Shown: positions 1 to 64,000 of the stretch, one piece after another
Layout of the letters: the number at the start of each line of letters is the position of its first letter
Numbering within the stretch: the first letter of the stretch is position 1
Assembly (NCBI GenBank): GCA_963737155.1
Contig: CAVTRN010000002.1
Coordinates: forward strand, 1,248,001 to 1,312,000
From: Nitrospirota bacterium
GTDB taxonomy: Bacteria > Nitrospirota > UBA9217
Direction: 5' to 3'
DNA length: 64,000 nucleotides
Program-made: the position numbers and the translations under genes
The notes under the pieces: model-generated
What the model was told of the DNA's origin: nothing
What the model saw: only the letters and a program-made list of their open reading frames with translations
The model's database searches: none

Positions 1-1
1 G

Positions 2-784
2 GTGCGCACCTTTGTTCAGCCTGGAGACGAGGTCGTTTCGGCTGACCCGTCCTTCGTGGTCTATAAAATAATCACCCAAGCCGCTGGCGGGACGAATGTA
101 ATCGTACCGTGCAAGGATATGCGCCATGATCTCGATGCCATGGCGGAGTGCATCACGGTCAGGACGAAAATCGTGTTTATTGCCAACCCGAACAATCCGA
201 CAGGCACCATGAACACTAAAGCCGAGATGAGCCGGTTTCTGGAACGTGTGCCCGCCCATGTGATCGTGGCTGTCGATGAGGCATACTTCGAGTATGTGAC
301 CCATGCCGATTACCCTGATTCACTGGATTACCTGAAGGACGGTAAGAACATCCTGGCACTGAGGACTTTCTCCAAAATTTACGGGCTCGCGGGGTTGCGC
401 ATCGGCTATGGCATCACAACTGCGGAGATTGGGGAACTGCTGAACAAAGTGAGACAACCCTTTAACACCAATTCGCTGGCACAGGTGGCCGCGCTCGCAG
501 CACTTGCGGACCGGAAGCACGTTGAGAAATCGATCGCCATTAACAATGAAGGGAAGCAATATCTATATCAATCTTTCGGACAGCTCGGCCTCTCCTTTAT
601 CCCTACAGAGACGAATTTTATTCTCTTTGAAACAGCGCTGGATGCAAAGGATGTTTATACGGCCCTTCTGAAACAGGGCGTGATCATCCGGCAGATGGGC
701 GGGAAAAGGCTCAGGGTTACTATAGGGCTTCCGGAAGAGAATAAACGGTTTGTAGCGGAGTTGGAGAAGGTTGTAAAAGCATAG
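2..784 (+). CDS. hisC: Histidinol-phosphate aminotransferase (5' truncated by the window edge)
   Basis: Class II PLP aminotransferase motifs IANPNNPTG, VDEAY and RTFSKIYGLAGLRIGY; precedes aro genes. Confidence 0.93.
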   Translation: MRTFVQPGDEVVSADPSFVVYKIITQAAGGTNVIVPCKDMRHDLDAMAECITVRTKIVFIANPNNPTGTMNTKAEMSRFLERVPAHVIVAVDEAYFEYVTHADYPDSLDYLKDGKNILALRTFSKIYGLAGLRIGYGITTAEIGELLNKVRQPFNTNSLAQVAALAALADRKHVEKSIAINNEGKQYLYQSFGQLGLSFIPTETNFILFETALDAKDVYTALLKQGVIIRQMGGKRLRVTIGLPEENKRFVAELEKVVKA

Positions 785-850
785 CAGAGGATAAAGCGCT
801 TACACGATGTGCCTGGTGCATTGCACGAGGCAGTTCAAGAAAGGATTATC

Positions 851-1864
851 GTGATCTTCGTTGTGAAACCGGACGCGACCGAGGAGCAGATAGACCACAT
901 CATAAAAAAGATCAAAGACCGTGGTTTGCAAGCTCATGTGTCGAAAGGGACGGAGCGGACCATCATTGGCGCTATCGGCGACGAGTCGATTCTCCAGAGT
1001 ATGCCGCTTGAGGCAATACCGGGCGTGGAGAAAGTGCTACCCATACTGAAGCCCTTCAAGCTGGCGAGTTTAGAATTTAGGAGGGAAAAAACGGTTGTCA
1101 GGGTGGGCGGCCATGAGATTGGGGGCAAGCGGATTGCGGTCATGGCCGGTCCCTGCGCTGTGGAGAGCAAGGCGCTGCTGATCGAGATTGCGAAGGAAGT
1201 CAAAAACGCCGGCGCAAATTTTCTCCGAGGTGGCGCGTTCAAACCCCGGACCTCGCCCTACGCTTTTCAGGGTCTTGAAGAGGAGGGTCTCCAGTATCTT
1301 GCCGAAGCCCGGGATTGCTCCGGGTTGCCGGTCGTGACGGAAGTCATGGACCCTCGGGATATCGAACTGATCGCCAAATATGCCGACGTGCTCCAGATTG
1401 GGGCTCGAAACATGCAGAATTTCCGGCTGCTCAAGGAAGTGGGGTTGTACAAGAAGCCAGTCCTCCTGAAACGCGGGATATCCGCGACGATCAAGGAATG
1501 GCTCATGTCCGCTGAATATATCATGTCCGGAGGTAATCACGACGTCATCCTCTGTGAGCGCGGCATCCGCACCTACGAAACAGCAACGCGAAACACACTT
1601 GACCTTTCGGCCGTGCCGGTACTCAAACAAATGACGCACCTTCCCGTCATCGTGGATCCGAGCCATGCCGTCGGCAAGTGGGACCTTGTGGCCCCTATGG
1701 CAAAAGCTGCAGTCGCCGCCGGCGCCGATGGGCTCATCATCGAGGTGCATTCAAACCCGGAAGAGGCGCTTTGCGATGGCGAACAATCGCTGAAGCCGAA
1801 AAGTTTCAAGCAGCTCATGAATGAATTGAAGCCGATTGCTGCTGCGCTGGGAAGGGAAATCTAG
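851..1864 (+). CDS. aroF: 3-deoxy-7-phosphoheptulonate (DAHP) synthase, class I-beta, with N-terminal regulatory domain
   Basis: Motifs [36 protein letters not shown]; GTG at 851 after AAGGA chosen over 809. Confidence 0.93.
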
Positions 1865-1959
1865 AATTCGGAAGATGGCAGGCAGAAGGCAAGTTTGTTG
1901 CCTGCTTGCTCGCGGTTTTATCTTGGTCTTTATCCGTATGAGGAAAAGATTCGTACATT

Positions 1960-2820
1960 ATGATTTATTTTAATAATGTCACCATTATCGGTGTTGGTCT
2001 TATTGGGGGGTCGCTGGCTAGGGTCTTAAGGTCCAAGAATATTGCCGGCTGCATTACCGGTGCAGGCAGGAGCAAAAGCACGCTTGAACAGGCGCTCAAG
2101 CTCGGTGTGATCGACTCTATATGCCAGGGTTCGACGGCTGCTGTCAAGGATGCTGATCTTGTGGTTCTCGCTTCACCGGTCGGAACGTTCGAGAAGATTG
2201 TGCAGGAGATCGGACCCTATCTGAAGGCAGGCGCCATACTGACCGATGTCGGGAGCGTCAAAGGTGCTTTGATCAAAAGCATGGAAACCGCCATGCCTTG
2301 CGGTTCTCATTATGTCCCTGCCCATCCCATAGCAGGCAGGGAACGGTCCGGGGTCGCGGAATCCACAGAAACGCTTTTCCAAGGTCGCCGGTGTGTGCTG
2401 ACCCCCACGGCCCGAACCGACGGGAAAGCGCTCAGTGCCGTGTGTGAGATGTGGAAAGCCGCAGGAGCGGACATAACCGTTATGGATGCGGACCTGCATG
2501 ACCTGATATTTGCGGCCGTGAGCCATCTTCCCCATATTGCCGCTTTTGCCATGATGTCCACTGTTGCGGAATTGAATACGGGCACAGAAGATTACCTGCA
2601 ATTCTCCGGAGCCGGATTCAAAGATTTTACGCGTATCGCCGCTAGTTCACCGGAAATGTGGAAGGACATTTGTCTCTTGAATAGAGATAACCTTGTCCAG
2701 ATGCTCGACCGTTACTTGTTTTCCTTGAACCGGTTCAAATATGAGATTATGTCCAGAGATGCGAAACGGCTGGAAATAGACCTTACCAGGTCGAGCAACG
2801 TGAGGAGAGGGATGGAGTAA
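1960..2820 (+). CDS. tyrA: Prephenate/arogenate dehydrogenase
   Basis: Rossmann GVGLIGGS, TDVGSVK, HPIAGRE, SHLPH, DFTRIA. Confidence 0.92.
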   Translation: MIYFNNVTIIGVGLIGGSLARVLRSKNIAGCITGAGRSKSTLEQALKLGVIDSICQGSTAAVKDADLVVLASPVGTFEKIVQEIGPYLKAGAILTDVGSVKGALIKSMETAMPCGSHYVPAHPIAGRERSGVAESTETLFQGRRCVLTPTARTDGKALSAVCEMWKAAGADITVMDADLHDLIFAAVSHLPHIAAFAMMSTVAELNTGTEDYLQFSGAGFKDFTRIAASSPEMWKDICLLNRDNLVQMLDRYLFSLNRFKYEIMSRDAKRLEIDLTRSSNVRRGME

Positions 2821-4115
2821 TGGTGGATCTGGTGCTGAAGCCCTCCCGCGGTCTCCGGGGTGAAATCGTTCTGCCTGGCGATAAATCCCTCTCGCATCGG
2901 TCAGTGATTTTATCATCTATCGCTGAAGGAGATACAGTCATTAACGGTTTCCTTACCGGCGAAGATACGATCAACACGGCTAGGGCCATGCAAGCCATGG
3001 GTATCACGATTGAAGGGATGGGCACAAGCCGCCTTGTCGTCCATGGGAAAGGCCTAGACGGCCTTTCGGAGCCGTCCGGGGTTATTGATCTAGGCAACTC
3101 CGGAACGGGCATGCGGCTACTGGCAGGCCTTCTTTCAGGCCAGAGTTTTTTTTCCGTTCTGACCGGCGATCAATATCTGCGGAAGCGTCCCATGGCAAGG
3201 ATCGTCGAACCGCTGCGCCGCATGGGCGCCGCTATCGACGGCCGTTCCGGAGGGCAGAGCGCGCCGCTTGCGATCCGCGGAGGCGGCCGGAAGACACAGT
3301 CCATTGAGTTTATCGCTCCTGTTGCGAGCGCGCAGGTGAAGTCGGCGGTGCTGCTTGCCGGCCTGTACGCAGGTGGGGAGACGTCAGTGAACGAACCGTC
3401 AAAATCCCGTGACCACACCGAGCGTATGCTGCGTTTTTTCGGTGCGGGATTGAAGGAAGAGGGAACGATCGTTACGCTTCGTGGGCGCCAGACACTAAGT
3501 CCGCATGGTCCGATCGATATACCGTCCGATATTTCATCGGCCGCGTTTTTCCTTGTTGCAGCGTGCATTGTGCCTGGATCGGACCTTACGATTAAGAACG
3601 TGGGAGTGAATCCAACGCGCATCGGCATCATCGAAATCCTGGCAGCAATGGGGGCCGATATCTCTCTCGAGAATCCGCGCGAGCAGGCTGGCGAACCGGT
3701 GGCGGACCTCAGAGTGCACTACCGGAAGCTGCGGGCAGTTGAGATCGCGGGGACCCTTATCCCGCGAGCCATAGACGAAATTCCCGTTTTGGCCGTCGCC
3801 GCATCTTACGCCGAAGGCACAAGCATCGTCAAGGATGCCTCCGAACTTCGAGTGAAGGAATCGGACCGCATTGCGACTATGGTTGCCGAACTGAAAAAAA
3901 TGGGGGCGCAGGTGGTCGAGCGTCCCGATGGGATGGAAATTACGGGCAGGGAAACGCTTGATGGCGCAATTTGCGAAAGCCATGGGGACCATCGCATTGC
4001 CATGTCCATGGCAGTGGCCGGGCTTGCCGCGCAGGGTGAAACGGTTGTTCGCGATGCCGAATGGATCGAGACATCCTTTCCCGGCTTTGAGCGATTATTG
4101 CGGCAGGTAATGTAG
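2820..4115 (+). CDS. aroA: 3-phosphoshikimate 1-carboxyvinyltransferase (EPSP synthase)
   Basis: PGDKSLSHR, GNSGTGMR, SAQVKS, RVKESDR, DHRIAM; TAATG overlap with tyrA. Confidence 0.96.
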   Translation: MVDLVLKPSRGLRGEIVLPGDKSLSHRSVILSSIAEGDTVINGFLTGEDTINTARAMQAMGITIEGMGTSRLVVHGKGLDGLSEPSGVIDLGNSGTGMRLLAGLLSGQSFFSVLTGDQYLRKRPMARIVEPLRRMGAAIDGRSGGQSAPLAIRGGGRKTQSIEFIAPVASAQVKSAVLLAGLYAGGETSVNEPSKSRDHTERMLRFFGAGLKEEGTIVTLRGRQTLSPHGPIDIPSDISSAAFFLVAACIVPGSDLTIKNVGVNPTRIGIIEILAAMGADISLENPREQAGEPVADLRVHYRKLRAVEIAGTLIPRAIDEIPVLAVAASYAEGTSIVKDASELRVKESDRIATMVAELKKMGAQVVERPDGMEITGRETLDGAICESHGDHRIAMSMAVAGLAAQGETVVRDAEWIETSFPGFERLLRQVM

Positions 4116-4148
4116 GGATAAGCCAGGTATGAAGAGAAATCAACGCTC

Positions 4149-4841
4149 ATGAGCAACGAACAGGATATGAAGAAAAAAGGACCGGTAATAGCGATAGATG
4201 GGCCTTCGGGGGCCGGTAAAAGCACGACGGCGCGACTTCTTGCCGAACGTCTTGGCTATGTATATATTGATACCGGCGCGATGTATCGTGCAGTTGGCTG
4301 GAAAGCGAAGCGGGAAGACATTGAACCGGCCGATGAAGAGAAGATGGCTGACTTGTGTCGGCGTACCGAGGTTACGATAAAGCAGATTGGCAAGAACCCG
4401 GTATTTTTCGTGGATGGACATGATGTAACTGGCGAAATCAGAACTCCCGAAATGGGGATGATGGCTTCAGCGGTGTCGAAATCGCCTTCAGTCCGTGCCC
4501 GTCTTCTCAAGCTCCAGCGCGATTTGGGTAGAGACGGCGAGGTGGTAATGGATGGCAGAGACATCGGCACCATCGTGTTTCCCGATGCGGATGCTAAATT
4601 TTTTCTGGATGCGAGCTTAGAGGAGCGTGGACGCCGCCGGTATCTCGAGCTTAAGGCAAAAGGCCTGGATGTGGATCTCGCGCAAGTCATCCAGGAGATC
4701 CGAGACCGCGACAGCCAGGACAGCAGACGCTTGATCGCTCCGCTGCGGCGGGCGGATGATGCCGTGCTGATAGATTCGACGGCGATGGATGTTAATGCCG
4801 TTCTGGATAAGATACTGTCTGAAATAGCGAAAGTGAAGTGA
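4149..4841 (+). CDS. cmk: Cytidylate kinase
   Basis: IAIDGPSGAGKST, DTGAMYRA, DGRDIGT. Confidence 0.96.
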   Translation: MSNEQDMKKKGPVIAIDGPSGAGKSTTARLLAERLGYVYIDTGAMYRAVGWKAKREDIEPADEEKMADLCRRTEVTIKQIGKNPVFFVDGHDVTGEIRTPEMGMMASAVSKSPSVRARLLKLQRDLGRDGEVVMDGRDIGTIVFPDADAKFFLDASLEERGRRRYLELKAKGLDVDLAQVIQEIRDRDSQDSRRLIAPLRRADDAVLIDSTAMDVNAVLDKILSEIAKVK

Positions 4842-4847
4842 CCAGGC

Positions 4848-5681
4848 ATGAAAGTGTATTTAGCTGATAAGGCGGGATTCTGCTTCGGTGTGAAGCGGGC
4901 CATCAATACGGCGTTCGAGGCTGCAGGCAAGGGTCGGGTGTATTGCTTCGGCCCGCTTATCCACAACCCCCAGGAAGTGGAGCGTCTACGGCAGGTAGGC
5001 ATCAAGACGGTCGACGATTTTTCCGATTTGCATGCAGGCGATTATCTCATCATAAGATCTCATGGCGTTCCTCCCCACGTGCTTAGTCGGGCTCGCGATA
5101 AAGGTCTGACAATCATAGATCTTACGTGCCCTTTCGTCGGCAAGGCACAGCGCCATGCTGAAGTCCTGAGTGCTGATGGATATCAGGTGGTCGTTGTTGG
5201 TGAAAAAAAGCACCCAGAAGTACAAAGTATAATTGGATATGCAGGGCCAAACGCGGTCGTTGTGGAAAAGGCTGAAGACGTCGATGCTTTGAAGCTTCAG
5301 CCCCGATTGGGGATGGTAGCACAAACTACTCAATCATATAGTAATTTTTCGGAAATTGTGCTAAAATTATTGCGTCTTTCTAAAGAATTAAAGGTTTTCA
5401 ATACAATTTGCAACTCAACCAAGGAGCGGCAGGAAGCAGCCCGGGTACTGGCCAGCCAAGTGGACGTCATGCTGGTTGTCGGTGGACGTAACAGTGCGAA
5501 TACAAGCCGGCTGGCCTCATTGTGTAGTAAAGAAGGAAAGCCGACCCATCATATTGAACAGGCTGAAGAAATCCAGCCTGAGTGGTTGAATGGCGTTAAA
5601 TCGGTAGGTGTTACCGCGGGAGCTTCCACACCCGATTGGATAGTGAATGGTGTTCTTGAAACATTGAAAAAGCTGGGATAG
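4848..5681 (+). CDS. ispH: 4-hydroxy-3-methylbut-2-enyl diphosphate reductase
   Basis: GFCFGVKRA, IRSHG, TCPFV, TICNST, SANT, TAGASTP. Confidence 0.96.
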   Translation: MKVYLADKAGFCFGVKRAINTAFEAAGKGRVYCFGPLIHNPQEVERLRQVGIKTVDDFSDLHAGDYLIIRSHGVPPHVLSRARDKGLTIIDLTCPFVGKAQRHAEVLSADGYQVVVVGEKKHPEVQSIIGYAGPNAVVVEKAEDVDALKLQPRLGMVAQTTQSYSNFSEIVLKLLRLSKELKVFNTICNSTKERQEAARVLASQVDVMLVVGGRNSANTSRLASLCSKEGKPTHHIEQAEEIQPEWLNGVKSVGVTAGASTPDWIVNGVLETLKKLG

Positions 5682-5886
5682 GTGCAGGCAGTCTAAGTAG
5701 ATTTTGGTTCTTGAATTATTATTTTGAAACTGGCAGCTCGGCGCAAAGCACGCCTGGTTTGTTGTATTGAATCCGATTTGAAGATCGGTAAGTGTCTGTT
5801 GATGACAGGGATGTAAGCGTTTGGTGTATTAGTGTTGGAGGATAGGGCCTCCAGCGAAGTTTACTTTCAGGAGGTAGGAACGTTTC

Positions 5887-7581
5887 ATGGGTGATAAACA
5901 AGAAGATATCGAGAACGAAGAGAGCAGTACCGCAGGAGGACAGGAAACGGAGTTTGAAAAACTTTACAGCCAGTCTTTAAAGCGTTTTAAGTCCGGTACC
6001 TTGGTGCGGGGGAGGGTATTGCAGATTCGATCCGGCGTCGTTATGCTGGATCTCGGATACAAATCGGATGGTATTATCCCGGTTGAGCAGTTCACGGAAG
6101 AGGAGTTGAAGGTGCTCAAACCCGGCAATGAACTTGAGGTCCTGATTGAACAAGCCGAGGATACGAACGGAAATATCATGCTCTCCCGTGATAAGGCGAA
6201 AAAGCTGCAGGTTTGGGATGATTTGAACCGCGCCTACGAAACCGGCATCCCGATAAAGGGGAAAGTGCTTGCTTCCATCAAGGGCGGGTTGTCAGTGGAC
6301 ATCGGTGGTGTGGTCGCGTTCTTGCCAGGATCGCAGGTTGATATCAAGCCTGTTCATAACCTCGTGCATCTGGTCGGCCAGTCGTTGGACATGAAAATTA
6401 TCAAGATGAACTCTGGTCGCGGCAATATCGTCCTTTCCCGCAGGGCCATCCTGGAGAAACAGTTAAACCAGAGGAAGGAAGAAACGCTTGCCACTCTCGC
6501 CGAGGGGCAAATCGTGAGCGGGATTGTTAAAAATATTACAGATTACGGTGCATTTATAGATCTTGGTGGCATCGACGGCCTCATGCACATTACCGATATT
6601 TCCTGGGGGAGGATCAACCATCCCTCAGATGCATTCAAAGTTGGCGATAAAATCGATGTCGTGGTGCTTAAATATGACCGGGAAAAGCAGAAAGTGTCTC
6701 TCGGGTTGAAACAGAAGGCGCAGGACCCTTGGCTTTCGGCTGCTGAAAGATATCCTGCTGGCAGTAAAGTGCGCGGCAAGGTGGTGAGCTTGACCGATTA
6801 TGGAGCTTTTGTCGAACTCGACCACGGTGTTGAAGGTCTGGTTCACGTATCCGAAATGTCTTGGACCCAGAAGATTAAACATCCTTCCAAAATTGTTGCT
6901 GTCGGCGATATGATCGATGTTCAGGTGTTGTCCGTAGATCCCTCGGGCAAGCGTATCTCCCTCGGCATGAAACAGATATCGCCAAACCCCTGGCAGACCA
7001 TAGGCGAGCGGTATCCCGTCGGGACCGAAATTGAGGGCAAGGTCAAGACTATTACTGATTTCGGAGCTTTCATTGGCATTGAGGAGGGTATCGATGGCCT
7101 TGTCCATATCTCCGATCTGTCCTGGACGAGGCATGTCAAACATCCTTCTGAAGTGCTGAAAAAAGGCCAGAAGACCAAAGCCGTGATTCTCGCGCTCGAC
7201 CCTGCGAAGGAGCGGATATCGCTGGGAATCAAGCAGTTGTCTCCGGATCCTTGGGACAAAGCGATTCCGGAGAGGTATAAGGTCGGTCAGGATGAGAACG
7301 TGAAAGTAACGAAAAAGGCCGATTTCGGGATGTTTGTAGAGTTGGTGCACGGCATCGAAGGACTGATTCCCATGTCAGAAGTTCCGAAGGACTCATCCGA
7401 GATCAAAGAAGGAGATGAAGTAACTGCACGCGTCATTAAGGTGGACAAAGGCGACCGTAAAATAGCGCTGTCCATCAAAGCCCATCTTAAAGGTCAGGAT
7501 CGTTCCACTCTAAGGGAGTACATGAACCAGCAGGAAAAACCCGACACGACCATAGGCGCTTTGCTGAAGGAACGGAGCTGA
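5887..7581 (+). CDS. rpsA: 30S ribosomal protein S1
   Basis: Six S1 repeats (DYGAFIDLGGIDGLMHI-type motifs); AGGAGG RBS. Confidence 0.96.
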   Translation: MGDKQEDIENEESSTAGGQETEFEKLYSQSLKRFKSGTLVRGRVLQIRSGVVMLDLGYKSDGIIPVEQFTEEELKVLKPGNELEVLIEQAEDTNGNIMLSRDKAKKLQVWDDLNRAYETGIPIKGKVLASIKGGLSVDIGGVVAFLPGSQVDIKPVHNLVHLVGQSLDMKIIKMNSGRGNIVLSRRAILEKQLNQRKEETLATLAEGQIVSGIVKNITDYGAFIDLGGIDGLMHITDISWGRINHPSDAFKVGDKIDVVVLKYDREKQKVSLGLKQKAQDPWLSAAERYPAGSKVRGKVVSLTDYGAFVELDHGVEGLVHVSEMSWTQKIKHPSKIVAVGDMIDVQVLSVDPSGKRISLGMKQISPNPWQTIGERYPVGTEIEGKVKTITDFGAFIGIEEGIDGLVHISDLSWTRHVKHPSEVLKKGQKTKAVILALDPAKERISLGIKQLSPDPWDKAIPERYKVGQDENVKVTKKADFGMFVELVHGIEGLIPMSEVPKDSSEIKEGDEVTARVIKVDKGDRKIALSIKAHLKGQDRSTLREYMNQQEKPDTTIGALLKERS

Positions 7582-7587
7582 TTTGTA

Positions 7588-8481
7588 ATGAAACGGAATC
7601 CTATTCTGATAGTATTGGTAACAGCCGTTGTGTTGGGTTTACTGTTTGTCATTGCCGTCTCTCTGGCATCGTTTCTCTCGGTAAGCAGACTGAATGCCGT
7701 GTCTCTGTCTGGAGGAGGAGGCGTAGCGCTTGTTAAAATCGAAGGACTTCTCGTTTCTTCCGAGAATATCGTGAATGAGCTGAAAGACTATACGGAGGAT
7801 GGCTCCATTAAAGCTATTGTTCTCCGGATTGACAGTCCCGGTGGAGGGGTCGTTCCGTCACAAGAAATTTTCAATGCCGTTAAACGCGCGAAAAAAGAAG
7901 GCAAGAAAGTGGTCGTGTCCATGGGCTCTGTGGCAGCATCAGGCGGCTATTATATCGCCGTTGCCGCAGACAAGATCGTGGCCAATCCGGGAACTCTTAC
8001 CGGCAGCATTGGTGTCAAAATGGAATTCGCCAACGTCGAGAAGCTCCTGGACAAAGTCGGCGTAAAAGGCATGGTTATAAAGGCGGGTCAGTATAAGGAT
8101 ATTGGGTCTCCTTTCCGTGAAATGACTGAGCCGGAAAAGAAGCTGCTGCAGGATGTTATCGATGACGTTCACAGCCAGTTTATTGAGGCCGTTTCCGAAG
8201 GCCGGGGGATTCCGAAAGCGGAAGTGACCGCCATTGCTGACGGCCGCATCTTCACCGGACGTCAGGCGCTTTCCTTGAAGCTTGTTGATCAAATAGGAGA
8301 CCTTGAGGACACCATCAACCTCGCGGGTGAGCTTGCCGGGATCAAAGGGAAACCGAATATCGTGGAGAAAAAGAAGAAAATTCCTTTTCTCGATTATCTA
8401 AAGGAAGAATCTGAAGCCTGGATAAGTGAAGTACTCGTCAACGGAGTCAATAGGAGCACCGTATCACTGCAGTATCGGTAA
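7588..8481 (+). CDS. sppA: Signal peptide peptidase SppA (36K type, S49)
   Basis: N-terminal TM; IDSPGG, AASGGYY, TGSIGV, DGRIFTG. Confidence 0.92.
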   Translation: MKRNPILIVLVTAVVLGLLFVIAVSLASFLSVSRLNAVSLSGGGGVALVKIEGLLVSSENIVNELKDYTEDGSIKAIVLRIDSPGGGVVPSQEIFNAVKRAKKEGKKVVVSMGSVAASGGYYIAVAADKIVANPGTLTGSIGVKMEFANVEKLLDKVGVKGMVIKAGQYKDIGSPFREMTEPEKKLLQDVIDDVHSQFIEAVSEGRGIPKAEVTAIADGRIFTGRQALSLKLVDQIGDLEDTINLAGELAGIKGKPNIVEKKKKIPFLDYLKEESEAWISEVLVNGVNRSTVSLQYR

Positions 8482-8632
8482 TGTACTGAAGGCCGGGAAG
8501 TGAAAGCCGGATAACGCGGTGAATCATTCATCAGCTAGTCATCTGTTCAGCGCATGCACTGTTGTTTGGATCCTGTAGTGAGAACTCTGAACATTGAACT
8601 GGCACTCTATCGTTCTTTTAGGAGGGTATTGC

Positions 8633-8917
8633 ATGACGAAGGCGGAGTTGGTGGATAAAATAGCCGAAAAGAAGCCTGGTTTGACAAGGAAGCAAGTTGA
8701 AGTTGTCGTGAATACTGTGCTTGACGGAATTAAAGACGCTCTTTCCAGGGAAGACAAGGTCGAGATTCGGGGATTCGGAAGTTTCCGAATTCGTTTCCGC
8801 CGAGCTAAGGAAGGCAGGAACCCCAAGACCGGCGAGACCGTTCAGGTTCCTCCAAAAAAAGTTCCGTTCTTCAAGGCTGGAAAGGAAATGCGGGAAATGG
8901 TGGATGGAAAAGCATAA
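8633..8917 (+). CDS. ihfB: Integration host factor beta / HU-family DNA-binding protein
   Basis: MTKAELV, EIRGFGSF, GRNPKTG; GGAGG RBS; follows rpsA-sppA. Confidence 0.85.
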   Translation: MTKAELVDKIAEKKPGLTRKQVEVVVNTVLDGIKDALSREDKVEIRGFGSFRIRFRRAKEGRNPKTGETVQVPPKKVPFFKAGKEMREMVDGKA

Positions 8918-8924
8918 CTTTCCG

Positions 8925-9130
8925 CGTCAAGTATTTATTTTGATGATTCCTTTCTGAATCGCGAACTTGATCAATCCGTCCGCGCGAGTATCCTCAGTCT
9001 TTTTTCGAAGTCCGTATGGTGGACGATGACCGTTTTGACGATGATGTTGAGCATATTTATCGTATCCACGTGCTTATACCTCATCTGCTACGATCGTGGT
9101 CTCCCTGTTTTCCCGCGAGCAGACATGCTG
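8925..9130 (-). pseudogene. Decayed NarL/LuxR-family response regulator, C-terminal HTH remnant
   Basis: Minus-strand frames give NMLNIIVKTVIVH and, after a frameshift, GLIKFAIQKGII*, matching the LuxR HTH pattern; several frameshifts and stops. Confidence 0.65.
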
Positions 9131-9499
9131 CGACAACTCCGTTGCTATTGTCGAGTAGAATGATCCTCGTACGATCGCCCTTGATCTCCGCTATTATGTT
9201 TTTCCCCGAGTCTTTCTTGCGTCACGTTTCTGCGTTGCGCGATTCCAATGTATAGCCGAGCATCGGTACCATTTCCTTGGAAAGAAAAATCTAGCCGATA
9301 GAACCATCGGGATATGGAACAGATGTTGACAGGCACGACACCACATATTTTGATGGCGAGCCGCCTGCTGTTGTTAAAAAAGCGTCCCGATCTGGAACAG
9401 CAGAAAGGACAAATGATCATTAGTATACTACTCTCAACAAAGACGATTGAACACGCTAACGGCACTGAAATCCAAAAAATGACTGTTGGCGGTAATGCA

Positions 9500-9600
9500 T
9501 TAGTTGATAACGGTCAAGACATCGTGGAGATTTTATGTTCATGAATTCATGGACTCCTATATTTTACTTGATATCAGCATGGGTACAGGGAAAGGTTTTT
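9500..9600 (+). pseudogene. Possible receiver-domain remnant
   Basis: VDNGQDIVE followed by ILLDISMGTGKGF resembles the REC phospho-acceptor region (LLDISMPxxxG); reading frame broken. Confidence 0.35.
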
Positions 9601-9781
9601 AACCGCATCAGCATTAGGCGAAATCGTCTTTACCCCTTGCATGCTGCCGTATTAAATAGTAGCGATTCCACGATTTTGTGACCATTTTTTGTGTCCACGT
9701 TGTCCTGAACTTTGTCAAGTAGTAAATAACGATGTCTGGATATGTGAGACTGCTGTTGCAGTAGGCAGTTTTGTGTTATCG

Positions 9782-9862
9782 TCCGGGGTAGGGGCCGCGT
9801 GAGCAAATCCTTCTCGTACGGATCTGTGCGGGGATGTCTGGGACCGGATGTTCTGCCGCGAT
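9782..9862 (+). ncRNA. Degenerate group II intron 3' end (domains V-VI)
   Basis: GGGCCGCGTGAGCAAATCCTTCTCGTACGGATCTGTGCGGGG...CGGATGTTCTGCCGCGAT resembles bacterial DV-DVI (GAGCCGTATGCG-GNAA-...CGTACGGATCTGTGCGGGG...CCTACCGCGAC). Confidence 0.6.
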
Positions 9863-9926
9863 CAAGATATAGTCTGTTTGTTACCACAAAAAGACTTCGT
9901 GAATGCTCCCGCAACCAAAGATAAGG

Positions 9927-11928
9927 CTATTGATTGGGGCTTCCAACAAGAAGATTCCCAGAGGATTGTCTGTCTCTTGGAAGAAGCAGTGTCACTTGCT
10001 TCGCGATATTCGGACGAAGCAAAATGTAATTACCAATTGTATCCGCAGCGTGCGAGTCTGCGTGTTCCTTGGCGCCGCAGCGCGGACAGAAAAATGTTTC
10101 CCCATTGCGCATACTGGCATCGACCAGGGAATGGACGGTACAGCAAGAGGATGTGTGGTAGCTTGGGATAACTATCTCCGGGATACCATCCCATTGCAGT
10201 TTATCCGACGCTCTTCGTATATACTGTCCTTTTGAACCGTTATTGATCATCTTGTTAAAGGTTCGGCCCTTGTAGCCTGGATTGTTTTTCTCCCTGGCAA
10301 GGATAGAAAGATCTTCCCGTACGATTGCCGCATGGTACTTCCTTGCAAGAATTGCTTCCTGGTTGGACAGGTACCCGAACCACGATTTTTTAACCCCCGC
10401 GATTTTCTTATAGAGGGACAAGCGTTTTTTCTTCATCTCGACGAGGTGATGAAGCAGCCGGAAGAACTTTTTATGGATATGCCGTATATAGGGGTCACCA
10501 AGATCCTGTCCCTCGGCAAATTGCTCCCGTTCGTCCAGCCCCAGGTATCCACAAATGATGCCTTTAAGCTTGTTCAGATTATTGTAGCCGGTGTCTATCT
10601 GCGACTTCAGCTTTTCGATACGTTTGCAGGAATCATTGATGTTCCGGAGAAAACCGCGGCCGTTGAAGCGGATGCGTTCCACGACGTTGTCATTGGGATG
10701 GCTGTAATTTTTCAGATACTCGAGAGCCTCTCCCCGGGTAAACTCGCTGATCCGCTTAAGTTTCTTCTCATCGATCTGATCATCTATCCTTATCACGGAA
10801 AGGCTGGCGGTATTGACCATGCCAAAGTCACGCCCGATGATATGCGTAAGAGTGCCGATATCGGCCGTCCCGGCCGGCTTGGAAATGATTGCCCGGACCA
10901 GGACCGAATCAGGGTTAATGACCAGGGAAAGCGAGGATACCGACGAAAGCTTGTCAAATCGTTTGAGCGTCCGTGCGGACATGACCACCGGTATCCGAAC
11001 AGGTTTCCCGTGCGGAGCCGGGTTGGATATTTCGAGAAAATGATAATATTTGCGGTTCGTTCTGTCTACCAGAAGCCTGGCGATATTGTCCATCCGGGCC
11101 ACAGGGTCCGAGTCGTTCCGGATGACCCGGTAATCCAGGTTGATCTGGCAGGCAAAACGGTCGTCACTGCCGAAGACGGGCTTGAGGCTTGCCGTATTTC
11201 GCAAGGCACTCCCTGTGAATGGCGCGGACGATCATTGCTTCATTTCCGGTGAGCCCCTTGCTGCTTTTCCGTATGACAACCTGCCTGACCAAGTCGATGG
11301 TCTTCCCGTATCCGTAATTTTTTATAAAACAGTCCTGAAATACCCAGCAGCTTGCTGCTGGGATGAAAAGGACATCCTGGCGAAGCCAGGATAAGTCTTC
11401 AGCTTCTTTGTTGTGCTTTTTTAAGGTTTCAAGTTCCGATGCCCCGCAGCTTGCTGCGGGGTAATTCACTTTACGTTCAAGAGATTCAAGGATACTTGCT
11501 GTAACCTTGTCCTGGATCGTTTCAGGAATGCTCAGGTACTGCCTTTTTGCGGGGTCCTTTTCCTCTGTTTTTGCGGCACAGTTTAGAAGCCTGCCGTAAA
11601 GACGCTTGAAGTATTTTTGTTCCACTTGGGCGATGGCGGGAGGGACGGCGAGACGCGCTTTTTCCACATATGCTTTGTTGAAACCAATCTCCATGTTTTT
11701 CTGGAGAGCGGTCAGAACAGCATGGATGTCCTCGCCGTTTCTTGTGCTTGCGAGAGGTTCGGGAAGGAACGCCGCATCCACAAACGAATTCGCAGCGGCA
11801 AGAAACTTTCTGCGAATAACCAGGAGATCGCCCATCTTGCCGGCCGTCAGCATGCCAGTGTCCAGCGTGGTTTTTCCGCTGGGAATGGAGCGCCTGAACA
11901 CATTTTTATCCCCTTTGCCGTAGGCCAT
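9927..11928 (-). pseudogene. tnpB: Long TnpB-like RuvC nuclease (about 616 aa reconstructed), split by a 7-bp duplication and carrying a 144-bp insertion
   Basis: RuvC-I GRDFG, RuvC-II REDL, Zn ribbon CCTVH...CPRC, RuvC-III HADSHAA; the two ORFs join as YGKP-VFGSDD when one copy of the GGCTTG-A-GGCTTG repeat (11179-11191) is removed; ATG overlaps the tnpA stop (TAATG). Confidence 0.85.
11326..11469 (+). mobile_element. 144-bp non-autonomous IS200/IS605-type mini-element (PATE-like) nested in tnpB
   Basis: Begins after TTAT; left hairpin CCCAGCAGCTTGCTGCTGGG framed by GTCCT/AGGAC; right hairpin CCCCGCAGCTTGCTGCGGGG followed by TAATTCAC; no target duplication; removal restores ERK-IKNY. Confidence 0.8.
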
Positions 11929-12323
11929 TAATTTCCTTGCCCTTCAAGGTATTTTTGTATGACTTCAAGCGGCGCTCCGCCAGCGGTAACAACAAAGTAG
12001 CTTGCCGCCCAAAACTTTTCCTTCCACAATTTTTCTTTGATGCCGGGAAATTCTTTTTTGAGCAAACGGGATGTAACGGTTTTCAGGGAATTGATAAGAC
12101 GGCACAAATTGAATTCCGGCGGAGCGGACAACAGGATATGTATATGGTCAGGTTCACCGTTTGCTTCCACGATTTTTGCCTTGAAATCCGTGGCGATATC
12201 TCCTGCTATTTCCAAACACCGGCGAAGTACGGGTTCCGTAAGCACCTTTCTGCGATATGCAACCACTAGAACCAAGTGGTAGTTCAGACTAAAAACACTA
12301 TGATGTTAGTAAGTTAATTCCAT
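11928..12323 (-). pseudogene. tnpA: IS200-type Y1 HUH transposase with a premature stop at codon 6
   Basis: Reads MELTY*HHSVFSLNYHLVLVVAYRRKVL; HUH motif DHIHIL, LKTVTSR, FWAASYF, catalytic Tyr in IQKYLEGQ; TAA at 12306-12308. Confidence 0.88.
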
Positions 12324-12330
12324 TCAACCA

Positions 12331-12359
12331 AACATAGCATCCTCTGATGGAAATGTCAA
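12331..12359 (-). promoter_or_regulatory. Sigma70-type promoter of tnpA inside the IS left end
   Basis: TTGACA-17 nt-TATGTT with extended -10 TG, 7 nt before the ATG. Confidence 0.6.
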
Positions 12360-12543
12360 CTGTTTTTCAATCGACTTCCCAATTCATCCCGCAACCAATA
12401 CGTAGTTTGGATGGGGTGTTCTTGGACAGATGATAAATAAATAGGCGTAAAAGATGAATCATGGTGAAACGGGAGGACATTTGCCTTATAATAGTTCATC
12501 GGCGCGCTTAAGAGATTGACGGGGCGAGCAAGGGAGGCCGAAC

Positions 12544-13185
12544 ATAACTGAATATTTTGACGTTCTAGACTGTAGGGGTAAGAAAACCGGGGAAATCATT
12601 CCGCGCGATGAGGCGCACCGAAACGGCACATGGCATGGAGCCTTTCATTGTCTCCTCTTCTCCCAGCGCGGCGGTCGGGCTTATGGCCTGTTCCAGAAGC
12701 GGTCCCTGTCTAAAAAAATTGCACCGGGAAAGTTTGACGTAAGCGTGGGCGGTCATTATTCAGCAGGGGAGGATGCAGCAGTCGCCGGGCCACGGGAGAT
12801 ACAAGAAGAGCTCGGTATTGACGTTCGTTTCAGCGACCTTCTGTCCGTTGGTCGTAGGATCCTTATTTATTGTTTTACCCCTGGTTTAATGGAGTATGAA
12901 TTCCAGGACGTGTTTCTATTGCATCACGACATTCAGCCGAAGCAGTTCACGCTTCAGCGTGAGGAACTTGATGGAACAATTGAGTTGGACGTGGAGCAGG
13001 GCATAGAACTGTTCTCGGGCAAAATACTCCGCGCCCAAGTCCATTTTACAAAAACTGGTGGCGATACGGTCCCGATTTCAATTACGGTTGATGACTTCGT
13101 ACCCTGCCTCGATAACTACTATTTGAAATTACTCCTGCTCGTACGGCGATATATGAATGCTGATCGGGAACATTTGCTGATCTGA
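12544..13185 (+). CDS. NUDIX hydrolase, IPP-isomerase-like; probable ATA start
   Basis: Open frame from ATA 12544 (after GGGAGG): EYFDVLD...RDEAHRNGTWH...QKRS...GGHYSAGE...REIQEELG; in-frame TGA at 12517 upstream. Confidence 0.8.
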   Translation: MTEYFDVLDCRGKKTGEIIPRDEAHRNGTWHGAFHCLLFSQRGGRAYGLFQKRSLSKKIAPGKFDVSVGGHYSAGEDAAVAGPREIQEELGIDVRFSDLLSVGRRILIYCFTPGLMEYEFQDVFLLHHDIQPKQFTLQREELDGTIELDVEQGIELFSGKILRAQVHFTKTGGDTVPISITVDDFVPCLDNYYLKLLLLVRRYMNADREHLLI

Positions 13186-13499
13186 ATTTGACTTTTATTC
13201 CGGTTGCGTTAACATCCTCTAAGACCTGCCTAAATATCTCGAATCGGGCTCTGTGGCTGTTAAGAGTCATTACTGATTCCATTCGCAGATGCGGTAGAGA
13301 GTTTGCCATATTTAAAAGAGCCTCCTACGCGGAACACTAAACTGGAATTATCCTCTTCTCCGACTTGACTCTCAGTGATATTCGAGTAAACTTGTATTAT
13401 ATTGTGTCTATCCGGAAACTTGCGACAAGGAGGGTGGGGGGGGCAATATCGCGGCAGTGAATGCTCCGCGTGAGCATTGTTTTTCCCCTCACAAACAGC

Positions 13500-14015
13500 A
13501 TGAAGCTAACGTGGCTTATCGTCGGGCTGCTTGTTGTCCTGGTCGCTGGTCTTGCCATCGCAGCGTTCATGTACATTCTGCCGCTTGATCTCCGGGACCC
13601 CTCTCCGATTCAGCCGATCTCCTTCAGTCATAAGAAGCATGCCGGCGACAACGCCATTCCTTGTCTATTTTGTCATCGTTATGCCCCGAAGTCCACGGTT
13701 GCCGGCATTCCTGCAGTCGCGGATTGCCGTGCCTGCCACCTGTACATAGCTCAGAACGCTCCTGAAATCAAAAAGCTGATGACCTTTTGGGAAAATAAAC
13801 AGCCAATCCCCTGGGTTAGAGTCTACGGAGTACCGGACTTCGTCTATTTCCCGCACATGATGCACATACGGGCCGGACTCGTCTGTGGAACCTGTCACGG
13901 TAACGTCGCTGCCATGGAACGGATTTCCCGGAGTATCAAAATAAAAATGGGTTGGTGCCTGAATTGCCATCGCCAGCATAAGGCTAGCATCGATTGCTGG
14001 ACCTGTCATAAATGA
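13500..14015 (+). CDS. Membrane-anchored pentaheme cytochrome c (ActA/QrcA-like)
   Basis: N-terminal TM; QPISFSHKKH; five CxxCH (CLFCH, CRACH, CGTCH, CLNCH, CWTCH). Confidence 0.9.
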   Translation: MKLTWLIVGLLVVLVAGLAIAAFMYILPLDLRDPSPIQPISFSHKKHAGDNAIPCLFCHRYAPKSTVAGIPAVADCRACHLYIAQNAPEIKKLMTFWENKQPIPWVRVYGVPDFVYFPHMMHIRAGLVCGTCHGNVAAMERISRSIKIKMGWCLNCHRQHKASIDCWTCHK

Positions 14016-14025
14016 GGGAGCTCGA

Positions 14026-16224
14026 ATGGATCGCAGAACTTTTTTGCAGTTTGGCAGCATAACAGCAGCCGGCGCTCTTTTAGCGGGGTGCAAGTCCGCG
14101 AACGAGAAACTGATCCCTTACCTTATTCCGCCGGACGAGGGGGTGATTCCGGGGAGAGCCGAGTATTATGCCAGCAGCTGCCGATTTTGCGCGGCTGGAT
14201 GTGGCATACTGGTCCGTGTGTCCGAGGGGCGGGCAAAAAAAATCGAGGGGAACCCTCTCCACCCGGTCAATAAGGGGAAACTGTGCGCCAGGGGGCAGGC
14301 CATTCTGCAGGAGTTATACCATCCTGACCGGATAACTCAACCGCTTATGCGGATAGGGGCACGCGGGTCTGGAAAATTCAAGAACATTTCCTGGGAGGAA
14401 GGACTGACCGTCCTAACCAGCAGTTTGAAGACCCTGAAGCAGGAAAATGCGGCTGGGGGCCTGGCGTTTCTGACACCGCAGTTCCGTGGCACCCTTGCGG
14501 AGCTGACAACGCGTTTCATGCGTTCCTTCGGTTCACTTCATCATATCTCCTACGAACTGCTTGGTCCTGACTGGCTGCGTGCGGCAGACCTTCGGAGTTT
14601 CGGGCAGGCAAACCTCCCCTTTTACGACATTGCTGAGACCCACTATCTGCTCAGTTTTGGTGCTGATATTGTGGAAAGCCACTTGTCTCCTGTGCATTAC
14701 GGCTATGCTTTCGGCAGGATGCGCCAGGAGCGGGACACGGTCCGCGGTCATCTCACTTATGTAGGTGGTCGCATGTCGCTGACGGCAGCATCAGCCGATC
14801 GATGGATGCCTGCTCGTCCCGGTAGCGAGGGAGCGTTGGCGCTCGGCATGGCCCGGCTCATCCTAGCAGAATCCCTTTACGACAGAGCTGCACTTGATGC
14901 AAACGGACTCCATGTGGAGGCACTGCTGAGGGATCTCAACGCGTACGATCTGCCCCGAGTGGCGGAACAGACAGGTCTATCGCAAACAGCCATCGCCGAG
15001 GTGGGCCGCGAGTTCGCTATGACTCGCCCTGCGCTTGCCATAGCAGGGGAGGCCGTCGCCTTCCAAAGCAACGGTCCTGAGTCAATCCGCGCTGTCCAAA
15101 TGCTCAATGTGCTCGTGGGAAACCTGAACAGGCCCGGTGGAATTTATCCGGACACCGGGTCACTTGACGGCCCCACGAATTCCTTTGACGATCTCATTTC
15201 TTTCGTGGGGAAAATGCGCGGGAACCAGATCCGGACAGCTCTGATCTATGGTGACCCAGTACATACTATTCCACCATCCACAGGCTTCCAGGCCGCGCTG
15301 GACAAGGTTCCGTTTCTTGTAAGCTTCTCCTCGCTTCTCGACGACACGGCCCTGATGGCCGACCTGGTCCTGCCGGACCATGCTACACTGGAGAGTTGGG
15401 GAGACGTAGTCCCAGTGGCCGGCACGCGAGAAGAGGTTTATGGACTTATGCAGCCCGTGGTGACGCCCGTTTTCGACACGCGCCAGTTCCCCGAAGTGTT
15501 GATGACGGCGGCGAATGAATTGGGCGGGGATATGAAGGCGGCATTTCCCTACCCATCCTATTTAGAAATGCTGCGGGCTGATGTGAAAAAGCGCGTCGGT
15601 GTTTCAAACAGCATGGATTTCGAAGCGACGTGGGTGGACTTGCTTCGCAAGGGGGGAATCTTCAAATCGAACCTTGGCCAGACAAGAGATTTTAAGTGGT
15701 CAAGAAGCACGAAAATTCCCGAACCTGCAAAACCCCGGTTTGCAGGGAGTGAAAAGGAATTTCCGCTCCATCTGTTGGTATATCCCTCCACAGCCTTTTT
15801 TGACGGTCGGGGCGCTTCGCTTCCTTGGCTGCAGCAGCTTCCTGACCCGATGACTACCGTTGTCTGGGGCAGCTGGGTCGAGATTAACCCAAAGACCGCT
15901 GCCGAGCTTGGGATTAACTTTGGTGACTTCGTCGAGGTGACTTCACCCCAAGCCTCCCTGCGCGTGCCAGCGGTCATCTATCCCGGCATTCGCCCCGACA
16001 TCGTCGCTATGCCGTTGGGGCAGGGGCACCGCGATATGGGACGCTATGCCAGGGGACGAGGAGCGAACTGCCTTACGTTGTTGGCAACAGCCATTGAAGG
16101 TTCTGCGCCTCAGCCGGCGTGGAATGCCACGCGCGTGCGCGTGACCCGGATTTCGGAGAAGGGGGAACTGGTGACTGCGGGTAATCCGCAGGGGAGCTAT
16201 CGGAGCGACTTGATAGAGATATAA
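14026..16224 (+). CDS. Molybdopterin-oxidoreductase-fold subunit (ActB1/QrcB-like), Tat lipoprotein
   Basis: RRTFLQ Tat motif with LAGC lipobox; CRFCAAGC...KLC Fe-S motif; C-terminal PWLQQLPDP motif typical of ActB/QrcB. Confidence 0.88.
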   Translation: MDRRTFLQFGSITAAGALLAGCKSANEKLIPYLIPPDEGVIPGRAEYYASSCRFCAAGCGILVRVSEGRAKKIEGNPLHPVNKGKLCARGQAILQELYHPDRITQPLMRIGARGSGKFKNISWEEGLTVLTSSLKTLKQENAAGGLAFLTPQFRGTLAELTTRFMRSFGSLHHISYELLGPDWLRAADLRSFGQANLPFYDIAETHYLLSFGADIVESHLSPVHYGYAFGRMRQERDTVRGHLTYVGGRMSLTAASADRWMPARPGSEGALALGMARLILAESLYDRAALDANGLHVEALLRDLNAYDLPRVAEQTGLSQTAIAEVGREFAMTRPALAIAGEAVAFQSNGPESIRAVQMLNVLVGNLNRPGGIYPDTGSLDGPTNSFDDLISFVGKMRGNQIRTALIYGDPVHTIPPSTGFQAALDKVPFLVSFSSLLDDTALMADLVLPDHATLESWGDVVPVAGTREEVYGLMQPVVTPVFDTRQFPEVLMTAANELGGDMKAAFPYPSYLEMLRADVKKRVGVSNSMDFEATWVDLLRKGGIFKSNLGQTRDFKWSRSTKIPEPAKPRFAGSEKEFPLHLLVYPSTAFFDGRGASLPWLQQLPDPMTTVVWGSWVEINPKTAAELGINFGDFVEVTSPQASLRVPAVIYPGIRPDIVAMPLGQGHRDMGRYARGRGANCLTLLATAIEGSAPQPAWNATRVRVTRISEKGELVTAGNPQGSYRSDLIEI

Positions 16225-16256
16225 GACTCAGTATAAGGCCGGAAGGATTCCATAAC

Positions 16257-16976
16257 ATGGAAAAAATGACGAGCCCCTATAAGTGGGGTATGGTAATCGA
16301 CCTCGACCGATGCACCGGCTGCGGTGCCTGCGTGGTTGCGTGCCAGGCAGAAAATAATGTTGCTATCTGCGAGAAAAAGGAGATTGCCGAGGGTCGCAAC
16401 ATGCACTGGCTTCGCATCGAGCGATTCTGGGTGGGAGAGTACCCTGACGTGCGGGTGCGCTTCTTGCCCGTACTCTGCCAGCATTGTCATGACGCCCCCT
16501 GCGAGCCGGTATGTCCGGTCTATGCCAGCTACCACAACCCTGACGGCTTGAACGGCCAAGTCTATAATCGCTGCGTGGGAACCCGCTACTGCGGCAACAA
16601 CTGCCCCTATGCCGTGAGAGTCTTTAATTTCCATGATCATGAGCATGCCTGGCCCTCCCCGCTCAATAACCAGCTCTCCCCGGACATCACTGTACGCAGT
16701 CGCGGGGTAATGGAAAAATGCTCCTTCTGCATCCAGCGCATTCGTCGGGCCAAGGAAGAGGCAGAGGGAGAGGGACGGCTGATCAAAGACGGAGAAGTCC
16801 AGTCGGCATGCGTTCAGACGTGCCCGACCGAGGCATTGGTCTTCGGCAATATGTCCGACCCGCAGAGCCGTGTCTCTCGGCTGTCCCGAAGCCCCCGGCG
16901 TTTCCGGCTGCTAGAAAATCTGGGTACGCATCCGTCGATCTATTATCTTAAGGGAGGAGGACGCGAGCATGTCTGA
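16257..16976 (+). CDS. Multi-[4Fe-4S] subunit (ActB2/QrcC/NrfC-like)
   Basis: CTGCGACVVAC, CQHCHDAPCEPVCP, CVGTRYCGNNCPY, EKCSFC. Confidence 0.92.
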   Translation: MEKMTSPYKWGMVIDLDRCTGCGACVVACQAENNVAICEKKEIAEGRNMHWLRIERFWVGEYPDVRVRFLPVLCQHCHDAPCEPVCPVYASYHNPDGLNGQVYNRCVGTRYCGNNCPYAVRVFNFHDHEHAWPSPLNNQLSPDITVRSRGVMEKCSFCIQRIRRAKEEAEGEGRLIKDGEVQSACVQTCPTEALVFGNMSDPQSRVSRLSRSPRRFRLLENLGTHPSIYYLKGGGREHV

Positions 16977-18360
16977 ATCGTCAGGACAGCCGTTGAGGGA
17001 TACCGCTCCGGAAATGAAAAGCGCAACGCAGATGAACGACGAAATGCTTTCCTCGATGCGTACACCTACCTGGCGCTGGTACGGGCTCGCATTCTTCCTC
17101 GGTGCGGTAGTTGCCTGGGGCCTTTACGCCTTTACGTATCAGGTGACGACCGACCTCAGCGTGACCGGTCTGGACCGCCCGGTCATGTGGGGGATCTACA
17201 TCGTCAACTTTGTATTCTGGGTGGGCCTTTCCCATTCAGGGACCATGGTATCCGCGATCCTGCGGCTCTCTCAGGCAAACTGGCGCAGGCCGATCCTGCG
17301 CGCTGCCGAAGCAATGACTGTTTTCACCATTACCGTCGCTGGCCTCTTCCCAATCATTCATCTGGGCCGCAATTGGGTTGTCTATTATTTCATCCCTTAT
17401 CCCAATCAACGGGGGTTGTGGCCCAATTTCCGCTCGCCACTTCTGTGGGATATGACGGCGATAACGACCTATATTATCGGAAGTAGTCTCTTCCTTTATC
17501 TTGGGATGATGCCCGACCTGGCTGTTGTCCGCGACCGGGCAAGCGGCTGGCGCCGGAAACTCTATGGAGTACTGGCCATGGGGTGGCGGGGAACCTCCCG
17601 CGAGTGGGTGATATTCCGCCAGGCCTCCACTCTGATGGCCGCGCTGATCATTCCGGTAGCCGTGTCGGTGCACTCCATTGTGGCCTGGGATTTCGCCGTA
17701 ACTCTTGTACCTGGCTGGCACAGCACGATATTCCCTCCTTACTTCGTCATTGGGGCAATACTCTCCGGCGTGGCAGCGGTCATAACCCTCATGATCGTAA
17801 TCCGGCGGGTCTTCCACCTCGAGGATTACCTCACACCGCTGCACTTCGACAACATGGGGAAGCTGCTTCTGGTTATCTCGCTGCTCTGGGCTTACGCCTA
17901 TTTTGTAGAGGTGCAGACGACTTGGTATGGACATGAACCGATCGAATGGGAGGTCTTCAGTTTCATGTCGGGGAAATATACCGTCGCGCTGCTTTTCATG
18001 ATTTTCGGCAATGCGATACTGCCGATCACGGCACTCTGCTTCAAGAAGTTGCGCCGATCAATCGGAATGATGCTGGTGATTACTCTTTTGATCAACGTCG
18101 CCATGTTCATAGAACGTTTCCTGATCATTGTGCCTTCACTGTCCCATAAGAACATGCCGTTTATCTGGGGAACCTACTTTCCCAGCTGGGTGGAGTTATC
18201 CATCACCGCCGCAGCCTTTGCCGGTTTCGCTCTGATGTACACCTTCTTCGCGAAGCTCTTTCCGATGGTCGCACTGACAGATGTGCGGGAGCTCGAAGTA
18301 CGCCAGACTCAGGTAACGCTTGGCCGCGCTAAATTGCCGGCAATAGCTGGAAAGGAGTAG
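16969..18360 (+). CDS. NrfD/PsrC-family quinol-interacting membrane subunit (ActC-like)
   Basis: WGIYIVNFVFWVG, RAAEAMT, HLGR, SPLLWD, SVHSIVAWDFA, PGWHSTIFPPYF; about 10 TM. Confidence 0.92.
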   Translation: MSESSGQPLRDTAPEMKSATQMNDEMLSSMRTPTWRWYGLAFFLGAVVAWGLYAFTYQVTTDLSVTGLDRPVMWGIYIVNFVFWVGLSHSGTMVSAILRLSQANWRRPILRAAEAMTVFTITVAGLFPIIHLGRNWVVYYFIPYPNQRGLWPNFRSPLLWDMTAITTYIIGSSLFLYLGMMPDLAVVRDRASGWRRKLYGVLAMGWRGTSREWVIFRQASTLMAALIIPVAVSVHSIVAWDFAVTLVPGWHSTIFPPYFVIGAILSGVAAVITLMIVIRRVFHLEDYLTPLHFDNMGKLLLVISLLWAYAYFVEVQTTWYGHEPIEWEVFSFMSGKYTVALLFMIFGNAILPITALCFKKLRRSIGMMLVITLLINVAMFIERFLIIVPSLSHKNMPFIWGTYFPSWVELSITAAAFAGFALMYTFFAKLFPMVALTDVRELEVRQTQVTLGRAKLPAIAGKE

Positions 18361-18364
18361 ACCC

Positions 18365-18874
18365 ATGGAAACCCTCGGGATTTTCAGGGACGTCGAGACT
18401 GCGAGCACTGCAGTGAAAACCCTCATTAAAGCTGGATACCCTGAATCAGAAATTATCTCGCTGACATCGACAGCATATCCCGATGGTGTGCTTGTGAAGA
18501 CCGACCAGCATACCCGGTTTCGCTGGCTCTCACTGGCTGGAGGCATCTGTGGCGCGATAGCCGGCTTCCTCCTGGCAGCCGGTACAGCCTATCTTTATCC
18601 GGTGCAGACCGGAGATAAACCGATCATCGCATTTTTCCCCACCGGAATCATTACTTACGAACTCACCATGCTTTTTGCCATCCTCGGAGCGATGGTAGGG
18701 ATGTTCCTAGAAATGAGACTTCCCCCGCTAAAAGCGCGCCCCTATGACCCGGCCATTGCCGAGGGGTACATTGGCATCAGCGTGTCCATCACCCTCGGAG
18801 ACCGCAAAAACCGGGTGGAGTCCATCATGAAAGAAGCTGGCGCCCTCCGCACAACTTCAGAGGATACGCAATGA
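18365..18874 (+). CDS. DUF3341 / ActD-like membrane protein
   Basis: Two TMs, GDKP and ITYELTMLFA motifs; operon position. Confidence 0.8.
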   Translation: METLGIFRDVETASTAVKTLIKAGYPESEIISLTSTAYPDGVLVKTDQHTRFRWLSLAGGICGAIAGFLLAAGTAYLYPVQTGDKPIIAFFPTGIITYELTMLFAILGAMVGMFLEMRLPPLKARPYDPAIAEGYIGISVSITLGDRKNRVESIMKEAGALRTTSEDTQ

Positions 18875-19329
18875 AGAAATCTTTATCCTTATTCGTCGTT
18901 CTAGCGGCCGCACCCTTGCTGATGGCTGCAATCTGGATGGACAATCAGCAAACATATAAGCCGTATGAAGCACCGGTACTTTATCCGCCTACCGGTTCTG
19001 TGCCCATTTCCGGAAAAGAGCTTGTTTCGCAAGAGTCAGAGTTGCGAAATGCCATTGCTCCCACAGCAGCATCCGTGGCTCAAGGCAAGACGCTTTTTGA
19101 AATCAACTGTCAAATATGCCACGGCCAAACTTCGGCGGAACGCGGACCGGTCGGGAAGAAACTTGTTCCGCCGCCGCCCGGCCTCGACCATGACATGGTG
19201 CATGGTTTGAGCGACTCAACTATTTTCAAAGTAATCACCTTCGGATTTGGCCGCATGCCTGCTTTCAAGGACAAACTTCTGCCGGAAGAGCGGTGGAACT
19301 TGGTTAATTTCCTGAGGACCCGCAAATAA
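18871..19329 (+). CDS. Monoheme cytochrome c (ActE-like)
   Basis: Signal peptide; MDNQ...YE, CQICHG, GFGRMP, ERWNLV. Confidence 0.85.
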   Translation: MKKSLSLFVVLAAAPLLMAAIWMDNQQTYKPYEAPVLYPPTGSVPISGKELVSQESELRNAIAPTAASVAQGKTLFEINCQICHGQTSAERGPVGKKLVPPPPGLDHDMVHGLSDSTIFKVITFGFGRMPAFKDKLLPEERWNLVNFLRTRK

Positions 19330-19397
19330 AAACTTCATGACCGCATCTGACTCGTTGTGCATCCTGTTCTCCGAACCATAAATGGGACATTCATCTT

Positions 19398-20777
19398 ATG
19401 CCTTACTCCTACGACGTCATAATAATCGGTACAGGGCCTGCGGGAATATTTGCTGCCCTCGAACTTGTCAAGAAGGACAACCTCAAAGTTCTGATGATCG
19501 AAAAGGGCAGCGACCTTGAGCATCGGGCCTGCCCCATGGTCGAATCGTCCGGCCCCTGCATGCAGTGTGGGCTTTGCAGCATCCTCTGCGGCTGGGGTGG
19601 CGCAGGTGCATATAGCGACGGCAAACTCACACTCACCTCGGACTTCGGGGGCAGGCTCAAGGAATATCTCACTTCGGAAGAGCTTTTATCATCAATCGAA
19701 TACGTTGATTCAATTTACCGTTCCTTCGGTGCCGGAGGCGATGTGCACGGTGAAAACAGCGAAGCAGTGTCACAACTCAAGAAAAAGGCGGCAGGGTACA
19801 ATCTCGAACTCATCCCGGCGCGAATCAGGCATATTGGCACAGACCTTTGCAGGGAGGTGTTGAAGAATCTCAAGGACGAGTTGAGCGGGAAGGTGGATTT
19901 TATTTTCAACCATGCAGTGCAACAAATCATGACGAATGCTGGCACGGTTTCGGGTGTAATCACTGACGACGGTAACCGATATGAAGCAAAATATGTCGTT
20001 GTGGCTGCTGGCAGAGAAGGGTCGGCCTGGCTTTCTCAGGAGGCAAAACGGCTCAATCTTTCGCTCCAGAAGAATCCTGTGGACATAGGAGTGCGTGTTG
20101 AGTTGAAAGCATCGATCATGAAAGAGATCACAGATATTGCCTACGAGGGGAAGTTTATTTACTATTCAAGGCGTTTTCGCGACCGGGTGCGGACATTCTG
20201 CATGAATCCTTATGGCGAGGTCGTGAAGGAAGTCAGCGAAGGCATAGGCAGCGTGAACGGCCATAGCTACAAGAATCAGAAAACGGAGAATACAAATTTC
20301 GCTCTTCTGGTGAGCACGGATTTCACAGAACCCTTTAACGATCCTATATCGTATGGTAAATATATTGCTGGTCTCGCGAATCTCCTGGGCAAGGGAGTAA
20401 TTGTCCAACGGCTTGGAGATTTAAAAATGGGAAGGAGGTCTACGCCTGAAAGGATAGCCGAAGGATCAGTCAGCCCTACTTTGAAGGACGCGACACCGGG
20501 TGACCTGAGTTTTGTATTGCCATACAGGCATCTGCATAATATTACTGAAATGCTCGAAGCACTTGATAATGTTGCGCCAGGTGTTAATTCCGGGGACACG
20601 TTGCTTTATGGTGTTGAGGTGAAGTTTTATTCAGTGAAGCTCAAGCTGACTTCTAGCCTTGAGACAGAAGTGAAGAACCTCTATGCAATCGGTGATGGCG
20701 TTGGGGTCACGCGGGGACTGATTCAGGCTTCCATCTCCGGGGTGATGGCTGGGAGAGAGGTTTTGAGAAAACGATAA
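19398..20777 (+). CDS. Uncharacterised FAD/NAD(P)-dependent oxidoreductase
   Basis: GTGPAG Rossmann motif, Cys cluster, GWGGAGAYSDGKL, VRTFCMNP, VNGHS, GVEVKFYS. Confidence 0.85.
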   Translation: MPYSYDVIIIGTGPAGIFAALELVKKDNLKVLMIEKGSDLEHRACPMVESSGPCMQCGLCSILCGWGGAGAYSDGKLTLTSDFGGRLKEYLTSEELLSSIEYVDSIYRSFGAGGDVHGENSEAVSQLKKKAAGYNLELIPARIRHIGTDLCREVLKNLKDELSGKVDFIFNHAVQQIMTNAGTVSGVITDDGNRYEAKYVVVAAGREGSAWLSQEAKRLNLSLQKNPVDIGVRVELKASIMKEITDIAYEGKFIYYSRRFRDRVRTFCMNPYGEVVKEVSEGIGSVNGHSYKNQKTENTNFALLVSTDFTEPFNDPISYGKYIAGLANLLGKGVIVQRLGDLKMGRRSTPERIAEGSVSPTLKDATPGDLSFVLPYRHLHNITEMLEALDNVAPGVNSGDTLLYGVEVKFYSVKLKLTSSLETEVKNLYAIGDGVGVTRGLIQASISGVMAGREVLRKR

Positions 20778-20921
20778 TAGGGCATCATTACACTAAAAAC
20801 AGCGCGTTTCTGCTTTTGACATCATTCGTGCTAGTCTGGAACCATTTTTATTTTCTGAAGAGTGTACAACAACTTGATTTCGGACAATCCGGGATAAAGC
20901 CTTTCTTCGAATCATTACCAT

Positions 20922-21100
20922 TCAACAGAAAGCCGCAAGGGACGCCTGCCTGATCTGCGCGTCGGTCTGTTCCTTTTCTCTCAAATTATTAAGAAACTGC
21001 ACAGAACTTTTTTATTACTCCGACAGCATTTGTGGTAGAAATCTAAATAATAACGAAGCCTTTTTTTGTTGAACAATGTGCCGTGCATTCCTCAAGCCCA
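20922..21100 (-). pseudogene. Probable N-terminal fragment of a long-form integron integrase
   Basis: Minus strand gives KRLRYYLDFYHK and, after a frameshift, SVQFLNNLREKEQTDAQIRQASLA; resembles the KWLRYYLDFCxKY...FxxKLxEKxQ...QA extension recalled from deltaproteobacterial IntI proteins. Confidence 0.5.
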
Positions 21101-21702
21101 AGGACGAAGCGCCAGGAGGAGGCTAAACGGACCGATTTGCGTCACCGTTGCAGATTTTCGATGCCAGAGGCCCAATAGCAATATTCTCTCCCTAAGAACA
21201 CGTTTAATTATGTGATAAATTTTATTTTATAATAGTATGACGCGGAATTAAATTTTCAGGGCTTCTCCGTTAGAAAATAGAATGAGAAACACCCACAATG
21301 GTTAGTTGCGATCGGCTAATTTATCATGCCACGCTCTCAAGACCTCAGTATTACATGTATTGGAATCACGCCCGGTCTTTATATCCAACCACCGCTACAT
21401 TCGCGCAAGCGATTTAGTGAGGGGAGAGTTCATATCCTTTGCTGCCTATTCAAGTATGTGATATCTACAAGACCGTTCCTTCTATCCCTTATAATTCCGA
21501 TTGTATTCTCACTACCATTGGGGGCATTTTCTACTTTTTTCGTATGATATCGCCAAGCGTTTTGCACTAGATTCCGAACTTTCAGGTTTGCTGGCCGGCA
21601 AGATAAGAACATTAATGTCAACGTTCTCCTCTCGTTGCTTTTCCCCGGGATTGATTGTATAATATCCTTCGTATTGAGAACATCGCTGCAGGAAAGGAAT
21701 TC

Positions 21703-22905
21703 ATGTTAGAACGCATTCAGAAAATTATATCAGCCGCGGGCATTACGTCGCGCCGTGCCGCGGAGCAGCTCATATCCGAAGGCAGGGTGCGTTTAAACGG
21801 CCAAGTGGTGACGGAACTGGGCACCAAGGCCGACGCCGCGAAAGATCATATCAAGGTCGATGGAAAGCTCATCAACCCCCGGCAGCCTCTGACATATGTC
21901 ATGCTAAATAAACCCGCGGGTTTTGTTACTACCATGGCCGACCCCGAGAAAAGACCGACGGTGCTCAGTCTGCTAAAAGGTATCAAGATCCGCGTCTATC
22001 CCGTAGGACGCTTGGATTACAACACGGAAGGGTTGCTACTGCTCACGAATGACGGCAACTTTGCTCACCTCATCACCCATCCCAAACATGAGTTTCCCAA
22101 GACCTACCGGGCAAAGGTCAAGGGCGTTCTCGACGACCGTCAGATCAGCGAGCTCGAGAATGGGATTCACCTGGATGACGGGATGACGGCTCCGGCGAAG
22201 CTCAAAAAACTCAGCAAAGAAGAAGCGAACTCATGGCTGGAGATCACAATCCATGAGGGAAGAAAGCGCCAGGTTCGGCGCATGTTTGATCGCGTAGGCC
22301 ATTCGGTTATCAAACTGAAGCGGATCAGGACTGGCAATCTGATGCTCGGTGATCTGCCCGAAGGAGCGTTTCGCTATCTGACTCCCGCAGAGGTTAATGC
22401 GTTGAAAGAACTTGCTGTGAAAGAAAAGAAGGTGGAAGTCAGAAGCTCGAAGCTGGGGGCAAAAAAGCAGCACAGAGACGATAGGCAGAGCATGCCGAAG
22501 GAGAAATCCAGCGTGCGGACGGATCAGGTGACAGACATCGTCCGCAGGCCAGAGGAAAGAAAGCCACGGCCTGGAGAAGTGTTTGCGAAGCCCGGCTGGG
22601 GTTCGAAACAGGAAGGTCGACGACAGGTCCGGATGGATAGGATCCCGGGGCAGGGAGCCAGTGGAAGAGGTCCGAGGCGGTCTCCGAGGGAGGAAGGACA
22701 TAAACGAGCGCCGGGAATCACTGGCGGCCAGTTTCAGGACCGGGTGGCCGCAAAGCCGAACTCGGCTGGCTCGAAGAAAGCCGGAGCTCCGAACCAGAGG
22801 CAGCAGCGGACCTTCGAAAGGTCCGGCGCAGAGAAGTCACCGGACGCCAGGAGACGCAGATCCCAGTCTTCGGGAACCAGGCCTCGGCGGCCGACAAGAT
22901 CGTGA
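21703..22905 (+). CDS. rluB: 23S rRNA pseudouridine synthase RluB with long basic C-terminal tail
   Basis: S4 domain ERIQKII...SRRAAE, NKPAG, VGRLDYNTEGLLLLTNDG, EGRKRQVRRM; AAGGA RBS. Confidence 0.88.
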   Translation: MLERIQKIISAAGITSRRAAEQLISEGRVRLNGQVVTELGTKADAAKDHIKVDGKLINPRQPLTYVMLNKPAGFVTTMADPEKRPTVLSLLKGIKIRVYPVGRLDYNTEGLLLLTNDGNFAHLITHPKHEFPKTYRAKVKGVLDDRQISELENGIHLDDGMTAPAKLKKLSKEEANSWLEITIHEGRKRQVRRMFDRVGHSVIKLKRIRTGNLMLGDLPEGAFRYLTPAEVNALKELAVKEKKVEVRSSKLGAKKQHRDDRQSMPKEKSSVRTDQVTDIVRRPEERKPRPGEVFAKPGWGSKQEGRRQVRMDRIPGQGASGRGPRRSPREEGHKRAPGITGGQFQDRVAAKPNSAGSKKAGAPNQRQQRTFERSGAEKSPDARRRRSQSSGTRPRRPTRS

Positions 22906-22963
22906 GCAAAAAAAGCAATCAATACCCGATAAAATTATTTCATCCGCGGCGAGGAAAAAGAAC

Positions 22964-23254
22964 ATGGAATATCTTCGTGCCAAGGTCATTATCCATGGCA
23001 TGGTGCAGGGAGTGTTTTTTCGCGCGAGTACGAGGGACGAGGCCATCCGGGTCGGCTTAGGAGGCTGGGTCCGAAATCTTCCCGACGGCACTGTACAGGC
23101 GGTCTTCGAAGGGGAGAAGAAAAAAGTCGAGGCGATCATCAGCTGGTGCCACAAGGGACCGCCGGGAGCGCAGGTGGAAAATGTGGAAATTTTCTGGGAG
23201 CCTTACCGGCGAGAGTTTAATCACTTTGAGATCCGCTATGGTTATATCGATTAG
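22964..23254 (+). CDS. acyP: Acylphosphatase
   Basis: GMVQGVFFR, GWVRNLPDGTV, GPP; GAGG RBS. Confidence 0.93.
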   Translation: MEYLRAKVIIHGMVQGVFFRASTRDEAIRVGLGGWVRNLPDGTVQAVFEGEKKKVEAIISWCHKGPPGAQVENVEIFWEPYRREFNHFEIRYGYID

Positions 23255-23479
23255 TTGCCTCTTTCCCGGATATTCACTAACTATTCTTCCTTAGTGTGGG
23301 CACGCAAGGCCGAAAAACAGTTGAGATAAAACCTCGCCGGATCAGCGTCCACGGTTTTTCCCGTGGTGGCTAACAACGATCTTTGCTGCAGCAAAAGTGG
23401 GTGGGCTTGGCGCAATTGCAGTCGACGTCTGGAAGACAAGGCAAAGACTGCTGGCACGGGCTTTAGCACCTGCGTATTA

Positions 23480-23776
23480 TCCTTTCCTTCTGTTCGTTGT
23501 TTTTTTACTTAAGAAGTTTTTTTTGAACGCCGGTAGATGTTGTCTCCCCCTAGGATCAACGTGATGCTAGCTCCGACACCCGTCCTGTTCATGGCGGGAG
23601 AGAAAGACAAGCGATACTATCCGAAAATGGACGGCAGTTGTATGCACCAGCGGGGGAGTTTGGATCTTTGCCGGCGATGACTACGACGCACTCTTGCTGC
23701 AGGTGGCGATGCTTATGTAGAGAGGGTTGTCGGTTTTTTCGACAATTATTTAAAAAAGACAGCTGCAGAAGAATGA
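23480..23776 (+). pseudogene. Decayed alpha/beta-hydrolase C-terminal fragment
   Basis: Broken frames give LAPTPVLFMAGEKDKR, SENGRQLYA and AYVERVVGFFDNYL. Confidence 0.55.
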
Positions 23777-23915
23777 TGTTTCTGACAAAAAGCTAGGTAT
23801 CTCACTTTTAACGTCCTACCTCTCTGCTGAAAAGCATGTCTTCTTTGCCCGTTTTCAACGGAATTCCGGTCGTTTTCATTTTGACTCGGCGGCTCTTTTG
23901 CGGTAAGGTACAATC

Positions 23916-24614
23916 ATGTATGTCCTGGGCATCGAAACATCGACGAAAACAGGCAGTGTCGCGGTTCTGTCGGAAAAGGGCGTTGTCGCGCAATACAGCC
24001 TGAACATCGAAGTTACCCACTCCGAACGCTTGATGGCCACAGTAGATCGCGTACTTACCGATACGGGGATGACGATATCGCAATTGGATGGTTTTGCCGT
24101 ATCGTTTGGTCCGGGTTCCTTTACGGGTCTCCGGATTGGACTTTCGACAGTCAAGGGACTGGCGCTCGCAGTTGATAAGCCCGTGGCCGCTGTGCCGACG
24201 CTTCTCGCGCTTGCTTGGAACGTTCCCTATCCAGCCCATCCGGTATGCCCCATGCTCGATGCGAGTAAAAAAGAAGTCTACGCGGCACTTTATGTGCTTG
24301 ACGGCTCCGTCCTTCGACAGACAATGCCAGAAACGGTAATTCCTCTTCCGCTTCTCGGCAGTTGGGTTGCCGGCAAGATGATCTTCACCGGAGAGGCTGC
24401 TTACATTCACCGTGCGGAGATTGATAGGTTGTTCGGCGATCGGGTGCTCACTGCTCCGAGATCTTCAGTGTTGCCTTCAGCCGCCACGGTCGCGGAAATC
24501 GGCCTCGAAATGCTTAATAACGGCAGGCATGCCGACCCTGACAGTCTTGCGCCATTGTATATTCGCAGGCCGGAGGCAGAGATAGCTTGGGAAAAAAGAA
24601 CGCAATCGAAATAG
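23916..24614 (+). CDS. tsaB: tRNA threonylcarbamoyladenosine biosynthesis protein TsaB
   Basis: LGIETST, HSERL, GPGSFTGLRIG, PLYIR. Confidence 0.94.
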   Translation: MYVLGIETSTKTGSVAVLSEKGVVAQYSLNIEVTHSERLMATVDRVLTDTGMTISQLDGFAVSFGPGSFTGLRIGLSTVKGLALAVDKPVAAVPTLLALAWNVPYPAHPVCPMLDASKKEVYAALYVLDGSVLRQTMPETVIPLPLLGSWVAGKMIFTGEAAYIHRAEIDRLFGDRVLTAPRSSVLPSAATVAEIGLEMLNNGRHADPDSLAPLYIRRPEAEIAWEKRTQSK

Positions 24615-25081
24615 ACTTCATGAAAATGGAGGACATTGCACAGGTTCTTGATATCGAGCGAGCTTCATTCTCCATACCCTGGTCGCAAAATCTTTTTCTC
24701 TCCGAGTTCAGGAGCTCAAGTGTATCTCTGCTATTAGTAGCGCTGGCGGATACCCCGTTGCGGACGGTTGTCGGCTATATCGTATGCTGGCTCATTGCGG
24801 ACGAGATGCATATTCTGAACCTCGCCGTAGATCGGTCCTACAGGCGTCAGGGCATAGCAAAGAAACTTGTACTAGCCGCGATAAACCGCTCCCATCAGAA
24901 GGGCGGGAAACGCGGCTTCCTTGAAGTCCGATCTTCAAATACAGCGGCGCAAAAGCTTTACTCGAGTCTTGGATTTACTGGCACGTCCGTGCGGCGGGAC
25001 TATTATGATGAGCCAGTCGAGGATGCCGTAATCATGACCTTAAGGGATGGTGAGTTCGAGCATTTGGTTAAGGTTCTGTAA
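24587..25081 (+). CDS. rimI: Ribosomal protein S18 alanine N-acetyltransferase
   Basis: PWS, HILNLAV, RRQGIA, LEVRSSN, RRDYY, EDA; follows tsaB. Confidence 0.92.
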   Translation: MGKKNAIEIDFMKMEDIAQVLDIERASFSIPWSQNLFLSEFRSSSVSLLLVALADTPLRTVVGYIVCWLIADEMHILNLAVDRSYRRQGIAKKLVLAAINRSHQKGGKRGFLEVRSSNTAAQKLYSSLGFTGTSVRRDYYDEPVEDAVIMTLRDGEFEHLVKVL

Positions 25082-25229
25082 CTTGTTGTTTTGCATGAGT
25101 TTAATTACCCTTGCCTTTTAATAAGAAATGTGATATTTTTTAATTAGTTCCGAATATGTCGTAATTATCTTGTTCTTTCAGACACCTTCTCATCGACTAA
25201 AACCCCATACCATAAAGGAGGTCTGCATT

Positions 25230-25469
25230 ATGCTGAATGCGGAGGTAAGTGAAGATGTACTTGTAGAACGACTCAGGATAGAGGATCCAGAGTTCAAGAA
25301 GTGGGAAGAAGAACATCATAACCTGGAAAGCAGTCTTGCAAACATCGATTCCCATGTATATCTCTCTCCTGCGGAAGAAATAGAGCGGAAACGAATTCAG
25401 AAACTGAAACTGGCGGCAAAAGATAAAATGATGGAAATGGTCAGGCGTTACAAAGTCGGAAGGGCCTGA
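25230..25469 (+). CDS. DUF465/YdcH-family small coiled-coil protein
   Basis: EFKKWEEEHHNL...IQKLKLAAKDKM; AAGGAGG RBS. Confidence 0.75.
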   Translation: MLNAEVSEDVLVERLRIEDPEFKKWEEEHHNLESSLANIDSHVYLSPAEEIERKRIQKLKLAAKDKMMEMVRRYKVGRA

Positions 25470-25529
25470 TGAGGTTAAGGCAAGGTCAACATACCTTGCC
25501 TTTTATGTTTTAAAAAACGCTAAACAGCG

Positions 25530-25568
25530 AATCCCTCTTTACTGAGAGAAGTAGAGAGGGATTTTTTT
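25530..25568 (+). terminator. Rho-independent terminator
   Basis: AATCCCTCTTTACT-loop-AGTAGAGAGGGATT followed by a T-run; a second hairpin AAGGCAAGGT/ACCTTGCCTT lies at about 25477-25504. Confidence 0.6.
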
Positions 25569-25609
25569 ATTGACTAAAATCACCTATCTATGTTAAAAAT
25601 AATGACATT

Positions 25610-25720
25610 CGGCTCGTAAAAAATTCATTTGCTGCCTGTGCAGCATTCTTTCTCAGTGTGGCGTACCCCTGCGTACGCCACATTCGTCTGGACTGAAGTT
25701 TCATTCCTCGAACTTATTCG
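25610..25720. repeat. Degenerate MITE-like repeat with internal hairpin
   Basis: Perfect 10-bp stem TGTGGCGTAC/GTACGCCACA (25657-25682) preceded by CTCGTAAAAA; resembles small repeats recalled from deltaproteobacterial genomes. Confidence 0.35.
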
Positions 25721-25754
25721 GGTGCCGCTGAGAGCAATATAAAGGAGTAATACA

Positions 25755-27404
25755 GTGCGGAGCGACAGAATCAAAAAAGGCTTGGAGCGCGCGGGCCACA
25801 GGTCTCTTTTATTCGCAACGGGCATCACGAGAAGTGAGCTTATAAAGCCCATGATCGGGATTGCCACCAGTTTCACGGACTTGATTCCCGGCCATATCGG
25901 CATGCGTGATCTGGAGCGATTCATCGAGAAGGGCGTTCACACTGGCGGCGGCTGGCCGTTGTTTTTCGGTCTTCCCGGCATCTGCGACGGGATTGCAATG
26001 GGACACCTGGGTATGCACTATTCTCTTCCATCACGGGAGTTAATTGCCGATATTGTGGAATCTATAGCTACGGCCCACGCCTTTGACGGCCTTGTCCTGC
26101 TAACGAACTGCGACAAGATAACGCCGGGCATGCTGATGGCCGCGGCGCGGCTTGATATTCCAGCCATTGTCGTTACCGCGGGTCCCATGCATTCCGGCAA
26201 TTTCCGGGGTCAGCGGGTCAATCTGATCACCGCGTTTGAGGCCGTAGGCAAGGTAAGGAAGGGCGAAATGTCCGAGACCGACTTGGCCGAGCTTGAAGTT
26301 TGCGCCTGCCCGGGGCCGGGTTCGTGCCAGGGAATGTATACGGCCAACACCATGTCTTGCATCACTGAATCGCTCGGCATGAGCCTCCCGGGATGCGCAA
26401 CAGCGCTTGCCATCTCCGGGGAGAAGCGGCGGATAGCGTTCGAGAGCGGAAAACGCATCGTCGGCATGGTAAAGGAAAATCTTACGCCACGGAAAATCAT
26501 GACAAAGAATGCCTTCGAAAACGCTATTCGTATTGATATGGCACTCGGCGGTTCGACCAATACGACGCTTCATATTCCGGCGATTGCATATGAGACGGGG
26601 ATAGAATTATCGATGAATATATTCGATAAGATCAGCCGCTCGACGCCTCATATCTGCAATATGCTGCCCGGTGGGAACCACTACCTCGAAGATCTCGACG
26701 CTGCGGGCGGCATCCCCGGCGTGATGTCACGCTTCGCCAATGTGCTGAAGAAATCACCTACTGTGAGCGGTAGGTCTATTGTTGAGCTTGCCAAAAACGG
26801 CCACGTTCGGAACGTAGACGTGATCAGGACGCTTGAAAATGCATACCATAAAGAAGGCGGCATTGCAGTGCTTACCGGCAACCTCGCGCCGAACGGTTCA
26901 GTGGTGAAGCAGACCGCGGTGAGCAGCGAGATGATGAAGTTCGAGGGAACCGCCATCGTGTTTGATTCAGAGGAAGAGGCCATGACGGCTATCTTGAACA
27001 AAAAGATCAAGGCCGGCCATGTCATTGTGATCCGCTATGAGGGACCCAAGGGAGGGCCGGGCATGCGTGAAATGCTCTCGCCTACCTCGGCCATATCGGG
27101 GATGGGTCTCGGCGAGTCGGTTGTCCTCCTGACTGACGGCAGATTCTCGGGAGGAACGCGTGGTCCCTGTATCGGCCATATTTCGCCCGAAGCTGCGGAA
27201 GGCGGTCCCATTGCGGCCGTGCGGAATGGAGACAGAATTGTTCTCGACATACCGAACCGCAAACTGGAAGTCAAATTGTCCCAAACTGAAATCAAGAAGC
27301 GCCTTGCGAAGTGGAAACCCCGGGATCCGAAGATCAAGACTGGCTGGCTGGCGCGGTATGCCAGGGTCGTGACCTCTGCAAACACGGGGGCGATCGTAAA
27401 ATAG
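25755..27404 (+). CDS. ilvD: Dihydroxy-acid dehydratase
   Basis: [51 protein letters not shown]. Confidence 0.97.
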
Positions 27405-27642
27405 AATAACTGCGCATCTGCAATCGTATGGTCTTGAAAAAATTTGAATTTATTTAATGCCATTCCGGCCGGTGCAGAATTGTACTGTAGTGGAGCATCA
27501 TCAGGTGCAATGAGTCCGTACACGCTGAAATAATTTCAAAACGTGGCGCTCATTTTTTACCGATGCAGCCGATTCGGATTTTAGGATTCATTCGTTGTTG
27601 TGTTTTTTGGATTTTGAATTTCATGATAAGACAGGTGCTCTT

Positions 27643-29382
27643 ATGACTACCAAACAAATTACTGGTGCTGAGATATTTCTCGAATGCCTGAAAAAGGAGA
27701 AGGTTGACACCCTTTTCTGCTATCCCGGCGGCGTTGTGCTCAAAATTTTCGACGTACTTTATGATCAAAAAGATGTCCGTATTATTCTTCCGCGCCATGA
27801 ACAAGGCGGGGTGCATATGGCCGACGGGTATGCGCGTTCAACGGGCAAGACGGGTGTGGCCCTCGTTACCTCCGGTCCCGGTGCCACGAACGTCGTCACC
27901 GCTCTTGCCACTGCCTACATGGACTCCATCCCGATCGTTGTCTTTACGGGTCAAGTGCCGACGGCGTTGATCGGCAACGATGCCTTTCAGGAAGCGGACA
28001 TTGTCGGGATAACCCGTCCCTGCACCAAGTATAATTTCTTGGTGAAGGATGTTAACGACCTCGCTAGAACAATCAAAGAGGCTTTCTACATTGCGTCAAC
28101 GGGACGGCCGGGCCCGGTGCTGGTCGACCTCCCTCGCGACGTAGTGACGAATAAGGCGGAGTTCCATTATCCCGAGAAGGTAGAAATCCGGAGCTATAAT
28201 CCGACGGTCACAGGCAACAAGTGGCAGATTAAACAGGCAGCTGAAGCGATCGCAAAAGCGAAGAAACCGGTGGCTTATATTGGCGGCGGTGTCATTCTCT
28301 CGAACGCGTCAGCAGAAATCTTCGAGTTCGTCGAGATAACGAAGATCCCGGTAACCCATACGCTCATGGGCATCGGCGGTTTCCCGGGGACTCATCCGCT
28401 TTCGCTCGGGATGCTCGGCATGCATGGTACATATTATGCCAATATGTCGATTCACAACTCCGACCTGATCATTGCCATAGGAGCCCGATTCGACGACCGC
28501 GTTACCGGCAAGGTGGAAGGGTTTGCGCCAGAGGCCAAGATCATTCACATTGACATCGACCCCACATCCATCAGAAAAAACGTTCGCGTTGACATCCCGA
28601 TCGTGGGCGATGTGAAACACGTGATGGCCGATCTCAACAAAGAACTCCGCCATATCAAGGAACCCTGGGACGCTATTCGAAAAAACTGGCTCAAACAAAT
28701 TGAAGCGTGGCGTGAGGAACGGCCGCTCACCTATGAATTTGCTGATGATGTTATCAAACCCCAGTTCGTGGTCGAAAAGCTTTACGAGATCACCGGTGGA
28801 AACGCCATTATTGTCACCGATGTGGGGCAGCACCAGATGTGGGCCGCGCAATATTATAAATTCGACAAGCCGAGGAACTGGTGTACCTCAGGGGGTCTCG
28901 GTACCATGGGTTACGGATTTCCGGCCGCTATCGGCGCGAAAGTGGCCCACCCCGACCGGGAAGTGTTCAGTATTTCTGGAGACGGCAGTATCCAGATGAA
29001 TATCCAAGAGCTTGCCACGACAATGGAGAACAATATCCCGGTGAAAGTCGTCATTCTGAACAACCGTTATCTCGGCATGGTGAGACAGTGGCAGGAGTTG
29101 TTCTACGCGGAACGCTACTCATCTGTTGATCTCGGTAGCACGCCTGACTTTGTGAAGCTTGCAGAAGCATATGGCGCAATAGGCCTGCGGGCGATGAAGC
29201 CTGTGGAAGTGGAGCCGGTGCTTAAAGAAGCCCTCAAGGCGAAAAGGACCGTGTTTATGGACTTCGTGACCGCTCGGTACGAAAAGGTTTACCCCATGGT
29301 GCCGGCGGGCGCGTCCATTCATGAAATGATCTTCGGAGAAGAAAAGAAAAAGGAAGACAAGAAACTGAAAGTAGTGAGGTAA
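27643..29382 (+). CDS. ilvB: Acetolactate synthase large subunit
   Basis: [38 protein letters not shown]. Confidence 0.96.
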
Positions 29383-29399
29383 ACTTTACGAGAATTTGT

Positions 29400-29475
29400 A
29401 ACCACAGATGAGCATGGTAATTGTGAGAAGTGTGCGTTTTTTTTAAAATATTTTAAACCGTACTCATACGTGGTT
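29400..29475. repeat. Imperfect intergenic inverted repeat
   Basis: AACCACAGATGAGCATGG ... CCGTACTCATACGTGGTT, 14 of 18 positions complementary. Confidence 0.5.
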
Positions 29476-29492
29476 ACCATCGAGGGTGGCCC

Positions 29493-29966
29493 ATGCAACA
29501 TATCATATCAGTGCTTGTTGAAAACAAATTCGGAGTGCTGTCGCGAGTCTCAGGGCTCTTTAGCGGCAGGGGATTCAACATCGAGACCATTTCAATCGGC
29601 CCGACGCTGGACCCCACGATCTCGCAAATGACGATTGTGACCACGGGCGACGAGCGCATTCTGGAGCAGATCCTAAAGCAGCTCAACAAACTTATCGACG
29701 TTGTCAAAGTGACTGACCTTGCGGAGAAAGAATACGTCGAGCGCGAGATGTGTCTCATTAAAATAAACGCGCCGATCGAGCACCGCGCTGAGGCGCTCCG
29801 AATAGCCGATATTTTCCGCGCCCGCGTAGTCGACTCATCGCAGAAAAGCTACACGTTCCAGGTGACCGGCGATGAAAAGAAGATCGAAGCATTCATCGAA
29901 CTGTTGAGGCCTATTGGCATCAAGGAAGTTGTGAGGACCGGAAAAGTCGCTATCCCCAGGGAGTAA
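29493..29966 (+). CDS. ilvN: Acetolactate synthase small regulatory subunit
   Basis: ACT domain VENKFGVLSRVSGLFSGRGFNI, KQLNKL, EVVRTG. Confidence 0.95.
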   Translation: MQHIISVLVENKFGVLSRVSGLFSGRGFNIETISIGPTLDPTISQMTIVTTGDERILEQILKQLNKLIDVVKVTDLAEKEYVEREMCLIKINAPIEHRAEALRIADIFRARVVDSSQKSYTFQVTGDEKKIEAFIELLRPIGIKEVVRTGKVAIPRE

Positions 29967-29973
29967 ATGCCAA

Positions 29974-30669
29974 ATGCGAATGCCAGAAGTACAAAGAAGC
30001 ACAATGTCATTCCTGTCTCGGGCCAGCCTGATAGCGGTTTGTCTCGCCATGTCCTGCTTGCTGGTCGGATGCGCTGTTAAAGGCCCTATCCTTCTTGATA
30101 TCGCCTATCAGCCTCCTGAGGGAAAGACCCCGGGATCTTCTGCCGTAACCGTCGGCGTAAGCCGGATCAGGGACATGCGGGGGGTACCGCCGTCCGTTCT
30201 CGGCCAACGGACCGTGTCGAGCGGCTTGAAAAACGCCCTTGTAACGCGGGGATTGGTGGCGGATCTGGTTACTGCGAGATTGAGGGACGCCTTAAAAGCC
30301 CATGGGATAGCCGTCAAGGAAGCAGGTTCCTGGGATATGACCCCGGAAGGGATGCCTGCAGACGGGTACGCTCTTCTGATCGGCGGCGAAATAAAGTCTC
30401 TGTGGCTTGATTCTGTCTCAGTTCCCTTTAAAACGAAACTGAAAACCTTGGTCGAAATGAAAATCGTCATCGGCGATGCATCCGAAAAAAAAATTATACG
30501 CGTCATTAACATCAACAGCAAGGTTGAACAGGATGTCTTGTATTCGCGAGAGAAACTGGCCGCTGCGCTCTCCGAAGCACTTTCAGAAGCGCTGAACCAG
30601 ATTTTTCAGGACGATGTTCTGCAGAAAAAACTCAGCGGCGCTGACGACTCGATGCCCGGTAATCGCTGA
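29974..30669 (+). CDS. Uncharacterised lipoprotein (YajG-like)
   Basis: Lipobox LVGC after a hydrophobic stretch; start may be the ATG at 30004. Confidence 0.65.
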   Translation: MRMPEVQRSTMSFLSRASLIAVCLAMSCLLVGCAVKGPILLDIAYQPPEGKTPGSSAVTVGVSRIRDMRGVPPSVLGQRTVSSGLKNALVTRGLVADLVTARLRDALKAHGIAVKEAGSWDMTPEGMPADGYALLIGGEIKSLWLDSVSVPFKTKLKTLVEMKIVIGDASEKKIIRVININSKVEQDVLYSREKLAAALSEALSEALNQIFQDDVLQKKLSGADDSMPGNR

Positions 30670-30715
30670 CATTTCTCTTGAAACCGCGTTCATGCGTTAT
30701 CATAATTTCTATTGA

Positions 30716-31756
<1,041 letters not shown>

Positions 31757-31800
31757 TACGCAGAAGACAAAATCCAGTGGATAGAGAACAGACTGATACG

Positions 31801-32442
31801 ATGAAAAACTATGGGATACCGATTGCTTCGGAGGGATGGCCCTTTATCATACCCTTGGCAATCGTCACTGGGCTGCTCTTTGTGTTCGGTTGGAAGAACA
31901 CGGCTGCTATTTCGTTTGTTATTACGCTCTTCGTTTTATTCTTTTTCCGAGACCCTGAGCGAATTGTCCCCGAAGGCAGGGGAGTTATTGTTTCTCCGGC
32001 TGACGGGAGGGTCATTGTGATCAAGAACATTTTCGAACCGACCTACCTGAAACAGGAAGTAAAGCAGATCAGCATTTTCCTGTCCGTGTTTAATGTCCAT
32101 GTGAATCGCTCCCCTCTCGGGGGAATGGTGGAAACCGTAAAATACAACCCCGGGAAATTCCATGTTGCCTCGGTCGACAAGGCATCACTGGACAACGAGC
32201 AGACCGCTATGGTCATTGCCGATGGTGGTAAAAAAATACTCGTGAAACAAATCGCAGGCCTCATCGCGCGCCGAATTGTGTGTTATGCCAAACCCGGAGA
32301 CAGGATCAATGCCGGTGAAAGGTACGGATTGATCCGCTTCGGCTCGCGGGTCGACATTTTCCTTCCGAAGGACGTCGATCTGAAGGTGAAGGTCGGCGAC
32401 CGTATCAAGGGAGCCAGGGACATTATTGCAACGATGAAATAA
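31801..32442 (+). CDS. psd: Phosphatidylserine decarboxylase proenzyme
   Basis: FFRDPER, SPADG, NVHVNR, QIAG, IRFGSRVD cleavage motif. Confidence 0.93.
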   Translation: MKNYGIPIASEGWPFIIPLAIVTGLLFVFGWKNTAAISFVITLFVLFFFRDPERIVPEGRGVIVSPADGRVIVIKNIFEPTYLKQEVKQISIFLSVFNVHVNRSPLGGMVETVKYNPGKFHVASVDKASLDNEQTAMVIADGGKKILVKQIAGLIARRIVCYAKPGDRINAGERYGLIRFGSRVDIFLPKDVDLKVKVGDRIKGARDIIATMK

Positions 32443-32537
32443 TCATCTTTTTCTTCCCTCGATTGCATCATCTCATCCGGGGGCAGGCTTCGGTTCCTCC
32501 CCCTTGGGGGAAGTGGCGCGGAGAGGAGCATCGCGAG

Positions 32538-33287
32538 TTGAGAAAAGGGATATACATACTGCCGAACCTTATCACGCTTTCGAGTATGTTCTCAGGGTTC
32601 TACTCCATCGTGGCGGCGTTCAATTCCAACTACGAAGGAGCCGCGTGGGCCATACTCATTGCATCGATATTTGACGTGCTGGACGGCTGGGTCGCGCGAC
32701 TGACCCATACAACGACGCGGTTCGGTATCGAGATTGACTCTCTTGCCGATGTCATCTCGTTTGGCGTCGCGCCTGGCATCCTTGCCTATACCTGGACCTT
32801 ATCTTCTTTCGGACGTATCGGATGGTTGGGGTCATTTTTTCTTGTCGCCTGCGCCGCGCTTAGACTGGCGCGGTTCAATGTTCAAATGGGCAGCGCCGAG
32901 AAAAAGCACTTCACGGGCCTCCCCACTCCGGCTTCGGCTCTCGTGATTGCAACTACAGTGCTGGCATACGCCGATATCATCGAAATACTTGATCGTCTAA
33001 AGCTTGTGTGGCTTGCCGATGCGGTAGGCAAGGACTACTGGGTGCTGGCGCTGACCTTCATCCTCGCGGGACTAATGGTGAGCAACTTCACATACCACAG
33101 CGTGAAAGAAGCGAACTTGAAGGAACGGCGTCCTTTCGGAATCCTCGTCGTTATAGCGGCCTTTTTGGCAGTCGTTGCCTATCATCCTGCTCTCGTCCTA
33201 TTCGTGGTTTCTATCTCCTATGTGCTTGTCGGCATAGCAGAAGCGCTGTACAAGTTACTGAAGAGGGAGAAAAAAGCTGCTGCGTAG
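32538..33287 (+). CDS. pssA: CDP-diacylglycerol--serine O-phosphatidyltransferase
   Basis: LPNLIT, DVLDGWVAR, DSLADVISFGVAP, RLARFN, FTGLPTP; TTG start after GAGGAG. Confidence 0.93.
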   Translation: MRKGIYILPNLITLSSMFSGFYSIVAAFNSNYEGAAWAILIASIFDVLDGWVARLTHTTTRFGIEIDSLADVISFGVAPGILAYTWTLSSFGRIGWLGSFFLVACAALRLARFNVQMGSAEKKHFTGLPTPASALVIATTVLAYADIIEILDRLKLVWLADAVGKDYWVLALTFILAGLMVSNFTYHSVKEANLKERRPFGILVVIAAFLAVVAYHPALVLFVVSISYVLVGIAEALYKLLKREKKAAA

Positions 33288-33605
33288 CAGTCCGCCTGAT
33301 TGAATTCGTATTGTTCATAATGACAGCGGGGAGCGATGAGAAATAGACGCAGTCCTCCGTCTCTAGAATTTATTGAAAGGCTATAAAGCAAACAGCTTAT
33401 ACCAGAACCGCATGGCTCCAATATGTCCCCTTCCGCAGCAATTCTGAGCGTTTGTCCGGTTCTGATTGCAAGGATGAACTGATTCCCGATGGCATCGTCG
33501 GGGATGGCACGTAAAGACAGGATGTTGGCGGGTAAGTTCTTTTCTGAGGCGCATTATTATTCTGCATCATGTATGCGGCAATCATCGCATGACATGGAGG
33601 TACAT

Positions 33606-35135
33606 ATGAGCAAGTTCATCCAGATATTTGACACGACGCTCCGAGATGGCGAACAGTCCCCGGGAGCAAGCATGAATGTCGAGGAAAAAATAACCATGGC
33701 AAAGCAGCTCGCACGGCTTGGCGTCGATATTATCGAGGCCGGCTTTGCCATCAGTTCACCCGGAGATTTTGAGGCCATCAAGCGTATCGGGGCCGAGGTG
33801 GAAGGTCCGATCCTGTGCAGCCTTGCCCGCGCGCGGAAGGAAGATATCGACCGCGCCTGGGAGGCGCTTAAGGACGCCCCGAAGCGGCGCATACATACCT
33901 TCCATTCCACATCGGATATTCATTTAAAGCACCAATACCGTATATCGCGCGACGAAGCGCTCACGCGGTCTGTGGAGATGGTCGGGCATGCCCGGTCACT
34001 TGTGGAGGACGTTGAATTTTCCCCTATGGACGCCACACGGACCGATGTTTCCTATCTTCTGGAAGTGATCGAGGCCGTAATCGATGGAGGTGCCGGAACC
34101 ATCAATATCCCGGACACTGTGGGGTATGCTATGCCCGATGAGTTCGGCGCGCTTATCCGGGAGATAAGGACGAGGGTCAAAAATATAAGCAAGGCTGCCA
34201 TCTCGGTTCATTGTCATAACGACCTTGGGCTGGCTGTCGCGAATGTGCTCGCCGCAATCAGGAATGGGGCGACACAGGTGGAATGCACGGTGAACGGCAT
34301 CGGCGAGAGGGCAGGAAACTGTTCCATGGAGGAAGTCGTCATGGCGCTCCGCACGAGAAGGGATTTTTTTGGAGCCGATACGATGATTCACACCGAGGAG
34401 ATTACGCGCACGAGCAGGCTTGTTACCAAGATCACTGGCATCCCGGTTCAGCCGAACAAAGCTATCGTCGGTGCCAATGCATTTGCCCATGAGTCGGGCA
34501 TCCATCAGGACGGACTGCTCAAGGAACGAACCACGTATGAGATCATAAAGCCGGAATCGGTCGGCCTCCTGAAAACCAATTTAGTTCTGGGGAAACATTC
34601 TGGCAGGCATGCATTCCGCGACCGGCTTAAGGAAATGGGGCATGAACTTTCCGATGAAGACTTGAATAAGGCATTCGAACGGTTCAAACGGCTGGCGGAC
34701 CAGAAAAAGGAAGTATTCGACGAGGATCTTGAAGCGATTGTATCCGATGAAATGCAGCAGATCCAGGAGATTTACATCCTGAAGCATCTCAGCGCGGAAA
34801 GTGGCACCGGGATCACACCCAGGGCCACGGTTGAACTGGCGGTGGGCTCAAACTCCATGAAGCAGACAGGCACCGGAGACGGGCCGGTTGATGCAGTGTA
34901 CCGGACGATCGCCGCAATTACCGGCACGAAAAGCAAACTTGACGCCTATCTGGTCAAGGCCATCACCGGCGGCACCGACGCCTTGGGCGAGGTGACCGTG
35001 AAAGTCGAGGAAGAGGGCAAAAAGGTTGCGGGCCACGGCGCCGATACGGACATTATTGTCGCAAGCGCCAAAGCGTACGTCAATGCATTGAACAAACTGG
35101 AGTATTGGAAAAAGGGAAGGCTAAAAAACACTTGA
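33606..35135 (+). CDS. leuA: 2-isopropylmalate synthase
   Basis: [45 protein letters not shown]; GGAGG RBS. Confidence 0.96.
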
Positions 35136-35169
35136 AACTGGACAAGGGATATTGTATATTTTTCAGACT

Positions 35170-36429
35170 ATGATGACGATAACGGAAAAGATTTTGGCTG
35201 CGCACTGCGGCAAAAAAGAAGTTAAACCGGGAGAATTAGTCAATACCAGACTTGATCTAGTGCTCGCCAACGATATTACCGCGCCTATCTCAATCAAGGA
35301 ATTTCGGGCCGGAGGTGCTAAGAAAGTATTCGATCCCGAGCGGATCGCGCTCATCCCCGACCACTTTGCTCCGAACAAGGATATTGCTTCGGCCGAGCAA
35401 TGCAGCATGCTCCGGCAGTTTTCTCGGGAACATCGCCTTTCGCTCTACTTCGAGGTGGGCAGGATGGGCGTGGAACATGCGCTCCTGCCTGAGCAGGGGA
35501 TCGTGGTACCTGGCGATGTGGTGATCGGCGCCGACAGCCACACCTGCACTTACGGCGGTCTAGGCGCATTCTCGACCGGAGTGGGCAGCACCGACGTTGC
35601 CGCAGCTATGATCACCGGTGAGGCTTGGTTCAAGGTGCCTGAGAGTATGAAGTTTATCTATAAGGGAAAGCTTGGCAAATGGGTCGGCGGAAAGGACATC
35701 ATTCTTCGCACGATTGGCGATATCGGAGTCGACGGCGCATTGTATCGCGCCATGGAGTTCACCGGCGAAGTGATTCGCAAGCTCCCGATGTCCGGCCGGC
35801 TGACTATCTGTAACATGGCCATCGAAGCGGGCGGCAAGAACGGTATCATTGAACCCGATGAGATTACAGAAAAATATGTGACGAAGCGAGCGAGGCGCAA
35901 ATATAAATTCTTCAAGAGCGACAGAAAGGCGAACTATGTCGACGTTCGCGAGTACGATTTGACCGGAATGGAGCCGCAGATTGCCTGCCCCCATCTTCCG
36001 GAAAATGTGAAACCCGTGAGCGGACTTGCTGCCATCAACATTGATCAGTCCGTTGTCGGCTCCTGCACGAACGGCAGGATCGAGGATATCCGGGTGGCGG
36101 CTAAAGTTATCAAAGGGCACAAAGTACATCCCTATGTTCGCATGATCGTCATACCGGCCACACAGGCTGTATACAAGCAGTGCATCAAGGAAGGCCTCGT
36201 CGATATATTCATCGATGCGGGCGCCGCCTTCAGTACGCCGACCTGCGGTCCTTGTCTCGGAGGCCACATGGGCATTCTCGCAGCCGGAGAACGTGCCATA
36301 GCCACGACGAACCGGAACTTCGTCGGCAGGATGGGTTCTCCCAAGAGCGAAGTATATCTTTCCAGCCCGGCGATTGCGGCGGCATCTGCGGTCCTCGGGA
36401 GAATCGGTAGGCCGGAAGAACTGAAATAG
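35170..36429 (+). CDS. leuC: 3-isopropylmalate dehydratase large subunit
   Basis: [31 protein letters not shown]. Confidence 0.95.
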
Positions 36430-36487
36430 CTTTCAGTTCAAATAGGGCGCTTTAAAGGGTTTAATCGATTAGAACATTGAGGTTTGC

Positions 36488-36985
36488 ATGAAATTCAAAG
36501 GCAACGCATGGAAATTCGGCTCCGATGTCGACACTGACGCGATAATCCCGGCCCGTTATCTGAATACCTCTGATCCAAAGGAGCTTGCAACGCACTGCAT
36601 GGAGGATTCCACCACACCCGACTTCATGAAGAGGATGAAATCCGGAGACATCATTGTTGCCGAGAAAAACTTTGGATGTGGGTCATCGCGCGAACATGCG
36701 CCAATCGCGATCAAGGCTGCCGGCGTTGCCTGCGTAGTGGCAAAAAGCTTTGCGCGGATATTCTACCGGAACTGCTTTAACATGGGGCTTCCGATCTTCG
36801 AGAGCGCCGAGGCGGTAGACGGCATCAAAGAAGGAGACCAGATTGAAGTCGATGCCGATGCTGGGGTGATCCGGAATCTTACGTCAAACAGGACATTCAA
36901 AGTTGTTTCAGTCCCGCCCTTCATGCAAGAACTTATCGCCGCCGGCGGGCTTATGGCATACACGAAGAAGAAAGCGGGCTTGTAA
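36488..36985 (+). CDS. leuD: 3-isopropylmalate dehydratase small subunit
   Basis: [30 protein letters not shown]. Confidence 0.95.
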
Positions 36986-37006
36986 TTGACTGCGTGTTTC
37001 AATCTG

Positions 37007-37207
37007 ATGAAGGCGCTCCAGCCGAACGGCAATACGCTTGACCCCGAATCATGCTGTGAACCATGCGTGTATTACATCCGGAACCTCGATTCATCCTATT
37101 CCTCATCCCTCATCCCTTCGCAGCCTGCTTGCGGGTTGGATTTTATCCCCAGCGACGACAACTGTATCGAGATGCGGACGAGTAACTGCAGCGCGAGAAA
37201 AAGATAG
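37007..37207 (+). CDS. Small Cys-rich hypothetical protein (66 aa)
   Basis: Six Cys (CCEPC...C...C...C); same strand as, and between, leuD and leuB. Confidence 0.45.
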   Translation: MKALQPNGNTLDPESCCEPCVYYIRNLDSSYSSSLIPSQPACGLDFIPSDDNCIEMRTSNCSARKR

Positions 37208-37330
37208 CAACCTTTCCCCGGAGAATGAGAGAGCAGTAACTCGTTCTTTTTCGATCTATCTTTTCCCGCTTCAATCTCCATTTCTGCAGCCGGCATCTAT
37301 TATGATTTTATTTGAGAGGAAATTATTCTT

Positions 37331-38407
37331 ATGGTAAAGACCTACAGGATCGGAACGATACCCGGTGACGGCACGGGGCCGGAAGTTGTTCACGAAGCAA
37401 AAAAAGTATTGAATGCAGCAGCATCACGGGGTGCATTTAAACTTGAGTTCACCGAGTTCGATTTCGGCGCTGCACGATATCTCAAAACTGGGGAGACGCT
37501 TCCGGACAGCGCTATTGTTGAATTTAAGAAGTTTGACTCACTGATTCTCGGCGCTATTGGCCATCCTGATGTGAAACCGGGGATTCTCGAAACGGGCATC
37601 TTACTCAAAATACGTTTTGCCCTAGATCAGTACATTAACCTCCGGCCGGTGAAGCTCTATCCCAATGTCGAGACTCCGCTCAAAGACAAGGGTCCTGAGG
37701 ATATCGATTTCATAGTAATCCGCGAGAACACGGGGGGCATCTATACAGGGCACGGAGGGGCGACTCGCGTGGGAACGACCGAGGAGATAGCGACGCAGTT
37801 GATGGTGTATGATCGCCGTACTGTGGATCGATGCCTTAAATACGCGTTCGAACTCAAGAAGAAGCGTAATGCGAAAGACCCAAAATATGCCGCGAAACCA
37901 ATCACGCTTATTCACAAGCGGAATGTGTTGACCTATTGCGGTGACCTCTGGTACCGTGCGTTCGATGAGATGGGCTCCAAACAGTATCCTGAGATCAAAC
38001 GCGACTATAATCATGTTGACGCGGCGAACATGTGGTTCGTGAAAAATCCAGAATGGTTCGATGTCGCAGTCACGGAAAACCTTTTCGGCGACATCATTAC
38101 CGATCTCGGCGCAATGATTCAGGGCGGGCTCGGCGTGGCATCGGGAGGGAATGTTAACCCAGAGGGCGTTTCTATGTTCGAACCTATGGGCGGCAGCGCT
38201 CCGAAATATGCCGGCCAGAATGTGATTAATCCTATGGCGGCCATCGGTGCGGCAATGATGATGCTCGATTCACTGGGTGAAGCAAAGTCTGCACACTCGA
38301 TCGAAGCTGCCATGATTTCCGCAATGAAGAAGATGAAAAGTCAGGCGGCGGGGAAGATGGGATATTCGACCACGGAGGTGGGGGATTTAGTGGCGGGGAT
38401 GGTTTAG
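37331..38407 (+). CDS. leuB: 3-isopropylmalate dehydrogenase
   Basis: [37 protein letters not shown]. Confidence 0.93.
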
Positions 38408-38438
38408 CTTGGTTCGGGATTCGAAGTTTAAGAATTAT

Positions 38439-38575
38439 CAAAAAAGATGCATAAGATCGCGGGCGTTAGCCCGTGGATGAATGCATCCCTCTTGTTTCAC
38501 TCCCCCTTCAGGGAGGATAGGAGGGCGTGCTTTTGTGGTTTCAAGTGCCACGGGCGTAAGCCCGTGGATATCTTT
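38439..38575 (+). mobile_element. About 135-bp non-autonomous IS200/IS605-type mini-element (PATE-like)
   Basis: TTAT then CAAAAAA-GATGCAT...hairpin CGCGGGC-GTTA-GCCCGTG...ATGCATC (IS608-like left end); second hairpin CCACGGGC-GTAA-GCCCGTGG at 38548-38567; right boundary approximate. Confidence 0.65.
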
Positions 38576-38596
38576 TTATAAAGCAGGAGAGCAATA

Positions 38597-39709
38597 ATGA
38601 TGCGAGTTGGCTTTATTGGTTGGCGCGGGATGGTAGGCTCGGTGCTCATGGGCCGGATGAATGAAGAAAAGGATTTTAATCTTATCGACCCAGTATTCTT
38701 CACAACCTCGAACGTCGGCGGCAAGGGCCCTAAGATCGGCAAGGATGTTCCTTCTCTCAAAGACGCGAAAAACGTTGATCAGCTGAGGGCGATGGAAATC
38801 ATTGTATCCTGCCAGGGTGGCGACTACACCAATGATATTTATCCCAAGTTGCGCGAGGCGGGATGGAAAGGCTTCTGGATCGATGCTGCATCAGCGCTTC
38901 GCATGGAGAAGGATGCCATTATTATTCTTGATCCGGTAAACCTGAATGTGATCAAGGATGGCATGGCAAAGGGCATCAAAAATTATATCGGCGGTAACTG
39001 CACCGTATCGCTTATGTTGATGGCGCTGGGCGGTTTGTATGAAAAGGGTCTGGTGGAATGGATGAGCGCCATGACTTACCAGGCGGCCTCAGGCGCAGGA
39101 GCCAACAACATGCGCGAGCTGCTGAAACAAATGGGCTCGATTCATGGCGCGGTGAAACCTATGCTCGATGACCAGGCGGGAGCCATCCTTGAAATCGATC
39201 GCAAGGTTGCCGGTCATATTCGCTCCGATTCCTACCCCCGGGAATTCTTCGGCGTCCCGCTAGCGGGTTCCGTTATCCCTTGGATCGACAAGCAGCTTGA
39301 GAATGGCCAGAGCAAAGAAGAATGGAAAGGACAGGCCGAGACGAACAAAATCCTAGGCCGCGAAGGGAACCCGATCCCGATCGATGGGACCTGCGTGCGC
39401 GTTGGTGCAATGCGCTGCCACAGCCAGGCACTGACGATTAAAATGACAAAAGACGTTCCGCTCAACGAGATTACAGACATGATCTCCAAACATAATATGT
39501 GGGTAAAAGTGATCCCGAACGTTCGTGAAATCACGATCAAGGAACTGACGCCCGCTGCTATAACCGGGACACTTACCGTGCCGGTCGGCCGACTTCGCAA
39601 GATGAACATGGGGCCGACTTTCTTAAACGCTTTTACTTGCGGCGACCAGCTTCTCTGGGGCGCAGCGGAGCCGCTGCGAAGAATGCTGAAAATCGTTGTG
39701 GAAAAATAA
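38597..39709 (+). CDS. asd: Aspartate-semialdehyde dehydrogenase (E. coli-like type)
   Basis: [42 protein letters not shown]. Confidence 0.95.
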
Positions 39710-39823
39710 AAAAAGCAGGGGAATTTTAACCAGAGTGAAGAGCGCGATGTTTATTGTTGTAACAGGCCTAGTAGCCCTTCGCGACCTGAGCACCAGAACG
39801 GTATTTTATTCGCTTGTATTCAC

Positions 39824-40837
39824 ATGATTAAAAAAAAGACTAAATACGTTGTTGCCATAGCCGGCGCGACTGGCACCGTGGGCAGAGAAATGGTTGAAAT
39901 CCTTGAGGAGCGCAAGCTCCCGGTGGACGAACTGGTGCTGCTTGCATCGGAGCAATCGGAGGGCGAGCGAATTGCCTTCCAGGGTAGGAACGTAGGCGTT
40001 CGCAAGCTGGCCAAGGATGCCTTTAAGGATGTAGACATTGCTATGTTTTGCACCGGCGCGAAACGCAGTCTCGAGTTCGCTTCGTCCGCAGTCGCGTCGG
40101 GCGCTGTCGTGATAGACGTTTCGAGCGCGTACCGCATGGATCCAAAGGTCCCCCTCGTCGTGCCCGAAGTGAACGCCTATGCTGTCGGAAAACACACCGG
40201 TATCATAGCCGCCCCTAACTGTGCCACGATAGGCATGGTTATGGCATTAAAACCGATTCATGACCGGGTTAAGATAAAACGTGTTGTCGTCACTACCTTC
40301 CAAGCCGTCTCGGGTACTGGCAAAAAGGCCATTGAAGAACTTGCACAGCAGACCGTCGCGCTCCTGAACTTTAGGGAGGTTGAAACGAAGGTATATCCGC
40401 ACCAAATCGCATTCAACTGTATTCCTCACGTTAATTCGTTTCTTGATAACGGCTATACCCAAGAGGAAATGAAACTGGTTGACGAAGCCAGGAAGATCAT
40501 GGAGGACGACTCGATCCGGATAACGGCAACAGCAGTACAGGTGCCGGTGTTCCGTGGCCATTCCGAGTCGGTTAATATCGAAATGGAGGCCAAGGTGTCG
40601 GCCGATGAAATACGGGCAATTCTCGCCGCAGCCCCGGGAATCATGGTATACGACGACCCCAAGAAGAATCTCTATCCCCTTGCAATTGATGTTACGGGAA
40701 AGGATGATATCTATGTGGGGAGGATTCGGGAAGATGAGTCTGTCCCGAGCGGGATCAATCTCTGGATCGTATCTGATAACGTTCGTAAGGGTGCAGCGCT
40801 GAACGCAGTGCAGATTGCCGAATATTTAATAAAATAA
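39824..40837 (+). CDS. asd: Aspartate-semialdehyde dehydrogenase, second type (Asd-B/Usg-like)
   Basis: GATGTVG, PLVVPEVN, PNCAT, QAVSGTG, GHSE, DNVRKGAALNAVQI. Confidence 0.85.
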   Translation: MIKKKTKYVVAIAGATGTVGREMVEILEERKLPVDELVLLASEQSEGERIAFQGRNVGVRKLAKDAFKDVDIAMFCTGAKRSLEFASSAVASGAVVIDVSSAYRMDPKVPLVVPEVNAYAVGKHTGIIAAPNCATIGMVMALKPIHDRVKIKRVVVTTFQAVSGTGKKAIEELAQQTVALLNFREVETKVYPHQIAFNCIPHVNSFLDNGYTQEEMKLVDEARKIMEDDSIRITATAVQVPVFRGHSESVNIEMEAKVSADEIRAILAAAPGIMVYDDPKKNLYPLAIDVTGKDDIYVGRIREDESVPSGINLWIVSDNVRKGAALNAVQIAEYLIK

Positions 40838-40919
40838 AAAAACAGGAGCTGGAAGCTGAAGGCGAGTGATGCGAAGCGACCGGGATTTCGGTTGTCATCA
40901 ATCGACTTCCAATCGTATT

Positions 40920-41759
40920 ATGTATAAACTGATTTCTAAAATATTCGACAGGCTTGAGCGTGGGCTTTCCCCAAGAGAGAAGGTTATTATTGTTTCCCTC
41001 ATGTTCATCATCTCGGCGCTTGGGATTGTCCTTGCAGTGAGATACTATAACTATATTCAAAAAAACCCGGAGTTCTGCAACAGCTGTCACTTGATGGAAG
41101 AAGCATACCAGGCATGGAAACTCTCCGGTCACCGAAATATGGCATGCCAGGATTGCCATCAACTCGGCATGATCGAGCAGAACCGGCTACTCATAAAGTT
41201 TATATTCACGACTAACCGCAAGACGCCAGAACCGCATGGAAACGAGACCCCGTGGAAGACTTGTACAAAGTGTCATTGGGACGAAGCTGAACAGGGTTCG
41301 CTCACAGTGAACAAATCAACGGGGCATGCCCGCCACGTATTCGTGGAAAAGTTGTCTTGCAAGGATTGCCACAGCCGAACCGGGCACTCGTTCAGGCCGG
41401 AAAAGGACGCCTGTCTACGCTGTCATAAGGACTGGAAAATTCATGGAGTCGGTATGGAGAACATATCCTGTCTTCGGTGCCATACATTCTCAGCTAAAAA
41501 GCCGGAGCCGTTTATTCCCGACAGAGAGCGGTGTCTCTCGTGTCACCGGAAGTCATCCCGGACATCTTTTCCGGACAGAGTTCCCATGGCACGGCTGAAT
41601 TGCTACGAATGCCATAAGCCGCATGCTCGCATCAAACCGACGGATGATGACTGTCTCCGCTGTCATACTCGGGAAGTGCTGGCAACCAAGGCAGTGCATG
41701 TGTCTTCCAAGCATTGCAAGGCATGCCATATTCCTCATCGCTGGAGTGCACTGCGATGA
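40920..41759 (+). CDS. Membrane-anchored decaheme cytochrome c with NapC/NirT-like N-terminus
   Basis: One TM, PEFCNSCHLM...SGH; ten CxxCH motifs. Confidence 0.88.
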   Translation: MYKLISKIFDRLERGLSPREKVIIVSLMFIISALGIVLAVRYYNYIQKNPEFCNSCHLMEEAYQAWKLSGHRNMACQDCHQLGMIEQNRLLIKFIFTTNRKTPEPHGNETPWKTCTKCHWDEAEQGSLTVNKSTGHARHVFVEKLSCKDCHSRTGHSFRPEKDACLRCHKDWKIHGVGMENISCLRCHTFSAKKPEPFIPDRERCLSCHRKSSRTSFPDRVPMARLNCYECHKPHARIKPTDDDCLRCHTREVLATKAVHVSSKHCKACHIPHRWSALR

Positions 41760-41772
41760 TAGAGCGCCGAAA

Positions 41773-42021
41773 TTACTTTTTTTTCTGTTTTTTTAGGCCG
41801 TTCGACGAGAAAAGAATGTTTGGCTGGACTTTATAGATACTGCACAACGTAATGAGTTTCATAAGACTTGGGTTGGTTTCCTTACCTGATTCAAGACGGG
41901 ATATGTAGCCCTGCGTAATTCTTCCACGGGCGTCTGGAGCCACCTCGGAAATACGTGCAACCTGGCTCATAGAGAGTTTGTTCTGTATTCTCAATTTCTT
42001 AAGTTTTTCGGAGAGCTTCAT
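41773..42021 (-). CDS. XRE-family HTH transcriptional regulator
   Basis: KLKKLR...LSMSQVA...ITQGYISRLESG...NPS; TTGACA-17-TATAAA promoter directly upstream. Confidence 0.85.
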   Translation of the reverse strand: MKLSEKLKKLRIQNKLSMSQVARISEVAPDARGRITQGYISRLESGKETNPSLMKLITLCSIYKVQPNILFSSNGLKKQKKK

Positions 42022-42299
42022 AGTGCGTATTTATACTCTATTTTTATTTGTATGTCAACAGGAAGTTAGAATAAAAACATCTTCTTATCTCTTCAATTTA
42101 TAAATATTTGTATTTCAACACAGGTTAAATTTGCAAATAATTAATCATGGAGGTTACGCCACGTAGTTCTGCTATGAGGTACCTAGTACTTGGAATTCAA
42201 AGGGGTGGCGCAGTGAAGCTAGTATTTTATTTTTAGGTGTAAGTCCCACCATCGCAAAACCCGGGTTGGTGATTTAGTTATTAGAAACGGTTGGAAAAT

Positions 42300-42390
42300 G
42301 GACTCAGTTATGCTGAGAATGCGTGAGATTGCCGATAGGTTCGGAATGCATAAAGTGGCCGTCTCTCGCACATCCAAAAGAGTAAAGATG
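42300..42390 (+). pseudogene. HTH remnant resembling the C-terminus of RAYT/IS200-like transposases
   Basis: LRMREIADRFGMHKVAVSRTSKRV; no catalytic domain upstream. Confidence 0.3.
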
Positions 42391-42637
42391 AAGCCGCGTA
42401 CTGTGAAACTCTTGGCGAATTATCCGGGCTTGGCTAAGAGAGAATCGTCCAGTAATAAAAAAGCCCGTACGAGCTTTTACATCCGTTGTTAAACTGTTCC
42501 CAGCATTGCGGTCACCGATTGGAGAACAAGGGAGGGCAGGACAGCCTTACACTTTTTATTCGTTATGTTCTCATATTTGTATATATTATTATGCTATTGA
42601 TATGTTTCAAGGAAAAAATGTTTTTGGAGGAGAAAAG

Positions 42638-43426
42638 GTGGAGAATATTGTTGCTGTTGCCCGTGAAGCGGCACTGAAGGCGGGTAAAATCCTGCGCGAT
42701 AACATTGGCGGAACGCGCCAGATAACCTATAAAGGAGATATCAATCTGGTTACCGAGATGGATATGCGGTCTGAACGAGAAGTAGTCGAGACTGTACGTG
42801 CCGCCTTTCCCCACCATGGTATCGTTGCCGAAGAAGGGACCGATATCCAGAATGACTCGGGGTTTACTTGGATCATCGATCCCCTAGACGGCACTACGAA
42901 TTACGCTCATGGCTATCCCTGTTTTTCCGTGTCTATTGCGCTTGAACATGAAGGAACCATCGTGGCAGGCGTCGTGTACGACCCCATGCGTGAGGAGCTT
43001 TTTTCGGCGCAAAAAGGCCAGGGGGCTTTTTTAAACGGGGAAAAGGTCAGCGTTTCAGGCACCGATGAACTTATGAAGAGCCTGCTTGCCACGGGGTTTC
43101 CCTATGACCGCAAAGTGAGCGAGAAGAACAATATGAACTACTTCCATGATCTTCTCATGGCATCACAGGAAGTCCGGCGCGACGGTTCAGCGGCGCTCGA
43201 TCTTTGTTCCGTGGCATCGGGTCGATTTGATGGATTTTGGGAGTTGAAGCTGAAGCCTTGGGACGTCGCGGCTGGAAGCCTTATCGTTACTGAAGCGGGA
43301 GGTAGGGTTACTGATTTGTTGGGACAAAAGTTTGACCTGCATGCCGAAGAGATTCTTGCGAGCAACGGCAGAATTCACCGGCAGATGGTTGTGACACTCC
43401 AGGAAGCCTCGAAGCACAAGGGGTGA
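42638..43426 (+). CDS. suhB: Inositol monophosphatase family protein
   Basis: LVTEMD, WIIDPLDGTTNYAHG, GSAALDL, PWDVAAG; GTG start after GGAGG. Confidence 0.92.
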   Translation: MENIVAVAREAALKAGKILRDNIGGTRQITYKGDINLVTEMDMRSEREVVETVRAAFPHHGIVAEEGTDIQNDSGFTWIIDPLDGTTNYAHGYPCFSVSIALEHEGTIVAGVVYDPMREELFSAQKGQGAFLNGEKVSVSGTDELMKSLLATGFPYDRKVSEKNNMNYFHDLLMASQEVRRDGSAALDLCSVASGRFDGFWELKLKPWDVAAGSLIVTEAGGRVTDLLGQKFDLHAEEILASNGRIHRQMVVTLQEASKHKG

Positions 43427-43783
43427 AGTGAGCTTTTGCTGAAAGCTAGCCTATGAACACACTTTCGGCTATTTGTGGAGTTGCTAATTCCTCCTGTTGC
43501 CCCGCTCTTTGCCATCTCTAATGCCAATGAGGTCCCTCACGATGATCGTGGAGACGCCGCGAGCTTCTCATGGTGATAGAACAATCTGTCCCCTGGATAT
43601 GGTCTTCGCCCAGACGGGTTCCCTCAGGCAGACTGAGTTTAAGCTCAACCATAGGTGTGTTGAGTATATCATACTAGTGAGCCTATGTTCTCTTCTTAGT
43701 GGTAAAATCTCATTTGGTTGCTTCGCTACCAGCGCCTTATATCCCCGCCCTGAAGAGGCAGTTTTGCTACGCAGGAGGATAAA

Positions 43784-44953
43784 ATGTCGGAAGTTTCCCT
43801 GGTGCGCTGTGCTGACTATGAGCGTGAAGGGATCTTGACAGCCATTCGTAGGGCAGTCGATCTTTTAGGCGGGATGAACGCGTTCGTGAAGAGCGGCGAC
43901 CTGGTTCTCATAAAACCGAATTTGCTCAAGGCAAAGTCGCCGGAAAGCGCGGTAACGACCCATCCCGAGGTTGTTCGTGCGGTTATTGGGCTTGTGCGTG
44001 AATGCGGCGGTAGACCTATAGTTGGCGACAGCCCCGGCATGGGCGATCTAAAAAAAGTCGCCGAAAAAGCTGGGATTCTCGATGTTCTCATTGAGGAAGG
44101 CGCAGAACTGGCTGAATTCGATGATGTGGTGCAGGTTAAAAATAATAGTGGTAGGTTTCAACGTTTCGAAGTAGCCCGTGCGGCATTCGATGCCGATGTA
44201 ATTATAAATCTTCCGAAGCTGAAAACCCATGGGATGACGACCCTGACCGGAGCGGTTAAAAATCTCTTCGGGTGCATCCCTGGAAAACGCAAAGTTCAGT
44301 GGCATTTTAATACCGGGGTGAATCACGACCTCTTTATGAAGATGCTTGTGGAACTGTATGCGCTTCTAAACCCACGGCTGACTATCATGGATGCAGTCAT
44401 CGGCATGGAAGGAAACGGACCTGGTAGCGGTGATCCCCGCCAGATCGGTGCAATACTCGCAAGTGGGGACGGTGTAGCGCTTGATGTTGTGGCTGGAAAA
44501 ATGGTCGGGGTGCCCCCGGAAAAGCTTCCCATTATAAAGGCTGCAGCGGCAGCGGGTATCGGAACAACAAAATATGACTGTATCCAGATACTCGGACAGC
44601 CACTGGAACATTTTGTAGTAAGTCAGTATCGCCTTCCACCGCAGACCCATCTTGAGTGGCAGCTTCCGGAATGGGCTCGCAAGTCTCTCAAAAACGCCTT
44701 CACAGCTAAACCGGTGATCAACCATGCGCAATGCATCCAATGCGGTATTTGCCAGGGACAATGTCCGCAAAAAGCCATTCAAAGTACGGGAAAGCACATT
44801 CAGATCCGCTACCGCGACTGCATCCGATGTTTTTGTTGCCAGGAATTTTGCCCCCACGGCGCAATAACTGTCGGTAAAGGATGGATGCTTGCGTTGCTAC
44901 CAATACAGGGGGGAAATAGGGAATGCCATAAGAAAACTGATAATTCAAGCTGA
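43784..44953 (+). CDS. DUF362 domain protein with C-terminal 2x[4Fe-4S] ferredoxin
   Basis: IKPNL, TTHP, NLPKLKTH, KNLFG, MEGNGP; CIQCGICQGQCP and CIRCFCCQEFCP. Confidence 0.88.
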   Translation: MSEVSLVRCADYEREGILTAIRRAVDLLGGMNAFVKSGDLVLIKPNLLKAKSPESAVTTHPEVVRAVIGLVRECGGRPIVGDSPGMGDLKKVAEKAGILDVLIEEGAELAEFDDVVQVKNNSGRFQRFEVARAAFDADVIINLPKLKTHGMTTLTGAVKNLFGCIPGKRKVQWHFNTGVNHDLFMKMLVELYALLNPRLTIMDAVIGMEGNGPGSGDPRQIGAILASGDGVALDVVAGKMVGVPPEKLPIIKAAAAAGIGTTKYDCIQILGQPLEHFVVSQYRLPPQTHLEWQLPEWARKSLKNAFTAKPVINHAQCIQCGICQGQCPQKAIQSTGKHIQIRYRDCIRCFCCQEFCPHGAITVGKGWMLALLPIQGGNRECHKKTDNSS

Positions 44954-45067
44954 CGAACTAAACCGTCAATGCCTCATGAAGAGACGTTAATCCAGTTTAA
45001 GAGCATAATTTATGACTGCAACTGTTTTCATCTTCGGTTAAAAGCCTTTTCCGGAAACGGAGTAAAA

Positions 45068-45946
45068 TTACATTTCCTCAGTCAGACCTTCTTCAGTTCC
45101 CTCATCGCGGTAATTCTCCAGGTTCAGATCGTCATTTTCATCTATTTCATAGATCGGATCCTTACCGACTTTCCCCGGTTCTTCACCCCGCGCAAGCAAC
45201 TCGCGATAAACCAGGGGCTTGACGGTTATTGGAAGAGACGGATCGATATAGAGCTCACGCAAGTCTGTTAGTATCAATGAATGCAGAAACTGCTCCGACA
45301 GTGAGAGAGGCGTGTGTACGTTTCTGATGAGCGCGAATCGCACCGCCGAGCGCAGCGACCAGTTCGGATGTTCGGAAATCATGATGATGGTATTTGCTGC
45401 CGTGTCTCTGCGGCTGACGATCTTGTAGATATTGTTTTCGACGAGCAGTGGATTGTTGAGGCACAGTGCGATTATTTCGGGGTCGCGCTCCTGAAGCAGC
45501 TTGAGCAAAACGTTTCCCGCAGCCATTTTGGCGAGTGATTTTTTCTGACCCGTCGCCATGGTCGGGATCCGCTCATTGATGATGACCTCGACCTTATGCC
45601 GGAATGCGAGCGGGATGAAGGGGCTTCGCGCCATTTCTGCGAGATCTAAGATCCGGAGATGCCTTATGAGAGTGAGCGAGACGGACATCGGGGTTTTCGG
45701 ATTGGCGGCCAGCGCCTTGCGGATGGGGTAACTTTCCGACCAGCGGCTGTCCTTGGCAATCGCGGTGAATACGTCAGGCGGCAGATTTTTCCTGCCCACG
45801 ATAACCAAGATGTCGTCCTCGGTGAGATTCCGATTGCTAAGCAAGGCTTTTATGACGTGCGACGACGAGTCATGGATCAGTGCGATGATATGCTCCACGC
45901 CGGCAGAGGTTGCTTGTTTAATTCTTCTTTGTTCCGCCTCGTTCAT
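45068..45946 (-). CDS. Hypothetical alpha-helical repeat (LRV/HEAT-like) protein
   Basis: Internal repeats ALLSNRNL, ALAANPKTP, LCLNNPLL, ALIRNVHTP; acidic tail. Confidence 0.75.
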   Translation of the reverse strand: MNEAEQRRIKQATSAGVEHIIALIHDSSSHVIKALLSNRNLTEDDILVIVGRKNLPPDVFTAIAKDSRWSESYPIRKALAANPKTPMSVSLTLIRHLRILDLAEMARSPFIPLAFRHKVEVIINERIPTMATGQKKSLAKMAAGNVLLKLLQERDPEIIALCLNNPLLVENNIYKIVSRRDTAANTIIMISEHPNWSLRSAVRFALIRNVHTPLSLSEQFLHSLILTDLRELYIDPSLPITVKPLVYRELLARGEEPGKVGKDPIYEIDENDDLNLENYRDEGTEEGLTEEM

Positions 45947-45952
45947 CGTTCC

Positions 45953-46003
45953 ATTATACGGGTTTTCAAACCTATTGACAAACACCAGTATTTTATGTAT
46001 TTT
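45953..46003. promoter_or_regulatory. Divergent sigma70 promoters with overlapping -35 boxes
   Basis: Minus: TTGTCA-17-TATAAT; plus: TTGACA-17-TATTTT; both use TTGACAA at 45975-45981. Confidence 0.5.
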
Positions 46004-46073
46004 ATTTCTTCAAAACAACAATAATTTATTATAGTATTCGGTTCTTCCGCATTGCCAGAATTCGAGGGCTGCA

Positions 46074-46610
46074 ATGGAACGGACGCTCCTCCTTAACGCA
46101 ACATTTGAACCGTTAAAGATTATTTCGTGGCAGAGGGCGATTACCCTGCTCACTCAGGGAAAGGTGGAGGTAATTGATTTCTATGATCGCGACGTGCGAG
46201 CCGTGTCGATTACCTTCAAGCTCCCCTCTATCCTCAGACTCCTCAAACTCGTCAAGGTTAGTCGCACCAGCAAGGAAGTGCGGTTTTCACGGGCCAACAT
46301 TTACCAGCGCGATAAATACACCTGCCAGTATTGCGGAATAAAATATCCGGCTGAAGATCTCACCTTCGATCATGTGATTCCCCAGGTGCAGGGTGGACAG
46401 GCTTCCTGGGAAAACATCGTGACCGCCTGTCTTGCGTGCAACAACAGGAAAGGCGGTCGGACCCCTCAAGAGGCGCGGATGCGGCTGATACGTCCCCCCG
46501 CGAGACCTCGCTGGATGCCGGTTGTAACGATGACTTTCGGAATCAAGAACGCCCCTCTCAGTTGGCGGGATTATCTCTACTGGAACATTGAATTGAGCAA
46601 GGATGGTTGA
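46074..46610 (+). CDS. HNH endonuclease (stand-alone)
   Basis: LLLNATFEP, RDKYTCQYCG, DHVIP, WENIVTACLACNNRKG. Confidence 0.92.
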   Translation: MERTLLLNATFEPLKIISWQRAITLLTQGKVEVIDFYDRDVRAVSITFKLPSILRLLKLVKVSRTSKEVRFSRANIYQRDKYTCQYCGIKYPAEDLTFDHVIPQVQGGQASWENIVTACLACNNRKGGRTPQEARMRLIRPPARPRWMPVVTMTFGIKNAPLSWRDYLYWNIELSKDG

Positions 46611-46794
46611 GTCCAGATAGTCGTACATCGATTTTTTAGACCCCAACGTTTTAAATCTTCCTTCATCGATGCCTTCGTCGATCGTGGTCCGGTGCCGCTC
46701 TTCCTCGTATAATTATTTTGCTTGTCAACCTAACACTTTGATGCTATATTCCGAGACGCATTCATGCAATATCCATAGTATATGGAGGCAAACT

Positions 46795-47433
46795 ATGACG
46801 AAACGACTCATCTCATTTTTTTTGGTCATCGGAGCCCTGTTGGTGCTGACGGCCGGCCAGTCGGCAGCGGCGGTCACTCATTATTCCGAAAATGAATTTA
46901 TAACTGCCGAGAGTCTCGATCCCGGGATGACCCAGACTGGTATCCAATTCTCACTCGGCGATGACTACAAGTCGTATTACCCTGAAATCCGCTACGGCGT
47001 GGGGGCAATGATGGAAGTCGGCGTCAGGTTTGGCGCCGTATCAGCATCAACGAATAATGGAAACAAACTTGGCGCTCTCATTGGCGGTGATCTGAAATAT
47101 CAGCTGGTGAAGGAGACCGAAGGCGTTCCTCTAGATCTTTCTGTCGACCTAGGGTTCGACAATACGATTATCCACGACAAGAATGCTAGCGAACTGACCT
47201 TTGCCACGGTCGTGAGTAAGAGCTTACCTCTGACTGATCGGGGGTATATGCTTGTCCCTTACGGCGGTCTGGCGATGTCCGCACTCTATGGTTCTCTCCC
47301 TGTGAACAATGAAACCTATATGAACGCTTTCGCGGGTCTTGAATGGAAGGTTAGTCAGAAGTTCATGCTCCTTCTGGAAGTAAAGGCTGGAGAAGGTGTG
47401 ATCGGTGGAGTAGGGATCAGGTTCGAATATTAG
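46795..47433 (+). CDS. Exported protein, probable outer-membrane beta-barrel
   Basis: Signal peptide, alternating beta strands, terminal IRFEY; GGAGG RBS. Confidence 0.7.
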   Translation: MTKRLISFFLVIGALLVLTAGQSAAAVTHYSENEFITAESLDPGMTQTGIQFSLGDDYKSYYPEIRYGVGAMMEVGVRFGAVSASTNNGNKLGALIGGDLKYQLVKETEGVPLDLSVDLGFDNTIIHDKNASELTFATVVSKSLPLTDRGYMLVPYGGLAMSALYGSLPVNNETYMNAFAGLEWKVSQKFMLLLEVKAGEGVIGGVGIRFEY

Positions 47434-47537
47434 GATGGAATACCGACCAACTCGCATTGCCGATGAACCTCAGGTGAATCTCGCCTTCCGAAATACGAAA
47501 TAACCGTTAAGTAGCTATAATCGTCGATATTCAGATT

Positions 47538-48028
47538 ATGTCCATTCCACCATCAGGGCAACTTCGGGAAATATCTCTCTCCTCCATCCTCGAGGATTGC
47601 GGGGCAGGAAGGCTACCGGAACGTTAACGTTGCGCAGGGATGATGTGACTAAAAGCATCCATATCAGGGATGGCCAGATAATCTTTGCCACATCTACGGA
47701 CACAAGCGACCGGCTCGGGGAATGTCTTGTCAAAGCAGGTAAGATTACCCATACCGGTCTGGAGCAAGCTCTCAAGCTATACCAGAAATATTCGGGTCTA
47801 AAGAAAATGGGGGTGATTCTCGTGGAAAGCGGCCTTCTTCCGCCGAGGGAGCTTTTCAGCGGACTCAGGATACAGGTGAAGGATATTATATTCAGCCTCT
47901 TTCTCTGGCGCGAGGGGGATTACCAGTTTGAGAAGCGATTGCCGTCCGATGTTATCCAACTTCAGATTAATATTCAGGAGTTGATTATCGAAATCACCAA
48001 ACGTATGAGGCAGACAAGACAAAGCTGA
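47538..48028 (+). pseudogene. DUF4388 (PATAN-like) domain protein with a 1-nt frameshift
   Basis: MSIPPSGQLREISLSSILED from ATG 47538 continues one nucleotide out of frame as LRGRKATGTLTL...RLGECLV at 47597. Confidence 0.65.
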
Positions 48029-48150
48029 TATTTCCCCCCCGTTCTAGAGAAGACCTGCGATATCACCAATTCTCTGTTTTTTTCTGTTGTCCTTTCCTGC
48101 GGTTACAGGTATAATTTCCACCATCCCTTTGCGCCAGCCGGAGTACCATT

Positions 48151-48720
48151 GTGAAAACCCTCGAGCATATCTCTTTCCCCGAACTGGCTGAACGTGCCTG
48201 CGCGCTATATAGCGAAGAACAGAATGCGCTGCGTCTCGGAGTGTTCGGACAAGAATACCTCATCACACGAGAAGGGGTTTTTCTTCGCGGCCAGAGAGCC
48301 CCCAAGTTGCATACGGCAGTGATATTGAATTATCTATTTGCTCCTGGCAAGGGGCCAATCATGACACCTTGGCGCGCTGTCGGTGATTTTTCCGGAGGAG
48401 CCTCGTCGGATTTCAGAAATAAAATCGAGCTGCCTATTACTCACTATGCGGCGGAGATCATTTCCCGGGCCAACGTCCTTTTGCCGATGATTGACGCCAA
48501 AACAGCGCTAAGCTTCATTGGAAGTGACGTTGCGATTACGGTACGAGCTTTGCCCAAGGTTTATCTGCACATTGAACTGTCCCAGGAAACCCAGGATTTT
48601 CCGGCTGAGGTATGGATCCTCTATTCGAACAATGCCGACACGTTCCTTGATCTGCCGCGCCTTTTGACGCTTGCCGAAATGTTCAAGGATCGCCTCTTGA
48701 GCCTGATTAGAATCTACTAA
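48151..48720 (+). CDS. DUF3786-like protein
   Basis: ILNYL...W..F.GG...ALPKV...DFPAEVWILY pattern. Confidence 0.65.
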   Translation: MKTLEHISFPELAERACALYSEEQNALRLGVFGQEYLITREGVFLRGQRAPKLHTAVILNYLFAPGKGPIMTPWRAVGDFSGGASSDFRNKIELPITHYAAEIISRANVLLPMIDAKTALSFIGSDVAITVRALPKVYLHIELSQETQDFPAEVWILYSNNADTFLDLPRLLTLAEMFKDRLLSLIRIY

Positions 48721-48724
48721 AGGG

Positions 48725-49528
48725 ATGCCAACCATCAACGCTCACACTTCACCGGAAGGAACAAAGGAAGCAAACGCGGGTGACCGCATGGTTCTTGCGC
48801 TGGACGTTGACAACGAACGGGAAGCGCTCAGCCTTGTTACGGAGCTCAAAGACGTGGTGGGAATTTTTAAAGTCGGTCACCAGCTCTTTACGGCTTACGG
48901 TCCGGACATCGTGCGCCGCATTATCGGCCAGGGTGGCCGGGTGTTCCTTGATTTAAAATATCATGACATCCCGAACACCGTCGCGAAGGCATCGGCTGAA
49001 GCTGTGAAGCTGGGGGTCAGCATCTTCAACGTCCACTCCCTCGGCGGACTCGACATGATGGAGGCCGCAGCGGAAGCAGCAAAGGAGACCGCGATACAAC
49101 GCAACGCGCTGGTGCCGATCATCCTAGCCGTGACCGTCCTTACGAGTATGGATGGAATGAGTTTGCGCAGGGAACTGAAAATAACACGGTCGCTGCCGCG
49201 ACAAGTCGCTCATCTTGCGCGGCTTGCTCAGCGCGCAGGCATGAACGGCGTTGTCGCCTCTCCGCAGGAGATCAAAATGCTTCGCAGGGAGGTTCGGGGG
49301 GATTTCGTCATCCTTACACCTGGTGTGCGGCCTGACTGGGCCGACCCGGACGATCAGAAGCGGATTATGACGCCCGGAGAAGCCATCCGGGCCGGCGCCA
49401 ACTACATTGTTGTAGGCAGACCGGTTCTGAAAGCTCGGGACCGGAAAGAGGCTGTATTAAAAATTATTGAGGAAATAACCTTATGCCAGTCAGGCACGAA
49501 AAGAAGCGGCGCGGAAATGTCGAGGTAA
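48725..49528 (+). CDS. pyrF: Orotidine-5'-phosphate decarboxylase
   Basis: ALD, FLDLKYHDIPNT, VTVLTS, TPGVRP, VVGRP. Confidence 0.96.
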   Translation: MPTINAHTSPEGTKEANAGDRMVLALDVDNEREALSLVTELKDVVGIFKVGHQLFTAYGPDIVRRIIGQGGRVFLDLKYHDIPNTVAKASAEAVKLGVSIFNVHSLGGLDMMEAAAEAAKETAIQRNALVPIILAVTVLTSMDGMSLRRELKITRSLPRQVAHLARLAQRAGMNGVVASPQEIKMLRREVRGDFVILTPGVRPDWADPDDQKRIMTPGEAIRAGANYIVVGRPVLKARDRKEAVLKIIEEITLCQSGTKRSGAEMSR

Positions 49529-49605
49529 GTTATTGAGGGGCTCGTTCCCGAATTTCACTGTTACGTGCCAAAAATGAAAAGAGAAATGGGGGACAACATA
49601 GTTCT

Positions 49606-50181
49606 ATGACATCGGAAGAAGTATTGGATACCTATAAAAAAACCGGAGCGCTGCTTAACGGCCACTTTTTGCTTTCCTCCGGTCTTCACAGCGAGCTGTA
49701 TTTGCAGTCCGCGCTGGTGTTGCAACAGCCCGATATCGCAACAAAGCTCTGTGCGGCGCTTGCGGATAATTTTAAAAATTACAGGATTGAAGTTGTAATT
49801 GCTCCGGCACTGGGTGGTGTGTTCGTATCACACGAAACCGCCCGGGCGCTTGGCGTTCGAGCAATCTTTGCTGAGCGGGTGAACGGAGAACTCACCCTTC
49901 GCCGCGGATTTACGATCAAACAGGGGGAGCGGGTTCTTGTAGTAGAAGATGTGATCACGACAGGGAAATCCACAAAAGAAACGATTGAGGTCGTGAAAAA
50001 GGCTGGCGGGTTGGTCATAGCCGCCGGATCCTTGGTTGACCGTTCAGGCAGCAAGGCGAATATCGGGGTTCCCTACCAATCCCTTGTAACGTTAATGATT
50101 CCTGCATACACGGCGGAAGCATGTCCGATGTGCAAGGCGGGAGGTTCACCGATAAAACCGGGGAGCAGGGGGTTGATGTAG
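49606..50181 (+). CDS. pyrE: Orotate phosphoribosyltransferase
   Basis: GHFLLSSGLHS, VVEDVITTG, KPGS; follows pyrF. Confidence 0.95.
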   Translation: MTSEEVLDTYKKTGALLNGHFLLSSGLHSELYLQSALVLQQPDIATKLCAALADNFKNYRIEVVIAPALGGVFVSHETARALGVRAIFAERVNGELTLRRGFTIKQGERVLVVEDVITTGKSTKETIEVVKKAGGLVIAAGSLVDRSGSKANIGVPYQSLVTLMIPAYTAEACPMCKAGGSPIKPGSRGLM

Positions 50182-50285
50182 ATGCGCGTCCAGGCACTGA
50201 TCCTTTCTTCGGTTTTCCAATATCGAGGATAAACCGAGTTCACCTTTAAAATACAAAGAATGCCTACCGATAATAAAGAGATGAC

Positions 50286-51260
50286 CTATCGGAAAAATTG
50301 AACGATATATTTTAAGGCAAGAGACTCGATCATAATGCCCATCATGAGATTGATGGTTTTTTGAGGGACGAATTTCTGCAGCCTTGCTCCGATATACATG
50401 CCCGCAAACCCACCGGCGCCGAAGAGAAAGCCGAGCAGCCAGTCCGGGGATGCGGAGACTCCGCCCACGAGTGGCAGAACACTGTAAAAAAAGACACCCA
50501 TGGTTGATGTCAGGAATGTGCTGAGGAGCGCTGCGCCGGCGACGGTGTAAATCGGCAGTTGAAAAAAAGCCACGCAGAAGGGCGCAATGATGGCGCCTCC
50601 GCCGATCCCGTAGATTCCACCGATGATGCCCACTAGGAGCGCGAGCAGGAACATGGACGGCACGCTGAAGCGAAACCGTTCTCCCCAGAACTCGTACTCG
50701 ATTTCCTTCAGATTAAAGGTAATGGTTCTGACCACCGCTTCGGGAGGAATTCCCGCCGCGACTTGTGAATGATGCTGTTCTTTGATGCGCTTTACCCGCT
50801 CTCCGAATTTTTTTTCCAGATCGATTCGCTGCGCCTTGTTTGCCTGCGCTCTTCCGGCCGTCTCATAGAGAAGTCTGCTCCCGATATAGAGAAGTACGAT
50901 GCCGACGAATAACTTGAACGTCCGGGGATCGGGCAGATAAAGGATACGGAGATAATAACCGATGAAGACTCCCGGTAGCGTCCCGACAATGATAACCCAC
51001 GTAAGAGGCCATGCCATACGGCCTTCCTTGAAATAGCGGTACACGCCGCTCGGAATGGCGACGAGATTATAGACAAAATTAGTCGAGCTCACTGCTGGTG
51101 TGGTAAAACCAAGCACGCTCATTTGAAAGGGCAGGAGTATGAATGCTCCGGAAACGCCGGCCATCGAGGTGAGCGACGATACGACAAGCGCTACGAGCGG
51201 AGGGAGAAATATCCATGTTTTAACTCCCGATTGCGGAAATAGCAGATAAAGGCTCTCCAT
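50286..51260 (-). CDS. Sulfite exporter TauE/SafE (TSUP) family membrane protein
   Basis: GVSGAFILLP, GGIYGIGGGAIIAP, GMYIGARLQ; multiple TMs. Confidence 0.85.
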   Translation of the reverse strand: MESLYLLFPQSGVKTWIFLPPLVALVVSSLTSMAGVSGAFILLPFQMSVLGFTTPAVSSTNFVYNLVAIPSGVYRYFKEGRMAWPLTWVIIVGTLPGVFIGYYLRILYLPDPRTFKLFVGIVLLYIGSRLLYETAGRAQANKAQRIDLEKKFGERVKRIKEQHHSQVAAGIPPEAVVRTITFNLKEIEYEFWGERFRFSVPSMFLLALLVGIIGGIYGIGGGAIIAPFCVAFFQLPIYTVAGAALLSTFLTSTMGVFFYSVLPLVGGVSASPDWLLGFLFGAGGFAGMYIGARLQKFVPQKTINLMMGIMIESLALKYIVQFFR

Positions 51261-51407
51261 TGAAAGGAAGTATAACATAAAAGTGAGTATTGGGGGAATA
51301 GCCATATTATCGGGTGCAGGTGGCATTAATGAAGCGAGTTCGCGAGGTGAGGCCGGGAATCATCATGATCTTTCAGAAAATGTCAATATAAAATTAATGT
51401 TTAATGT

Positions 51408-51437
51408 TTGACCTTCAAATTGTTTTTTTGATATAAT
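51408..51437 (+). promoter_or_regulatory. Sigma70 promoter of the sigma factor gene
   Basis: TTGACC-18-TATAAT with TGn extended -10; GAGGAG RBS downstream. Confidence 0.55.
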
Positions 51438-51457
51438 TGAAGTGAGGAGCAAATGAA

Positions 51458-52828
51458 ATGCAGAGCATGAATAAAGCGACATTATCGGAAGAAAAAAACG
51501 AATATCCCAACGGCGTGCCGGAAGACGTGCTGGAAGAACTCTCGGACGAGCTTTCTGAAGAGGATGAAGAAGAAGGGCCTACGCCCATAGAGATCGCCGA
51601 AGTTGCAGCTGAGGAGATTGCCGCGGGTGCCGATCTTGTGGATACCTATCTTAAGTCCGTAGGAAGGTTTCCTATGCTCAAGATAGAAGAAGAGCAGGAG
51701 TATGTCCGCATGCTTGAGGCAGGGAAAAACTTGCTCAAGAAAATCGCGTTGAGCTCGCCACTCGCAATCCCGCGGGTTTTTGCCTTGGGGGCAAACATAA
51801 AGCAGGGGCTTGTGAAAGCCCAGGATGTACTCAGGTTTCCCGGCGAATGGAACGATTCATACGAAACCGAATTCATGCGACTTTTTAACCGGCTTAAACG
51901 CCAAGTAGCACGGCGGGACATGGAGCGGGCAACCACGACGCTAAATGAAATGAGCCTTTCGTTCCGCGAGATCGAGAAGATGCTCAAGAAACTCGTGACT
52001 CTTGGCAAACAGGCAGAGCGCGGTTACAGCGCGGAGGTGGAGAAACTCGGCCTTGATGAGCAGACTCTGTTCGACATGGTGAACCGAATCGAAGAGGAGG
52101 AGGTCAGGGTAAAGATAGCGAAAGACGAACTGATCAAGGCCAATCTCAGACTGGTCGTGTCGATAGCCAAAAAATATGTGAACCGCGGGCTCACGCTCCT
52201 CGATCTGATCCAGGAAGGCAATATCGGGCTCATGAAAGCAGCGGACCGGTACGAATCGGGAAAGGGCACCAAGTTCAGCACCTATTCCACCTGGTGGATC
52301 AGGCAACGGATTACCCGCGCTATCCTTGATCAGGCGCGCACAATTCGACTGCCCGTTCATCTGATTGAAGAGAGCACCCGCATCAGCCGCATTTATACGA
52401 AGTTCATGCGAGAAAAAGGACGGGAGCCTTCTCCCGAGGAGGTGGCTAGGATTATGGGTCTCTCGGTGGTGCGGGTGAATGAGATTCTGCGGGCAATTCA
52501 GGAGCCTGTGTCCCTGGAGACGCCAATTCTCTCGGAAGAAAAGGAGTTGAAAGACGTTATCATTGACGAAAAATCGGTTTCTCCTTTTAAGACTTTGGAA
52601 AACAGCGAGGCGGCCAACCGCATAGAGCAGGTCCTTTCCTCGCTGACTGAACGAGAGGAGAAAATAATCCGCATGCGGTTCGGCATTGGTGTTGGCAGCG
52701 AACACACCCTTGAGGAGGTCGGCAAGTACTTTAATTTAACTCGTGAACGCATCCGTCAGATCGAAATCAAGGCACTTAAAAAACTGCGTCATCCTGCCCG
52801 CAGCAAATTTCTACGTGAATACGTATAA
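51458..52828 (+). CDS. RpoD-like sigma70 factor lacking a canonical region 1.1
   Basis: Region 1.2 YLKSVG, ANLRLVVSIAKKY, DLIQEGNIGLMKA, WWIRQ, TLEEVG, TRERIRQIE. Confidence 0.9.
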   Translation: MQSMNKATLSEEKNEYPNGVPEDVLEELSDELSEEDEEEGPTPIEIAEVAAEEIAAGADLVDTYLKSVGRFPMLKIEEEQEYVRMLEAGKNLLKKIALSSPLAIPRVFALGANIKQGLVKAQDVLRFPGEWNDSYETEFMRLFNRLKRQVARRDMERATTTLNEMSLSFREIEKMLKKLVTLGKQAERGYSAEVEKLGLDEQTLFDMVNRIEEEEVRVKIAKDELIKANLRLVVSIAKKYVNRGLTLLDLIQEGNIGLMKAADRYESGKGTKFSTYSTWWIRQRITRAILDQARTIRLPVHLIEESTRISRIYTKFMREKGREPSPEEVARIMGLSVVRVNEILRAIQEPVSLETPILSEEKELKDVIIDEKSVSPFKTLENSEAANRIEQVLSSLTEREEKIIRMRFGIGVGSEHTLEEVGKYFNLTRERIRQIEIKALKKLRHPARSKFLREYV

Positions 52829-53052
52829 AGAAGCATCATGACATTCTCGTCAACTATCAGAAAAAAGAGGAACATATCGGCCACTACAACTGTGAGGATA
52901 TATTGATGGCGTCAAATGCATCTATTGTTTGGATAAGGACTTGCGGTGGGCTCTTGTAAATTTTCTGCAACACGACTCCGGTCGGATTTTAAAAATTACT
53001 GGAGTCGTCCTTCGGTATTGATATTAACACTTGACTGTTTTTTTGCTGATAA

Positions 53053-53499
53053 TTAATCGTTCGGAGACGGGATGAACTCGATATCAGCGACGATACGCGA
53101 GGCCTCGTCGAGGTAAGGCATATCGTTGTCAGGGCTGCTGATAAAGGCAGCCATGAGGGCACGGGTTTTGTCGACCAGAACCCATATCCGCCAATGAGTG
53201 GGTTCCTGCTCGGACTTGAATGTATAGTCAAGACTGGCTATGCCCATATCTCTCCGGTCCTCAACCTTCACCGCTTCGCGAGGGAAGGGAACGTCCCGTT
53301 CCTCCATGGTATCCTCCAGGAGAACTTTAGCTGCTTCCGGAGGCGGAAGTTTCGTTTCATCGCGCTCGATGAAAGAAAGCTGCACCATACCGGGCCAGCC
53401 CTCCTTCTCAAGCATGATAAATCCCATTTCTTCCCGTTCATTCCAGCCATCCGGTAAGTAAAGGTTTATCCACCGTTCATACGTTACTTTTTTTCCCAT
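53053..53499 (-). CDS. Hypothetical protein (possibly PsbP/Mog1-like fold)
   Basis: 148-aa ORF with LPDGW and WRIW motifs; good sigma70 promoter directly upstream. Confidence 0.7.
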   Translation of the reverse strand: MGKKVTYERWINLYLPDGWNEREEMGFIMLEKEGWPGMVQLSFIERDETKLPPPEAAKVLLEDTMEERDVPFPREAVKVEDRRDMGIASLDYTFKSEQEPTHWRIWVLVDKTRALMAAFISSPDNDMPYLDEASRIVADIEFIPSPND

Positions 53500-53566
53500 G
53501 GCACTATTCTATAGGAGCTGCCATGGTCAGTCAAATGAGTTTCGCAAATAGGCAGTAAAAAAGTGT

Positions 53567-54094
53567 TTATACGTATTCAAATTTTTTTAGTACAGCGAGA
53601 ATAGCGTCGGCACCGCTGTCCGGGGAAGACTGTCCATTCAGGGTAATTTCCGCATTTAGAGGTGGTTCATAAGAGACTTGCATCCCGGGTACGGCCGTTG
53701 TTTCACCGGCTGCGGCCCGGCGGTAGATTCCCTTGGGATCGCGCTTCACGCAGATATCAAGGGAACAGCGAACGTAAGCTTCTGCAAATTTTTCAATGCG
53801 TGAACGGGCCCTGTCTCGGTAATGCCGCTTGTTTGCCGTTGCGTCAAAAACCACGGAAATTCCATTTCGTGTTATCATCTCACCAATCGACACCAGAGTA
53901 TGGTAGAATCGGTCGCGTTCCTCGGGGCTGTATGTCGCCTCGGGGGTCAGGATGGCGCGCATTTCATCGGATTCGAGCACTACCACGGCAACGCCAAGCA
54001 CTCTCAGTTTTTTTACGAGCTCCCTTGTAATGGAACTCTTTCCCGAGGCCGGAATCCCTGTTATCCAGACCGCAAAGCCCTGCTGAGAATTCAT
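53567..54094 (-). CDS. Adenylyl-sulfate kinase-like P-loop kinase
   Basis: WITGIPASGKS, RDPKGIY, YEPP; LESD replaces the canonical LDGD. Confidence 0.8.
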   Translation of the reverse strand: MNSQQGFAVWITGIPASGKSSITRELVKKLRVLGVAVVVLESDEMRAILTPEATYSPEERDRFYHTLVSIGEMITRNGISVVFDATANKRHYRDRARSRIEKFAEAYVRCSLDICVKRDPKGIYRRAAAGETTAVPGMQVSYEPPLNAEITLNGQSSPDSGADAILAVLKKFEYV

Positions 54095-55176
54095 GTGAGG
54101 TACCTGTTCGCGTCCATCGGGTCGAACCTCTCGGCCGCCAAAACATTTTCTATGAAATTAAAAACAGATCTTCGCACAGCCGGAGGCAGGTGAGGATACC
54201 AGACTGGACTGCCGATGACCAGCCCACGCCAGGCATAAAACGGAGCAGCAATGTCAAGCATTTCCCGATCGTTCGTCTTGCCGAGATAGTTGTCCCAAAA
54301 TAGGAAAAACATTTTTTCAAATGCACCTTCGAGCTTTCCGGAACGTAGGAGGGATGAGAAAAGGTAGTTGATACTGAGGCAAGTCATGTCGTCGGCCGGT
54401 TCTCCCCATTCACCACGCGATCGGTCCAGCATCGTGAAGTCGGTCCCCTCTCGGAAAAGGAGGTTCCATGGGTGAAAGTCGCCGTGAACCTGGCAAAGGC
54501 GGTGAACGCGGCCTTTCACACGCCAACGCCACTCAACACATTGTTGCTCGATCTTTTTGAGGAGCAGCGTGTCTATGAACTCGAAGGTTTTGGGATAGTT
54601 GTCGATGAGCCCCATAATACACTCGCCGTGGCCCAGCAAATCACGGATCCTCCGCGTGTAAAGCCCGGGGGCGTCGAGTTTCCGCGCGTGGATCCCCACA
54701 AGGCAATCGGAAAGTGCGCGCACGCGGTTTATGTCATCGTCCGTTACTGAGCCTGTGTTCCTGATGCGCTCAAGGTCCTTGAAATATCCTTTCCCGGCGA
54801 CGAATTCGGTGAGCAGGAAGAACTCCTCCGCTTTCCCCGTAGAGATGATGGCGTCCGATATGGAAAATGCCCCGCAATCAAGAGAGCGCACATGGCCCGG
54901 AAGGTTGTTGAAGGCGGAATTCTGCCACAGGATTGCCTGAGCACGGTCTGAAAAATGATCGTGCCCGTAGGTTGAAGGCGCAATGGTTTCGAGCACAACT
55001 TTTCTCCGTCGATTGCCGACCTCAAATTCGATGAATAGCGGCGTGCCGTAGCCAAAGGCCTTGATGTCCTCGCCGGTTTCCTGCTTCCCTTCCGTCGTCA
55101 TGGAAAGAATGCGAACTGAAGCGGCATAGAATGCCTGCAGATAGTTCGCGACTGCCTGGATAGAAATGATTGGCAT
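54091..55176 (-). CDS. Aminoglycoside-phosphotransferase/kinase-like protein
   Basis: HGDFHPWN Brenner motif, LDRSRGEWGEPADD; ATGA overlap with the downstream kinase. Confidence 0.8.
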   Translation of the reverse strand: MPIISIQAVANYLQAFYAASVRILSMTTEGKQETGEDIKAFGYGTPLFIEFEVGNRRRKVVLETIAPSTYGHDHFSDRAQAILWQNSAFNNLPGHVRSLDCGAFSISDAIISTGKAEEFFLLTEFVAGKGYFKDLERIRNTGSVTDDDINRVRALSDCLVGIHARKLDAPGLYTRRIRDLLGHGECIMGLIDNYPKTFEFIDTLLLKKIEQQCVEWRWRVKGRVHRLCQVHGDFHPWNLLFREGTDFTMLDRSRGEWGEPADDMTCLSINYLFSSLLRSGKLEGAFEKMFFLFWDNYLGKTNDREMLDIAAPFYAWRGLVIGSPVWYPHLPPAVRRSVFNFIENVLAAERFDPMDANRYLT

Positions 55177-55323
55177 GCAGACCTCTCTGCCAGCGCAGTG
55201 CCACTCCGCGATCTCATATCGAGACCCGGGCGGGTTCTGATTATCACCTGAGCCGAAAAGCCCGTTTCTTCAGTGTGGTGAAATAAGGCGCTGGTTGCAA
55301 AAGCAACCATGTAAGTATTATTT

Positions 55324-55730
55324 TTGCAAACAATGCTCCTGCACAAGGACAGACTAAAACGTATCCGCGTTGTGAAAATGGAGGAAAACTACGCGAGCGA
55401 GACTTGTTGCATACAAAATGAAAGACAAAAGTCCGGCCGCGTGTATCACGGAATCTATATTTGCAAACAATGCGGTGCTATAATCAACGCCGACGAGAAC
55501 GGAACAATCAACATCAAAAGGGACCTCCCGGATCAAATAAGAGTCTTCCGGAGTAGTGGCTAAGATCAACTGTTTTGCCTGGAGAATAACCAGGCCCTCA
55601 ATGCAGGTCACAAACCGGAGACATGACAAACATCTCTGCCCCATCCGCGAACAGAATCTGTGGTGACTCTCACCAGCAACATATTTTGATTTGGAAGTCC
55701 TCGGTTTTTCTGGATGGGGAGGATGTGAAT
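55324..55730 (+). mobile_element. tnpB: IS605/IS1341 remnant: tnpB C-terminus plus degenerate right end
   Basis: EENYASETC...GIYICKQCGAIINADENGTINI; GGAGTAGTGGC; terminal GAAGTCCTCGG...TGGGGAGGATGTGAA. Confidence 0.7.
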
Positions 55731-55825
55731 AGTCTATCATGATTCGAGAAGCAGCGGGTGGATTTTTCCGTTGTCGGAGCAAAGGTGCGAAAGCTCTTCG
55801 GGGAAAATCATTTGCGGAAGAGGAA

Positions 55826-56824
55826 TCAGTTTTCCGCCCCAACCCGCTTTAAAGGGTAACCGTTTATGGGGAGTGGTTCTCCGGGGTTGAAAATATCATT
55901 GCCATAACGGATAAGAAATGTACGGCCGGGAACCTGCTTACTATAGGTGATAATAAGTCGTCCAATGGTATGCTTGATATCCTGGGTGGGGGTACCGCTC
56001 AGCAGGGCGACGGGGCCTGGAAAACCCTGAGGTATGAAAAGATGATACCCGCGTGGCGCTAGATTAATGAGCATACTGTTCTCCCTGTTATCGCGGCCGA
56101 GGACAATTTTGTTACCTTCATCGAATCGGAAGTGGCGCCCCATGGTAAGGAGCCTTACGTCATCTGACGTAACATGCTGTTTTTCGGAGAAAAGGTCGCG
56201 CAATTTTTCAGAGAAATTTTTGTCTGTCAGCAGACATCCACCCGCAGGCGTGGAATAGCCGCGGATACCGTACCGTTCCGCGAGCTGCATCTGCACGGTG
56301 CGTGACCGGCCGCTGATGCCCAGCAGTGTTTCTCTCCAGATGAGGCCGTCCTGTTCGGCTTTGGTCGGTGGCAGAAGGGTTGCCGACAGCGGACGGACAA
56401 TCATGCCGCGCATATCCGCGTCCCGCTCGATGATATGGAACGTGTCACGTCGCTGAGACATGGGCCGCTGACCCAGGACCTCACCAGTAATTACGAAGGA
56501 AGAATTCACTTCCTGCATGACGGATTTGGCGCGCCGCAGCATGAGAATTTTGCAGTCTATGCAGGGGTTTATGTTCTTTCCGTAACCGTGAACGGGTTTC
56601 CGGACCAGGTCGATGTATTCCTGCCCCATATCGAAGATGCGGAGATCGATGCCGATGGCTTTTGATACACGGGCGGCATGGGTTTCATCCTCGTTACCAT
56701 AACTCTTGGAAAACGCGGATGTGAAGTAAAGCCCGATCACATCAAAACCCTGCTCCATGATAACCTTGGCTGCTAGCACGCTGTCCAGGCCGCCCGAGAT
56801 GAGAGCGACTGCTTTTTTGCTCAC
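55826..56824 (-). CDS. ThiI/MnmA-like PP-loop ATP pyrophosphatase (putative tRNA thiolation)
   Basis: SGGLDS, NPCIDCK, TGEVLGQRPMSQ, PAGGCLLT, GRHFR. Confidence 0.85.
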   Translation of the reverse strand: MSKKAVALISGGLDSVLAAKVIMEQGFDVIGLYFTSAFSKSYGNEDETHAARVSKAIGIDLRIFDMGQEYIDLVRKPVHGYGKNINPCIDCKILMLRRAKSVMQEVNSSFVITGEVLGQRPMSQRRDTFHIIERDADMRGMIVRPLSATLLPPTKAEQDGLIWRETLLGISGRSRTVQMQLAERYGIRGYSTPAGGCLLTDKNFSEKLRDLFSEKQHVTSDDVRLLTMGRHFRFDEGNKIVLGRDNRENSMLINLAPRGYHLFIPQGFPGPVALLSGTPTQDIKHTIGRLIITYSKQVPGRTFLIRYGNDIFNPGEPLPINGYPLKRVGAEN

Positions 56825-56988
56825 GACAATTTCCTCCTTGACGAATTTGCAACATTATAAATCTCCGGCCATCGGTTTAGCAATAGAGAAGAACGTATTC
56901 GGAAATATTTATAATAGTTCGATAAAAAGCAGGGATAGTCGGCAACGTGTATAATTGTCATTAAGAAGCATGAAGAGGAGGGGCAATT

Positions 56989-57525
56989 ATGGCGATATGG
57001 ACGATTGATCCGGACCATTCCTGTGCGGCATTTGCTGTCAGGCACTTGGCTCTCGCTAATGTACGCGGCCAATTCACGAATCTTAAAGGTACCATCAATT
57101 TTGATCCTGCTGACAAATCGCATGCATCGGTAAATGTTGACATAGATGTTGCCAGCGTAAATACGGGCGTCACGAAGCGCAATGAACACCTACTAACGGC
57201 AGATTTTTTCGACCGGGAGAAGTACCCGACCATTGAATTTAAGAGCTTATCAATTGATTTTCTATTGGACAATCACTGTCACGTAAGCGGTAACCTGACG
57301 ATCCATGGCACGACCCTACCGGTTACGTTTGAAGGTGAATATGCGGGGCCGCGAAGGAATCCGTATGGAGATGAAACCACTATAGGATTTTCCGGCACTA
57401 TCACGATCAATCGTGAAGATTTCGGAATCCTGTGGGGAAGTGAGCCTATGGAGGGCGGGGGACTGGTTGTGGGGAAAGAAGTCCATATTTACCTAGATGT
57501 TGAGGCTGATATATCAGATAAATAA
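56989..57525 (+). CDS. yceI: YceI family protein
   Basis: WTIDPDHS, RNEHL...DFFD..KYP, GNLTIHG, INREDFG. Confidence 0.9.
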   Translation: MAIWTIDPDHSCAAFAVRHLALANVRGQFTNLKGTINFDPADKSHASVNVDIDVASVNTGVTKRNEHLLTADFFDREKYPTIEFKSLSIDFLLDNHCHVSGNLTIHGTTLPVTFEGEYAGPRRNPYGDETTIGFSGTITINREDFGILWGSEPMEGGGLVVGKEVHIYLDVEADISDK

Positions 57526-58225
57526 CATATATTAACGGTTTAGTGGGGTTTATGCATTGTCGATATGAACGCCTTCACTGTTGTTTAGTTACGGGTTTTT
57601 GAGGATTGACGGGTTTATCGAGATGGCGCCATAATTTTGAGGCCCGGGAGGAACGGACATATGTATCAGGCGTCTTCTCCGATGCGTCATCAATTGTCAA
57701 TGAGTAATTGAGAACGCAGAAAAGTATAGGGATTAAGGAGTAAATGAATAAAAATCAAGACAGCAGGTAGGAAAATTGCAACGGAGAGTCCAGTGGACAC
57801 AGAGAAAGGATATGAAAGTTGTTTGAAAAACTCACCTCTTTTTGTATTTTTCCCCCATCTTGCCTCTGTGACATAATCTTTTCTGGTTCATACCCATTAG
57901 TGTTATTTCACCTCCTCATGAATAATTCAGATTTCTGATATTAGAAGGCAAAAGTGAAATGTAGGTTAGAACTCCGATATCACTCGTTGTATTATCGTAA
58001 CAAACTTAATTTACAATTGACTTCCCCAGCACATCTTGCTAATATAACAAACTGCTTCTGGGTTTAGTGTGGGATACTACCAAATGGTGCCAACATTTGG
58101 CTTCCTCAAACTGCATAAGCGATTGAGAATATAGATAATTCCTATTCAATATCCAGGGGTTCTGCTCTGTTTCTCATGCGTTATTTTGGGCTACCCGCAC
58201 TCATTCCGGAAGGACCTATAATACG

Positions 58226-59173
58226 ATGTTTCGATTTGCTGTGCGAAAACCTGTCTTGGGAATAGAAATATGTGATTCCGCAGTGCGTCTGGCGGCTCTT
58301 TCGGGAAAGGGAGCAGGTCTCTCTGTGGATTATATGAAGATGGCCGATCTGCCCTCTGGGATGGTAACCGCAGGCTATGCATCACCGAATATAATCGACA
58401 CCAAGGGGCTTGCGCAGACACTGCATGCATGTCTGCCCGACTCCTCGCGGTCTGTTCGTCGATGCGCCCTCAGCCTTCCCGATAGTGTGTTCCGCGTCCA
58501 AGTGCTCGATTTCGATCAGCTTCCGTCAAAACATGAGGAACGCGAGCGGCTTATCAGATGGCGCATCGAAAAAACCGCTGCGTTTGACCTGACCGAAACA
58601 GTCCTTCGCTACCAGGAATTGCCGAAAAAAGGAAAAGGGTTTGCCCTATTGGTCTGTGTGGCGAAGCAGGCGGTCATCGCGCAGTATGAAACGGTGCTTC
58701 AGGAGGCGGGGTTCGAACCGTGGAGTATCGGTATATCCTCTTTCCATATCCTAAACTTCTATTACCCCCTCCTGGCGAAAAAATCATCTGTTTTTGCTCT
58801 CACTCATCTTACAGAAGAGTCCTTCACGACCATCATAGACGAGGGAGGGAGAACCCAGTATTTCCGGTATAAAGAGCTGAAGCGGGGAAATCCGGTGGAG
58901 ATCAGAACCCGCTTCATGCGCGAGATCGAGGATTCCCTCCACTTTTATACCCACCGGGACCGCATGCAGACCTGTGAAATACAGCAACTCTATCTGACTG
59001 GCGAATCAACGTTATCCTTCGAACTTGCCAAAGGACTGAGCACGATTTCATCACTCAATGTCGAAGTATTGTCTCCCGACGACATCATTGCGCGGAGCGG
59101 GCGCGAAGGGACCGCTGTATCCTATCCGGCGGTCATGGCGGCGACGCTGGGCGCCGGGGGTGCATTATGGTAA
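58226..59173 (+). CDS. PilM/GspL-like actin-fold assembly protein
   Basis: LGIEI, LSLPDS, LYLTG; first gene of the secretin operon. Confidence 0.78.
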   Translation: MFRFAVRKPVLGIEICDSAVRLAALSGKGAGLSVDYMKMADLPSGMVTAGYASPNIIDTKGLAQTLHACLPDSSRSVRRCALSLPDSVFRVQVLDFDQLPSKHEERERLIRWRIEKTAAFDLTETVLRYQELPKKGKGFALLVCVAKQAVIAQYETVLQEAGFEPWSIGISSFHILNFYYPLLAKKSSVFALTHLTEESFTTIIDEGGRTQYFRYKELKRGNPVEIRTRFMREIEDSLHFYTHRDRMQTCEIQQLYLTGESTLSFELAKGLSTISSLNVEVLSPDDIIARSGREGTAVSYPAVMAATLGAGGALW

Positions 59174-59712
59174 CCATCAATTTCGCAAGCAGAAATTACC
59201 GCGCTGTTGCGTCCGCCGTGCGGGTGCTGTTCGGGGCGGCTGTTGTACTTGCCCTCATTGCATTGGGTATGCTCTGGAAATCTGCATTGCTGCGTAAGGA
59301 CTTATCCGAGATGAATCAGAAACTCACAGTTGCGGAGACAGAAGACAAGCAGGTGAAGTTCACGCTGCTCGAACGTGAAAAGCTCGTGAATGACCTCAAT
59401 GAGATGTCTGGCCTAGTCGAAGCGCGAAAGTTTTCATGGACACTTGTTTTCACGAGTCTTGAGGAGGCCGTACCTACAGGGGTGGCGCTCAAGAATGTAA
59501 CGTTCAGTCCGAAGGACCGGATACTCAGCATCGAGGGGATGGCGCAGTCGCCGGAGGCTCTTCGCGATCTGATGGTAGGACTAGAGAAATCGACTTCCTT
59601 CACCAAGCCGTATTTGAAACATCAGTCACTAGAAAAGGGGATTCTCTCATTCAATGTGGTCGCGGTATATCAAAAGCATAAGAACTCCGGCATGGCTGAA
59701 CTGGAAAGATAA
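59167..59712 (+). CDS. PilN-like protein
   Basis: INFAS, TM, coiled coil, W...LE..P.GVAL. Confidence 0.8.
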   Translation: MVTINFASRNYRAVASAVRVLFGAAVVLALIALGMLWKSALLRKDLSEMNQKLTVAETEDKQVKFTLLEREKLVNDLNEMSGLVEARKFSWTLVFTSLEEAVPTGVALKNVTFSPKDRILSIEGMAQSPEALRDLMVGLEKSTSFTKPYLKHQSLEKGILSFNVVAVYQKHKNSGMAELER

Positions 59713-60196
59713 AAGACTTCGCGCAGCTTTGCTGTTTTTTGTGGGGTTCTTTGTTCTGGATCTCGTTCTGTACAACGCGTTCATTGTGCCCCCTGCGTCA
59801 GAGCTTTCTGCCGGCGAGGTTCGGTACCGCATACTGAGAAAAAGACATGTCGAAGCGGTGCTGTTCAACAAGCAAAAAAACGCGTTCAAAGGGATCATTA
59901 AGGGGATGCCTGCTCAACAGGATATGCCGCTTCTGCTCAAGAGCCTCGTGCAAATGGCACACCAGCTAAACCTGTCGGTGTCCTCGGTAAAGTATGACAT
60001 CCCGCAGGAGAGCGGGGAATTTACCATGCTGTCCTTCTCTTTCCCGGCGGAAGGACAGTACGGCAATGTAAAGCGATTCATTTACGATGTGGAAACCTCG
60101 GATCGGTTGGTTGGCATCCAGGAATTGAAAATGGACTCGGATAATGGCTTGGTGAAAATGGAGATGAAACTCCTCACCTATATCAAGGGACAATGA
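59654..60196 (+). CDS. PilO/GspM-like protein
   Basis: TM; GQYGNVKRFIYDVE motif; start uncertain. Confidence 0.78.
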   Translation: MWSRYIKSIRTPAWLNWKDKRLRAALLFFVGFFVLDLVLYNAFIVPPASELSAGEVRYRILRKRHVEAVLFNKQKNAFKGIIKGMPAQQDMPLLLKSLVQMAHQLNLSVSSVKYDIPQESGEFTMLSFSFPAEGQYGNVKRFIYDVETSDRLVGIQELKMDSDNGLVKMEMKLLTYIKGQ

Positions 60197-60894
60197 GCGC
60201 GATGTTCAAACTTTCACAAGAACAGGAAAAAAAAGTACTGGCCGCCGTGCTTGCAGTCCTGATGCTTCTCATAATCTACCGCGTGGAGACGGCGGACAAG
60301 CCCAGAACCGCTCCGCTCGCCTATGCACCCGGAGCAGTCGCTCATTCCGGCATACGGCAGGAGCCGGAGGATGCCGCATCTAACGCCGATCCCTTGAACG
60401 TGTTTCTCGCGAGGAGCGAGGAAAAATTCCCCGGTGTTTCACGGGACATTTTCAGGATGGCAAACCCGGCGCCCAAGCCGAAACTGAAGCCAGTTGTTGC
60501 GCTTCCTCCTCCTCCGCCTCCCGTTCCACAGAGGACTCCCGAGGAAATTGCCGCAGACCAGGCCCGTGCCGACCTCGCCAAGTTCCAGTTCCTCGGGTAT
60601 CTAACCTCTAAAGACAAAACCCTTTTTTTGTCCAAGGATGGGGAGCTGTTTGTCGTGCAAATCGGAGACAAACTGCTTAAGAGCTACCAGGTGAAAGAAG
60701 CGAGCGCGGACTACGTTGAACTTATCGATACGGCCACGAAAGTGGCGGTGCGCGTCGGTTTGGCGGGAGCAGGGCCATCGTTCGTGCCCTATGCTACGGT
60801 GCAGCATCAGCAGACGCAGCCGAATCCAGATACGACGCAGCAGCCTCCGGTGACCCGGCAAATACTGCGAAGGTTGAGGGGTGTCAGAAACTGA
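60193..60894 (+). CDS. Membrane-anchored Pro-rich protein (PilP/GspC position)
   Basis: TM, RDIF, poly-Pro linker, FLGYL...LFLSKDGELFVV..GD. Confidence 0.7.
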   Translation: MSAMFKLSQEQEKKVLAAVLAVLMLLIIYRVETADKPRTAPLAYAPGAVAHSGIRQEPEDAASNADPLNVFLARSEEKFPGVSRDIFRMANPAPKPKLKPVVALPPPPPPVPQRTPEEIAADQARADLAKFQFLGYLTSKDKTLFLSKDGELFVVQIGDKLLKSYQVKEASADYVELIDTATKVAVRVGLAGAGPSFVPYATVQHQQTQPNPDTTQQPPVTRQILRRLRGVRN

Positions 60895-61034
60895 AGAGAA
60901 TGTTCCCTGGCTGTCCTGAAACCGGCTGGCCGATAAAGCTTTTTACGCAAGATTAGATCACATCGCTTCGGGTGGATAGGCTTATTCTTTCTCCCCGAGT
61001 TTGGACTGATGAAAAGGTTAAAGCGAGGAGGCTG

Positions 61035-63467
61035 ATGATGAAAAGGATTATGCTGCAGCTGACAGCTTTGGTGCTCTCAGCGTTGCTGCTGAGCTGCGCC
61101 GGCTCACAGTCGTTCCTGCGGGGAGAGCGGTATGCCGACCGAGGCGACTGGGACCTAGCGGTGAAAGAATACCGGGATGCCCTCAAACGCCAGCCTACCG
61201 ATATCGAGTACCGCTCGGCCTTGATCCGTGCCGAAGAAACGGCGGCGAACCAGCACCATAAAAAGGCGACGGATTTTCTTAAGGAGGGAAAACTCGACCA
61301 GGCTATCACGGAGCTACAAGAGGCCATCTACATGAATCCCACAGACCTGGCGGTTCAAAGCGAACTCAAATCTGCCTTCAATATAAAACAGGCCGAGGAA
61401 GACTATCGCACATCCCTCACTTTCGTGGAACTTAATAGGCTTGGCGAGGCCATCAACGAAATAAACCATGCCATCGAACTGGACCCCGAAAACGTAAAAT
61501 ATCTTGATTTCCTAAACAACCTCCAGAAAAAGAAGACCGAAAGCGGACCCGAGAATGCACTTTCCCTCGCATCGAATCAGCCCATCACGCTTAATTTCAA
61601 AAGCACCAATATCAAGGATGTCTTCGAATTTCTCTCAAAACTATCGGGCATCAACATTCTTTTCGATGAAGATGTAAAGGCACAGCCCGTTACCGTTTTC
61701 GTGAAGGATGTCTCATTCCAGTATGCCCTTAACCTACTCCTTTCAACAAACAAGCTTTTCATGAAGCAAATCAGCGCCGATACCATCATTATCATTCCGA
61801 TGAACAAGGCAAAGATTGATCAGTACCAGGACTTGGAGGTCAAAACCTTCTATATCAACAATGCAAAAGCTAAGGATATGATAAATGTAATCCGAACTAT
61901 GCTCGATATCAAGAAGGCATATGTGAACGAGACTTTGAATTCAATCACGATCAGGGAAACACCAGACAAAATGAAGCTGGTGGCGAAGGTCATAGCCGCC
62001 AACGATCTCAAGGAGGCTGAAGTCATCCTTGACATCGAAATCCTCGAGATTTCACGCAACAATTCGCTAAGTTACGGTTGGAACTTCCAGCCGGGTCTGT
62101 CCGCAACCGCCTCTATAGCGCCATTGAATACCACTACTGCTGCTGTCACGACATCGAGCACGGGGGCGGTCGCTCTGAGCCAGCTCACGCACCTAAACGG
62201 TGATAGCGTGTTCGTCTCGGTACCCAGCCTCGTCGTGAATATGATCAAGCTGGATTCGGACGCTCAGACACTGGCGAACCCGCGGGTACGCGTGATGAAT
62301 CACCAAATGGCAAAATTTCATATTGGGGACAAAATCCCGGTTCAGACATCAACCATCCAATCTACTGCCACGGCGGCAGTTACCTCGACCTTCGAGTATA
62401 AGGATATCGGCATCAAGCTCAATATTGAACCGATAATCCATCTCAATAATACGGTCACTTTAAAGCTTGGTTTGGAGGTCAGCACCCTCGGCGCCCCTCT
62501 GACTTTTGGAAACGGCCAGACACAGTATGAGTTCGGAACGCGGAACGTCGATACAATCATGAATCTTCGCGACGGAGAGACTGTGATCATCGGAGGCCTG
62601 ATCCAGGACAACGAGTCGAAGACGATGTCAAAAATCCCAATCCTGGGTGACCTCCCGGTTTTGGGCAAGCTTTTCTCGTCGACGGACAACGAGGGGGTTA
62701 AAACGGACGTTCTCATGTCAATCACGCCGAATATCGTGAGCAATATGGAGCTTCCTGATAAGGATACGCAGCTTTTCTGGTCAGGAACGGAAGATCAATT
62801 CGACATCAAACCGATCTTCGCCTCCGAGACAGGCAATAGCACAAAAGCGGTTGAAAAGCCCTATGACAAGGCTGCACTGCTGGATCTCCTGAGTCAGCGG
62901 GAACAGGCCGGCGTCGCCGGAACGAAGCAAGCGCTTGTGTCGGCGCCGGTAGCGACCGCGGCTGGACAACAGGCCGGCGTAGCCGGAACGAAGCAAGCAC
63001 TAGTCTCGGCACCGGTCGTGACTGCGGCGGGGCAACCGCCAGCCGGCGCTCTGGAGGCGCTCACGGAAGTGAAGCCGGCCGAAATTGCTTTTCCCGTGGG
63101 CCAGGACGCGCGGTTTGAGATTTCTACGGGAACTGTCAAGGGCCTTTACGGCGCGATCATGACCCTGAGCTACGATCCTCTGATCGTGGATTTCAAATCT
63201 GCTAGTGAAGGCACGCTCTTGAAAAAAGACGGCCAGCAAACGTCATTTCTGTTTTCAAACAATGCGAAGGCGGGCACTGTGGATATTTACATGACTCGCA
63301 TCGGCAATGTGGGCGGCATAAACGGTTCCGGAACGCTCTGCGATATCGTATTCCAGGGGAAAACCGCTGGAACGAGCGAACTTCATGTAACGACCGTGAA
63401 GCTGACGAATTCGAATCACGAGCCGATCAAAACCGGCACCAAGGGCGCTCGGCTGACCGTGAAATAA
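61035..63467 (+). CDS. gspD: Secretin (GspD-like) lipoprotein with N-terminal TPRs and C-terminal cohesin-like domain
   Basis: Lipobox LLSC, TPRs, LANPRVR, DIGIKL, DGETVIIGGLI, KIPILGDLPVLGKLF, YDP...EG cohesin-like tail. Confidence 0.88.
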   Translation: MMKRIMLQLTALVLSALLLSCAGSQSFLRGERYADRGDWDLAVKEYRDALKRQPTDIEYRSALIRAEETAANQHHKKATDFLKEGKLDQAITELQEAIYMNPTDLAVQSELKSAFNIKQAEEDYRTSLTFVELNRLGEAINEINHAIELDPENVKYLDFLNNLQKKKTESGPENALSLASNQPITLNFKSTNIKDVFEFLSKLSGINILFDEDVKAQPVTVFVKDVSFQYALNLLLSTNKLFMKQISADTIIIIPMNKAKIDQYQDLEVKTFYINNAKAKDMINVIRTMLDIKKAYVNETLNSITIRETPDKMKLVAKVIAANDLKEAEVILDIEILEISRNNSLSYGWNFQPGLSATASIAPLNTTTAAVTTSSTGAVALSQLTHLNGDSVFVSVPSLVVNMIKLDSDAQTLANPRVRVMNHQMAKFHIGDKIPVQTSTIQSTATAAVTSTFEYKDIGIKLNIEPIIHLNNTVTLKLGLEVSTLGAPLTFGNGQTQYEFGTRNVDTIMNLRDGETVIIGGLIQDNESKTMSKIPILGDLPVLGKLFSSTDNEGVKTDVLMSITPNIVSNMELPDKDTQLFWSGTEDQFDIKPIFASETGNSTKAVEKPYDKAALLDLLSQREQAGVAGTKQALVSAPVATAAGQQAGVAGTKQALVSAPVVTAAGQPPAGALEALTEVKPAEIAFPVGQDARFEISTGTVKGLYGAIMTLSYDPLIVDFKSASEGTLLKKDGQQTSFLFSNNAKAGTVDIYMTRIGNVGGINGSGTLCDIVFQGKTAGTSELHVTTVKLTNSNHEPIKTGTKGARLTVK
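62904..63035 (+). repeat. In-frame 66-bp tandem duplication in the secretin linker
   Basis: QAGVAGTKQALVSAPV(A/V)TAAGQ twice. Confidence 0.9.
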
Positions 63468-63572
63468 GTTATAGAAATGCGGAAAATGGAAGAACAGACG
63501 GGACACCCCTTTTTATGCTTCCCTTCGGGCGGAAAGACCGAAGGGTCGAAGGACTGCGGAAAAGGGGAATTC

Positions 63573-64000
63573 ATGTGCCGCGGCTTTACCTTAATCGAAA
63601 TGATCGTCGTGATGGTGATCATGGGGATTCTCGCAAGCGCAGTATTACCTTTGTCGCGCATGACCGCAAAACGTGCGAAAGAAATAGAGCTTAGAAGCGG
63701 TCTAAGAACGCTGCGTACGGCGATCGATGCGTTCCAGAAAGACTGTATCGAGAAAAGACTGGCAAGTGATTATTGCGATCCCGAGCAGGATAATTACCCT
63801 GAATCGCTCGAACAGTTGACGAAGCCTCTGGATTTGACCGGCTCGGTAGCAGGCAAAACCAAAAAGTATTTGAGGACAATTCCGCGCGATCCCATGACTC
63901 CGCTTGATTCGCCCGACAATCCAAACAACTGGGGTCTTCGTTCCTACAGCGATGAGCCTGATTCCGCGCAATGGGGCGGCGGCAATGTATTCGACATTTA
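63573..64000 (+). CDS. Type II secretion pseudopilin (GspG-like), 3' truncated by the window edge
   Basis: Prepilin site RGFTLIEM, E.ELR..L...R.AID, YPESLEQL, LRTIPRDPM; alternative start at 63477. Confidence 0.88.
   Translation, partial: MCRGFTLIEMIVVMVIMGILASAVLPLSRMTAKRAKEIELRSGLRTLRTAIDAFQKDCIEKRLASDYCDPEQDNYPESLEQLTKPLDLTGSVAGKTKKYLRTIPRDPMTPLDSPDNPNNWGLRSYSDEPDSAQWGGGNVFDI

Follow-up and report, generated by a model that had tools for sequence, protein, structure and literature searches.

The window analysed here, a 64,000-nucleotide stretch of a Nitrospirota bacterium genome, contains on its minus strand, at 9899-12432, a single IS200/IS605-type element made up of a Y1 tnpA and a TnpB-like gene. 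We consider it highly probable that this is a decayed copy of a transposon that combined a Y1 "peel-and-paste" tnpA with the gene for an unusually long (616 aa) TnpB-type RuvC nuclease, presumably RNA-guided. In the window the element has decayed and its nuclease gene survives only as a pseudogene; the reconstructed protein belongs to a rare, coherent family of ~600 aa with a predicted TnpB domain order. The features of the element are collected in Table 1.

Table 1. Features of the element and its immediate flanks, in window coordinates
Feature	Position	Strand	Basis
Target pentanucleotide TTTAT beside the left end, putative TAM	12433..12437	-	precedes conserved LE
Left end (LE), with imperfect subterminal hairpin CCCCATCCAA..TTGGTTGCGGG at ~12388-12416	12324..12432	-	conserved
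tnpA, IS200-type Y1 (HUH) transposase pseudogene, TAA at codon 6	11928..12323	-	Pfam Y1_Tnp
5' part of TnpB-like gene (wedge strand and helical REC)	11192..11928	-	TAATG-coupled start
144-bp non-autonomous IS200-type repeat (MITE/PATE-like)	11326..11469	+	missing from copy 2
7-bp duplication CAAGCCT, shifts frame	11185..11191	-	alignment with copy 2
3' part of TnpB-like gene: wedge barrel, RuvC, TNB, disordered C-terminal tail	9927..11184	-	
Candidate omega-RNA scaffold overlapping gene 3' end	9899..10023	-	conserved structure
Flank just past right end, putative guide segment of the window copy's RNA	9883..9898	-	analogy

The left end begins after TTTAT at 12432 and the right end (RE) finishes with ...ATTCAC at 9899, exactly where homology among the elements ends. 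Both boundaries, as proposed in the initial annotation, coincide with those set by independent insertions of relatives, which have in common TTTAT abutting the LE and a closing TCAC at the RE. TTTAT stands immediately before the conserved left end in the 12 rows listed (two of which are the same site), with flanks that are otherwise unrelated. A search of 30 related genomes found no exact empty site of the window element, the LE-side flank alone being conserved, up to TTTAT; in one genome of the same genus this orthologous flank is alignable through TTTAT and then diverges. The left end is conserved across 7 elements, and its imperfect palindrome recurs at the right end. Folded as DNA, the LE and RE hairpins have z-scores of ~0, so their energy alone is not special and the case for them rests on conservation at both ends together with the covariation described below. 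TTTAT and TTCAT have been shown experimentally to be TAMs of other IS200/IS605 nucleases (10.1101/2023.03.14.532601), TTTAT being the TAM demonstrated for ISGst2 TnpB2, and by analogy TTTAT is probably also the TAM of the nuclease described here.

The tnpA of the window copy matches Pfam Y1_Tnp with an E-value of 5e-36 and carries a premature TAA (12306-12308) that the initial annotation had missed. Its stop codon and the ATG that opens the following ORF share a base in TAATG at 11926-11930, the coupling first noticed in the sequence. Downstream, two minus-strand reading frames, ORF A (11164-11928, 254 aa) and ORF B (9927-11204, 425 aa), bear the two lesions that had been postulated at the outset, a 7-bp duplication and a 144-bp insert, and both of these are borne out by a second genomic copy (G000:C2:538246-540624), whose TnpB-like gene has neither and forms an intact ORF. 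Since the insert is in frame and adds 48 codons, the frame is broken by the 7-bp duplication alone. The 5' part is colinear with residues 1 to ~199 of this intact paralog, and the length predicted for the reconstructed protein, 616 aa, is exactly that of its uninterrupted ORF. The window copy and copy 2 differ by 48 substitutions per 2384 aligned bases and by the two indels within the TnpB-like gene, with a third length difference in tnpA, which is 2 bp shorter in copy 2. A third copy has TCA at codon 6 of tnpA and an intact tnpA ORF of 131 aa, and the family could still work in this genome in trans if the copy 2 nuclease were combined with the copy 3 tnpA. Over the 232 nt compared, no difference separates the putative RNA-coding ends of the window copy and the intact copy, and the window copy may thus still supply a guide despite its dead genes.

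We give practically no chance to the reading that the two ORFs are distinct genes and that joining them into 616 aa is an artefact. The window does hold two separate ORFs, but the natural 616-aa paralog in the same genome, a 95%-identical 616-aa protein among the homologs and dozens of intact homologs of 580-645 aa span both halves, and a single AF2 model covers them (pTM 0.74); the paralog and the full-length homologs refute the two-gene reading and uphold the original view of the ORFs as halves of one gene.

Homologs of the 616-aa protein (164 matches at E<=1e-3) are mostly 590-645 aa long and are matched with 96-100% query coverage. Proteins of ~600 aa of this kind occur in many bacteria, and a search of 1.84 billion sequences gave 149 representatives at E<=1e-30; among the 150 representatives listed, 41 were near-full-length single-stretch matches of 569-705 aa. 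"Transposase" clusters of the ESM Atlas that bear a TNB (528-601 aa) serve as leads only. A tblastn search of a plasmid collection gave no match, and no relative was found among viral contigs. RefSeq-type sources label the homologs "hypothetical protein". A literature search for long TnpB forms gave only the general remarks of a PNAS survey, which is no proof that the family is unpublished.

The surroundings of the intact homologs, proposed from the start as a check, agree with a transposon-borne nuclease. Of the 48 eligible loci, 20 have a Y1 tnpA immediately upstream, co-oriented in 14 and divergent in 6, and the remaining 28 have none within 700 nt upstream. Relatives that lack tnpA are units of 2.0-2.1 kb at differing sites, which speaks for their mobility. 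The LE/RE architecture and the Y1 tnpA adjacency persist in the family down to 27-30% identity. The family thus has the IS200/IS605 ends, the frequent Y1 tnpA and the fixed short target that mark TnpB. The conserved adjacency to a CRISPR array by which Cas12 is recognised was found neither in the window nor in 97 homolog loci (26 + 71; ~290-430 kb), as judged by a k-mer scan for at least 3 spaced repeats, which is blind to poorly conserved repeats and to arrays beyond the 3-4-kb flanks. The initial claim of an IS200/IS605 element without a CRISPR array holds across this sample.

The protein has the split RuvC with the Asp-Glu-Asp triad typical of TnpB. The three acidic motifs seen in the first reading are GRDFG with D317 (10827-10829), REDL with E488 (10314-10316) and HAD with D574 (10056-10058), and none of the three acidic residues varies among the 67 homologs aligned; RuvC-III takes the form HADxH in the family. 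Between RuvC-II and RuvC-III lies the TNB insert, with a zinc ribbon at 10062-10151 (Pfam Cas12f1-like_TNB, E 1.3e-7) and a score of 31.6 bits against the cut-off of 26.3 for PF07282. Its CxxH...CxxC pattern, described early on as atypical, is real and varies further in the family: the ligands are degenerate, with C546 and C567 being Cys in 48 of 67 homologs and Asp in 19, and C564 being Cys in only 28 of 67.

An AF2 model of the 616-aa protein (pLDDT 84, pTM 0.74) resembles the structures of Cas12f, TnpB and Cas12m. In a Foldseek search of the PDB, 71 matches had E<=0.001, and the 46 listed among ranks 1-50 were all Cas12, TnpB, TranC or Fanzor, with RuvC-bearing TnpB/Cas12 structures at the top. 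AsCas12f ranked first (E 2.3e-10, TM 0.59 per target) and ISDra2 TnpB reached a TM of 0.52; the full-length alignments run to ~615 columns, with a sequence identity of 9-14% for all of the Cas12f/TnpB matches. Taken with the invariant triad, these matches argue for a RuvC nuclease of the TnpB/Cas12 fold, as first suggested. Secondary structure in the model begins with a strand at 10-21, followed by helices at 29-196 and strands at 210-301, and the predicted domain order is wedge strand, enlarged helical REC, wedge barrel, RuvC-I, RuvC-II, TNB and RuvC-III, with a disordered tail. The N-terminal region, which had seemed unrecognisable, is therefore probably no unknown domain, since the model gives it a wedge and a helical lobe arranged as is usual for TnpB; what stands of that observation is that the lobe by itself matches Cas12 lobes weakly (best RdCas12n, E 9.6e-4; TM 0.26-0.35). 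The whole family has the long helical stretch first noticed between RuvC-I and RuvC-II, with 169-185 aa compared with 87 aa in ISDra2 TnpB, and in the model two very long helices, at 374-412 and 429-480, account for an addition of ~85 aa.

In sequence, likeness to known TnpB is confined to the last ~60-125 residues. NCBIfam NF040570 sets its cut-off at 100 bits, and the protein scored 48.8 in a match restricted to profile positions 261-383; the OrfB_IS605 and HTH_OrfB Pfam models had no match in the 616-aa protein; three canonical TnpBs of the same genome, used as positive controls, scored 215-229 bits over the whole NF040570 profile. Alignment with these TnpBs by hhalign covered ~49 columns in the TNB/RuvC-III stretch only, at 80-86% probability, and a joint phylogeny with canonical TnpB was for this reason judged unreliable. 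The missed cut-off and the short profile-profile alignment agree with the divergence from canonical TnpB claimed initially. The description of the protein as Cas12-sized was overstated, since 616 aa equals the small Cas12 types only and canonical TnpBs of this same genome reach 449-500 aa; the proposal of a new OMEGA clade may likewise go too far.

With TnpB of the ISDra2/ISGst2 type, the family has in common the Y1 tnpA partner, a hairpin near each terminus, insertion 3' of a pentanucleotide that is not duplicated, the D-E-D triad, the order wedge, REC, wedge, RuvC, TNB, RuvC and disordered tail as predicted by the model, and a structured RNA-like element that runs over the 3' end of the gene as far as the RE. 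Compared with ISDra2 TnpB as described in its structure paper (PMC10097598), the protein has 616 aa rather than 408 aa, a predicted helical REC of ~170 aa rather than 104 aa, 171 aa rather than 87 aa from the RuvC-I Asp to the RuvC-II Glu (D191 to E278 in ISDra2), and a zinc site that is C-H-C-C or degenerate rather than C4. Cas12f provides both the best overall structural match (AsCas12f, PDB 8j3r) and, within the TNB/RuvC-III stretch, the closest PDB sequences (E ~8e-7), but the family resides in a transposon with tnpA, is ~200 aa longer than Cas12f and has no array near the members examined. Cas12m, Cas12n and Cas12j are similar in length and also have extra helical mass beyond the TnpB core, and Cas12m2 and RdCas12n are among the structural matches, TM-scores to mid-sized Cas12s being low (0.26-0.38). 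Those effectors are CRISPR-associated, whereas the helices added here belong to a transposon protein, in its REC and in the stretch from RuvC-I to RuvC-II. In the view of the authors of the ISDra2 structure, REC2 insertions enable Cas12 to read the guide-target duplex at its far end (PMC10097598), and by analogy the extra helices here might act like REC2. Fanzor is likewise transposon-borne, with ~600 aa and a TnpB fold, and SpuFz and the mimivirus Fanzor2 are among the Foldseek matches; in contrast to Fanzor, which is eukaryotic or viral, the family is bacterial with IS200/IS605 ends and Y1 tnpA, and it is no nearer to Fanzor than to Cas12 types.

Over its final ~125 nt the element folds as a conserved multi-hairpin, with an invariant TCAC closing the right end. 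The order of the scaffold is a hairpin P0, GUGACA, a stem-loop P2, GGAAGC, the right-end hairpin P3 (9908-9939) and ...AUUCAC, with P2 and P0 upstream of the TnpA-type hairpin and partly within the coding region of the disordered tail. When 16 diverse 3' ends were simply aligned with MAFFT, RNAalifold gave only 5 pairs, since the variable stems were misaligned, and this alignment was therefore replaced by per-sequence module folds, a length-matched subset and a subfamily alignment. The same RNA modules appear in 16 of 16 diverse elements, and covariation is also positive in the length-matched subset. In the subfamily alignment there are 43 pairs, with 97.2% of cells paired and 11 pairs showing compensatory changes, a level that none of 500 shuffles reached; slid controls gave 34-45%. 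The compensatory changes are concentrated in P2 (8 of 14 pairs) and P0 (3 of 9 pairs). The GUGA/UCAC pairing is invariant and hence lends no covariation support. Folding z-scores of the 3' 125 nt were at or below -2.7 in 12 of 16 elements, compared with 5 of 32 coding control windows, and a strict 3' motif was present in 42 of 60 metagenome loci and absent in 18. No Rfam family matches the scaffold region; the single match, to the NiCo riboswitch (E 0.35; 20 bits, where the gathering score is 37), was taken as chance.

From its sequence, we predict that this scaffold is transcribed as an omega-RNA. If so, the last ~100-125 nt of the element would give a structured RNA whose 3' end runs past ...TCAC into the flank, and the nuclease would load this RNA, recognise TTTAT (TTCAT in some relatives) beside matching sequence and cut sites that lack the transposon, in the manner of the ISDra2 and ISGst TnpBs. 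The flank just past the right end would then be the guide segment of the window copy, a role modelled on what is described for ISDra2 and other TnpB systems (PMC10097598, PMC10691335).

How such a long nuclease arose can be answered more tentatively. One possibility, to which we give less than an even chance, is a long-form TnpB lineage in which the enlarged REC and the ~85-aa REC2-like helix pair evolved in mobile transposons, before and independently of CRISPR, together with an omega-RNA of ~100-125 nt and a TTTAT TAM. If the family instead goes back to a small CRISPR-associated Cas12 (such as a V-F, V-M, V-N or V-U type) whose array disappeared and which IS200/IS605 ends then recaptured, its size would reflect Cas12 ancestry. 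The closest structures are indeed Cas12f, Cas12m and Cas12n, not TnpB; HADxH is like the NADXN of the "derived" clade and unlike the DRDXN of typical TnpB, and effector growth and secondary shrinking are both on record (both points from PMC10691335). The Foldseek gaps between Cas12f and TnpB are small, however, at a uniformly low identity, and the lack of CRISPR-like arrays in the window and 97 loci, with Y1 tnpA adjacency and LE/RE architecture throughout the family, makes Cas12 descent improbable.

Nor do we think it at all probable that the protein is a TnpB derivative with no RNA-guided nuclease role, a regulator or transposition accessory, and that the 3' structure is only a DNA signal for TnpA. 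The degenerate zinc ribbon and the decay of the window copy and copy 3 would fit such a derivative, and since P3 could be conserved as a TnpA DNA signal, covariation in P3 alone, which a DNA-level account fits equally, is no proof of RNA. The compensatory changes, however, lie mainly in P2 and P0, upstream of the TnpA-type hairpin. Loss of the triad is what defines TnpB derivatives as nuclease-dead (PMC10705468, PMC13622181), and the RuvC catalytic residues lost in TldR, the nuclease-dead TnpB-like repressors, are intact in every aligned member of this family.

Should the long form prove active as an RNA-guided nuclease, the range of editors would gain a branch far removed in sequence, and the family would offer a natural test of whether Cas12 needed REC2 insertions or dimerisation for longer guides (PMC10097598). 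ISDra2 TnpB reads ~12-16 nt of its guide. The enlargement is comparable to that of Cas12 and is found here in a transposon without CRISPR. Curated TnpB models miss ~80% of the protein's length, so such elements are under-counted. Large TnpB diversity surveys already mention branches of varied length, and a specialist's surprise should be moderate.

The 144-bp insert is itself a copy of a genome-wide repeat, which the initial annotation did not mention. Scoring of 40 out of 72 candidates gave at least 22 further full-length copies with 91-100% identity, and both ends of the repeat are common to a ~570-bp element encoding a 140-aa TnpA. The insert sits 3' of a plus-strand TTTAT, and at this site the window copy and copy 2 form an exact filled/empty pair with no target duplication. 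Insertion without target duplication is a hallmark of IS200/IS605 transposons. The locus is thus a case of layered transposon decay, with one IS200/IS605 relative inside another at a TTTAT target that both use.

The IS200/IS605-type element at issue, in which the initial annotation had seen a reconstructable TnpB-like nuclease of ~616 aa, is present as described. The window copy is itself an unremarkable, decayed transposon; the nuclease belongs to a protein family that is rare and poorly annotated, a long form of TnpB for which an omega-RNA is plausible. In the window, the tnpA stop overlaps the start of the next ORF (TAATG) and tnpA carries a TAA at codon 6, the TnpB-like gene is split by a 7-bp duplication, and a 144-bp insert in the same gene is in frame and read through. 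When the element was searched against the window's own genome (4.84 Mb, 2 contigs), 2 further copies were recovered, along with many matches to a ~150-bp internal piece. Copy 2 is colinear with the window copy, with 48 differences over 2384 aligned bases, and its TnpB-like gene is without exactly those 144 bp and 7 bp. The 616-aa protein assembled from two ORFs thus has a natural paralog, since copy 2 encodes an uninterrupted ORF of exactly 616 aa (protein P0001). The tnpA of copy 2 is damaged (ATA for ATG, the same codon-6 TAA as in the window and a 2-bp deletion), and copy 3 has an intact tnpA of 131 aa next to a nuclease gene that has lost 702 bp internally compared with copy 2 and gained 1 bp close to its end. 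With damage in all three copies, none has both genes intact, and the genome keeps one intact gene of each kind.

Features of the element, its copies and the 616-aa protein; G000 is the window's own genome, C2 its contig, and domain limits were read from the secondary structure of the model
Feature	Position	Strand	Detail
IS200/IS605-type element, 3 consecutive ORFs	window 9899-12432	-	
Y1 transposase gene tnpA	first of 3 ORFs	-	Pfam Y1_Tnp, E 5e-36
254-aa ORF	second of 3	-	without Pfam match
425-aa ORF	third of 3	-	sole Pfam match Cas12f1-like TNB zinc ribbon, E 1.3e-7
7-bp duplication	window 11185-11191		CAAGCCT
MITE/PATE-like repeat, ~150 bp	window 11326-11469; also G000 loci L006-L012, L034-L036		terminal palindromes perfect (CCCCGCAGCAAGCTGCGGGG and CCCAGCAGCAAGCTGCTGGG)
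Copy 2	G000:C2:538246-540624		
Copy 3	G000:C2:812613-814294		
Wedge strand	residues 10-21		
Helical REC	residues 29-196		
Wedge strands	residues 210-301		
RuvC-I	D317		
Two very long helices	residues 374-412 and 429-480		
RuvC-II	E488		
TNB	residues 543-572		
RuvC-III	D574		
Disordered tail	residues 593-613		

The 144-bp insert is a MITE-like repeat, and scoring 40 of 72 candidates in the genome gave 22 further near-identical copies (91-100% identity), hence 23 or more in total. It derives by deletion from a ~570-bp IS200-like element that encodes a 140-aa Y1 TnpA and has the same two ends; this TnpA type is represented, among the copies listed, by 8 uninterrupted 147-residue open frames and 2 interrupted copies. 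On the plus strand the insert directly follows a TTTAT and its last bases are ...ATTCAC; copy 2 provides the empty site, and a target duplication is absent. One IS200/IS605 relative has thus landed inside another at a common target; the TTTAT target and the ...T(T/C)AC end are common to the MITE and the tnpA-TnpB element. A further MITE of this type lies at G000:C2:814387-814537, ~90 bp beyond the left end of copy 3; the elements are thus clustered.

The element boundaries were taken from 7 independent insertions, 3 in the window's genome and 4 in Nitrospirota or Thermodesulfobacteriota MAG contigs, in which similarity starts on the left directly after TTTAT and ends on the right (window 9899) at ...GGGAGCATTCAC. 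The junction of TTTAT with a following C was repeated in 5 more metagenome insertions (2 of the 12 rows represent one site). The orthologous left flank of a same-genus genome can be aligned through TTTAT and diverges beyond it, which identifies TTTAT as target rather than element. An imperfect palindrome, CCCCA(A/T)(T/C)CAA...TTGGTTGCGGG, is common to both ends, the classic IS200/IS605 layout. Several copies of a related element (72-73% nucleotide identity) occur in G001, a related species of the same genus, for example at C8:224946-225662, C2:527180-527731 and C3:113853-114384, and their similarity to the window starts at or within 2 bases of the right-end boundary (query 598-600 against boundary 599/600).

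Whether the protein is a TnpB depends on the kind of evidence consulted: membership fails by curated sequence models but holds by fold, catalytic residues and context. Pfam finds the TNB domain alone, and the NCBIfam TnpB model scores 48.8 bits, below its cut-off of 100, over profile positions 261-383 only; as a control, 3 canonical TnpBs (449-500 aa) of the same genome reach 215-229 bits across the whole NCBIfam profile, and only about 49 of their columns align with the 616-aa family. Matches of the family profile to PDB sequences, those of Cas12f and TnpB (E about 1e-6), are confined to positions 526-586 of the profile. The AF2 model built from 67 homologs, on the other hand, is confident (pLDDT 84, pTM 0.74), and Foldseek returned 71 PDB matches at E<=0.001, the 46 listed (ranks 1-50) being all Cas12, TnpB, TranC or Fanzor entries, led by AsCas12f (E 2.3e-10, TM 0.59 per target), Cas12m2, ISFba1 TnpB and ISDra2 TnpB (TM 0.52). 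Modelled separately, the N-terminal 305 residues (pLDDT 83.5) gave weak matches, mainly to Cas12 N-terminal lobes, the best being RdCas12n (E 9.6e-4) and the others at E>=0.03. ISDra2 TnpB is described with REC at 13-116, catalytic D191/E278/D361, a C4 zinc finger and a disordered C-terminal domain (PMC10097598). Against that description, the REC of the 616-aa protein is about 170 aa rather than 104 and the RuvC-I to RuvC-II interval is ~85 aa longer, which places the extra length mainly in REC, wedge and that interval.

The family is small and has a sharp boundary. In a word-seeded search, 164 proteins reached E<=1e-3, mostly 590-645 aa with query coverage of 96-100%, including one of 616 aa that is 95% identical; their sources name them "hypothetical protein" or "transposase", and the named hosts include Microvirga, Agrobacterium, Paracoccus, Sinorhizobium, Pararhizobium, Celeribacter and Halomonas. 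Among 1.84 billion cluster representatives searched with the profile, 149 reached E<=1e-30, 256 reached E<=1e-10 and 2667 reached E<=1e-3; the 150 listed include 41 near-full-length matches in a single stretch, of 569-705 aa, and are otherwise fragments or partial. The D317/E488/D574 triad is invariant in 67 aligned members, with 169-185 aa from RuvC-I to RuvC-II and 84-91 aa from RuvC-II to RuvC-III. Zinc ligands are partly lost among these members; the outer positions 546 and 567 are each Cys in 48/67 and Asp in 19/67 (A2 alignment), and these equal counts suggest a possible paired replacement at the zinc site.

Fold, catalytic residues and transposon context bear out the initial interpretation in part; the window copy itself is decayed. 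The proposal of a TnpB-like nuclease inside a transposon without a CRISPR array is also supported, as neither the window nor any of 97 loci covered by a spaced-repeat scan showed a CRISPR-like array. Species genomes gave 21 related loci and metagenomes 71 (92 in all), of which 48 were eligible (N-terminus kept, at least 500 nt upstream). A Y1 tnpA lies immediately upstream in 20 of these 48, in the gene's own orientation in 14 and divergent in 6, and the remaining 28 have none within 700 nt upstream. The tnpA-less members form 2.0-2.1-kb units at differing sites within or between genomes and keep the same kind of ends, with TTTAT, TTCAT or CTGAT as left flank and ...GAAGCC-hairpin-GGGAG-NN-TCAC on the right. 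Searches of the plasmid and viral collections gave no relative.

The last ~125 nt of the element contain the candidate omega-RNA. Across 16 diverse elements, this segment had greater folding stability than its dinucleotide shuffles, with z<=-2.7 in 12, compared with 5 of 32 control coding windows of the same genes. All 16 share one module order: hairpin P0, GUGA(C/G)A, stem-loop P2, GAAGC, right-end hairpin P3, 4-6 nt and TCAC. GUGA(C/G)A, GAAGC and TCAC are invariant, P2 is usually closed by CUUCC/GGAAG, and the terminal TCAC is complementary to the GUGA between P0 and P2. Over 7 length-matched P3 sequences whose hosts are distant, 96.4% of cells are paired, with both-side changes in 5 of 8 pairs, a covariation level matched by 0/500 shuffles. 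For the window's subfamily (11 sequences), RNAalifold predicted 43 pairs, with 97.2% of cells paired (34-45% with partners slid) and compensatory changes in 11 pairs, 8 of them in P2, a level again reached by 0/500 shuffles. The TnpA-type hairpin is preceded by P0 and P2, which lie partly within codons of the disordered tail, and this position points to selection on the 3' structure as RNA. Of 60 further loci, 42 contained the 3' element in a strict motif search. Rfam had no family matching it, and a search of sequencing runs gave none on RNA. Because the last 232 nt of the window copy are identical to those of copy 2, the window copy could still supply a putative guide RNA.

By analogy, the element would work as IS200/IS605 TnpB systems do, and it is best classified next to them. 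Experiments have established TTTAT and TTCAT as TAMs, for ISGst2 TnpB2 and ISGst5 IscB (10.1101/2023.03.14.532601). A PNAS survey (PMC10691335) puts typical TnpBs at 300-450 aa, with DRDXN as their RuvC-III motif, and describes a derived clade with NADXN. The HADxH of the 616-aa family is closer to the motif of that clade. Literature searches on long TnpB forms turned up no specific account.

The genome totals 20 TNB and 22 Y1_Tnp matches. A second Cas12f1-like TNB match in the window (43.3 bits, about 55324-55515, plus strand; G000:C2:1303324-1303515) falls in an 82-aa open frame that is probably a canonical TnpB fragment. Next to the element, the flank at 12433-13100 keeps 82-83% identity in two same-genus genomes. 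An ORF beside the left end (12745-13185, plus strand) contains GGHYSAGEDAAVAGPREIQEELGI, which we take to resemble a Nudix-box motif. On the other side, ~1 kb without a long ORF separates the right end from a 107-aa ORF (8594-8917, plus strand; MTKAELVDKIAEK...), presumably akin to HU/IHF-type DNA-binding proteins.

What the first reader, a model, noticed from the sequence alone, without database searches (positions are those of the whole stretch)
11326..11469. Mini-element nested in tnpB exactly in frame and stop-free (48 codons)
Seen: a 144-bp unit made of a left-end hairpin, an internal perfect hairpin (ATCCTGGC-GAA-GCCAGGAT) and a right-end hairpin ending TTCAC. It sits 3' of TTAT with no target duplication, opposite to the host IS, and adds VNYPAASCG...QDCF between ERK and IKNY. 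Its hairpin sequences differ from those of the host IS. Inference: a non-autonomous peel-and-paste element mobilised by another TnpA. Its antisense-open, 3n length could let it enter genes without truncating them, seeding YPAASCG-type peptide insertions.
Basis: partly seen in the sequence, partly recalled or inferred. Interest (0 to 1): 0.7.

Follow-up and report, generated by a model that had tools for sequence, protein, structure and literature searches.

The report
Miniature IS200-type hitchhiker inside tnpB
A 144-base mobile mini-element that borrows the transposase of a tiny IS200-type insertion sequence has landed inside an already broken transposon gene, and its being readable in frame there looks like luck rather than design.

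Summary
Window 11326..11469 is a discrete 144-bp insertion with three perfect hairpins. A second copy of the host IS605-type element in the same genome lacks exactly these 144 bp, with no duplication. The genome has 23 full-length copies (19 identical), each in different flanks, each 3' of TTTAT and followed by T.

I found the autonomous partner: a 550-bp IS200-type element. It has 9 copies, 7 of them with an intact 140-aa Y1 transposase. Its ends are about 90% identical to those of the unit and it uses the same target. [quoted passage not shown] So this is a PATE/MITE-type non-autonomous IS200/IS605 element, which is a known kind.

The "built to enter genes" idea is weakly supported at best:
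- The in-frame read-through is real, but this tnpB is also frameshifted by a 7-bp insertion.
- Only 1 of the 23 copies is clearly intragenic.
- Sister subfamilies are 137, 145 and 147 bp long, and most have stops in every frame.
- Searches of billions of proteins found only two full-length peptide footprints.

One of those two is notable. In a related genome a 141-bp sister copy sits in frame inside a conserved small gene.

The parts
11321..11325 (+). Target / left cleavage site TTTAT, immediately 5' of the unit. It is not part of the insert.
   Evidence: TTTAT precedes 23 of 23 full copies, 9 of 9 copies of the 550-bp IS and 24 of 25 copies from relatives. It is retained in the empty site of host-IS copy 2.
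11326..11469 (+). The 144-bp non-autonomous IS200/IS605-type mini-element (PATE/MITE-like), top strand on +.
   Evidence: Exact 144-bp gap in the paralogous host IS and in metagenome contigs. 23 full-length copies in different flanks.
11338..11342 (+). Putative left guide AAATA, directly 5' of the foot of the left hairpin. Position by position it pairs with TTTAT, in the same listing as IS608 AAAG/TTAC.
   Evidence: Read from the sequence. The IS608 rule comes from PMC3201880 passages. The pairing here is inferred.
11343..11362 (+). Left subterminal hairpin (9-bp perfect stem, 2-nt loop), 17 nt from the left cleavage site.
11374..11392 (+). Inner left-end hairpin ATCCTGGC-GAA-GCCAGGAT. It is kept in the 550-bp IS through a compensatory change (GGC/GCC to GAC/GTC). 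On the bottom strand it is followed by TCCTTTTCAT and looks like an intrinsic terminator.
   Evidence: A group II intron that sits after terminator-like hairpins used it as a target in another copy.
11393..11438 (+). 46-nt central filler (unit positions 68-113) with no similarity to the 550-bp IS.
   Evidence: Only unit 14-67 and 114-137 align to the IS.
11442..11461 (+). Right subterminal hairpin (9-bp perfect stem, 2-nt loop).
11462..11469 (+). Right tail TAATTCAC. The right cleavage site lies 8 nt 3' of the hairpin foot.
   Evidence: Flanks diverge immediately after CAC in all 23 copies.
11470..11470 (+). T of the target (TTTAT^T). It is present in the empty site, so it is not part of the element.
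   Evidence: T follows 23 of 23 unit copies, 9 of 9 IS copies and 25 of 25 relatives' copies. The empty site reads TTTTTAT|TTTACG.
9927..11928 (-). Host tnpB (TnpB/Cas12f-like, 615 aa when intact). Here it is interrupted by the unit and is also frameshifted.
   Evidence: PF07282 E = 1.3e-7. The intact paralogue is shown.
11179..11185 (.). 7-bp insertion relative to host-IS copy 2. It shifts the tnpB frame.
   Evidence: A metagenome contig also lacks these 7 bp.
11928..12275 (-). Host tnpA (Y1 transposase), 31% identical to the TnpA of the 550-bp IS.
   Evidence: PF01797 E = 5e-36. Comparison.
9898..12440 (-). Approximate extent of the host IS605-type element (tnpA + tnpB). Its right end reads ...GGTTGCGGGAGCATTCAC.
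   Evidence: Limits of similarity among the three genomic copies.

Best explanation
The 144-bp unit is a non-coding miniature derivative of the IS200/IS605 family (PATE/MITE type). It keeps only what a Y1 (HUH) transposase needs in cis: a left end with a subterminal hairpin 17 nt from the cleavage site plus an inner hairpin, and a right end with a near-identical hairpin 8 nt from the cleavage site. It is moved in trans by the 140-aa TnpA of a 550-bp IS200-type element in the same genome, whose ends are about 90% identical. Inferred from the IS608 paradigm: the top strand is excised as a single-stranded circle and pasted 3' of TTTAT (followed by T) into single-stranded DNA of the lagging-strand template, without duplication. 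The copy in the window landed on a TTTAT^T site on the antisense strand of the tnpB of an unrelated IS605-type element. On the gene strand the target reads A|ATAAA and here lies in phase 0 (ATA AAA = Ile-Lys). This subfamily happens to be 3n long with that one frame open, so the ORF reads through and gains 48 residues. This is a by-product, not a function. The gene is also frameshifted 140 bp downstream, and the element's survivors are otherwise almost all intergenic.
For: Shown here:
(1) Exact empty site in a paralogue, with no duplication.
(2) 23 full copies in unrelated flanks, 19 of them 100% identical, which indicates a recent burst. TTTAT precedes 23 of 23 and T follows 23 of 23.
(3) Autonomous partner with 9 copies. 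Its left end is 91% identical over 67 nt and its right end 90% over 31 nt. It has the same TTTAT...T context in 9 of 9 copies. Its TnpA matches PF01797 at E = 1.5e-45 and is intact in 7 of 9 copies. It is only 31% identical to the host IS TnpA.
(4) Strand polarity. With the origin and terminus taken beforehand from the cumulative GC-skew extremes, 29 of 35 family members have the top strand on the G-rich strand, binomial p = 1.2e-4. The target motif itself is unbiased, 2356 against 2235.
(5) End asymmetry of 17 nt against 8 nt mirrors IS608's 19 against 10. The 5 nt before the left hairpin (AAATA) match TTTAT in the same listing as IS608 AAAG/TTAC (PMC3201880 passages).
(6) The family is present in 15 of 24 other genomes of the same taxonomic family and in 0 of 16 from other families of the phylum, with the same target.
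(7) Copies are depleted from ORFs. 6 of 23 reconstituted sites have any spanning ORF of at least 90 codons, against 2858 of 4591 (62%) of all TTTATT sites, p = 7e-4.
Lagging-strand targeting of the family is stated in PMC5027513 passages. PATEs as IS605-derived transposase-free elements are described in PMC3119063 passages and in bioRxiv 10.1101/2023.03.14.532601 passages.
Against: Mobilisation by this particular TnpA is inferred from matching ends and target and was not shown. The ends differ by about 10%, and the right guide/cleavage pair of the unit (CGATG/TTCAC) pairs less well than that of the IS (AAATG/TTTAC). The central 46 nt have no counterpart in the IS, so the unit is not a simple deletion derivative of the present IS. 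6 of 35 copies break the strand rule, although 3 of these lie within 75 kb of the skew-inferred terminus. Metagenome contigs that lack the 144 bp may simply be the empty paralogue and do not show excision.
Confidence: 0.9

Rival explanations
1. The element is shaped by selection to be coding-compatible, like Rickettsia palindromic elements. On this view the 3n length and a stop-free antisense frame are maintained so that insertions into genes are tolerated and add a peptide module.
For: Two subfamilies are 3n long with minus frame 0 open: 144 bp here, and 141 bp in 3 of 3 representatives from three genomes. A 141-bp copy lies in frame in a conserved small gene of G014. The annotated protein P0002 has 154 aa, while 7 homologues of 104-109 aa lack the 47 residues. 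Of the 4 clearly or probably intragenic copies seen (the window tnpB, L033, L041, L059), 2 are in the single read-through configuration. In the own genome, disruptive intragenic copies are missing while one read-through copy persists.
Against: The most numerous subfamily examined is 137 bp (16 of the 25 relatives' copies) and has stops in all six frames. The 145-bp variants (own and G011) and the 147-bp variant are not coding-compatible. The peptides of the 144- and 141-bp forms share only about 10 C-terminal residues, so no peptide is conserved. An open frame is expected by chance in 41% of shuffles. The read-through configuration makes up 21% of intragenic TTTATT sites, so 2 of 4 has P = 0.20. 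The window example lies in a gene that is frameshifted anyway. The 48-aa peptide found only the window's own ORF in 5.8 billion clustered proteins and in 1.84 billion representatives. The 47-aa peptide found one full-length carrier. On the gene strand the unit carries a terminator-like hairpin.
Confidence: 0.07
2. The unit is a REP/BIME-type structural repeat served by a domesticated single-copy REP-associated Y1 transposase (RAYT), not a true IS/mini-IS pair.
For: The hairpins resemble REPs in size, most copies are intergenic, and a Y1 enzyme is involved.
Against: The cognate Y1 gene is itself bracketed by the same two ends. It is present in 9 dispersed copies with the same target and shows the same strand bias, which is the behaviour of an IS200 rather than of a RAYT. 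The unit has asymmetric left and right ends and a defined insertion site, with exact empty sites.
Confidence: 0.02
3. The 48 residues are a native, lineage-specific insertion of this TnpB, and the hairpins are incidental.
For: Reading is uninterrupted through the segment.
Against: The 97-98% identical paralogue lacks exactly these 144 bp. The identical 144 bp occur at 18 other places at 100% identity, outside any tnpB.
Confidence: 0.01

Closest known systems
PATEs (palindrome-associated transposable elements) / IS200/IS605-derived mini-elements, as described in Haloquadratum walsbyi (PMC3119063) and Geobacillus stearothermophilus (bioRxiv 10.1101/2023.03.14.532601)
   Same: No transposase gene, no terminal inverted repeats, near-terminal palindromes like those of a resident IS200/IS605 element, a short conserved targeting oligonucleotide 5' of the element, no target duplication, homogeneous high-identity bursts, and frequent insertion into other mobile elements.
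   Different: Here the partner is a tnpA-only IS200-type element of 550 bp rather than a tnpB-carrying IS605/IS1341 type. The unit carries no recognisable omega-RNA. The core is unrelated filler rather than a repeat-mediated core deletion.
IS608 (Helicobacter pylori), the mechanistic paradigm of peel-and-paste transposition (PMC3201880, PMC5027513)
   Same: Subterminal hairpins, with the left cleavage site far from its hairpin and the right one near (19 and 10 nt in IS608, 17 and 8 nt here). The target equals the left cleavage site. A guide lies 5' of the hairpin foot. There is no duplication, and orientation is tied to the lagging-strand template.
   Different: Target TTTAT^T instead of TTAC. 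No tnpB in the partner IS. Nothing was tested biochemically here.
Rickettsia palindromic elements (RPEs) and other intragenic MITEs such as ERIC (review PMC10969869, passages)
   Same: A palindromic element of about 150 bp that can sit in frame inside a protein-coding gene and add a peptide. Two such cases were seen here.
   Different: RPEs are reported to be in genes in nearly half of cases and to carry a conserved peptide ORF. Here 1 of 23 own copies and 1 of 25 relatives' copies are read-through, most subfamilies have no open frame, and the transposition chemistry (Y1, single strand) and the partner are identifiable.
REP/BIME with RAYT (TnpA_REP) (PMC3333891 and PMC8266576, search listings only)
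   Same: Hairpin repeats handled by a Y1 HUH enzyme related to IS200 TnpA.
   Different: The Y1 gene here is multi-copy and mobile with its own ends. The unit has distinct left and right ends and a fixed target.

Membership tests
Non-autonomous IS200/IS605 element (PATE type) | Subterminal hairpins at both ends and no terminal inverted repeats | tested here: met
   Perfect 9-bp stems at 11343-11362 and 11442-11461. Single-stranded DNA fold z = -4.2. The two hairpins are direct repeats of each other, 87% over 23 nt.
Non-autonomous IS200/IS605 element (PATE type) | Insertion 3' of a fixed tetra- or pentanucleotide, without target duplication | tested here: met
   TTTAT precedes 23 of 23 copies. 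The exact empty site is in the paralogue and in contigs of 2 runs.
Non-autonomous IS200/IS605 element (PATE type) | Too short to encode a transposase | tested here: met
   The unit is 144 bp. Its only open frame is a 48-codon antisense read-through with no start codon of its own.
Non-autonomous IS200/IS605 element (PATE type) | A resident autonomous element with matching ends that encodes a Y1 (HUH) TnpA | tested here: met
   550-bp element with 9 copies. Left end 91% over 67 nt, right end 90% over 31 nt. PF01797 E = 1.5e-45. 7 of 9 ORFs are intact.
Non-autonomous IS200/IS605 element (PATE type) | Left/right asymmetry, and a guide 5' of the hairpin that matches the cleavage site | tested here: inconclusive
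   The 17 against 8 nt asymmetry and the AAATA/TTTAT match at the left end fit the IS608 rule. The right pair of the unit (CGATG/TTCAC) matches at only 2 of 5 positions plus one G-T. The IS608 right guide is recalled from memory and was not seen in a call.
Non-autonomous IS200/IS605 element (PATE type) | [quoted passage not shown] | tested here: met
   29 of 35 members, p = 1.2e-4, with origin and terminus fixed from GC skew beforehand.
Non-autonomous IS200/IS605 element (PATE type) | Excision and integration of the unit by the partner TnpA in trans | not testable with these tools
   Needs an excision or mating-out assay.
RPE-like protein-coding palindromic element | A conserved open frame and peptide across the element family | tested here: not met
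   The 137-bp, 147-bp and two 145-bp representatives have stops in every full-length compatible frame. The 144- and 141-bp peptides share only the last ~10 residues.
RPE-like protein-coding palindromic element | A large share of copies inserted in frame in genes | tested here: not met
   1 of 23 own copies and 1 of 25 relatives' copies. Protein searches gave two full-length carriers in all.
REP/BIME with RAYT | A single-copy domesticated Y1 gene flanked by REPs, not itself mobile | tested here: not met
   The Y1 gene occurs in 9 dispersed copies, each between one left end and one right end.

The most novel reading that the evidence does not exclude
Some subfamilies of this IS200-derived mini-element (144 and 141 bp) are kept at 3n length with an open antisense frame. 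Copies that land in phase 0 of ATA-AAN codons then survive inside genes and add roughly 47-residue peptide modules. That would be an RPE-like route of protein innovation in free-living soil bacteria, driven by a single-strand Y1 transposase whose target (TTTAT^T) fixes the phase. The in-frame copy inside a conserved 105-aa protein family in a related genome would be the first fixed example.
Probability: 0.08. Interest if true: 0.55.

Novelty: new member of a known kind. Interest (0 to 1): 0.3.

Why it matters
This is a clean, fully resolved example of a mini-element and its IS200-type driver. It has an exact empty site, a defined 6-nt target context, a recent burst of 19 identical copies and a replication-linked strand bias. 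That makes it useful for annotation, because these 144-bp units and the 550-bp IS will otherwise be called as odd ORFs or missed. It is also useful as a natural test set for single-strand transposition. It warns that a protein such as the 254-aa ORF here, or the 154-aa P0002 in a relative, can owe a third of its length to a mobile hairpin element. It does not open a new mechanism. In-frame MITE insertions and IS605-derived PATEs are both in print.

Tried and rejected
- Native TnpB insertion: rejected by the empty paralogue.
- Ambiguity of the boundaries (145 bp including the following T): rejected. The empty site keeps that T, and the first and last bases of the insert differ from their neighbours.
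- Second in-frame case in the own genome at C1:991887 (antisense, phase 0, 161-codon stop-to-stop frame): the flanking translation looks non-coding and the protein search returned no such protein. It was not counted as a gene.
- Spanning ORFs at C2:1155847 and C1:562848: the unit lies upstream of or at the start of the gene, not inside it.
- L059: the reconstituted 219-codon frame has no Pfam support (one weak hit below cut-off), so I call it only a probable gene.
- Rfam on window 9000-13000 gave nothing relevant, only one sub-threshold riboswitch match.
- Promoter scan of 11200-11600: none found.
- Expression: no RNA holder was listed among the sequencing runs, so nothing can be said about it.
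- The laid contigs show the host IS without the unit in 2 runs of 2 studies. This may be the paralogous empty copy or a related strain, so I do not use it as evidence of excision. Parts without cover are not interpreted.
- P0013 (3386 aa, 33% identity over 27 residues) was treated as a chance or low-complexity match and not followed.
- tblastn of the G014 small protein against the own genome found only the element-derived part. The homologues came from the protein database instead.
- Supplementary tables of PMC3119063 (PATE ends and targets) were not opened. They may hold closer analogues.
- Literature searches run. I did not search specifically for this bacterial group or for a named IS, so I make no claim that this particular element is unpublished.
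Full report
**What is there.** Window 11326..11469 is a 144-bp block with three perfect hairpins:
- 11343-11362, CCCAGCAGC-TT-GCTGCTGGG
- 11374-11392, ATCCTGGC-GAA-GCCAGGAT
- 11442-11461, CCCCGCAGC-TT-GCTGCGGGG

It is preceded by TTTAT and ends in TAATTCAC. The terminal-hairpin motif occurs nowhere else in the 64-kb window, and there were 0 matches in 100 shuffles. As single-stranded DNA the block folds far better than its shuffles (-30.8 kcal/mol, z = -4.2).

The block lies inside an IS605-type element on the minus strand. That element has tnpA at 11928..12275 (PF01797, E = 5e-36). Its tnpB is split into ORFs 11164..11928 and 9927..11204, and the latter matches the Cas12f1-like TNB domain PF07282 at E = 1.3e-7. 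Only minus-strand frame 0 of the block is stop-free. The 254-aa ORF reads through it as VNYPAASCG...QDCF.

**It is an insertion, exactly 144 bp, without duplication.** The genome that holds the window is G000: 4.84 Mb in 2 contigs, with the window at C2:1248001-1312000. It has a second, 97-98% identical copy of the host element at C2:538238-540624, which is contiguous across the site. That copy encodes an uninterrupted 615-aa TnpB reading ...ESLERK|IKNYGYGK....

A base-by-base alignment shows two indels in tnpB of the window copy: the 144-bp block and a separate 7-bp insertion at 11179-11185 that shifts the frame. A third copy of the host element (C2:812613-814304) has an internal deletion. 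Copy 2 has a 2-bp deletion in tnpA.

**It is a mobile family.** blastn against the genome gives 23 full-length copies: 19 at 100%, 2 at 99.3%, and one each at 92.5% and 90.4%. All sit in unrelated flanks. All 23 are preceded by TTTAT and all 23 are followed by T. The T is target and not element, because the empty site reads TTTTTAT|TTTACG. One further copy is split by a 690-bp insertion (see side observations), and two copies of about 81% identity also exist.

**The driver.** Partial hits to unit positions 1-67 and 114-144, about 550 bp apart, led to nine copies of a 550-bp element. Its features:
- It begins AAAAAACATCC... right after TTTAT.
- It ends ...GGGGTTATTTAC and is followed by T in 9 of 9 copies.
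- It has the same two terminal hairpins and the same inner hairpin. The inner hairpin is kept through a compensatory GGC/GCC to GAC/GTC change.
- It holds a single gene for a 140-aa Y1 transposase (PF01797, E = 1.5e-45), which is intact in 7 of 9 copies.
- That TnpA is only 31% identical to the TnpA of the host IS605-type element.

The unit's middle 46 nt have no counterpart in the IS.

**Mechanistic fit.** From passages of PMC3201880, IS608 is cut 3' of TTAC, 19 nt 5' of the left hairpin, and 10 nt 3' of the right hairpin. The cleavage sites are read by 4-nt guides just 5' of each hairpin foot (left guide AAAG). The target equals the left cleavage site.

Here the distances are 17 and 8 nt. 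The 5 nt before the left hairpin are AAATA, which match TTTAT position by position in the same listing as AAAG/TTAC. In the IS, the right pair AAATG/TTTAC matches at all five positions. In the unit, the right pair CGATG/TTCAC matches less well. These pairings are read from the sequence and interpreted by analogy.

The family is reported to insert into the lagging-strand template (PMC5027513 passages). I fixed the origin (C1:765,315) and terminus (C2:1,960,538) from the cumulative GC-skew extremes. On that basis:
- 19 of 23 units, 2 of 3 variants and 8 of 9 IS copies have the top strand on the G-rich strand. That is 29 of 35, p = 1.2e-4.
- 3 of the 6 exceptions lie within 75 kb of the inferred terminus.
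- The TTTATT motif itself is unbiased, 2356 against 2235.

The window copy obeys the rule.

**Distribution.** The family is found in 15 of 24 other genomes of the same taxonomic family and in 0 of 16 genomes from ten other families of the phylum (these genomes are a sample and many are incomplete). I fetched 25 copies from four relatives, a subset of the hits listed. Of these, 24 follow TTTAT and 25 are followed by T. Their lengths are 137 bp (16 copies), 141 bp (6), 145 bp (2) and 147 bp (1).

**Is it built to live in genes?** Evidence for:
- The 144-bp and 141-bp forms are 3n long with minus frame 0 open.
- One 141-bp copy in G014 (locus L033) sits antisense, in phase 0, inside a small gene. 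The deposited protein P0002 has 154 aa. Seven homologues of 104-109 aa align on both sides and lack the 47 residues, with the junction at ...GK|IN....

Evidence against:
- The commonest subfamily examined (137 bp) and the 145- and 147-bp forms are not coding-compatible.
- The two open-frame peptides share only their last ~10 residues.
- 41% of shuffles of the unit have some open frame.
- In the own genome only the window copy is clearly intragenic. Just 6 of 23 reconstituted sites have any spanning frame of at least 90 codons, against 62% (2858 of 4591) of all TTTATT sites, p = 7e-4.
- Other intragenic copies do damage. L041 cuts a GT87 glycosyltransferase ORF 88 codons before its end, and L059 splits a probable ORF.
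- Because the target read on the gene strand is A|ATAAA, one antisense phase would be a TAA stop and cannot occur in a gene. The read-through configuration makes up 21% (396 of 1879) of intragenic TTTATT sites. Seeing it in 2 of 4 intragenic copies has P = 0.20.
- The 48-aa peptide retrieves only the window's own ORF from 5.8 billion clustered proteins. From 1.84 billion representatives it retrieves that ORF, a 42-aa fragment and one dubious match.
- The 47-aa peptide retrieves P0002 and three gene calls that merely start in the antisense left end of an IS copy.
- On the gene strand the inner hairpin followed by TCCTTTTCAT is scored terminator-like.

I therefore read the in-frame state as a tolerated accident that purifying selection lets through more easily than disruptive insertions. 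I do not read it as a designed property.

**What is known.** Transposase-free IS605-derived elements with near-terminal palindromes, a 4-5-nt targeting oligonucleotide, no duplication, homogeneous bursts and a habit of landing in other mobile elements were named PATEs in Haloquadratum (PMC3119063 passages). They were seen again in Geobacillus (bioRxiv 10.1101/2023.03.14.532601 passages). In-frame MITE insertions are reviewed for RPEs and ERIC in PMC10969869 (passages). This case is a new, well-resolved member of that kind.

**Side observations.**
- The split unit copy at C2:1595534-1596367 is interrupted between unit positions 36 and 37 by a 690-bp ORF-less group II intron (Rfam RF02001 at 145.7 bits, RF01998, RF00029).
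- All three intron copies I looked at lie immediately after a hairpin plus T-run. In the unit that hairpin is the inner hairpin read on the bottom strand.
- Contigs of soil-metagenome runs carry the host IS without the 144 bp (2 runs of 2 studies), and one also lacks the 7 bp. They also show the unit in other flanks and with the intron. These may be paralogues or related strains, so they show presence only.

**Verdict.** The main interpretation is confirmed and extended: the driver IS, the target TTTAT^T, the strand bias and the recent burst were all found. The gene-entry speculation is not supported as a rule, although one striking in-frame example exists in a relative. The finding is ordinary in kind, clean in detail and of modest interest.

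Noticed in passing
G000:C2:657548-658097 and 8 other places (none in the window; the nearest is G000:C2:1327851-1328398): The autonomous partner is an IS200-type element of only 550 bp: tnpA of 140 aa between about 90 bp of left end and 40 bp of right end. It has 9 copies, 7 with an intact ORF. From memory, IS200-group elements are usually listed at about 600-750 bp, so this would be unusually compact. I did not check that against ISfinder.
   Followed up: partly
G000:C2:1595642-1596331 (locus L023 1609-2298); also G000:C1:364819-365508 and a partial copy at C2:456985-457471: A 690-bp ORF-less group II intron (Rfam RF02001, RF01998, RF00029) has inserted into a copy of the 144-bp unit. All three copies looked at sit directly after a hairpin plus T-run, i.e. 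terminator-like sites. From memory, bacterial class C introns behave this way. The unit's inner hairpin, read on the bottom strand, served as such a site.
   Followed up: partly
window 9898-12440 (-): The host IS605-type element encodes an unusually long TnpB-like protein: 615 aa in the intact paralogue at G000:C2:538238-540624. Its first ~250 residues have no Pfam match, and only a weak TNB-domain hit follows. The element also appears to sit after TTTAT and to end in ...GCATTCAC, like the unit, although its hairpins differ. All three copies are damaged in a different way: a 7-bp insertion plus the unit in tnpB here, a 2-bp deletion in tnpA in copy 2, and an internal deletion in copy 3.
   Followed up: partly
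G000:C2:814393-814536: Another identical unit copy lies 89 bp outside the left end of host-IS copy 3. So 2 of 23 units are in or next to the three copies of this one IS. This could be chance, or a shared liking for the same AT-rich neighbourhoods.
   Followed up: no
G000:C1:562848-562991 (locus L018 1501-1644): This unit copy ends 1 nt before the ATG of a 439-aa T3SS/flagellar-type ATPase ORF (PF00006 E = 3e-87, PF18269). It has therefore displaced whatever ribosome-binding site stood there.
   Followed up: partly
L033 1497-1637 (G014:C20): A 141-bp sister element sits in frame inside a conserved hypothetical small protein. The deposited protein is 154 aa, while seven homologues of 104-109 aa lack the 47 residues. 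No Pfam family matches.
   Followed up: yes
L041 1501-1641 (G001:C9): A 141-bp sister element truncates a GT87-family glycosyltransferase ORF 88 codons before its end.
   Followed up: partly
proteins P0011, P0012 (metagenome contigs): These gene calls begin inside the antisense left end of an IS copy (MA.IVTDSYPDFVRMSFSSQQQSCWVFQDDFI) and run in frame into the interrupted flanking gene, a Z1-domain protein in P0012. They are annotation artefacts created by the open antisense frame of the left end.
   Followed up: no
G000, contigs C1 and C2: GC skew places an origin-like minimum at C1:765,315 and a terminus-like maximum at C2:1,960,538. The skew runs on across the contig ends, so the two contigs behave as one replicon.
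   Followed up: partly
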